NCBI GenBank assembly: GCA_049999805.1
Contig: JBNGIO010006272.1
Coordinates: 82,493-142,637 of the forward strand
Length of the DNA stretch: 60,145 bases
From: Folioceros fuciformis
Lineage: Eukaryota
Reading direction: 5' to 3'
A program made the translations under genes and the position numbers. The notes below the pieces were generated by a model that saw only the letters and a list, made by a program, of their open reading frames with translations, was not told the origin of the DNA and did not search any database. Of this stretch, positions 1-60,145 are shown one piece after another; positions within the stretch are counted from its first letter, which is position 1; each line of letters begins with the position of its first letter.

Positions 1-262
1 ACTTCAACTTGTAATACTCCTTCGACTTCAACTTGTAATACTCCCTCAACTTCAACTTGTAATACTCCCTTAAACTTCAACTTGTAATACTCCTTCGACT
101 TCAACTTGTAATACTCCCTCAACTTCAACTTGTAATACTCCCTTAAACTTCAACTTGTAATACTCCTTCGACTTCAACTTGTACTACTCCTTTGACTTCA
201 ATTTGTTCTACTCCTTTGACTTCAACTTGTACTACTTCTTCGACTTCAACTTATAATACTCC
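1..262. repeat. Tandem array of 24-25 bp monomers (ACTTCAACTTGTAATACTCC-ttcg/ctca/cttaa) with a 73-bp higher-order period; truncated by the window start
   Basis: Monomers start at 1, 25, 49, 74, 98, 122 and 147 with three tail variants cycling in order; the array decays after ~170. Confidence 0.95.
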
Positions 263-1199
263 TTTAACATTTAATAGTATTTTCTTCAACTTTCTCAATA
301 CTTCCTTCACATTAAAGCCTTTCCAAGTTTACCTGAGTTGGTTTCATACCATTGAAGTTAAAAAATATTCCTCCTCATGTACTTATAACATAAGATAGAA
401 CAACTTCATATTCAAATAACGTAAGATAGAGAAGTCACCTCTTCCGATGTTGGTAATATAAGATAGAAAAGCCGAGATCAACATGTCGAATTTGCACAAG
501 AGATAAAAGCTAGAGTTGGCATAAGATAGAAACCCATGGTTAGGGAGGCCTACTTCGCTTCCTTTTCAATATTTGTGTCACACGAAGTGATGGATCTACA
601 TAGAGAAAATAAGTCATTAGTGATAATTTGTATACAAAGCTTTGCTGTTTTTTATTGGATGATAAACATATAAATCATAAGAAAAAAATACTTTTAATAA
701 TAGACAATAATTTCAAGTGCTCACCAATACAATTGCTTTGATGTTGACTTTCAACTTGAGTAGGTTCATGATCCTTAATCATTGGTGTTTCAAGACTATC
801 GCAATTTGTAAGAGATAAATTTACATAACAATGTCTTCGAGAGCATACATCCAAACTCTCCCTTCGAGAGAAAGATCTTCCGCTCATAAATTGCTGTCTT
901 CCTCCCTCCCAAGCTATAGCATCTTAAAGTATGTTAGAACACAAAAACAAACATAATAGTGAAGAAGCAATCGAACAAACATAATAATGAAAAAAGCAAC
1001 CGAAAAATCTTGAACCATGAATACCGATGTTCCATTCCAACAATAAAAAAAGCCATGGAACAATGGTTCCCACCACTAGGAACCACCACTAGCAACTAAT
1101 TCCAAAATTGATAATTTTAACTACTTACATTCATCTTAAAATCCAATAATAAAAAGGACTCATTTTTCAGTTTCACTTTAAAAGAACACTTACCACCAG

Positions 1200-3135
1200 C
1201 AACAAGTTTTCCAAGTTGAAGGTCTCCGAGATTTCCAAGCTGAAAATCTTCAGCACTTGATAACTGAAAGTAATTTCATCCTTTTTAGTAATAAATTTCA
1301 TAATAATCTTTTGCAGATTGTAAGAACATATATACTTCTTTCCCAAAAGACTCCTCACATACCTCACTGGATATGAGCAAGGGTGTACGAACGTCCTCCC
1401 TCTCATCGCCATGCCATATAATCAAAGCTTTGTCTAAGTTTTGATGATTATCTCTATCCAAAGTTTTGCTCTCAAAATCTTCATGAACTGGCTCAAGCGG
1501 ATATGTAGGCAATGCCAGGGACTCTTCATCTTTAGCATCTGCAGCAACCGTCATTGTGAACCAAGAACCAAGTATCATTCACTACGACCAATCAGCTTGT
1601 GGAGAGAAGTTAGAATTTCTATTGTACATTGTAAGACCCAATAAATAAGCAAATAAAAATTAATACAATGTTTTTAAGCAACATGAAAAACGCAAAAAAA
1701 AATCCATGCACAGCCAAACACATGGTGAGTACAGAAAAGAAGTCAAAATCCCTGGAAAATGGCATCTCCAGAGACATTGGAAATTCCGAACATGGCAGCA
1801 CGGTATAGACGATTTCATAGCTGGAAACATCACGTTCAGGTATGGCACCCTACCAGCATGTGGAACGGCCGGTGGTTGAATGAGATCGGGAGCAAAACGC
1901 ACTCGATGCTGCGACTTCTTCTTCCCCTTTCTTAAGCAGCCAGAACCGGCATCCGAGCTGCCTTCATAAGGAAGGGAAGAAGAAGTCCCTCCCTGCTCAG
2001 TTCCCCGGTCACCACCAGACCCAGACCCGCCGGAAGGGGAACAGATGACTGAAGCTTTGGGACAAGGAAAAACAGAAAGATTCCTAGGCGGAGGAGGTTC
2101 AGGTTCGTCGTCATCGGACTCCACGATCCAAGAGCGGGGGCGTCTCCTCCTCATCCCAGCACGTACGGGCTTGGCAGCGCACGGCGACTTCGAAGGGCCC
2201 GGCACAGCCGAACACTCGTCCTGCTCCCTCCCACTGTCTCCTATGCCCGCACCTCTGGCTGCAACGAGTTCATCCTCCTCCTCCTCCTTTACCAGAAAAA
2301 GAATCCCGCTTTTGACCTGCTGGTACTCCCTGTCCAAAAACTCCTTCAAATCCTTCACGCTATGGTGACCAGAAAAGAAGCCACCGACGCGGAGGGGAAG
2401 TTCCACCGTCCCTCCTTTTCGATTCCGCCGAACGGAGAGCTCGCAGCCATAGTCGCTGCCGGGCTGCCACGCCACCCGCGAGTAAGCACGCGCCATGCCG
2501 AAGAAGTGCAGCCGCGCAGGCGTTGGCGCAGCGCCCTGCCTCTCCTTCTCCCACAATCCTTAATCTCAGACACCGCCGCCGGATTCCTGCACTAGCCGAA
2601 CAGAACAGGCTAAAAATTGCCGGCCGCGCCGAAAACTCCAGAGCCTCCAGATGGACGGCGCCATCTGAGTTCCCGCCAGCAAGCGAATCCCTCCGAATCA
2701 CAACTTCCGGCAGCGAATCGGGATCCTCTCGCGGTTCACGCCTGGCGCCGGATGAAGAGCGTATGCGGTCGAGAGCGGGAGCGGCAGAAATGATAGGCAA
2801 GACGACAGTCTGGCCACGATGTGCACTCAGAGACACCAGAGGCGAGGAGTCATTATTTGAGAGAACGGCAGCGAGAATTCCGCCCTCTGCGGCTCTCTCA
2901 TTCGCTAGCCAGCTCGTCCCTGATCCCGCGACCCGTGCATCGCTTTTGTGCGCGGCACGTCTCAAACTAGTTGCTTCTCGAATGCCGAGATAAACAGTGA
3001 GCTTCCTCGAAAGCTACGGGCCGCAGGGTATTGTATACATACAGCTCCTTCCGCCCCGTTCTCTTACAGACTCTAGGCGGCGGGCACAGCGGCCATCATG
3101 ACACCCGCCTTCGTACTCGCACCTGCGGCCGGGGT
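1200..3135 (-). mobile_element. Copy A of an unknown repeated ORF-bearing element (putative TE or segmental duplicate)
   Basis: Its reverse complement aligns with ~8305-10400. Example: gaaggcgggtgtcatgatggccgctgtgcccgccgcctagagtctgtaagagaacggg vs gaggcgggtgtgataggcgccgctgtgtccgccgcctcgagctgtaagagaacggg. TE status is inferred; no transposase was seen. Confidence 0.5.
1285..2496 (-). CDS. Unknown protein (MARAYSRVAWQ...LRVGGFFSGHHSVKDLKE), probably spliced; paralog of 8893-10203
   Basis: The frame is conserved with the plus-strand copy (LRVGGFF.GHHSVKDLKE, W.VESD.DEPEP, SSDAGSG, RFAPDL.Q..AVP.AG). A second segment shares LDKAL...GD. ATG at 2496. Confidence 0.45.
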
Positions 3136-3439
3136 GTGTCATTTATATTTCCTGTCCTTGGGGTCAGTTGTATTTAATGATAAGTATCCAGTAATTAATG
3201 CATCCGTAACCGTCATAAGTTGCTGTTTGTCATAAGTTGCTGTTTGTGGGAAGTTGTGTAAAACCATTCACCACAAGAGCACCCAATCAGGAAGCACCGG
3301 TCAGCCTAGGATCTAACCTACTCACTTCACCAATTGAATTGTACATCATGCTCAACTCCCATGGTACTCCATTGTAAGCAGGCTCTAAACTGTGCTCAAC
3401 TCTCTTGTTGCAAGTGGACTTCAAATCCTACTCCACTCC

Positions 3440-4600
3440 CATGGCACCTCAATGTGATGCAAGTAGACTCTAGACCATACTCAACTCTCATGATACGGCA
3501 ATGCAGTGCAAGTAGACTCTAGACCATACTCAACTCTCACGGCACGATTATGTAATGCAAGTGCACTCTCTATCGTACTCAACTCTCACAGCACTCTCGA
3601 TCGTACTCAACTCTCACAACACGATAATGCTCTAGATCATTCTCAACTCTCACGGCACGGCAATGTAGTGCAAGTGCACTCTCGATAGTACTCAACTCTC
3701 ACAACATGGCAATGTAGTGCAAGTGCACTCTCGATCGTACTCAACTCTCACAACATGGCAATGTAGTGCAAGTGCACTCTCGATTGTACTCAACTCTCAC
3801 AACACGGCAATGTAGTGCAAGTGCACTCTCGATCGTACTCAACTTTCACAACACGGCAATGTAGTGCAACTGCACTCTCGATCGTACTCAACTCTCACAA
3901 CACGGCAATGTAGCGCAAGTGCACTCTCGATTGTACTCAACTCTCACAACACGGCAATGTAGCGCAAGTGCACTCTCGATTGTACTCAACTCTCACAACA
4001 CGACAATGTAGTGCAAGTGCACTCTCGATTGTACTCAACTCTTACAACACGACAATGTAGTGCAAGTGCACTCTTGATCGTACTCAACTCTCACAACAAC
4101 ACGGCAATGTAGTCACGTCAATGTAGTGCAAGTGCACTCTCAATCGTACTCAGCTCTCACAACACGGTAATGTAGTGCAAGTGCACTCTCGATCGTACTC
4201 ACTCTCGATCGTACTCAACTCTCACAACACAGCAATGTAGTGCAAGTGCACTCTCGATCGTACTCAATTCTCACAACACGGCAATGTAGTGCAAGTGCAT
4301 TCTCGATCGTACTCAACTCTCACAACACAATAATGTAGGGCAAGTGGACTCTAGATCGTTCTCAACTCTCACGACACGGCAATGTAGTGCAAGTGGACTC
4401 TAGATCGTTCTCAACTCTCACGACACGGCAATGTAGTGCAAGTGGACTCTAGATCGTTCTCAACTCTCATGACACAACACGGCAATGCAATGTAATGCAA
4501 GTGGACTCTAGATCGTTCTCAACTCTCACAACACGGCACTATGTTGCAAGTAGACTCTAAATTGTTCTACTCAACCAGCATTAAGTTGTACTCGGTTCTC
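3440..4600. repeat. 49-bp tandem minisatellite (CAACACGGCAATGTAGTGCAAGTGCACTCTCGATCGTACTCAACTCTCA), about 20 copies, decaying on both sides
   Basis: Units start at 3702, 3751, 3800 and onward; degenerate related units continue to ~5000. Confidence 0.95.
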
Positions 4601-5091
4601 ACGATGCAACGCCACGTTGTAAGTACACTAGATCTAAGTTGTACTGAAATCTTACAAGAGAGCTCTTAATCGCATTCAACTCTCACGATACAACATTGCA
4701 AGAAGCCAACACTCAACTCTCAAAACATTGTGCCAAGCTCTAAGTAGCCCACCTATGATTATACGGACTCAACTCTCACAATATGGTGCCAGGTTTGAGT
4801 ACACACCTATTCATTCCACAACTTTGATCGTACCAACCCTCACAACATGTGACTAGGCTCCAAGTAGCTCACGCTACCCATGTACTCATTCCACAACTTT
4901 AATTTGATTGCACTAAAGTCTCACAACATTAGGCTTCAAGTAGCGTACCTATTCATTCCATGAGAGTTAAACGCACAACTTTGATCTTGTACTCAACTCT
5001 CAGAATCTGGCAATAGGGCTTCAAGTTGCCTAATGTGTACCCCACGACTTGCAAACCACTTGCTTGAGGTAGTACTTTATATGTTCTTAAG

Positions 5092-5400
5092 GCTTCCAAT
5101 AGAGTTTGGCGATCTATATCCAAGGAGTTGCCACTTGCTCTCCAAGGGGGTGTGCCACTGGCCTTCCAAGGGTGCTGCCACTCTTCCAATAGAGTTTGGC
5201 GATTAATATCCAAGGAGTTGGCACTTGCCTTCCAAGGGCGCGTCGGTTTAGGGTTCCAAGGGTGCTACCACTACTCTTCTTATAGAGTTTGGCGATCTCC
5301 ATCCAAGGGAGTTGCCACTTGCCTTCTAAGGGGCTACTAGTAGGCTTCCCAAAGGGCCTGCCATTGGTATTCCAAAGGGGTTGCCATTGGTCTTCCAAGG
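5092..5400. repeat. ~90-93 bp tandem repeat, 3 copies, rich in (G)CCTTCCAAG submotifs
   Basis: AGAGTTTGGCGAT..ATCCAAGGAGTTG.CACTTGC occurs at 5101, 5191 and 5284. Confidence 0.85.
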
Positions 5401-5649
5401 GGGCTCCCACTATCCTTTGACTCTAGTCAAGCTTGCTCTCTAAGTTCTTCAGGCTTGCTCTCCAAGCTCTCCACACTAGGCTCACAACCCAATCTTCTCC
5501 TCAAGGAGTGAGTGTTTCCCAAAAGCTTGGCTTTCTAGCCCTTGCTACTTACACATGCATGCATTGAGGAGGAGTGTTCCTAAAAGCCTGGCTTTCCTTT
5601 AGCTTTTGTTGCATACACATGCAACCACCCACTCTCTTAGCAAATTTGC

Positions 5650-5827
5650 ATCAAGCATGCAACACATGCATCTTTAGCAGGGCAATATGAAGCATGCCAT
5701 ACATGCATCTTTAGGTGAGCAACATCAAGCATGCCACACATGCATCTTCAGGTGGGCAACATCAAGCATGCAACACATGCATCTTCAGTTGGGCAACAAG
5801 AAGCATGCAACACATACATCTTCAAGG
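5650..5827. repeat. ~37-bp tandem repeat (AAGCATGCAACACATGCATCTTCAGGTGGGCAACATC), 5 copies
   Basis: The AAGCATGC..CACATGCATCTT core recurs at ~37-bp spacing. Confidence 0.9.
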
Positions 5828-6409
5828 CATCTCTAAATGAGTTTTTATGTTTTTTTTTTTTAACATTCAATTTTCACCTGGTTTTATTTGTGCCCATTGT
5901 TACATACCCTTTGTTGTCAAATGCGTGTCCAAGGAAAACTGAAACAAAAAATTCATCAGTTCTATACTTTATATAATTGGAACTACGTACGAAAACATCG
6001 GTTTATGGCAATGAAAGGGCATCTACTTCAACAACTAAAGGGCAAAGGCTGCTAGGAAGGCGAGGGAAGGGCCCATGGTAGGCACCCTCGCCAACGGCGT
6101 GCGTACGAGACCTTGCAGGACGCCGGAGGGACAGGTGTGAGGGCAACGAAGGAGCCACGAAGGTGGGGGGGCGCTGGGGAGGGCGCCGATTGCGTGTCCT
6201 TTCCACATCTCGGGTGGGGCACCTACCATCGACGCAAGAGTCCTACAGCCTGCACGATGTGTGTGCATGTTTCACGTCTCTTCCCACGAGGAAGATAATG
6301 GCAAGCTCTACACTTTAGGCTTTACTTGTGAATTGCAGTATTCCCGAGGGTACGACCCGCGTGTGTTGTCCGCTTTTCTTGCTCTCGAGAGGGAGCTGGT
6401 TCCTAGATT

Positions 6410-7822
6410 GTGGCTAACAATGCATCGGGCGCCTTACGCTCGACGAAAAAGGAGGAAAAGAAGAAAAAGCTGGTTTCTGGACTTTGGCTGACCCACGGGT
6501 CAAGCCTTCCGAAAGCCATTGAAACTCGCTGGGATGAACTTCGTTCTTCCCGGTTAGAGACCTTCTCAGGCTGTTCTCTGGTAACGCCAGGAATAAGGAG
6601 GACTACGATCGTGGGTCTTGTTGTCGTGTACCAGCATGGCATTGCTGCCAACTCTCCGGACAACAAATTCAAATGTGGAATGACAACAGGACAAACGCTT
6701 GCCTGGTCCGAGAAGAAACTGAACTGCAAGAGCGGTACCACATCAGACATTCCTGCCATCATCTCCAGCATAACACTGACACTTTTCATGGAAGCCTGGC
6801 CTGAGCACTGTGACCTTCCCTTTCCGAGAGCCAGTAGACACTTCACCTAACACTGGAAAGCTGCCCAGCAGGCCATTTTATGGACTGCACACAGCGACGG
6901 ACGACCGCCAGCCAGGCCAGTGTACGAGTACTAGCACTTTCCACCTTGTCACCGGATGTACACGAAGAACGGTCTCAGTGCTGGACAAACTTGAAAGTGA
7001 GCTCATAATGGTCCAGGGGCTGCACTTGCAAGCCAGGCCACTGATCCCACCTTTGCAGGACAGTGCTGCTTCCACCAACTTACTGAAACACAATCGATTG
7101 ATCTCCGGGCCTGAGATTGCAATTTCTGCCTGTCATGCTTCCAAAATCAGTATCATCGATAACAGACCTGCCCCACAAATTCCAACCGAACAAAACTTAT
7201 TACTTGCTGCAGGGTGTCAGCTTGATGCACAAAGGTGTCGGCCACCATCATTTCGCTGTAGTCGGGGCAGCTCGGTAGTGGGTGCCCGTCCAGTCCATCA
7301 TCGACGGAGTGAATCAACTACTTGAGCTCCTTGACAGTTGTTCGAGGATCAGATCCACTATTTTAGTTCCGAATTTGGCTGTGCTTGTATCCTCCCGAGT
7401 CTGGGCAGGAGTTGCAAGCTGCAAATTCGTATTTTGTCACAACCTTCATCTGGCGATCGGGCCATGAAGCATCCAGTTTCCAAAACGGACTCGGGATTGA
7501 AAAATGTGACTGTCACACAAATTGAAAGGTTGGAGGCCTGGAACAAAAAGCTAGCACAAACATTTTTGAGGCAGAACATACAGTAGACAACTTCGATGAT
7601 TCAGTGATCAAGGCGAACATAAAGGAATGTAAACTGTCGCAGAAGGCGAGATTATTGAGCATGGGCAGGAGTGAGGGTGCATGGTGCGCTGCACAGGCAT
7701 GCACTGTACACCTAGCCATGTTCGACACCCTGACTGCAGACTACTGGTTTAATGAATGGAAGGGGTCAAGCTCATCAACGATCGCGAGTTGGAGAGACAA
7801 GCTGCTCCTGAACCCTACGTAG
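6410..7822 (+). pseudogene. Possible decayed, frameshifted coding sequence of unknown family
   Basis: A chain of overlapping plus-strand ORFs (6410-6850, 6810-7325, 7338-7586, 7604-7822) with coding-like composition; no domain recognised. Confidence 0.25.
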
Positions 7823-8116
7823 GAGCATTGTGGGTATGTCCATGACGGAATTATCGTCGGTCTGAAAGATGTCTGAAAGCCTGTGGTTAGTACTGCTAGC
7901 AGCTTAGTGCATCCGCGTATAGCATTCTAGACTGTATGGTCCGAGAGCTTATCGAATTTATTGTGTATGGCGTCCCGAAAGATGCTGACACCACGTGTTT
8001 GAAACACCGCTGACTGTGGAGATGGTGAATTTTGTGCGACGACGTCTCGATCGCCTATGGACCGGACTCAGCGACCCAAACAATTTGAGCAGCACAAACA
8101 CCTAGCTAGCGAGGCA

Positions 8117-8231
8117 AGCACACCCTTCTATTTCCCAGTCTCTGATCATCAACACCTACCGATGTACCGTATGCACACTCTTTTGTTTCCCAGTCTCTGA
8201 TCATCAACATCTAACGAGGTATGCACACCCT
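8117..8231. repeat. Direct duplication of ~56 bp (TTTCCCAGTCTCTGATCATCAACA core)
   Basis: The core occurs at ~8131 and ~8186. Confidence 0.85.
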
Positions 8232-8892
8232 CGAATGCTGAGATATAATCCAGGTCTTTACCACAAGAACAAAAACAATGTCTCAGAATTCCGTGTGTTC
8301 AAGTCAGGAGGCGGGTGTGATAGGCGCCGCTGTGTCCGCCGCCTCGAGCTGTAAGAGAACGGGCATAAGAAGCAGCTGTATGTAGATGATAGCACGGAGC
8401 TTTTGAAAGAAGCTGGCTGTTTACCTAGGCATTCACGAGTCTGCGATCTTGAGACGTGTGGTGAACGTCGGGATCAGGGACGAGCTGGCTAGCGACTAAG
8501 AGGGCCGCTGAAAGCGGAATTCTCGCTGCCTCGATCACTGACTAGGTCTCCGCACCAAAGTCATCGATCCAGAGCACGGCATGGCCAGAGGTTCCCACGC
8601 TCTTAGATCAGTTTTGCCGTTCCCGCTCTAATCCTGTCACGCTCCTCCTGGATCCGGAACGACGCGTGGATACTGATTCGCCACCGGCTAGTTGTGGTTT
8701 GGAGATTTGCTTGGAGGCAGGATCTCAGATTGCGTCGTCCTCCTGAAGGCTCTTGAGTTCTCCACGCGGCCGGCAATTTTCAGCCTCTTCTCTACCATTC
8801 ATTCGCGTAGCAATCCGTCGGCGGCGCCTGAGGATTTTGGCAGCTCTAGAGGTGGGGGCGCTGCGCCTGCACGGCTGCACCTCTTGTGCAGC

Positions 8893-10203
8893 ATGGCGCG
8901 GGTCTACTCGCTGGTGGTGTGGCAGCTCGACCGCGAGGACGTCTGCAGGCTCTTCGTTAGGCGGGAAGGGGGAGGAGGGCCGGTGCAGCTTCGTCTGCGC
9001 GTCGGCGGCTTCTTTGCTGGTCACCACAGCGTGAAGGATCTGAAGGAGAGCATAGTTAGGGAGCGAAAGGAGCATGACAGGAGGATTCGGGCCTTGGTGG
9101 AGGGGCGGAAGGGAGAACCCGTTGCAGCCGGACGTGTGGTCAGAGGAGACATTGAGCGGGAGCATGAGCAGCGTTCGGCTGTGTCTGACCCCTCGCAGAC
9201 GCCGTGCGCTGTGGAGCCGGTGCGAATTCGGACGAGGAGGAGAAGCGTGCGAGCCTGGGTTGTGGAGTCCGATGAAGATGAACCTGAACCGGAACCTGAA
9301 CCTCTTCGGCCTAAGAATTTCGCTTCTCTCGGTGCTTGTCCCAAGGCTTCACTCAGCTGCTCCACTCCCGGAGTACATGGTGGTGAGCAGGGAACTTTGC
9401 AGGGAAGCAACGTGTCTGCCGTTCGGAATGATCAGAGCTCGGATGCCGGCTCTGGCGGCCAGAGGGACCGGAATACGACCCTGAGGCATCCAGGCCGTTT
9501 TGCTCCCGATCTGGTTCAAACGACGGCCGTTCCACAGGCTGGTAGAGTTTCCGACTTTTTTTTGCCGCATTTATATTTTTATCATGAATTTTATAATATT
9601 TTTTATTCATCAAAGTTTGTAATAATTCATACTATAAAGTCTAAATTCTCACCAGAAGTTTGTCCAACTGAAAGTGCTATGTTACCATGGTTTGGTTTCA
9701 ATTCCTTTGTTCCTTCATGAAATGAGAGTCAACATATATGATATGCATTAGAGAAGTATGTCTTATTGAGGGTGGCTGCTGCAGGTGAGGAAGGTGCATA
9801 TGCACAAGACATGTGTGGAACAAATATGTCTCTTGATAAAGAGGAAGGTGCATATGCACAAGACATGTGTGGAACAAATATGTCTCTAGATAAAGCTGTA
9901 CCTATAGGTGGGGATGGTGCACATTCACAAGGCCTGCGTGGAACAAATACATCTCTTGATAAAGCTTTGCTTACTGGTGGAGATGGTGCACATTCACAAG
10001 GCATGGGTGGAGCAAATATATCTGTTTATAAAACGTTGCCTCCAGATAATAGTGAACGGTGTAGAATAATAGAAGAATTGCATTTATCTCCAGAGTTGGT
10101 CATCAAAGACCTCATCGAAACCTTACAGGCAAAAATGGAATCTTACAAGAAAATCTTGGAGGATAGAAGAACGGCGTGCATCTCCAAAGTTGCTCATGAA
10201 TGA
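8893..10203 (+). CDS. Unknown protein (MARVYSLVVWQ...), probably spliced; paralog of 1285-2496
   Basis: ORF 8692-9720 has an ATG at 8893 aligned with copy A. A shared candidate donor GCTG|GTAG lies at ~9542. The downstream ORF 9766-10203 has internal in-frame repeats. Confidence 0.45.
9787..10035 (+). repeat. In-frame 54/69-bp repeats (EEGAYAQDMCGTNMSLDK / GGDGAHSQG..GTN.SLDK)
   Basis: A near-exact 54-bp duplication at 9787/9841 is followed by two diverged units. Confidence 0.85.
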
Positions 10204-10323
10204 TCAGATTGGAAGATAGAAGAACGCAGTGCATCTCCAAAGTTGCTCATGAATGATCAGATTGGAAGATATAAGAATGGCATGCATCTCCAAAGTTGCT
10301 CATGAATGATCAAGATTGGAAGC
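10157..10323. repeat. ~56-bp tandem triplication (GCATCTCCAAAGTTGCTCATGAATGATCAGATTGGAAG)
   Basis: Three near-identical copies. A separate ~62-bp duplication (GGATTGAAGAATGAATGCAGTTCAACAATGAAAAG) sits at 10439/10500. Confidence 0.9.
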
Positions 10324-11300
10324 TGACCGGCAAAGAGTAGGATGAACAAACACGGTACCCTTCAATTGTTAAGATTAAAAGATCTCCAACTTGGAGAGAG
10401 ATCTCCAAGGAAGTCTCTTATAAAGTGTGGTATCACATGGATTGAAGAATGAATGCAGTTCAACAATGAAAAGTTCCTTTTGAAGTATATGGATCATACG
10501 GATTGAAGAATGAATGCAGTTCAACAATGAAAAGCCCAAAAGAGCAATACTGGTAGAAAGAAGACCAAAAAAGTAGTTGCCCTAATATTGATAGGAGCTA
10601 TAGTATTAAGAAGTCAGAGAAGAATGTCACACGTGTCCTGGAGGGCTGGACATGTGCGTCACTTGAATAATTGTTTAAATTATATATATATATATAACTT
10701 GTAACAAACTGCTATATATAATATATCAAATAATTTATGAACATGATTGCACAAGTGTCCAAAGGGAGATATCGGCGCATGCTTCACGCTTTGCGTCCAC
10801 TGGAGTGGATCATTGCGCAGACCCGGCACTTGTTGGAAGCGCAGCGGGCTGCCAATTTTGGGTCGTGGTTCGTGGTCAGCATCAGAAGGAGGGACAAATG
10901 CACATGCCCCTTGGCAGCTGTAGCCGCAGAATCGGGAGCTGTCGAATAGACTTGTCAGACAGGAAACAATAAACGAACGGTACGGCTGGTGAGCACAGGG
11001 GCTCCACGCTCCACCGATTCCCCTATGTGCAGCGTGAGGCCCTCCCAATTTCACCTCGACGGACAGTGAGTGGAGGCGAGACAGGCCAACATCACTCCCC
11101 CACTCGTTGTAACTGTGAAGTTGCCTCACGCCAGCCGGGCCATGGGATGAACGGCCTGTAACTGGATGCCCGGGCCTGGTTTTGACGAGCGGTGATCTGT
11201 GTTTATGTGACGGCTCGGGTTCCAGGTCCAGGTCCACGTCCAGTCCAGGCTCCCGACCACATGGGCCCGGCGCCGGGGACGCTGGAACGCGGTGGCGGCA

Positions 11301-12897
11301 ATGGCGCCCCGGAGGAGCGGGCGGAGGCAGGAGGAGGGGGGGCAGCGCAAGTTGGGGAAGGCTCGGCACCGGCTGCTGGGATTTATGGGCTTGGGGCTGT
11401 CGATTCTTGGCGTCTGGATCGCGCTGTGGGTGGCTCAAACGCTGGCTGATGATCCCCGGCTGTTTATGCCCGCCTGGCGGAAGCAGGATCGGAGGGTGAG
11501 GCTGACGGAGGAGGTGGGGACGGGCGCGGCACGGGGTGCGAACGTGAGCGGGTTTGAGAGCCGAGGTGGGACTGGGGATTTGGTGGGTTCGTGTGGTTGT
11601 TGCTGGAATGGAGGAGTTGTTGGGCGGGAGTGCATTGCATTTTTTTAATCTGGGATTGAGGGTGCGGGTGGTTGATTGTGGGCGATTGAAGGGGTCGTGG
11701 AGGACGAGGGGCCCGGGGCAGGAGTTGGCGGAGAGGCGTACCACGATTCGCAGGTGCTGCGCCGGGACTATGAGGAGATGGTGAAGACGTTCAAGGTGTT
11801 CGTCTACCCGGTGAAGGAAAATGATCCGTTCAGGGACATTTTGGAGCCAGTAGAGCACGAGCCGACTGGGAATTATGCCAGCGAGAGCTACTTCAAGAAG
11901 CTGCTGCTCAAGAGCAACTTCGTCACCACAGATGCCCGGGAGGCGCATCTCTTTTTTATGCCCTTTTCTATAGCCACCATGAGGCATGACCCTCGGATCG
12001 GGGTGGACGGGATCCAGGATTTTGTGAGCGATTACGTGGAGGCCATCAGGCAGGAATGGCCGTTCTGGAACCGGACGGGGGGTGCAGACCACTTCTACCT
12101 GGCCTGCCATTCCGTGGCCCGAGACGCCATGAAGAAGGCGTTGGATGTGAGGATCCATTCCATCCAGCTGGTTTGCTCCTCCAGCTACTACTTGCACGGG
12201 TTCATTCCACATAAGGATGCCTCTGTGCCGCAGATCTGGCCCAGGAAGGGCGGGGCGGCGGGTGCCGAGTCGGCAGAGCAGAGGTGAACGTTGTTTCCGA
12301 TGCGTGCCCGGCAAATTCCAAGCCATGGATGATAGATACTGCGACGTGCGATTTCGTGTGTGGTCACGTTCCCAGGGCCGCTGCTTTACCTCTTGTCACG
12401 TCGTGTGCAGGAAGGTCCTTGCGTTCTTCGCTGGAGCAGGGAATTCGCCTGTGCGAGCGGCTGTTGTCAAGAAATGGAAGAAAGACAAGGAGATGAAACT
12501 CTATGGGCATAGAATACGAAGGCCTTACGACCAAGCCCTCCTCACAAGCAAGTTCTGTCTCCATGTCAAGGGCTTCGAAGTGAACACAGCTCGGGTCGCC
12601 GACGCCATCTACTACGGCTGCGTTCCAGTGATCATAGCCAACTACTATGATCTTCCGTTCAATGACATTTTAGATTGGAGCAAGTTCTCTGTGGTGGTCA
12701 CCACGGAGGACGTTCCCCTCCTGAAGCCCATCCTCAAGGCCATCTCGGACGAACAGTACCGAAAATTGCATAGAAACGTCATCCAAGTAAAAAAGCATTT
12801 TATTTGGCATGAAACGTCTCAACCTTATGACGCGTTTCACATGCTGATGTACGAGCTTTGGTTGAGAAGGCATGTATTGAGGCACTCTGTGTTTTAA
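11301..12897 (+). CDS. Exostosin-family (GT47) glycosyltransferase, 3 exons
   Basis: N-terminal TM anchor; motifs FKVFVYP, GNYASESYF, PFWNRTGGADHFYLACH, SKFCLHVKGFEVNTARVADAIYYGCVPVII, YDAFHMLMYELWLRR. Intron 12284-12410 is clear; the first intron's acceptor is uncertain. Confidence 0.93.
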
Positions 12898-13248
12898 ATG
12901 TATCTACAACTCCTTTTCGGTTGCTTGCACGGCGCACATCTGTTATGTACTCTTGTCCTCAGCCCTGAACCTACATTTCTACACCGTCGAATGTCATCCT
13001 GCCCAAAGGCAATCTCGTCAGACCGTGACGGCTGAGCTCCCCCGCAATAAATTATAACTTTTCCAATGACCAGTTCCAAAATTTCAGCGCCTACTAAGGT
13101 ATGGTACACATCTGTTCCTCTGTCAGCGTCATCAATGGAGAACCAATTTTCAACCTGAATGGAATCTAAATACCTTGAACCGGTTTCAGAAACTCCAACA
13201 TGGGGCAATTGGATTCTAGTATACAGCAGCTCGCACCTTGTTCCACGC

Positions 13249-16200
13249 TCAAGAGCCCCTGGAGCCCGAAAGCAGTCGGACCTTGTCGATGCCATACCTA
13301 AGAACTTGTGATTCACCATCGTCGAAAAGCACTGTGAATTGTGACTTCTGTGGAGATACCCCAGCCACCGTACCCCTGTACCTGCGCACAGCACATTCCA
13401 GCACTTACTGACATCGAAAAACTAAACAATCTTATTTAGTTTTGCAGCTGCAAAGCAACTCTGCTTCGTCAGTCGGACACTTACCATGTGTCGTTGCTTG
13501 GCCAATACACCTCAATTTTTTTGCTGATAGCGTCCCTGCCAAGCCTCTCTAAGATCCAGCAATCATCTCCCACGGACCTTTCCTTTGCTCCATGATGGCG
13601 ATGGCTTCGCACGTCTCTGTCTTTAGACGACGTTTCCACCTTTTCAGCTTTTTCAGTACTACCTGTTTCCCGTCGTTTCCTTTTTGATCTCTGGCCCCTT
13701 ACTGCAGCTCTATCATCTTCGTCCAATGTGTCTATGTCTCTATCTTCGAAAAACTCTTTGCCGCTGTCACTTAACATAACCCCACCCATAGTCGCACTAT
13801 ACTTTTTGGACTTGTGCTTGAGCAAGTGGGTGCCGCCCCATTGCTGAGGACTTCCAGGATCATCTGTTTGCGCGGGACTAAACAGAGCCCCATCCACAGG
13901 TTTGCTCCTCTGCCCCGTGCTATCTGACATATCTGTGTTCACACTAAGCATCTTAACCTTTGGCAGCTTGAGTTTGAAGGTTAGCTCCCGCTTTGGCTCG
14001 GCTGCACCATCTTCACCGTCTGCCTCAGGATGCTTCTTGGACGACTTTGATGATCTTGACTTGGACCTCGATTTTGACTTCTTTGACGGCTTCTTTAGGG
14101 TTTCCTGCGTTCTCTCAGGTGGAGGTTCCTGATTCTCGTTGTCTGAGGGACACAACGTCATCAGTTCCTCCTGACTCGGCAGCCTTGCGGCAGCTTTTGC
14201 CTCTGCAATCTTTGATGCATCAGCCTTATCCCTTCTTCTCCACAACTCCCGCACAGCATCATCTGTATCCTTAATCTGCACACCATGTGAAAAAGGATAA
14301 TGAAGGAGCTGGACGAAAGTACCTGGCCACTAATTTTACAGCTTATCATTTGGAAACGGCTCAGTCAATAAATTCACAGCGTCCTAGAACTCACCTTATG
14401 AATTTCACCCCGACATGCTGGACAATTGTACCTTAAGTTGCCATCATGTTGAAACATCTCATAGCGTTCCTCACTGTAATATTTGAGCAGGACACAATTA
14501 GCACCCATTGAGGCAAACAAACGCCTTATTTCCCAGGGATACGATTTACTTCATCCCGATGGCATGAGGAGTAGTTACCTGATGCCATCACAGCCGATGT
14601 GCACCCAGTGCTCACATTTGTCGCAGCACACCATTGGCAAAGGTTCGGTATCCCTATAAACCTGTGCCACAACGTAGTGGCAGGTTAGTGGTGGCCAACA
14701 AAGCTTGAACAGTCTCCATCGTGTGAGCACGGGGTGGCTTGATCACACAGTAATACCTTGAGACAAACGGGGCAGTAGTTTTGCTTCACAAATAAGCGCC
14801 CACATGCATCACAGAAGATGTAGTTCAAAAACCACCTGCAACCACAAGTAACATCCCACGCAGCGAGTTTAGGGTTCAAGTACAGACTAACTGTCAGGGT
14901 TACTTTGTGGCTAAAGCAGATATGAAATGGGGTTGTGCTGTACCTTGAACTGATGCCACTCCCTGGGACATTGGAATTACAGCTGTGACACTGCGTGTGA
15001 TTTGGACAAAGAAAAGGTCCTTTCACAACGTGCTGCAAACCGAAGGCCCAGTATTAGAAGCAGCTCCAGAACAACCGAATCATCTATTAACACCTATTTG
15101 CGACAGTGAATGAAGACTCACCTTTAAAGGAGGTTGCTGACAATGAGTATGGTAGGCTCCATCGCACCTCTTGCAAAACATCAACTTATTGGGATCACCG
15201 GTGACTTTGCAAACCTGCAATTGCCAGCCTAAGAAATTAATATCAATCCAGAGCACATCTCACTTTCCGTGATGCATCAGCACAGGTACAAACAAATACC
15301 ACGAGTGCCTTGCAAAAAAGGGTCTGAACCTGACCTCACAACTTCTGCAGGCAGCACACACCCAGGAAGCCCAGTTGAACAAATCTGCCCAGCAACAGCC
15401 ATGGAATCAGGTTGGAACAACGTACAAAACGAGCTTCCAAGGACATTAGATTATTTCTTCCAAAAAAATATACCTCGGTCGTCTGCCCATTGTTTGAGGC
15501 AATTTCTGTGGAATTTTCTGGAGCATGATGAGCAGCTCATCATTCGCGCTGCATGTCCGGAGCCCAGAGTCTCACCAGACATACATATCTCGCAAACAAT
15601 TTGAGCACCTCGAAGGCTAGGCCCACTCGACACATCTTTGACATCTGCAGTAAAAGGCATCCCCTCAGCCTTCATGAGGGCCTCAGCATCCGCAACCTGC
15701 AGTCACAAACACAAAGCATGAGAACCGAAACAATCCAGTCATAGAGAATCAGCATGGGAACCGAAACAGTCTCCACTATCCAGATGTTTCTCCCCCGACC
15801 GTATACTCCCACTCCCGGCTCCACATCCAGCGTCCAGAACAACCTAATTCCAACTCCCTCCGTCTCAACATCACAGCTGGGGACAAGCCTCTCACCTGCC
15901 GGGCAGCCTCAAGCCGGGCGGCATCTGCAGCCTTCTTAGCATGCTCAGCCTTGACAGCCGCCTCGGCAGCAGCAATATTCGCCACGGCCACCTTCCTCCG
16001 CATGACAGCAGTGTCCGCAACCCTGGCGGCCTCCCCCTCAGCAACCCCATCTCCAACCTCCCGCTGCTCCCCACTAAACCCCTCCTTCCCACTCACAGCA
16101 CCCTCCTTCCTCTCCTGCTCCCTCCTAATCCTGGGCACCAAAACCTCCACCTCCTCGTGTCCCCCGGCCCGCAGGAAGAGCGGATTCTTCAGCAGCTTCT

Positions 16201-16452
16201 GCAACTCCAAGGCATTCTCCACAAACTCCCTCTTCCCTCTTTCGGCTTGCACTGCCGCAGGCGCCCCCAGCAGGCAGTAGCAAATCTTCCGGCTGCACAG
16301 GAAAGCAACGCCCAGCACGGCACGCATAGAGATGGTCAGCCAGATCGCAAAGCCCAGAATGCAGCATTCGCGTACAGAATTGGGCAAAAAGCAGCAAAGC
16401 AGAGGCGATGGGAGGCGGACCAGGTGAAGGGGCACGCGATGTGGAAGGCCAT
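13249..16452 (-). CDS. PHD-finger chromatin protein with a C-terminal Tudor-like domain (At3g08020-like), multi-exon
   Basis: Starts MAFHIACPFT/CRKICYC. Several PHD motifs (CEIC...CSSCSRKFH..C; CPNHTQCHSC; CDACGRLFVKQNYCPVCLK). Ends KIEVYWPSNDTW|YRGTV...FTVLFDDGE...* after splicing. Confidence 0.9.
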
Positions 16453-17084
16453 GGGCGGGCGGCGGGCGAGGCCCGGGCGGGGCCGGGCCCGACCAGGCCC
16501 GGCCCACGCCGCGACCGCAGGCCCGGAATTTTGCAGCAGACGACACCCGACTAAGCTCGCTCCCGAAGGAGAAGGGGGAGACGCTCGAACAAGGTGGCGG
16601 GGGCAACCATCGGATCGAACTTGGCTGCTCCCGGCTAATTTGAACGCCGCGCTCGCAAGGCCATAAAAGACGCTCGAACAAGGTGGCGGAGCGAGCAACC
16701 GGATCAAACGCGGTCTCGGATTGCGATTTTCACCTCCCTTGCTAATTGTCTGTCAACACCACACGCCAACAACGACGTCCAGCCTCTTCCTCAACTTCGC
16801 CACCCAAACCTACATCATACATAGTCTATCTATCTCGTCTCTAGACTATGTACTATATAGACCGTGGTACAGTCCCTACTCGCTTCGGCCCTTCCTTCCC
16901 TTTAGGGAGGAAGCCTCCCTTTACCTGCCTCTCCGCATAACTGAGCTTCCCACGACCAGTTACGTTAATGGGCCCACGCTCGGCCGCGACGCGCCGGACG
17001 CCTCTCGCGCTTCCTCTCTGCTCTGCGCGCGCTGTCTTCCTTCCGCGACCTCGATCGTGGGTGCCCAGCCTGCGTCCGCCCATG

Positions 17085-17860
17085 CGGCATGTGAAGGATT
17101 TGGAACGATGCGGTGGAGCAGGCGGACCGCACGGGCGGCTGTGCTTTGGCCCTTCGTCTTGCAAGCTGCTTGATTGGGATCTGGATTGGCCTTGTCCCTG
17201 GAGCCGGATGCTGGTAATCTGATGACCGCCGGAGACAGGCAAGCCTCAATGTCCTACGGAGGTTGTCCACCGAGTCGGCTCTGGCAGCTTTGTTCGTCCC
17301 CGCGGGATGGGATTGATGATCCAGGCTGTGGCTTTGGAGCACTTGTTCTGAGTGCATCTGCGGTTTCTCTTTTCCAGTCTCGGAGCCTGGCTGGTCTGTT
17401 ATCAGATGGCGTATTTTGTTCGTGGATGAGCTTATCACTTTTCACACGCCCTTCAACACGATTTGTTGAAGAGTGTGTGAAAGATGCAAAAGAGTGACCA
17501 CTACCTTGTTATCTTCCTGCCACGCCAGTAACCTAGTGTGGGGGTGAGGGAGGTGTGACATTACTGATTACTCGCTTGAAGAAACATATTGACACCTGGA
17601 AGCAAGTATGGCGAGTTATTCAACAGAGTGATTGTCGGCATGGTCCGTGCCTGTCTGTTTGGGGTCTGTGAAATGTGCACTTGTACAGGACACGACACCG
17701 GTAAGCTGCTGTTGGTGACACATGTGCCTTTACTCTTTTCGGCGTCTCCATATAGTTTCCTTCCAGGCTTACAGGTAGCAAAGAAATAGACCGAAACGTA
17801 ACGGATCACGCTGCTGCTTCTGCTGAAGAAGGCTCTTTCTACCTGCAGTGCAGCATGTCG
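17085..17860 (+). pseudogene. Decayed tandem duplicate of the LSG1 5' half
   Basis: Collinear matches to LSG1 exons and introns: gtgaaggatttggaacgatgcggtggagcaggc~19004; caagcctcaatgtcctacggaggttgtc~19259; KHIDTWKQVWRVIQQSD vs KNIDIWRQLWRVIERSE; ccttccaggcttac...gaccgaaac~20000. Contains indels and stops. Confidence 0.85.
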
Positions 17861-18878
17861 CAACAGCCTTGTTAGCCCTGCATTCATCGGTAGCAACCTT
17901 ATCAAGACTTGCTATCTATTCTTATGCGATCTCTTCCAAACTTTGTGACTGCTGCCTTCGCTGAGAACGACGGCGGTGACATCTGGTTGATTACGAAGGA
18001 GGGTTGAAGATTACAATCTACTGCCATTCCATACGGTCTGTCGTCAGCTGGGATAAGATACTGTTGCCAAGTTTTGTTCTCTGCCAAGTTTTTTGCTGCT
18101 GTTCGGCGTTCGCTGTGATGGAGAGTGTATGTGGGGCAGGATTCAGCTGTGATTAGAGATGTGGTGTTGTTCTTTCTCGTGTGAAAACTGTCAGTGCTGC
18201 CGGGAACTGACGTACTGCGCTTACGACTCACAGGGGGTGTACCGCTACACTCATGGAATGGCAGCAGCAAGGGAGGAGACTGCTACTCTCAAATAGGGTG
18301 AACAGGGCGTGGCGTTCCAGACAAGAACGGTATGATACGTTACAATTGTGTAGGCGCCTGCCGTTGGATATGGACTTCGAGACATCAAAGACCACGCCAG
18401 TCCCTCTAAATGATTTGATCACCATATCTTCCCTAAAAAACTATGAGCCTAGTCATCCATACTTGAGCTTGGTCGTCCGTTATCGTGCCCCCTTGTTTTC
18501 TGCCCTACAGCGTACGAGGTTAGAACGACTCGTCAAGACCTTACGGCCGGCAGACCTAATGTACCTACATACATACGTGGTACCGGTGAAAAGGAGACTT
18601 TATTGTAAAGCCACGATGGAGAAAGCCAAACTGGTTATAACTCCTAAATTGACCTCCACGTTGGAGAACGTATGTGGAAGGTGCCTGTGTACGTACGGCG
18701 CAATTAGAAACTCACCGTCACTCGTGAAATATACATAAATTACATTCACACAGAAGGAAGGCGACTTCGAAGGAAAACGACGCATCCTTCGCCGCCTCCT
18801 AGGCAGCTGAATGAATACTTGACAGATACCAGGCATACCAATTTCTTGCTGTTGCTATCGCTGGCCCAGGAGCGGGAC

Positions 18879-21596
18879 ATGGGGAGAAAGCAAAAGGCTG
18901 GCGCCGGGGGCCTGGGCCAGGCCCTCATCAAGCAGCGGGCACAAGGAGCGCGGCTGCCCGCTGGGAGGTATGGTGGGGAAAGGCCGTTGGAGTCCATCAC
19001 CGACGTTAAGGATTTGGACGAGGTGATGGAGCAGGCCGAGCGGGCGGGACGAGTATTTTCGGCGCTGCACCCCATGCCGGAGCTGCTCCTGGAGAAGTGC
19101 GTGGCCGGGGCCTTTATTGATCGCAGTTCATTTAAAGCTGGGGTTGCAAGGTGCTGAATTGGAAGCTGGATTGGTTCGGTGCAGGGAGGGGAATGCGAGT
19201 AACCTGACGCCTCGGGAAAGTGAGGTTCAGCGGAGAGCGGAAGAGGCTTTACACCAGTCAAGCCTCACTGTGCCGCGAAGGTTGTCACTGTGCACAGGTC
19301 CATGATCAAGTTTGTTCTCAGGGTTTTGCTTTAATTTGGCTCGAGTAGAAGACGTAGATTTTGCTCTTAATGATGTGGGGTAGTCTCGGGATGAAGGCTG
19401 GCACGGCTTGGGAATGTTTTGTTGACTAGTGTTCTTTTCAATCAGGCCTGCTTGGGAAGTGGGAATGACAGCTGAAGAGCTTGACATTCAGGAGAGGCAG
19501 GCGTTTTTGACTTGGCGACGAGGATTAGTTAGGTGAGTTTGCCTTCCTCCCTTGGTGAACGAGGTTCTGTTTCCAGACTCACTGTGGAGGAGGGTGGGCG
19601 GAAATCTGTTCCTTTTTTCTTTTTTTTTTTTGATTTGGCTTATGGTGCAAATCAGGCTCGAGGAAAATGAGAAACTAGTGATAACTCCGTTTGAGAAGAA
19701 TATCGACATATGGAGGCAACTGTGGCGAGTTATTGAACGAAGTGAATTGGTATGGCCCGTCCATCTCTATGGCTTTCACCATACTGTGCCTTTTAGCTTA
19801 ATGTGCTGCTTATAGGCTTTCATCTGAGCAAGTTTTTTCTGGCTTTTTCAGGTGGTTATGGTAGTTGATTGCCGGAACCCGCTGTTCTACAGATGCCCCG
19901 ACCTGGAGGTATGTATTCGTTTGCTGACGTATTGAAGATACTTGTAGGCTCACGGTTGGTTATGTTTCGGCTTCCTTACTTGTGTCTCCATGTTGTGTCC
20001 TTCCAGGCGTATGTGCAAGAAGTGGACCCAAACAAAAAGACCATGCTGCTGCTCAACAAGGCTGACTTACTACCTGCTGTTGCCAGGTTCGCCATAATTG
20101 TATCATAATCCAAGCTAGATTTATGTCGTTTTTTTGTCAGAGGCTGTGTATAGGTCTTCGCAGCTCAGCTTTGTTTGGGAATGGACATTCTGGATGTGTG
20201 CAGGAAACAATGGGCTGCATACTTTGTGGCTAAGGGGATTTCATATTTGTTCTGGTCTGCAAAGAATGCTACCGCTGCATTGGAAGCCAAGTTGGAGGAC
20301 TTTGACCTGGAGGAGGATAGTGTGACTGACCTAAATATTGCAATACTCAGCCGAGAAGAGCTTCTAAGTCGTTTGCAGACAGAGGCAGAACTAATTGCTT
20401 CTACAAGACGAGATGCCGCAAGAGTTGCCTTGGCTGAGCATGTGGGCAAAGAGAATGGTGAGGTTTCTCAATATGGTTCATCGAGAGTGGACTCTTCTAG
20501 GGCGCCCACTGGTCAGGTTGGCGGAGATGCGGCTGTGAGGAGGGTGGTGGTGGGTTTTGTTGGCTATCCAAATGTTGGAAAGAGCTCTACCATAAATGCT
20601 TTGGTGGGCGGGAAGAAAACAGGTGTGACATCCACCCCAGGCAAGACAAAGCACTTCCAAACACTCATCATCAATGATAAGTTGATGCTGTGCGATTGTC
20701 CTGGTTTAGTGTTTCCATCATTCACTAGCTCCAGGTCTGAGATGGTTGCCTCAGGGGTGCTTCCTATTGATAGAATAACAGATCAAAGAGGCCCCGTAGA
20801 CGTAGTGGCACAACGAGTTACTCGGGAAACTTTGGAGACTGTTTATGGGATTAAGCTGCCAGCTCCTAGGCCATATGAGCCTCAGAACCGACCTCCATCA
20901 GCGGCCGAGTTGCTGAGAACCTTCGCTTATTCTCGAGGTTATGTGGCTTCAAGTGGGCTTCCGGATGAGACCAGGGCAGCACGCCAGATTCTCAAGGATT
21001 ATGCAAATGGTAAGCTCTTACATTACCTTTTACCACCGGACGAGGAAAGCGAGTCTGCCAGCTCTCTGCCGCACCCTAGAGATCATTTCCAGGAGGAAGA
21101 TGCCTCCTCAACAACTGAAGGTTTAGAGTCTGATGAAGAAGGTGCTTACGATTCTCAGAACGGTGGTGAAGATGATGATCAAGTAAAACATAACACGGTG
21201 CCTGGCAACGAAGCTGGTGGTGCTCTTCATGGAGATGAATTGGACAGCGAGATAGTCGAGCTACAAGAAGCTAGCTCATCGTTGCAGAGTGAAGATCAGA
21301 GTCCTGTAGATGAGAACAGGAGTAATCAACTCCAGAGGTTGGACCCTTCGACTTCAGGGCATGGACTCGCAGACATTTTCCGTGAACTGAACACTGCCGG
21401 GAGCATGGGCAAACGATCAGCGGAGAAGACCAGAATGAAGGGTACCAACTCTCACAAGATGCACAAGAAGGCCCCAAGGAAAAAGGACAGGTCTTGGAGA
21501 GTTCAGAATGATGGGTCAGATGGTATGCCTCTAGTTAGAGGAGTATTGAAGCCCGTGAGTTATGGGGCAGAACCATTGCGCCAGGTTGTTGTGTAA
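18879..21596 (+). CDS. LSG1: Large-subunit GTPase 1 (circularly permuted GTPase, 60S maturation), multi-exon
   Basis: Motifs TPFEKNIDIWRQLWRVIERSE, LLNKADLL (G4), VGYPNVGKSSTINAL (G1), TPGKTKHFQT, LCDCPGLVFP. Confidence 0.95.
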
Positions 21597-21738
21597 AGTG
21601 CATCAAGGTGTGGGGAGGACCATTGCGCCAGGTCATTGTGTAAAGCGCATCAAGGTGTGGAAAGGACCATTGCGCCAGGTCATTGTGTAAAGCGCATCAA
21701 GGTGTGGAAAGGACCATTGCGCCAAGTGATCGTGTAAA
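21572..21738. repeat. 47-bp tandem repeat (3.5 copies) spanning the LSG1 stop codon
   Basis: ACCATTGCGCCA occurs at 21572, 21619, 21666 and 21713. Confidence 0.93.
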
Positions 21739-22070
21739 TTACATGAATTTGGTGCATCTTGCCCTCAATGCCAGCATGCCGTCCTATTTCTTCACGGAGG
21801 CGTAATGTATTTGTGATGTCATTCCATGTTCCACTTCTCCGGTCCATCACATTGCGTGGACATTTCCGATTGTCACACGGATCAGTACACGATGAGATCC
21901 GAACCGTCTCTGTGCTGTAGTTTCATGTCCAAGTTCTCCATGTTTCATCCAGAGGTGTAGATACCAGTCCCTCATCATCAGAACGAGTCTTCGTTCGTGA
22001 TCTAGTTGTAACTGGTATTACCTATGATACAAAATTTGCGAAGAATTGTCCTCTCCTGCAATTTGTTTCA

Positions 22071-24985
22071 CTACTGACTAATTCCCATCAACAGCCGCAC
22101 GTCGTTAATGCACATTTCACGCTGTTGATCCAACGACTTCTTATCAAGGGCAGTACTCGCTAACACCCTCTTCTTCTCCTGAAGCTGGAGAATACGCTCC
22201 TCGATACTATCCGTTACGATGAATCGGACCACTTGCACATCTCGTGTTTGACCAAGTCTGTGCACGCGATCCATTGCCTGCTCCTCAACAGCGGGGTTCC
22301 ACCATGGGTCCATCATATATACACGGCACGCGGCGACCAAATTTAGGCCCACACCGGCCGCTTTCACGCTGAGTAAGAAAACTGTCGGCCCACCTATCTC
22401 TTTGGACTCGAAGGACCTTTGGGCTTGCATCCTCTTGCTAGCTGCCATGCTCCCATCCAATCTAACGAACTTTATCCCTGCCTTTTCCAGGGGTCCTTCT
22501 ATTTGATTTAACATTTGGTTGAACTGAGAAAAGACCACTGACTTCACTGATGGATCCTTGTCCCTGTCCTTGATTATCAACTTGATAAGTTCGTTGATCT
22601 TAGCACTCGACTTTTCAGCTCTTCCAGCAAGACTTGTGTCCTTGTCTTCGGATGGGGCCATGACAAGGTCTGCAGATGTTAGAGGTGACCTGCAGAGTGG
22701 ACACTGCTGTTTATCCCGCACCAGAGATTTCTCAATGCAGGTTCGACAATAGACATGAGCACACTTCGTGATGATGGCCATAGATGGAGGTTGGAGACAG
22801 ATGGGACAATCAAATTCATCCCCACTCTGCAGTACAGCCAGCAGTTTCTGTAGTAACTCGGGACTGGCAGAAGCCGAATCTGCATTCACAGGTACTATTA
22901 CTGTCAGCTCTGGGAACTGTTGATAGAAACGAGCACGAAACCCTGCTGCCAGTCAGAACAATACCCCTTTGGATGGCAAAAAGACGTACCTCCGGCTGAG
23001 TTGACGCTTAATATTGGAAAATAGTCCGGGCAGAGAGCAGAGTGATCACAGATCTGACGCAGCCTCAAAATGAACTGAAGAGCTGTTGCATAGTTCTGAA
23101 GGATCCTGCCAGAGTTCAGTAAGCCCATGACAGCCTCCCTGCCCTCCCATTCCATCTTGTCATACAATTCCCTGTCTTCTTGTAGAAGGTGAACCCGATG
23201 GATAGAAATTGTCTTCCGGGGCAGCTCGACAAGTCGTTTACCATTGATCTCTGTCTCCTTAGTCCGCCGGAGTGCAATTGCTGTCATCAAGCCCTGGGAT
23301 ATCACTGATAAATGTCAGCACTTGTGACATCGAACTGCGATAAACACTCAACATCCAGCACTTAGGCCGTCAGTGACACAATGCCCAGCATCTGAACACA
23401 GCCCTGGGGATTGAAGTCTCACCTGAAGTCGAGTAAACCCACTTAGCTCGCCCTTCTGAAGCGGTCGCTGGATAGTTCGATTCCAAAACGACCTGTCATC
23501 AAATGGCTGTAGCCCTAAGAACGTCATAAAAGTAAAGAGATCCAAGGTACTGTTCTGGATAGGGGTCCCAGTTACTGCCCACTTCCTGTCAGCCCGGAGG
23601 GCTACCACAGCCTTTGTTTGCTTGGCAGATGGATTCCTAATGATATGAGCTTCGTCTAGTATAATTCTCAGCCAGCGAACTTGCTGCAAAGGAGCTCTTC
23701 GCTCAGTTCCTTCAGCAGAAACAATGCTATAAGATGTCAACACAATGTCAAAGTCATCCAGCCTCCTTCCCCCGGTAGCCGAGCGATCAGAGCCATGATA
23801 CAAATACACACCAAGGTGTCCCGGAGCGGTGTGCTCCTCCAGTTGTGTCACCCAGTTACCAAGCACAGACACTGGGCAAATAATAAGAGTTCCCTTGGGA
23901 CCATCCAATGCAGGAGCAGACAATGACAATGGAGTTACTGCTCCAGAAGTGTTGCCTTCAGATCCCATCGCACGAGTCTTGCCCTTGGCCGAAAGCTTTG
24001 GAGGCTTGGTTGCTTCCAGTTTCCGCTTCTTGGAAGGCCTGGATCCCTCCACATCTGGCTCCTCAGGCTTAGCTGAGTCAGAAGAATGCGAAACAGGAGC
24101 AAGGGATATGTTTCCAGCTCCTGGCCTATTGGTGACTATAAGGGCCAAGAGAGCCAGGGTTTTACCCAAGCCCATATCATCAGCCAAAATCCCACCCCGA
24201 AGCGGCTGCGGCCTGTCAACCGTGGAGAAATTGGTGATGGTATTCCGGTACTCAACTTTCTGGCCACCTCTCCCCTTCCGCACCTCCTCCCAAAACGGTG
24301 GCAATTCAGACGAATTTTCCCGGCTAATTAACCACGCCAGAGCCTCCTTCTGATGCTCATACATGGCGGACGTGACGACCCCGGACGGTTCCGCCACATA
24401 CCTCTCCTGCGCATCCCGGCATTGCGACAGCATCTGAAACACGTCATCCATATCCACCTTCTTTCTGCCCTCCTCGGCCTCCTTCCCCTTCACCTTCCCC
24501 CGGAGGAACTCCGAAACCCTGGATTGCGACCCTGCATGCGCCTCCTCACCGATCGAGGGCCCCTGCTGCAAGGACGTCTTGAGAGCAGCCCGCACAGCGT
24601 CTGCTGCCTCCACCTTGCAGAACACGAGAACCTGGCACGGCATCTTGAACTTGCTCTTGCCAGTGGAGGGCACGATGCCTTCGATCACGGCCAGCTTTTG
24701 GTCCACCAACGGAGCCAAGATGCAAGCCTTGGCCCGCTCCACGTGCCCCACCTGCTCTCCCCGCATATTGTTCACCCGGATGGCGTTCCCGTCATACGGG
24801 TTCTGGGGCTCCCGCATCAGACAAACCATCTCCCGGCTGCTGACGGTGCCGTGGTAGTGCTGCAGGCCCACGATGCTCACATCCACCATCCCGATGAGGT
24901 ACTTCTCCTCTTCATCCTCGCTCTCCTCCTCCCCGTCGTCTTCGCTGTCCGCCTCCTGCCTTGACAGTCTCCTTCTCCGGCTCAT
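22071..24985 (-). CDS. HLTF/SMARCA3/RAD5-like SNF2 ATPase with HIRAN and RING domains, 3 exons
   Basis: HIRAN (IVGLQHY..REPQNPYDGNAIRV), GGILADDMGLGKT, IILDEAH, TGTPIQN, LRLRQICDH, RING CPIC..CAHVYC..C..CPLC, DPWWNPAVEEQAMDRVHRLGQ. Confidence 0.95.
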
Positions 24986-39978: not shown

Positions 39979-41170
39979 ATGTTGCTCCGCACGGGCCATG
40001 GAGCTCGGCCATGGCTACCTGCTTCAACCCTAGTCCGTCAGGCCCGTGCGCGGCAGCGGATTGGTGTCAACTGGGATGCTGTGGGACCCGGTAATCGGTC
40101 TCTGCATCATGCCTGTTGTGGATTGCCTCTCTTATCCGCCGGCCTGGTGAAGCCGGGCTCAGGCGTTGGTAGAGGAGGGCTTGCTGGACGGAAGCGGGAG
40201 GGTCGGGTCTGGAGGGTTCGATGTGCGCGGAGCAGTGTAAGCTGGTCCTTGGAATTCTTGTTCTTGAGGGATTTCTTGCTCGTTAGGGTCCCACGTGGCG
40301 TGGTCTTGGACGGGCTCTGTCGTGAGCAGTAATGTGGAGTATGGGGACTTGTTGGAATGTTGTGCTGAATGGCGTTCAGTCCAGGTGCGTGCCCTCCCGG
40401 AATTTGAGATTACATGTCAGAGCCGCAAGCGAGTTTGGATGGGAGTTAGTGATGGAGTTTTTGCAGATGACTCATGGATGTCTCAGAGCACGTTTTCTTT
40501 GTTTTTGTGGTTGATCCGGTTTATTCCTCTTGACCTCTCGCTTTGGTTCACCAGGGCGAGCAAGGGCATGAAGAAGAGGACAGTGACGACGAAGGCCCTG
40601 CTTATGAAAGCGTGGACTATGTATTCTTTTTGGCTCGTAAGAGCTTTTACCAAGTGTGTAGGCGGTTGACCAAGTCTGCTCGAGGATGGCTTCCACCTAT
40701 TATTTCGACACAATTGGTACGGTGGCTTGGACTCTGATTGGCTGGTTTTTCCTTCCCTTTTCCTTCCAGTAGTGAAGGGTTGGATCTCGCTTTCCATGGC
40801 AAGGCAATGCATGCCTTGCTGTTGATGCATTTCGACTTTTGCCCCTTTTTCCGTGGCAGATTTCGTTTACTGTTGGCGGAGTTGTGCTTCTCTCTGCTCT
40901 CTGGGTGTTCAAAGCACTTCTTGAGGTCCGCTTCTATGTTCAACGTGCAAATTTTACAGGCTGTGTGTTATTGTTTCGTATTGTGTTGCTCCTGACAACA
41001 TACGTCGCATGTAGGTTGGGTGTGTGGCTGGAACATTTGCCTTCGTGGCCATTGTGGCAATCCGCATGGTCTGGTCCTTCATTGCTTATTTTGGAGATTC
41101 TTCGGTCAATGGAACCCCGCCTGACGATAAAGGCAGATACCGACGGAGCTTTTCTCAACCAGACTTGTGA
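39979..41170 (+). CDS. SHW1: SHORT HYPOCOTYL IN WHITE LIGHT1-like protein, 4 exons
   Basis: Transit-peptide-like exon 1, then acidic EEEDSDDE-ESVDYVFFLARKSFYQVCRRLTKSARGWLP and two hydrophobic segments (ISFTVGGVVLLSALWVFKALLE; VGCVAGTFAFVAIVAIRMVW). Recognised from memory of At1g69935. Confidence 0.75.
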
Positions 41171-41598
41171 AGTTGTTTGCTTTGTATAGATTGTGGATCC
41201 GCTGCCGTTCAACGAATGGCTGTCACAAATTTTAGGTCACTTGTTAGTTCTTGCTACATCAGTAACATGGCGCTCTGAATCCTCGTGCTCATCACGAATT
41301 CTTCTTCTCCATAGGTAGATGAACGGTGGCACCTTCATGGTGTAATGCCGATATCTGAACTTGGTTGTGACTCGCATGCGGGGCGAATCTTTTCTATTAA
41401 CAGTCCAGTTGAAGCCTTGTGGCCTTCGAGCTGTGGAAGGAAGGTATTGTAGACGCAGCAGCAGTGGACTGGATTGTCAGATATTTGGGCCTGTTCTCCT
41501 TCAAGGATAGCTGACGTTGACGCAAGCATCCATTCTTGGGATGATACATGTCAGACCATACAGCTTAAAAGTGACTGGTAGTAGATGCTTTTGACAGC

Positions 41599-43185
41599 AT
41601 GCCTTCGGGGAAGGCCTCTAGCCCTGGAGTTGTGAGTCTGCCAGATCCATTTAGAGACTCTTATAAGGTGTTGCACCTGGAGAATCACTTGCCTCTCTTG
41701 AGATGTTATGCTCTTCGCCTTATCCCTCCAACAGGCTCTGCGGTTACGTACTATGCAGCCCTCACCATGTCCCAGGTAACCTCCTCTCTTTGCTGCCTCT
41801 GAAAGATATTTCTTTCCATCTAGTTCAATAGGCAAGGGGAGTGAACCTCTGACTCAGTTTCAATAGTTTCTAGTTATCCAGTTATTGAACTTTTGCTTGT
41901 GAAGGTTGCAGGAATGGCTCTGAGAGTGTCATGTGCGACACCTGTGCTCGGTCCAGTTCTGGGAACTCTTGCCGTTGCCTCTGCATCTGTGGCTGCTGCT
42001 CAGGTTCTCAATGCCTGGCTTTTACTAATGTCGAGTATTTTTGTTCTAATGTTGAATAATGTACAGTTCTCTATATCTATGTAGAGCATTTCATTCTATG
42101 GACAATCGGAGGCTCTACAGGTTCTTATGGAATTGTAACAGACACTGCAATAGGCTCGCTAATATTGCAGCACTGTAAATCGTCTGACAGATGTGGTGGT
42201 TTGCAGGTTGCTTTCACCCTTAGAAAGCTGTGCAAAATCTCTACCTGTAAGCAAGCACAACATTTTCTTCCTGGGAAGCACGTTTTGTTCTACGCCGTCT
42301 TCGGAGTTGCGGCATTCAAGGTCGGATGGTAGTCCTTCTTCAGGATTCTGTTTTTCGTTCTTGTTCTGTAATCCATGAGTCAGTGTCGTGATTTCCGCCT
42401 GAACAGGTGCTTGGGGGGAGTTGTCGAAATCTGATGCCAAGTGATGTGGTTCACCCAGGGGCACTCGCCCGTTCTTCTGTTCCAGGTACATATCAGATCT
42501 GGTCCTTCAGGAGGTCTAGATTGGTAGGCATGGCGATCACTGACTGTTTCAAGTGTTTGATGCAGCTAAAGGATCGAAGTACGTTGGCACAGGTAGCGCC
42601 GAGTCCCAAGTAATCAGAGAAGTTTACAAGCGGGATGGCTGTCACCACTGTGGAAAGCGAGCAGGAGACGCGTAAGCATCAGGCATTCGTCGTGGTTGAT
42701 AGTTGCGGAGGCCCCGTTGAATTTCTAGCAGTCGATAGACTGTGCTAAGTGTGTTTGTTGGCAGAATTGCGGATCACATGCCCCCCAATGTCCTGGTTCA
42801 TGGAAGGGGGTGGTCCAAAACGCTTGTCAATGGTGAAGGTGGAGCAGCCGTCCCACGGAGTGGCAAATTCTCCATACGCGCTGAGAATCCGGTGCCCAAT
42901 CCTTTACCTGGTACACATGAACTAAAGCAGCGGTACTTTCCACAGTGCGTGGAATGCATGAAGCTACAAAGCATCTCGCTGCGTCACGGGAAGCTGTCTT
43001 TGGTGTTCCACTTTCGAAGAGCATTTCCTGAAGTAAGCTCATTTCCGGATCGCTGTTCTGCTGTGTGGCCCACAATCGTCAGTGACAATCAACAGGTACA
43101 CGTGTTTGGCGCATTTTGCAGCCACCTTTCCTCGCAGGATTCTGTTTGGGGGCCATGCAGCTGGACGACAGGGAAGATGAAGTGA
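41599..43185 (+). CDS. Uncharacterised membrane-anchored protein with an HNH-like (CxxC-DH-CxxC) C-terminal domain, ~7 exons
   Basis: Exons 41599-41775, 41905-42003, 42207-42320, 42407-42485, 42566-42671, 42765-43033 and 43096-43185 join in frame through GT-AG introns, giving hydrophobic segments then GCHHCG..IADHMPPN..QRYFPQCVECMKLQ. Confidence 0.8.
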
Positions 43186-43578
43186 AGGATGATAACGCTG
43201 GAGGTTGGAAACGTAACGAATAATCGGCCTCTTGAAGCTTGCAAGCGAGTATAGCTGTTTCTTGCTTCCGTAAAATCTCATTAAAGTCGATGTCGCCCGC
43301 CATGCACGGACGTGAGCGACGCATGACTCCTGACTCAGGTGGACAGCTTGTTGGACTTAAAGCCATAGGGCACGTCGCTATCCTTCTCTTCCGTGCATCA
43401 ATAGCTTTCTGCCGAGACGTGGTTTGCGTCAGCGTCAGGGAAAGACGCTGTGTCAGATTCTCATAGTCAGTCTACGCTTTCATCTACACAAAATGCAAAT
43501 TTTCAAATCGTGCTGCCCTCTGTAAGCTCATCGGTCTCCATTGAGACTGTGTGTCGAAACGCCAGGAACGGATGGGCG

Positions 43579-44900
43579 TCACTGATGCCAGAGCGGTAAT
43601 TTAGAGGCTGGGTCCGCTTCGGCAGTCAAGATCCGGGGATTCTACAGCACACCACTGCAGACTGTGAGAATCAGCCTTTCCGTGCTTTGCAGTACAGGAG
43701 AGAAGTGCGAAGCAATCGAAAATACCGGCTTCTCAGACCCCTCTTCCAGATCAAACACATGGACAGTGAGTCTAGCGATTTCCTGAAAGGCAGACTTCTT
43801 CACGGTCTCATCATCACTCTCCAGCTCCTCAAACGCAGCATCAAAGCACTCCTGCCAAAACCTGCTGATCCTGATGTGTGGATCCTTGAGGTACTTGTCC
43901 CAAACCCACCGCACGACCTCAGCTCTTGCCGCCAGCTCCTACAAAAGCAAAAGCACGAAAACTCTAGAACCGCATCGTGCAGAGGCAACTCATGCCACAT
44001 CAAGCAAGTAAGGTGAGACAACACACACCCAGCCAGCGAGTCCGGCTGCCTCCCGCTTCCCGGCTCCAGAAATTCTTGCCTCCCGCCGGTCATCCACCTC
44101 ATTCATCAGCAACGAGGACTAACAAACCAAACACCCGCATCAGCACAATCCCATGCATCACTACCTGTCCAAAAGCTTCTTGAAAACAATGCTCCCGGAG
44201 AACTCACTAGGGCATCCATCCTGTGATCGACCGGCCTGTCGCTGAAGCGATACATCCCCACGGACCATCTGACCGCAATCCCTGCACTTCCAGAGAGAAC
44301 CGACCACGCGGCCAGGCACAGGATGACAGTCAGGCCCCCTGCCTTGTACCTGTTTTTCCCAACCCATTCTCTCGCGGGAGGAGCCACGCTCTCCTTCCCA
44401 TCCTCCTCCATCACGATCCCAAGAGCAATCAATCAACTAATCTACAGCCTCGTACGCCGCAGCAGCCTTGCAGCATGGAATGCACATCCGCAGCTCCCTG
44501 ACCAATCCCAGCTCCCCTGCATCGCGCAGGCCTAGCAGCTGCGTTCCATACTCCTCCTCGCTCGCGCTGCCTGCAAGAACGGGCTACCAGAACCTTCCTG
44601 GAAGAAGCCTCTCCTCCATCTCCAGAAAACCGCAAAGAAAGGGCCTTCTACCCCCGCTCCAAGAAGAGGCCTGATGCGGCCCTTCCGCCGTCAGGACAAA
44701 ATGCTGCTGTGCGCGGTGTCCCCGCCACCAAGCCCTCCCGAGTTCCGGGAGCCGCCGCTGGCCGCATTCTGGGGTCGCCGTGCTGCCTCTCGTCGACCTC
44801 CCGGCCCAGCAGCCTACGACATGATGGCGCCACGCCAGGAGGGCGAGAGCGGGATCCTCCATTACCTGCCGCCACCCAACTATCATTTCCCTCGCATGGC
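43579..44900 (-). CDS. Uncharacterised plant protein, multi-exon; 5' exons uncertain
   Basis: A clear exon at ~43725-43938 reads ELAARAEVVRWVWDKYLKDPHIRISRFWQECFDAAFEELESDD..AFQEIARL and is bounded by AG/GT. Upstream exons were not resolved. Confidence 0.55.
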
Positions 44901-45112
44901 TCCACGGAACGGATACCAAACGGGACGGCGGTCACGCTTTCCCTGCTCCCCGCACGGCCTCGCCATCTGGAATCCTGTGGCAAGCTTTCGTGGTGGGCGT
45001 TTCTAAAGAAGCTGGAGGGCGATTCTACGCAATCTGGTGGGCGATTCCATCGGAAGGCCACTCACATTGGAATTCAATCGGACGGAATTTCTGGCTTTGG
45101 ATGTTCTGCTGA

Positions 45113-45148
45113 ACGAGACGAGACGAGACGAGACCAGACCAGACCAGA
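45113..45148. repeat. (GAGAC)n(CAGAC)n pentanucleotide microsatellite upstream of the AAED1 start
   Basis: Seen directly. Confidence 0.85.
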
Positions 45149-45176
45149 ATCCTGGTTGTGGCTGGAGGTGTTGAGC

Positions 45177-46710
45177 ATGGAACGTGGGACACTGGTTTGC
45201 CAGAACGTTGCCCCCTGGTCTCCTCATGTTGCGTACGCCCGCTCGTCCGGGACGGTTGTGAAGCTTTGCCACCGACCGTCGTTCCACGATGGAGGTGGAG
45301 CAAAACTGGAGAAACAGAGCATGGTGAAACTGCGTGCCGGCCCGGTACAGAGGGGAACTGTGGCAAGCACGACTCCTGGGGCTCCAGCCTTGACAGGTCC
45401 TGAGCTGGAGTGGAGTGGTGCCCGCTTTTGGGAACTGGTGTGACTTGTCAGCTCTAGGACCAATGTGTGGGCGTGTAGGGGTGCAGAGACAGGAGTGCCA
45501 GAGCAGCTGAAGAAATCCCTGCAGGGTCTCACAGTTCTGGACCCCTCTGGAAGTTCTGTTCCTTTGGAAAGCCTCTGGAAAGACCGGACTGCTGTGGTGG
45601 GATTTGCACGGCACTTTGGGTAAAGATCAGGCCGCGGTTCCTGGATGCAGGAACGGGCTCCCGTACCGGATTTCTCACCAGCTACCTTCACTTGTGTTGG
45701 CAGGTGTGTGCTGTGCAGGAAACGAGCTGATATACTGGCTTCCAGAAAGGTAGGCATGATCAGGAGCTGTGGAGACTTTCTTCCTTCCTGCTGTTTGGGT
45801 TTCACATCCTCTGCTTTTCGGCCATGTGTGATATCAGGCAGAACTGGATGCTGCTGGAGTAGCACTCATTCTGATCGGACCTGGGAAGCCGGAACAGGTA
45901 TAGGATGTTCGTTTCTGGTCACGTAGTTTCTGCCACTGCTAAGAAGCAATGGAGGTGGTGGTGGGTACTGATTCGGCCCGCTTTCCCGGGTGTGCTGCGA
46001 TGGCTCAGGCGAAGGCCTTCCTTCAGCAGACTAACTTCCCAGGAGGTTAGTAGCCCCTTCACCTCTTCTCCAGGAACCCTCTACCAAACAGCACAAGTAA
46101 CCTTTCTGCCCCCCTCTGACCTGTCCTGTCAGAGGTGTACGCTGATCCGTCTCGCTCGACCTACGATGCCTTCCAGTTCGTGTATGGCGTCTTCAGCACT
46201 TTCACCCCTAAGGTTACTGTCCAGGACCTTGGCATCATGGCATGGTTGTGGGATTCTCTTTTCACGCATGCTGTTATCCAGTAATCTTTCTACCAATGGT
46301 GTTCAGGCCGGTTTGTCCATCATCAATGCCTACCGCGAAGGGTATCGACAGGACTGGGAGCTCTCCTTCGACACAGAGACCAGGAGAACGGGCGGCTGGT
46401 TGGTTTAGGGTGTCTTTCCTTCTGCATACTGTAAGAAATGTGTTTCCAAACACTCCTTAACGACTCCCTTGCACTTGCCTTGCCTTCAGCCAAAATGGTG
46501 GGGTCGTGGTGATCGGACCTGGTACAGATAGCCTTGTTTTCTTGCACAAGGTCAGCTCCTCCTCTGCTGCTTCCCGGATAGTTTCCTTCGCTCTCCACCC
46601 CGTCCTTCTGTTTGAGTCCCCTTCTAATGTTTGGAAAACCATCTCAGGACAAGACTGCTGGTGATGAGCCAGATATGAACGAGATCCTGAAGGCGTGCTG
46701 CTCCAAATGA
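45177..46710 (+). CDS. AAED1: Thioredoxin-like AhpC/TSA-family protein AAED1, probably chloroplastic, multi-exon
   Basis: Spliced product: LWKDRTAVVGFARHFG|CVLCRKRA, LILIGPG, VYADP, GYRQDWELSF, GW|QNGGVVVIGPG, DKTAGDEPDM...ACCSK*. Confidence 0.9.
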
Positions 46711-46899
46711 GCTGCCAAACAAATTAAACCAATATTAATGGGACACACGAATAGATTAATGGTGCTAGCTAGCAGCACATGAGAGGCGCTAAACGTAAGC
46801 AACGCGAGGTGACTCAAACCTAATTCAATATACTTAAATGTACTTTGATAAAGGATTTTCGGTTCAACAGCAACAAGCGGATCGAGCGGTTTTTTGGCA

Positions 46900-47960
46900 C
46901 GGGGTCTTTTTTTGGTATTTCACATTATGATATTTTAATAATAATAAATAATTTCTGAGAATGATATTTGAAGAGAGTAATAAGTAGTTTTTCAGAATGA
47001 TATTCGAAGGGACTAGTATCTTAGTTTTTGAGAATGATATTCCAAGGGCCTAGTATCTTTGTTGTTCATCTAATGTTTGGAGTGGATGGATTTTTTTTTA
47101 ATAATAATAAAAATATCCTTTAATAAAGGTAAATTGATTTGCAACGCATATAATAGACTCAAACAAATTAAATCCATATTATGGAATATGAAATAAGTTT
47201 GTATAGATTGAACTTATATGGAAAAATATGGAATGAATTCGTACATATATGTATATTTTTCTGCCATCCACCTTCTTTTGTAAAACTCTATATAGATTCT
47301 TTGTGAACTCTAAAAGCTTCAGTAAACTTATGTTCTTGAAGAGCATATAAGTTCCTTCAAATCGATTTTCTTTGTTGGCAATGAATGATTCTCATGTAAA
47401 TTCTTCTATTTCTTTATACAACTCTATTTTCCAACTCCATATGAAACACTTGCTTTATGGTATTCATCTCAAAAACTCTTGAGCTTTAGATTGAGCTTTA
47501 GACGCAATAGAAGTGTGTAGTGCTCAATGGCTATCTGTAGCACTCCATGACTTTGCTGCTCGCTAACATGACTACTTCCAAATATGACTTCCAACTTCGC
47601 ACCACATATCTTGACAATTTTGCTCAACATTAGATGACACTAGTATTTCATAGAATTGTTGCTATTGCATCCACTTACATATCCTCACAATTTTGCTCAA
47701 CATTAGATTGCTTTACAACTTTTACAATATATATATCTTTACAATTTTTCTCCTCAACATTAGACTGCAACAAATCCCCCTACCCTTATCATAGAATTGT
47801 TGCTATCATTCCATTTTTTGTACATTCCCTGAGTTTTGTTCTAACATCAAAAATAAAAAAAAATAGACCGTTTATATGAAAATAAGTTTTTTAATCTAAA
47901 AACCTGTATTATAATTTATTAACTTTATTTTCACATCTTTACGACGAATTCGATTAGACA
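46900..47960. mobile_element. AT-rich intergenic insertion, possible TE remnant
   Basis: Very AT-rich, with short internal repeats (GAGAATGATATT x3; CAATTTTGCTCAACATTAGA x3). No termini were defined. Confidence 0.3.
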
Positions 47961-47969
47961 AAGTCTGGA

Positions 47970-48150
47970 TGTGGAAAGCCTGATGTCCACAAATTTCGAG
48001 TTGGAAGGCCGTTGCTAACATGCTCGGGCTTGGAAGGCCGAATGTTTGACGAGTTGAGACCTTGGAAGGCCAAACATTAACAAAGTCCAAACTTGGAAGG
48101 CCAAATGTTAACAATAACGTGTTTTATACTTGGAAAGTCGAATGCAACTC
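47970..48150. repeat. ~30-bp-period array of a TTGGAAGGCC core with variable spacers
   Basis: Cores at 48001, 48030, 48062 and 48093; degenerate cores at 47971 and 48130. Confidence 0.85.
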
Positions 48151-51100
48151 GACCCTGCTGGCTGATCGTGGCCGCATGACCTGGACACGACCAACTGAAA
48201 CCGATCTAAGCTGTTGCGAGTCCGGAATCGGGGTTAGCAGATGACCATCTTCACTGAGGTAGTAGAAGTTGAAATTGATCCGAGTTACCAGGTCCGCCAA
48301 ATGAGGGAAGTGCCCGATATTTAACTTAAACGAAAGGACCTGCCATAGAGCGAAAAAGGTATTAGGAGTGGGGAACAGCAAGTTATATGGCTTTTGTGTC
48401 GACTACTACACAACAATAAGCCTGGTACCCTGAGCAAGAAAACCATGCACTCGTCGAATTGCTTTCCAATCCGCTCGATATCGGAGTTGCATCTTCCAGG
48501 CACTGCAGGAGCTGTGGCATCGTCGGACAACGAACGCTGAATATGGTAGAAGTCAAGAGCAAGCCCCAAGATGGTCTTCACTCTACTGGCTATCAGAGTC
48601 CACTGCCAAGCCCACAACAACATTCGAGGCGGCTGTTAGACATGTGGGGCACAGTGACAGACCGACCCAGTCAACCATGCCCATCCCAAACCGTATGTAC
48701 CAGCTTATCTGGAGCGATGAGACACTGCCGTTGTAATGAGGCAAGGTAGGCCTCATGACACGCTATAACTTCATCCAGGGACCCTGCAAGAGACATCCCT
48801 TCACAGAGCTCCACCCACGCACTGTGTAGAACCTAATATCCAAACGCCAGTGGTCAAGCTACAGACAATCTGCACACTTTTCCCGCTTGAGAAACCAACA
48901 GCAGGGACGCGTCGGAGAAACCATACTCTGTCCATCACATATTGATGGAGAGTGTTAACAAAATGCATTAACTTGTGTTGCAACAGGAGCCATCTTTTGT
49001 TAGTAGCCGCATATCCACCCCCATCCTGCACAAGGGATCCCGCAGAATCTCAGGCCTTTCCGTGCATTCCAAACACAAACTTCCTTCCAAAGGCCGAGAA
49101 TGCTGAAGAGAGGAATGTTGTTCCGATCAAGACACAGGTAACTCTAGTTGGTGCGCTCCGACAGCAAGCGTGGAGCTTCCAACGGACCTTCCACGTGAAT
49201 CGGCAAGCTTTGTCCAGAACATGCTTGGCGCGCTTGACTTTTAACAAGAATGACATCACCTGCACATTTGCATCAACAGCTCAGAAGCTTGCAAAGCCTC
49301 ATATCCTAGCATGCATCTCAAGTGCTCAGAGCACTCAAGACTGTAAAGCATGTTGAAAATTGCGTACCTGATTGTATCTCTTTATGGAATTCGTATCTAT
49401 AATGAGCTCAAGCGGCCAAGCGACCTGCAAAAGGTGTTAATTGGTGATAAATCTTGACACGCAAATTACTCTATGAAACAAATGAGAACAAGAGACTACT
49501 AAGCAGCAAAAACATGCCTTGTAGACAAAACACATGCGGTCTAAAGTGTCAATCCCGTGCACCACAGTTCGGCCTAACAGTTGTGAGGTAGCCATGGCTT
49601 GCTCATGTGGCACAGTTGACAGGGGATCGACATCTACAAACAGAGAATCCAATGCTGGCAGTGCCGCTTCAGTAGCTGAGCTGCGCATTGATTCCTGAAG
49701 AAAAACAATCAGAAAATCTACGGACAAGGACAAATCCACAAGCTCCAAAATGCCAACGTCAGGAGACAAGACCTGCAGCATAGTGTTTAGCTCATAGTAG
49801 TCATCCCAGGAGTCCCCTCGATCTAGCTTATTAAAGAGGACAGTGGAAAACTGCTGTAACAGGTCGCCTGACAGACACAGCATATACGTCAGGACTGCTG
49901 GCGGCTATCATGGCTTCATGATACCTGCAACCGTGACACTGATAAACTGAAGCATAAGCTGTCAAACCCACCGCAGCCTACTAAGTAGATTGTTCGTAGA
50001 AGAGCTAGTTCTTCCATAAGATGCCATTCTCCCATGAGCCGCTGCAGGAGTTGCTTTCCAACGACTTCCACCTGACGAGATGCAGTGACGCAACAGATCA
50101 GATTGACTGACCTGTTTACCTCACATAAAAGTTAGACACAGGCAGCCACGAATCAGACCTTTCTGCTAGTCTCTTACAAGTAAACTTCAGTGTAAATTAC
50201 CTGTCTATCTGTTGCTGCCAGCAAACACTCTTGCATCAAGATTGCAGGAGATGGCGAGGAGATCAAATTTGCATCTTGAAACCAGTTGAGTACTTTGGGT
50301 ATGAGTAGGTCTTGCACCTTAGTAGAAGTTACTTCAGAGAGAAGAAAACTATCCTGCAGTGTCAATCAACCGTGTCAACTTGCAATAAACCACAAGGAGT
50401 GCAATACAACGGTCTCAAGGCTATGACAGCTAGCAGGCACCAGGTGCATTTGCATTTGCGATGCTCTGGGTGTCCTGTACTCCAGCTCATCACAGTTCGT
50501 TATACTGCCTTGTCCAGGAGCAGATGCATACTATGAGAATCGTCTACCGTCATACCCGATAATAGGGCAGAAGCGTGGGATATGGCAACAGCTGAGTCAA
50601 CCACCCTGTGTCTTCTTCAGCAGCAAATGGGGCTCCAGAAGTATTCTGCCATATTTTGATACCATCCAGGGCAGGCAGTCTATTCTGTCTTGCAATGTTC
50701 AATCTACCATCCCAAAATTCTCCTTCACCAGGTTCCACCTTTGCAAAGGGCAGCTGCTTGCCTCCAGGCAACCACTGGATCTCACATGTAGAAACAGACT
50801 GCACAAACTCGAGGGCTTTCTCTCCTACCAACCTATGTAAGGAGAGAAGAAATTCTTCAAACAATGACGCTTGTTGAAGAAGTCCATCCACTCTCCAATC
50901 CTGGAACAAATCATTTTTCCTGGAGTGAGCTATGATTTTTCAGATACAGCTTCTGGAAGGTGCCAGTTCCTATTAGAAATGCTCCTCTTTGGTGGGCCTG
51001 AGAGTGGTAGAAACCTTAGGGGATGACGCTATGGATGTCTCATCATCATTCAGATGCACCGCTTCATCATGGCGTTGAGTGACATGGCGAGATGCAAACT

Positions 51101-52762
51101 GGAGGAGCTGTAAGGACTTGCCAGCCGATAGTATGGCCTTTGCATAAGGTTGAAGAAAGACTGGGCACACAATATCTTGGGAACCAACATTTGTTTGGAG
51201 TGACTTGTGAAGGAAGTCATCCATCTTGTCGGATAGTTTCTGAGCAAATCTCGCCTTTGGCGTGACAGTTTCCAGGTAAAAAGAAGTGAACGTCCCAAAA
51301 ATGTGTGCAGATGTTTGTCCTGGCTCCTTTGCTGTCACCTGTGTCGTTTCCTCGAAATCGACTTCGGCAGAATGGGTCCGTAATGTGTACCCATGCAACC
51401 AAAAGGCATCGTTTTCCACTGTAACTCGGCCATCCGTGTAGAAGAAGAGCTGATGAACAAAGGGTATAATTAGCGACGCGTACGTAAATCCTTATTCACA
51501 GAAATCACCTAAAAGGAGCAAGTCTGTAAGCTTTGTGTTGTGACAAAAATGTGGAACACTGAGCTTCAGGAACAAGCAAAGTCCAGGACAAACGTGGCAA
51601 AGCACAAGCCACATTCTTCAAGTGTCGATGGCTCTTACCTCGCCAGCTGCGTCATTGAGAAGGCCTTCATGAAGCCAGGTGTGCAATGAACTTGCCAAGG
51701 GTTGCAAGCTTCCAACAAAAAGTAACAGCAAAGTCCTGTAAGCTTGCTCCTGAATTGACGTCCACCAGCACGCTGAGAACTGCACTCAAGTCAAAACGAA
51801 AGGCAGTGGTCGAGGGCAGACGCAACATACCCCTCCATCCTGAATGAGGCAAAACTTATTGAGCTCAATGTAGAGAGCCGACAAGATATGTGAGGCCAAT
51901 TCCGCAGCAGTAAATAGTTTCCCTGAAGATCCAGTATAATCTGGAATGGCCGACATGACAGCATGTTCGAGAAACGCCGCACCTGAAGTAACCCTGCCAC
52001 GTCAAAGTCAGTGCATGCAGCGAGATTGAGAGAGACAGCGAGCACGACAATGGCATAGAGAAATTCCCGATCAGATGTGCAAAAAGAATGTTCTCACCAG
52101 AACAAGTCCGATGCCACGCTCAAAAGAGTAACCGAATGTCCTGCTGCTGGTGAATTTGCGGCTTCCAGCTCCTTCTCAGAAGCAGCCTTTCGAAGAAACT
52201 GCAAAAGAGAAATTGAGACTTGATCAAGTTGATCGAAGTGAAAACGCACAGGTAGGCAGAAAATCTGGGCGCCCGAGTGACCAACCTGGAGCCGCATGGA
52301 AACAACATGTGCAAACGCTTGCAAGGTCGGGAAAGGCTGAGCCGGAGATTGCTGACAGCCAGCAGTTGCAACTTTTGCGACAAACAAATCCAATCTTCGC
52401 AGGCTGGAGGCGGCCGCAAGGAATGGCGTGAACAGCTTATACAAGCTGGATTGTGACACATGCGGAAGACGCACTCCCGTTTGGACATAGAATGCTTGAG
52501 CAGCGTCATCCCAAGGGAGGTGGTGGCTTTGAAATCCTTGAAGCATGCGTAGCAAGTCCGTTACCTACGACAGACGAAGATTTCAGTTCAGCCGAGTACA
52601 GCAGCGAGCCAACTCGCCGTTGGGAGGGGCTGAGAAACGGGTGCCAACCAGAGCGCCTTCCGTGATTGTGCCAGCGTGCTTGGAGGTGGCGAAGGGAAGT
52701 GACTCGGCCCGGAGATGGTCGACACGCTGCATCAAGCAGAGGCCACCGTGGTGTGCGGCCAT
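48124..52762 (-). CDS. GCP5: Gamma-tubulin complex component 5, multi-exon
   Basis: Spliced product: TEGAL|VTDLLRMLQG..WD, ILSAGKSLQLL, LPYPTLLP, GDLLQQF, YK|VAWPLELII, FLLKVKRAK, KLMHFVNTLHQYVMDRV, HFPHLADLVTRINFNFYY. Confidence 0.9.
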
Positions 52763-52924
52763 CGCCGGAGGTCGGGAGGCTCGGAAGCATTCGCAGCAGG
52801 TTTGAGCGGGAAAAAAAAACGGAAAATGGTGGCCGACTGTTCTGGTTGATGTTGTTTTCAGACATCGTTTCAGACGTCAAAACGGCTGCTCAGAGAGAGC
52901 ACAGCAGCAGCCAGAGACGGAATC

Positions 52925-55900
52925 TCAGAATTGTATATCACAATGGTGTACAAATCCTTGTTTTATTTTCACCAGAAGCTCACCGACCTTAGCATAGATA
53001 CGTCCGCTTTCAGGGTGGCCTTGATCTCCCGCCACAAACACATGGGAGTTGCCTCTCAAGTCCGTCCACCAGCTCCGACCTGGTTCCTTCCAGGCTTGAG
53101 AATCGACTCTCATGGCCTGAATCTTCTTGGCTTCCTCTGGCAAGTGAGCAGCCTCATAGATGTTGGACATCAAAACATATGTTGCAGCATCACCTTTGCT
53201 GATCTCCACAGCACGTTCAAATGCAAGTCTCCCAATGTCAACATTTCCCCACTTTTGGCAAGCACTCAAAACACATTTCCAGGAGGCGATATCTGGTTGA
53301 AAGGGCATCATCTTCACGACGTTAATGGCATTCCTGACTTGGCCTGCACGGCCAAATAAATCAACTACACAGTTGTAATGTTGGATAGTTGGAGTGATGC
53401 CATAGTCTCTGCTCATAGCCTCGAAGTACTTCTGGCCTATTTCCACCAAGCCCACGTGACTGCAAACACTGAGAACACCTAGAAATGTGATGTCGTTGGG
53501 GTGGATGCCTTCCTGGTTCATCCTGCTGAACAAATGAAAGACAATATCACTGTCTCCTTGACGGGCATATCCCAAAACCAGTGCATTCCAAACCACGAGG
53601 TCTGTAGTGGGTACTGCATCAAACACCCGCTGTGCATCAACCATGCTCGAACACCTGCCGTACATGTCGATTAGACTGCTTGTCACAAAGGAGGCACCTT
53701 CCAGGCCAGCTTCTAGTATCTGGGCATGTATTTCCTTCCCTTTCTCCAGTCCGGCGATGCTGCCACAAGCATTGAGTGCTGCAACGAACGTCCTGTGGTT
53801 GGGGACAAAGCCTTCTTGTTGCATCCGTGTATACAACTTCAAAGCCTCGTTACCCTCCTCCATCTGGGCATAGCCCAAGATCATGATGTTCCAGGAAACC
53901 AGATCCCGATGGGGCATGTTCTCAAATACTTGCCTAGATTTCTCCAGGCTCCCACTTTTGGCATATGCCTCGACTAGCATGTTGCCAACAAATGCATTCC
54001 ACGTGAACTTCGCGTTATCCATGTCGGTGTGGATCGCTTCAACAGTTTCCAGACACTGGGTTTTTAGGACTGTTTTATTGTTGACATCTCTTCTCCCCAA
54101 TTCTGCGATGGCACTGCAAGCCTTAAGTGCACCAGCATAAGCCTTGTCATCAGGAACGACAGCTTCCTTTTGCATCCGTTTGTACAGTTCCAAGGATTCT
54201 TCACCCCTGTCCATTTGGGAGTAGCTCAATATCAATGTGGTCCAGGAAACAACGTCACGATGGGGCATCTTCTCAAACAACTCCCTTGCTTTCTCCAAGC
54301 TCCCACATTTTGCATAGGCCTCGATCAGCATTGTCCCCAGTATTACATCTGCCTCAAACCCCTTGTTCACAATATCTGCATGCATAACCTTTAGAGTTTC
54401 TAAGCCTTGATTTCTGATAAGCAGCCCGTCACCACCATTCCTTTCCCCCGATTCTGCAAGGGTGCTGCAAGCCTTCAATGCACCAACATACGTCCGGATG
54501 TTTGGTTCCACACCTTCTTGTTTCATCCTTGTGAACAGTTTTAAGGCTTCGTCACCCTGCGCCCATTGAGAGTAGCCCAAGATCATGGAATTCCACAACA
54601 CCACATTACGATGAGGCATGTCCTCAAACACCTGTCGAGCATCGTCCAGGCTCCCACTTTTTGCATACGCATCCACTAGTGTATTGACTACAAACACATT
54701 CAATCCAAAATTTCCTTTTACAAGGTCCGCATGAATCGCTCTCACCGTTTCCAGGCACTGTTTCTTGACAAGTACTTGATGGCCACCCTTTTGCTCAAGC
54801 TCTGCAATGGAACTGCAGGCAGTGAGAACGGCAACATATGTTCGGTCATTGGGGACGACTCCTTCTTGTTGCATTCGTGTATACAACTGCAGGGCCGCTT
54901 CACCCTGCTCCATTTGCGCATACCCCAATATCATTGCAGACCAGGAAACGACATTACGAGTGGGCATCTCCTCAAACACCTGCCTAGCCGTCTCCAAGTC
55001 CCCACACTTTGCATATGCATCCACCAGCATAGTCCCTAGATATACATCCGAATCAAACTTGCGCTTCACGACTTCTGCATGGATGGTTCTCACAGTTTCC
55101 AGGCTGTGCTGTTTCACAAGTTCTGCGTCACCTCCATGCTTGTCCACTAGTTCTGCAATGGCACTGCAAGCCTTGAGTGCACCAACATATGTTCGGTCAT
55201 TAGGTGTCACGCCTTCATGTTGCATTCGTGTGTACAATTGCAAAGCCTCTTGCCCCCTTTCCATTTGGGAGTACCCGAGAATCATGGAATTCCACAAGGC
55301 AACGTCACAGTGAGGTACTTTGTCAAACACCTGCCTAGCATCCTCGAGGCTCCCACATTTTGCATACGCATCAACTAGCATGTTTGCCACAAACACATCG
55401 GACTCAAACTTCTCTTTCACTATGTTGTCATGGATACCTTTCACAGTTTCCACCAGGCAGCGTTTCTTCACAAGCATACCATCACCTCCAGTCCCGTCCA
55501 CGGATTCTGCCAGGGTGCTACAAGCCTTGAGTGCAGCAACATATGTACGGTCATTGGGCATCACACCTTCCTGTCTCATTTGCGACAATAAGAGCAAAGC
55601 CTCTTCACCCTTTTCCATCTGAGCATACCCGGATATCAGTGCAGTCCAGGACACTACGGTATGAACAGGCATTTTCTCAAATACCTCCCTAGCATCCTCT
55701 AGGCTCCCACATTTTGAGTACGCATCCACAAGCATGTTCCCCACAAATTCATCTGACGCAAACTTCCCCTTACCAATATCTTCATGGATGGCTTTCACTG
55801 TTTCAAGGCACTTCTTCCTCACAAGTACTACATCACGTCCGCCTCTTTCCCTGCATTCCGCTATTCTACTGCATGCCTTGAGAGCTCCCACATAAGTTCT

Positions 55901-56647
55901 GTTACTTGGTACCAGACCACATTGTCGCATTCTAGCAAACAATTGCAAAGCGTCTTCACCCTTCTCCATCTGAGCGTACCCTATTATCAGCGTGTTCCAG
56001 ACAATCACATCACGAAAAGGCATGTCCTCGAACACCTGCCTAGCATCCTTCAGGCTTCCACATTTGGAGTAAGCATTCACCAGCATGCTGCTCACGTATA
56101 AATTATTCTCAACGCCGCTTCGAACAACGTCTGCATGAATCTCCCTAGCACTCCGCAGGTCCTGCAAGCTGCTGCATGCTTTCAAGAGAGAAACAAACGT
56201 GTGTGGGCCTGGTATCATCCCATAGCTCCGCATTTCTCCATACATTTCCAGAGCCAGTCTATTTTGCCCAAGTTTGACATGCTGCAATATCAGTGCCGCC
56301 CAGACCTGCTCCCCCCTCTGAAATTTGCACCCACCATCGAAAGTGATGCCACTTCCAACGTTGCCTCTGCCAGCGGTTGTGGACGAGATAGTCCCCCTCA
56401 AAGCCTCGGTTACCCATGGTGACGAAGGCTTCCTTTTCTCTACGCCACGTGCTTCCTCAGGATGGACCTAGTCATTGAACGGCACCGCGAATCGTCAGTG
56501 CAACGGTCTCAAACATCAACATCAGGACATCGGGGTTGTAGTGTGTCTGCTTACTTTGTCTTCCCTGTAAGCCCACCAAATCTGCGCATTGCTCTGCAGC
56601 AGCGAATTCCCGGACAAGTCAGTTTTCATGCGATTGAATAATATCAT
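52925..56647 (-). CDS. PLS-class PPR protein (E+ / truncated DYW:WW type), candidate organellar RNA-editing factor
   Basis: The 1158-aa ORF holds P-L-S triplets, E1/E2 and PGRSWW..HP, but no HxE/CxxC. There is no in-frame ATG upstream; predicted exon 1 is 56647-56555 with an in-phase GT-AG intron at 56554-56468. Confidence 0.93.
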
Positions 56648-56823
56648 GCCAGAAAACTCACAAACGGTAGCAAGGAAATAGAAACGACGAGGGGACACAA
56701 ATTCAACCACGGCGCTCAGGCAAGCCAGTTGCACCCCTTATTCTAGGTCACTGGCTGCAACATCGACATCATCTGCCAGTGTGGGAAGGAGGAGGATGCT
56801 CAGCTGTTTCTACTGAAAGCAGT

Positions 56824-59559
56824 ATGATCATCGCGGTGGTTGAATATCCACAGCTCCAGCAGCAGCCTGGGCGGCCCAGGCAATGCATTTGTAGGCATGG
56901 CATGAGCAGGCTGACATGTTTCTACGTCACTGGCGGGCGTCAACAGAATGAGTCTTTCTGGACTGCGCTAGTATCGCAGAAGACGAGGTGCGGGAAAGGT
57001 GCTGAGGCTCTCAGCTTGTATGAGCTAATGCAAAAGGAAGGAGTGGAACCAGGGCCACACACATTCATAGCTCTCCTGAAGGCATGTAGCAGGGAGGATC
57101 TGAAAAGTGTGAAGCAAATTCATGCAGACCTGGTCAGACGTGGCTTGGACACAGATCTATATGTGGGCACCATGCTAGTAAACGCCTACAAAAAATGTGG
57201 CAGCCTGGAGAATGCCAAGCGAGTGTTTGAGGAGATGCCTGATCGGGATGTGGTTTCGTGGACTGCCATGATATTGGGTTATGCCCAGATGGGGAGGGGT
57301 GAAGAGGCTTTGAAGTTGTACGCACGAATGCTGCGGGAAGGAGTGGTCCCTGATGCCCAAGGGTATGTTGGTGCACTGAAGGCTTGCAGTGTGGTTGCGG
57401 ACTCTGGGGAGAAAGGTGGTGTCACGAATGCATTGCCGGTGAAGGAACAGTGCCTGCAGACTGTTCGAGCCATCCACAGGGACATTCGGAAGGGGAAGCT
57501 GCAGGGGAATGTTTTCGTTGGTAACATGCTAGTCGAGGCATACGCAAAATGTGCGAGCTTGGAAGATGCAAGGCAGGTGTTTGATACGATGCGTCTCCGT
57601 GATGTGGTTTCGTGGAATTGCATGATCTTGGGGTATTCCCGCATGGACAAGGGTGACGAGGCGTTGCTGCTGTACAGACGGATGCAGCATGAAGGTGTCG
57701 TACCTGACGACCGATCACATATCGGTGCTCTAAAAGCTTGCATTGCGATAGCAGGCATGGCTGACAGAACTGCTGGAGATGGAGAACGTTTGAAACAGCG
57801 AATCCTGGAAACAGTGAGGGCTATCCACATCGGCGTGGGGAAGAAACAGGCTGAGCGTGACGTATTTCTGGGGAACACGCTATTGGATGCGTATGCAAAA
57901 TGTGGGAGCCTGGAGGATGCCAGGCAAGTGTTCGACAGAATGTTGCAGCGTGATTTAGTGTCCTGGAACTCTATGATATTAGGGTACAGCGACATGCAAA
58001 AGGGTGAAGAAGCTCTGTTTCTATACAAGCAGCTGCAACGGGCAGGCGTGGCACCAGACCAACGCACACACGCTGCAGCACTCAAGGCCTGCATTGCCAT
58101 CGCCGAGTTGATGGAGAAAAATGGCGGTGATGTATCAGCTGTGCGACATCAATGCCTGCAAACTGTGAGAGCTATCCATGCAGCTGCTGCAAAGGTAACC
58201 TCCGGTCTGGACATCCGGTTAGGAACCATGCTAGTGGACGCGTATGCAAAATGCGGGAGCTTAGAAGATGCCAAGCAGGTGTTTGACAAGCTCCCTCGCC
58301 AGGATGTGGTTTCTTGGACCACGATGATCTTCGGTTTCTCCCAGATGGATAAGGCCGAAGAGGCTCTGCAGATGTACAAACTGATGCGACAGAGAGGAGT
58401 GGTTCCCGACACCCGTGCGTTTGTTGGGGCTCTGAAAGCTTGCTGCACCCTGGCAGACTCCGGGGACTCCAGGGATGGAAGCCACAACAAACTACGCACG
58501 AAACAAACCACGCTGGCCATGGTGCAAGCCATCCACGCAGACCTTGCAATCACAGCCACAGACCTGGACGTATTCGTCGCAACAATGCTGGTGGACGCAT
58601 ATGCGAAATGCGGGAGTCTAGGTCACTCGAGGAAAGTCTTCGATCAAATGCCTCACCGTGATGTGGCCTCCTGGAACGCAATGATCTTTGCTTACAGCCA
58701 GACGGACAAGGCCGAGGAGGCCGTGCAACTGTACACCATCATGCAGGAGCAAGGCGTGGCACCAAATGACCGAACATACGTCGCCGTCCTCAACGCCTGC
58801 GGCAGCCTGGCAGCACTGGAGAAGGGGAGGCAAATTCACTCCCAGATCATCAAATCCGGCCTGAAATGCTCCCCCTTCATAGCAGCCAGTCTCATCGAAA
58901 TGTACTCCAAGTGCTCCAGTATGGCGGACGCCCGTCAGGTGTTCGACAACATGCCCACCAGGGACATCGTGTCATGGAACACCCTCATCCTGGGACACGC
59001 GTGCCAAGGAGAAAGCCAACTCGTCTTCCGCCTCTTCCACCAGATGCAGCAGGACGGCATTCAGCCAGACGAAGTCACTTTCGTCGGCCTCCTCCTCGTC
59101 TGCAGCCACGCAGGCCTGGTGGCCACAGGTCAGCACCTCTTCGACGCCATGACCAGAGACTTCCACATCAACCCCAACATCCAGCACTACAACTGCCTGG
59201 TGGACGTCCTGGCCCGAGCCGGCGAACTCCGCAAGGCCATGGAGATCCTCCACAACATGCCCTTCCCTCCCGACTCTTCGGGCTGGAAATCCATCCTGGC
59301 CGCCTGCCAGAAATGGGGATCTGTGCAGCTCGGGAGACAGGCATTCGAATCCCTCATCCGGCTAGACCAGCACGACGCTGCGGCGTACATCCTCATGTCC
59401 AACATCTACGCCGCCAACGCCATGCCGGAGCAGGCCGCGGACATCCAGGCACGGAGATGGAAGTCTGGAGCGCGGAAGGATCCGGGACGCACCTTCTGGA
59501 TGGACGAGGGCGGGCAGGCGCATGCATTCGCGGCCGGGGCGAGGGCGGTGGCTTGCTGA
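56824..59559 (+). CDS. PLS-class PPR protein (E-class, truncated just after the PG box), intronless
   Basis: P-L-S triplets (AYAKCGSLEDARQVFD..DVVSW), E domains, ending KDPGRTFWMDEGGQAHAFAAG..*. First in-frame ATG is at 56824. Confidence 0.93.
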   Translation: MIIAVVEYPQLQQQPGRPRQCICRHGMSRLTCFYVTGGRQQNESFWTALVSQKTRCGKGAEALSLYELMQKEGVEPGPHTFIALLKACSREDLKSVKQIHADLVRRGLDTDLYVGTMLVNAYKKCGSLENAKRVFEEMPDRDVVSWTAMILGYAQMGRGEEALKLYARMLREGVVPDAQGYVGALKACSVVADSGEKGGVTNALPVKEQCLQTVRAIHRDIRKGKLQGNVFVGNMLVEAYAKCASLEDARQVFDTMRLRDVVSWNCMILGYSRMDKGDEALLLYRRMQHEGVVPDDRSHIGALKACIAIAGMADRTAGDGERLKQRILETVRAIHIGVGKKQAERDVFLGNTLLDAYAKCGSLEDARQVFDRMLQRDLVSWNSMILGYSDMQKGEEALFLYKQLQRAGVAPDQRTHAAALKACIAIAELMEKNGGDVSAVRHQCLQTVRAIHAAAAKVTSGLDIRLGTMLVDAYAKCGSLEDAKQVFDKLPRQDVVSWTTMIFGFSQMDKAEEALQMYKLMRQRGVVPDTRAFVGALKACCTLADSGDSRDGSHNKLRTKQTTLAMVQAIHADLAITATDLDVFVATMLVDAYAKCGSLGHSRKVFDQMPHRDVASWNAMIFAYSQTDKAEEAVQLYTIMQEQGVAPNDRTYVAVLNACGSLAALEKGRQIHSQIIKSGLKCSPFIAASLIEMYSKCSSMADARQVFDNMPTRDIVSWNTLILGHACQGESQLVFRLFHQMQQDGIQPDEVTFVGLLLVCSHAGLVATGQHLFDAMTRDFHINPNIQHYNCLVDVLARAGELRKAMEILHNMPFPPDSSGWKSILAACQKWGSVQLGRQAFESLIRLDQHDAAAYILMSNIYAANAMPEQAADIQARRWKSGARKDPGRTFWMDEGGQAHAFAAGARAVAC

Positions 59560-59825
59560 CGAGAAAAGAGTCACGAATCGCAACCGATTCGCGCCGCGAG
59601 AGGCCAGAGAGCGAACACTCCTCGGGTTCACGATCCGACTCGTCAAGAAGCTGTTGGTGCAACGATGCCACAGCGGGGCTGACAAGGACTGGTGAGGCCT
59701 GCCGGGACTCCCTCCGGGTGGCGCGCGAGCAAGAAGCGCCGCAGGGCACAGATCTTTCACCGCGATGGCGATGGTGCCGAGCTCGGCGGCATTGCCGCGG
59801 CTGCAGATGGACGTCGGGAAGGCAC

Positions 59826-60145
59826 TCAGGAGTGGGGAGCTACGGCCGGGCGGCGTAGGGGTGCCGCGGACAGTGAAGGTGCGGAAGCGGGGGCAGAGGC
59901 TGACGCTGGACCTGGAGCTCCGAGTGGAGGTGCAGATGCAAATGCGGGCCCGGCGGGTTGTATGCGAGCTCGGGGCGGACGAGTTTGGGGAGCCGCGGCC
60001 TCGGAGGGGGTACAGGTCTCCGCTTTCAGTAGTGCCATCATCGCAGGAGTCGCAGGTATCGCCGGAGTCGCAGGCCTCGCCGGAGTCGCAGGCCTCGCAG
60101 GAGTCGCAGGCCTCGAAGGAGTCGCAGGCCTCGAAGGAGTCGCAG
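59826..60145 (-). CDS. Possible 3' end of a Pro/Ala-rich protein with (RPATPS/A)n repeats; partial
   Basis: An open minus-strand frame runs from the window end to the stop at 59826; other frames are also open. Confidence 0.35.
   Translation of the reverse strand, partial: ATPSRPATPSRPATPARPATPARPATPAIPATPAMMALLKAETCTPSEAAAPQTRPPRARIQPAGPAFASAPPLGAPGPASASAPASAPSLSAAPLRRPAVAPHS
60040..60145. repeat. 18-bp tandem repeat (GCAGGAGTCGCAGGCCTC), runs off the window end
   Basis: At least 5 copies. Confidence 0.9.

Follow-up and report, generated by a model that had tools for sequence, protein, structure and literature searches.

A 60,145-nucleotide stretch of Folioceros fuciformis DNA, the whole of which we refer to as the window, carries a nuclear gene, belonging to a non-seed land plant, that encodes a 314-aa protein with a C-terminal HNH domain. 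In the reading that we consider probable, this protein is an NGO1392-like HNH nuclease, built from a captured bacterial toxin tip joined to a set of helices and held in a membrane. The gene has seven exons between 41599 and 43223 on the + strand, and its introns are all GT..AG. The exon lengths sum to 945 nt, which is 314 amino acids and a TAA. Exons were placed by following stop-to-stop frames and then by tblastn with a 296-aa homologue, P0003, which was found via exon 6, and with its relatives. P0003 is the best-scoring homologue and aligns to exons 2-7; two others, P0005 and P0004, extend into exon 1. Contigs of the public run X1 are identical to the window and join all six introns at the exact borders of the model with zero mismatches; that X1 is RNA is a presumption, and only a guess. 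The first-pass annotation, which was made from the letters of this DNA, had proposed seven exons splicing in frame. The GT..AG introns, the one open frame and the six joints in contigs of the presumed RNA run all bear this out, and the frame in which those contigs are spliced is the predicted one. The gene end that it gave, 43185, is 38 bases short of the true one at 43223. That position is where a stop is met if the exon-6 frame is continued through the last intron without splicing, and the TAA of the spliced frame is at 43221-43223. An in-frame stop lies upstream of the ATG at 41572-41574.

The exons, all on the + strand, divide the protein into an N-terminal helical part and a C-terminal domain. 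Exon 1 (41599..41775, residues 1-59) starts with the ATG and encodes an N-terminal helix that is first polar and then moderately hydrophobic near its end. Its donor is CAG/gt, the joint 41775/41905 is present in a transcript contig, and the equivalent region of the homologue model is a helix spanning residues 6-60. Exon 2 (41905..42003, residues 60-92), which is matched by tblastn, encodes a conserved LRVSCATPV turn together with the helix of highest hydrophobicity, which is the candidate for a membrane span. Exon 3 (42207..42320, residues 93-130; joint 42003/42207 in a contig) supplies a linker and a third, moderately hydrophobic helix (..LFYAVFGVAAFK). Exon 4 (42407..42485) encodes residues 131-156 and the first base of codon 157, including VLGGSCRNLMPSDVVHPGALARSSVP. 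Its joints are in contigs, and it is 81% identical to P0003 by tblastn. From PSD onwards, this exon is the start of the domain common to bacterial toxins, and the hhalign alignment described below begins there, at PSD..PGA.A..S.PA. Exon 5 (42566..42671), which covers the remainder of codon 157 through the second base of codon 192, has both joints in contigs and encodes a helix followed by the first zinc knuckle, GCHHCG, with C182 and C185. The first-pass coordinates of that knuckle, 42637-42654, are exact. Exon 6 (42765..43032, residues 192-281) encodes a strand ending in D195-H196, within ADHMPPN (42769-42789), then an insert of the length found in eukaryotes, and then the strand and helix RYFPQCVECMKLQ (42931-42969), which contains C253, C256 and Q260. 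Exon 7 (43122..43223, residues 282-314 and the TAA; joint 43032/43122 in a contig, with a tblastn match) encodes the C-terminal helix PPFLAGFCLGAM and an acidic tail. One 153-nt X1 contig spans 42642-42794 with intron 5 (42672-42764) unspliced, at a depth of 17.6, whereas the spliced contigs have about 44. Either the intron is retained in some transcripts or the run contains traces of DNA or pre-mRNA.

In the C-terminal domain, across 130 aligned relatives, the Gly of PGA, the G-C-H-x-C-G knuckle and C-x-x-C-x-x-x-Q are invariant, and P-S, Y-A, D-H-x-P-P and Q..P-Q are nearly so, with the D, H, P and P each conserved in at least 90%. The G, C, H, C and G of GCHxCG are invariant in a 64-member set as well. 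The window protein carries every conserved residue, including GCHxCG, DHxPP and YPQCxxC..Q. No HNH-type Pfam family matches any of the 64 members at E<=1, none matches the exon pieces or P0003 at E<=10, and no NCBIfam model matches the domain. Since neither collection has a model for the clade, the protein looks anonymous in databases.

Structure models place these residues in a recognizable layout. AlphaFold2 modeled the whole homologue P0003 with a pLDDT of 88 and a pTM of 0.80, and a natural domain-only member with a pLDDT of 91 and a pTM of 0.83. In both models, the D-H pair ends a strand (..IADHM), the next strand consists of RFYPQC, and a helix starts with CxxC..Q; this is the beta-beta-alpha-metal layout. 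When the full model was searched with VIA-align, matches to long helices swamped the list and HNH entries appeared only at ranks 37-38; for that reason the domain was modeled alone. The domain model, compared with 48,161 chains, gave 45 matches at Z>=2, and rows 1-19 are all HNH/EndoVII nucleases. The top match is 4h9d_A (Gme HNH; Z 4.6, rmsd 3.2, 72 residues aligned), T4 EndoVII (1e7d) and McrA (6ghc) both have a Z of 3.6, and GVE2 HNH, the HNH domains of Cas9 and IscB, and ZRANB3 (5mkw) are also in those rows. The Z scores, at 4.6 or less, are below the level that the tool deems safe alone. With Foldseek, neither the full model nor the domain model matched any PDB entry at E<=0.001. Because the top rows are uniform and agree with the motif, even with Z modest, an HNH/EndoVII (beta-beta-alpha-metal) fold is supported for the modeled domain. 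The first-pass annotation had read CxxC...DHxxP...CxxC as a zinc-type HNH layout, and the reading stands up on each side from which it was approached: the His and Cys residues vary little or not at all across 130 homologues, two confident models have the strand-strand-helix arrangement, and the leading structural matches are HNH/EndoVII enzymes.

The best structural matches of the domain model, Gme HNH nickase (4h9d), EcoKMcrA (6ghc), T4 endonuclease VII (1e7d) and GVE2 HNH (5h0o), align over 66-72 residues with Z of 3.4-4.6 and rmsd of 3.1-3.8. They present the same order of elements, namely CxxC, a strand ending in D/E-H, a second strand, and CxxC at the start of a helix. Their identity to the domain is only 12-21%, and the plant domain differs further in lacking a Pfam HNH match and in having an extra N-terminal segment (PSD..PGA..S.PA.G..YA) and an extra insert. 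In addition, the polar residue of the plant helix is a Gln located one turn further along than in the solved HNH structures. The canonical HNH helix residue is a His or Asn directly after the second Cys of the second CxxC pair, whereas Q260 comes four residues after that Cys. Because of this offset, we can only infer a role for Q260 as a metal ligand.

The relatives in bacteria are toxin tips. In a scan of prokaryotes limited to one genome per species, 46 of 135 pattern matches encode a relative. The domain in these 46 loci has 22-37% identity and is always C-terminal in its ORF (46/46). Fifteen of these ORFs are longer than 400 aa and extend past the 5' edge of the fetched locus. A whole-ORF Pfam scan covered two ORFs: the cyanobacterial one (L003) contains RHS_repeat (1.5e-54), and the Streptomyces one (L020) contains RHS repeats and PT-HINT (5.9e-20). 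Each is followed downstream by Imm21, with Pfam E-values of 5.4e-31 and 6.4e-7. An Imm21-like ORF is directly downstream in 16 of the 46 loci; a strict gap rule accepts ten of them, and the other six overlap the toxin ORF only because the longest possible ORF start was taken. At another locus (L010), an Imm33-like ORF follows (2e-25). Ten further downstream ORFs were scanned, of which eight have no Pfam match and one is DUF7003.

Profile comparison connects these tips to the plant protein. By hhalign, the eukaryotic and bacterial profiles match at 99.9% with an E of 3.7e-32 over 92 columns, with the exon-6 region aligned to bacterial DHQPP...QRLYPQCxxCSxxQ, and the loop between DHxPPN and QRFYPQC is longer in the eukaryotes. 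The D, H, Q and both CxxC pairs are invariant in 25 of 25 bacterial sequences. Judged by these alignments, the domain is homologous to the C-terminal toxin domain of bacterial RHS/PT-HINT proteins. A likeness to Rhs/CdiA-type toxin tips had been put forward in the first-pass annotation, and it turns out to be real homology on the strength of the 46 loci, the RHS/PT-HINT carriers, the Imm21-like and Imm33-like neighbors and the hhalign match. A separate form recurs in alphaproteobacteria (L008, L009, L013, L017, L021, L022, L029, L030 and similar). It has 260-390 aa and consists of the toxin domain and an N-terminal module with a conserved ..Y.PDQPRVPAG...GGQWT.. motif, and after it comes a conserved ORF, about 121 aa long, that has no Pfam match. 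The module and the following ORF are possibly an undescribed delivery module and its immunity protein.

The published clade to which all of this corresponds is the NGO1392-like, or Tox-SuFu-Nuc, HNH clade. In Table 2 of Zhang et al. 2012 (PMC3482391), that clade has conserved CxxC, DH, CxxC and Q; is listed with HINT and RHS and with the immunity families Imm-SuFu, Imm13, Imm21, Imm33 and Imm38; and is assigned to eukaryotes that include viridiplantae, stramenopiles, metazoa, apicomplexa and choanoflagellates. Passages of Zhang et al. 2011 (PMC3113570) place the clade in animals, plants, stramenopiles and apicomplexans. NGO1392 itself, the prototype of the clade, is described by Jamet et al. 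2015 (PMC4287609) as a MafB toxin of Neisseria gonorrhoeae with an HNH/EndoVII domain. The passages searched of the His-Me finger classification (PMC5714182) do not mention the clade. Since the motif, fold, carrier proteins, immunity neighbors and phyletic spread all agree with the published description, the motif and context would place our HNH protein in this clade. What the plant protein has in common with Tox-SuFu-Nuc is the CxxC, DH, CxxC and Q set, the HNH/EndoVII fold, and bacterial relatives carried on RHS/PT-HINT proteins with Imm21-like or Imm33-like neighbors. It differs in having no secretion, RHS or HINT part, in having N-terminal hydrophobic helices that the bacterial forms examined do not have, and in its longer DHxPPN-QRFYPQC loop. 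The likeness to NGO1392 is taken from its published description, and no Neisseria locus is among the 46 of the prokaryotic scan. According to those parts of PMC3113570 and PMC3482391, the transfer of the clade to viridiplantae is already in print, and the plant gene is an extension of that known transfer.

Within eukaryotes, the family is widespread. Relatives numbered 68 with P0003 as query and 87 with a lycophyte query, P0018. A profile of 64 members retrieved 1870 cluster representatives at E<=0.001, 942 at E<=1e-10 and 320 at E<=1e-30, and from such counts the family match is judged to be beyond chance. The named members include the liverworts Marchantia (the orthologue MPTK1_1g08910), Calypogeia and Riccia; the moss Sphagnum; the lycophytes Diphasiastrum and Selaginella; the streptophyte alga Chlorokybus and many chlorophytes; and, outside plants, oomycetes and diatoms. 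Some look-alike clusters are labeled Cnidaria. No fern or seed plant is among the named matches of the P0003 (68) and P0018 (87) searches. A quick maximum-likelihood tree was made with 56 rows, comprising 45 family members, the window protein and 10 bacterial domains. In it, the eukaryotes form one clade with a support of 97, and the window protein falls inside a land-plant clade of 20 rows with a support of 99, apart from both the liverwort group and the moss plus lycophyte group.

Eight long algal and other members contain no Pfam domain beyond the family region. Among those scanned, the only fused domain is in two oomycete proteins of 1561-1711 aa, P0120 and P0143, from Pythium oligandrum and Lagenidium giganteum. 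In these, the N-terminal helices and HNH domain come first, then a long acidic linker and, at the C-terminus, a HECT ubiquitin ligase domain. Two green algal members, P0217 and P0218 (Chlorella sorokiniana and Micractinium conductrix), are named 'pfkB family carbohydrate kinase' in public records. That name looks like an annotation error because both proteins align along the HNH family, with an E of about 1e-32 to the lycophyte query.

The genomic neighborhood points to a plant. A convergent gene on the - strand (43642-43938) belongs to DUF1195 (E 1.9e-18), a plant family of unknown function. Taken together, this neighbor and the land-plant position in the tree make the HNH gene a plant nuclear gene, and as far as the evidence goes, an angiosperm origin is not indicated. 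The first-pass annotation had likewise called it a plant gene, which the tree position and the DUF1195 neighbor uphold; its framing in terms of angiosperms does not fit the non-seed land plants in the tree or the searches with no named seed-plant match. Several other features of the neighborhood were observed. A CT..AC joint at 43641/43726 in run X1 implies a - strand intron in the DUF1195 gene, and the 3' ends of the two genes are within about 400 nt of each other. On the other side, a + strand gene within 40776-41598 has a hydrophobic last exon at 41015-41170 and a TGA stop at 41168-41170, about 430 nt before the ATG of the HNH gene. One 1854-nt X1 contig runs unbroken from 41013 into the HNH gene and extends upstream through a splice, and either overlapping transcripts or read-through of the two genes would account for it. 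The assembly is broken by a run of N (X in all frames) at about 36976-37086.

The N-terminal helices are where the reading of the protein as a membrane-held nuclease meets its strongest competitor. Kyte-Doolittle windows above 1.2 occur at residues 60-98 and 113-137, and only the first of these reaches the classical threshold of 1.6. The first-pass annotation had counted two to three hydrophobic segments; two such regions do exist, and one of them is at the level expected for a span. The best 19-residue window of the exon-2 helix scores 1.81 in the window protein, with a family median of 1.63 and 54% of members reaching 1.6. The third helix, from exon 3, scores 1.30 with a family median of 1.08, and the C-terminal helix from exon 7, with a family median of 0.61, is too low for a membrane span. 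Only one of four helices reaches the classical transmembrane score, and the other helices have values of 0.6-1.1. Helix 2 is rich in small residues, as in membrane helix packing. The long N-terminal helices and the LRVSCATPV turn (consensus LRVSCATP) are common to members from oomycetes through land plants. The bacterial forms examined have no such N-terminal hydrophobic helices: just one of 31 ORFs shorter than 500 aa has a single window scoring at least 1.6. On hydropathy alone, a membrane tether is plausible.

A profile search of the PDB matched only the alanine-rich hydrophobic region, to poly-Ala of mL68 and to the hairpin of the ClyA family (Nhe, MakA), with an E of about 0.003. The region involved is positions 50-169 of alignment A1, and the hairpin it matches is the membrane-inserting one of ClyA-family pore-forming toxins (Nhe L1, MakA). 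Since both are rich in Ala, Gly and Val, this match is probably compositional, and we have set it aside. The ESM Atlas gave no usable match among named clusters for the N-terminal 140 residues.

The competitor is a soluble nuclear or cytosolic nuclease for DNA repair or processing, in which the N-terminal helical bundle serves oligomerization or regulation and not anchoring. We give this a real but clearly smaller chance, about one that a cautious reader would keep in mind without adopting. HECT ubiquitin ligases act in the cytosol or nucleus, so the fusion of two oomycete members to such a domain is in its favor. Three of the four helices are below the 1.6 threshold, and the full-length homologue model is compact; at its high pTM of 0.80, that model would fit a soluble helical bundle equally well. 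The idea is also essentially that of Zhang et al. 2011, where the relevant passages (PMC3113570) consider the eukaryotic copies unlikely to be toxins and propose recruitment as a DNA-repair enzyme. Weighing against it, members throughout the family have a hydrophobic helix 2 (median 1.63; window protein 1.81) that is also rich in small residues, and by Pfam there is neither a DNA-repair domain nor a nuclear signal.

We therefore return to the membrane-held nuclease and describe how it would work. An early eukaryote would have acquired the nuclease tip, about 120 residues, of a bacterial polymorphic (Rhs-type) toxin, and within eukaryotes, the tip would have become joined to an N-terminal set of long helices. 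C182, C185, C253 and C256 are predicted to bind a structural zinc that fastens both strands to the helix. At the end of strand 1, H196 would be the general base that activates the attacking water, and D195 together with Q260 of the helix would hold the catalytic divalent metal. With such a zinc site, base and metal site, the enzyme would therefore cut nucleic acid irrespective of its sequence, the mode of action presumed for its toxin relatives. The hydrophobic helical hairpin is the probable membrane anchor of the protein. As no immunity partner is known, this anchoring may serve to keep the nuclease from the cell's own genome until it is needed.

Whether the protein is an enzyme at all bears on a second alternative, that it is a domesticated pseudo-nuclease: a zinc-bound module that binds nucleic acid or protein without cleaving, as described for the Tox-GHH of teneurins. 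There is a precedent in Table 2 of PMC3482391, according to which eukaryotic Tox-GHH lost its catalytic histidines, and eukaryotes appear to have no obvious immunity partner for the present family. The comparison with teneurins (PMC3482391, PMC13018210) is instructive, as far as those sources cover them. Both are HNH-fold polymorphic-toxin tips, and the teneurin, from animals, is a eukaryotic membrane protein of Rhs-type origin. Teneurins retain the YD/RHS shell but not the catalytic histidines, whereas the present family lost the shell and kept the catalytic set. Among the 130 relatives, at least 90% retain the D-H pair and all have the helix Q; all 25 bacterial toxins compared have D, H and Q; and the window protein has D195, H196 and Q260. 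Retention of the full catalytic set argues for an active enzyme over a decayed relic, and we regard the pseudo-nuclease as improbable. Slightly less probable still is the first-pass suggestion of a nuclease that is targeted to organelles and turns over DNA or RNA of plastids or mitochondria, which draws on the family being common in green algae and early land plants, and against which stand an N-terminus modeled as a confident helix from residue 6 and not as a disordered transit peptide, the acidic residues in the N-terminus of the window protein, and the presence of the family in oomycetes, which have no plastids, and perhaps in the clusters labeled Cnidaria.

The family amounts to a bacterial warfare nuclease kept with its catalytic residues in nuclear genomes from green algae to lycophytes and in oomycetes and diatoms, and we know of no immunity gene beside the eukaryotic copies. 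In the literature searched, eukaryotic copies of this toxin clade are discussed only by Zhang et al. (PMC3113570, PMC3482391), and no mention of 'Mp1g08910' and no bench study of the eukaryotic branch was found. To that account we add the N-terminal helices that are absent from the bacterial forms examined, the oomycete HECT fusions and the retention of the catalytic set. A more speculative extension, to which we attach a low probability, is that the eukaryotic clade descends from one ancient capture of a toxin nuclease that is still active, that a membrane hairpin invented in eukaryotes replaces the immunity protein as a safety catch, and that the nuclease, stored on a membrane, is freed only for programmed destruction of nucleic acid. 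It might, for example, clear organelle DNA or foreign DNA from gametes, zygotes or cells that are dying. The family is present in algae, bryophytes, lycophytes, oomycetes and diatoms, and if the extension is true, its apparent absence from named seed plants would track a piece of biology abandoned by seed plants. Should the enzyme be both active and held in a membrane, the question becomes how a cell lives with a toxin-grade nuclease, and for what use, and the Marchantia orthologue MPTK1_1g08910 offers a tractable knock-out system in which to ask it.
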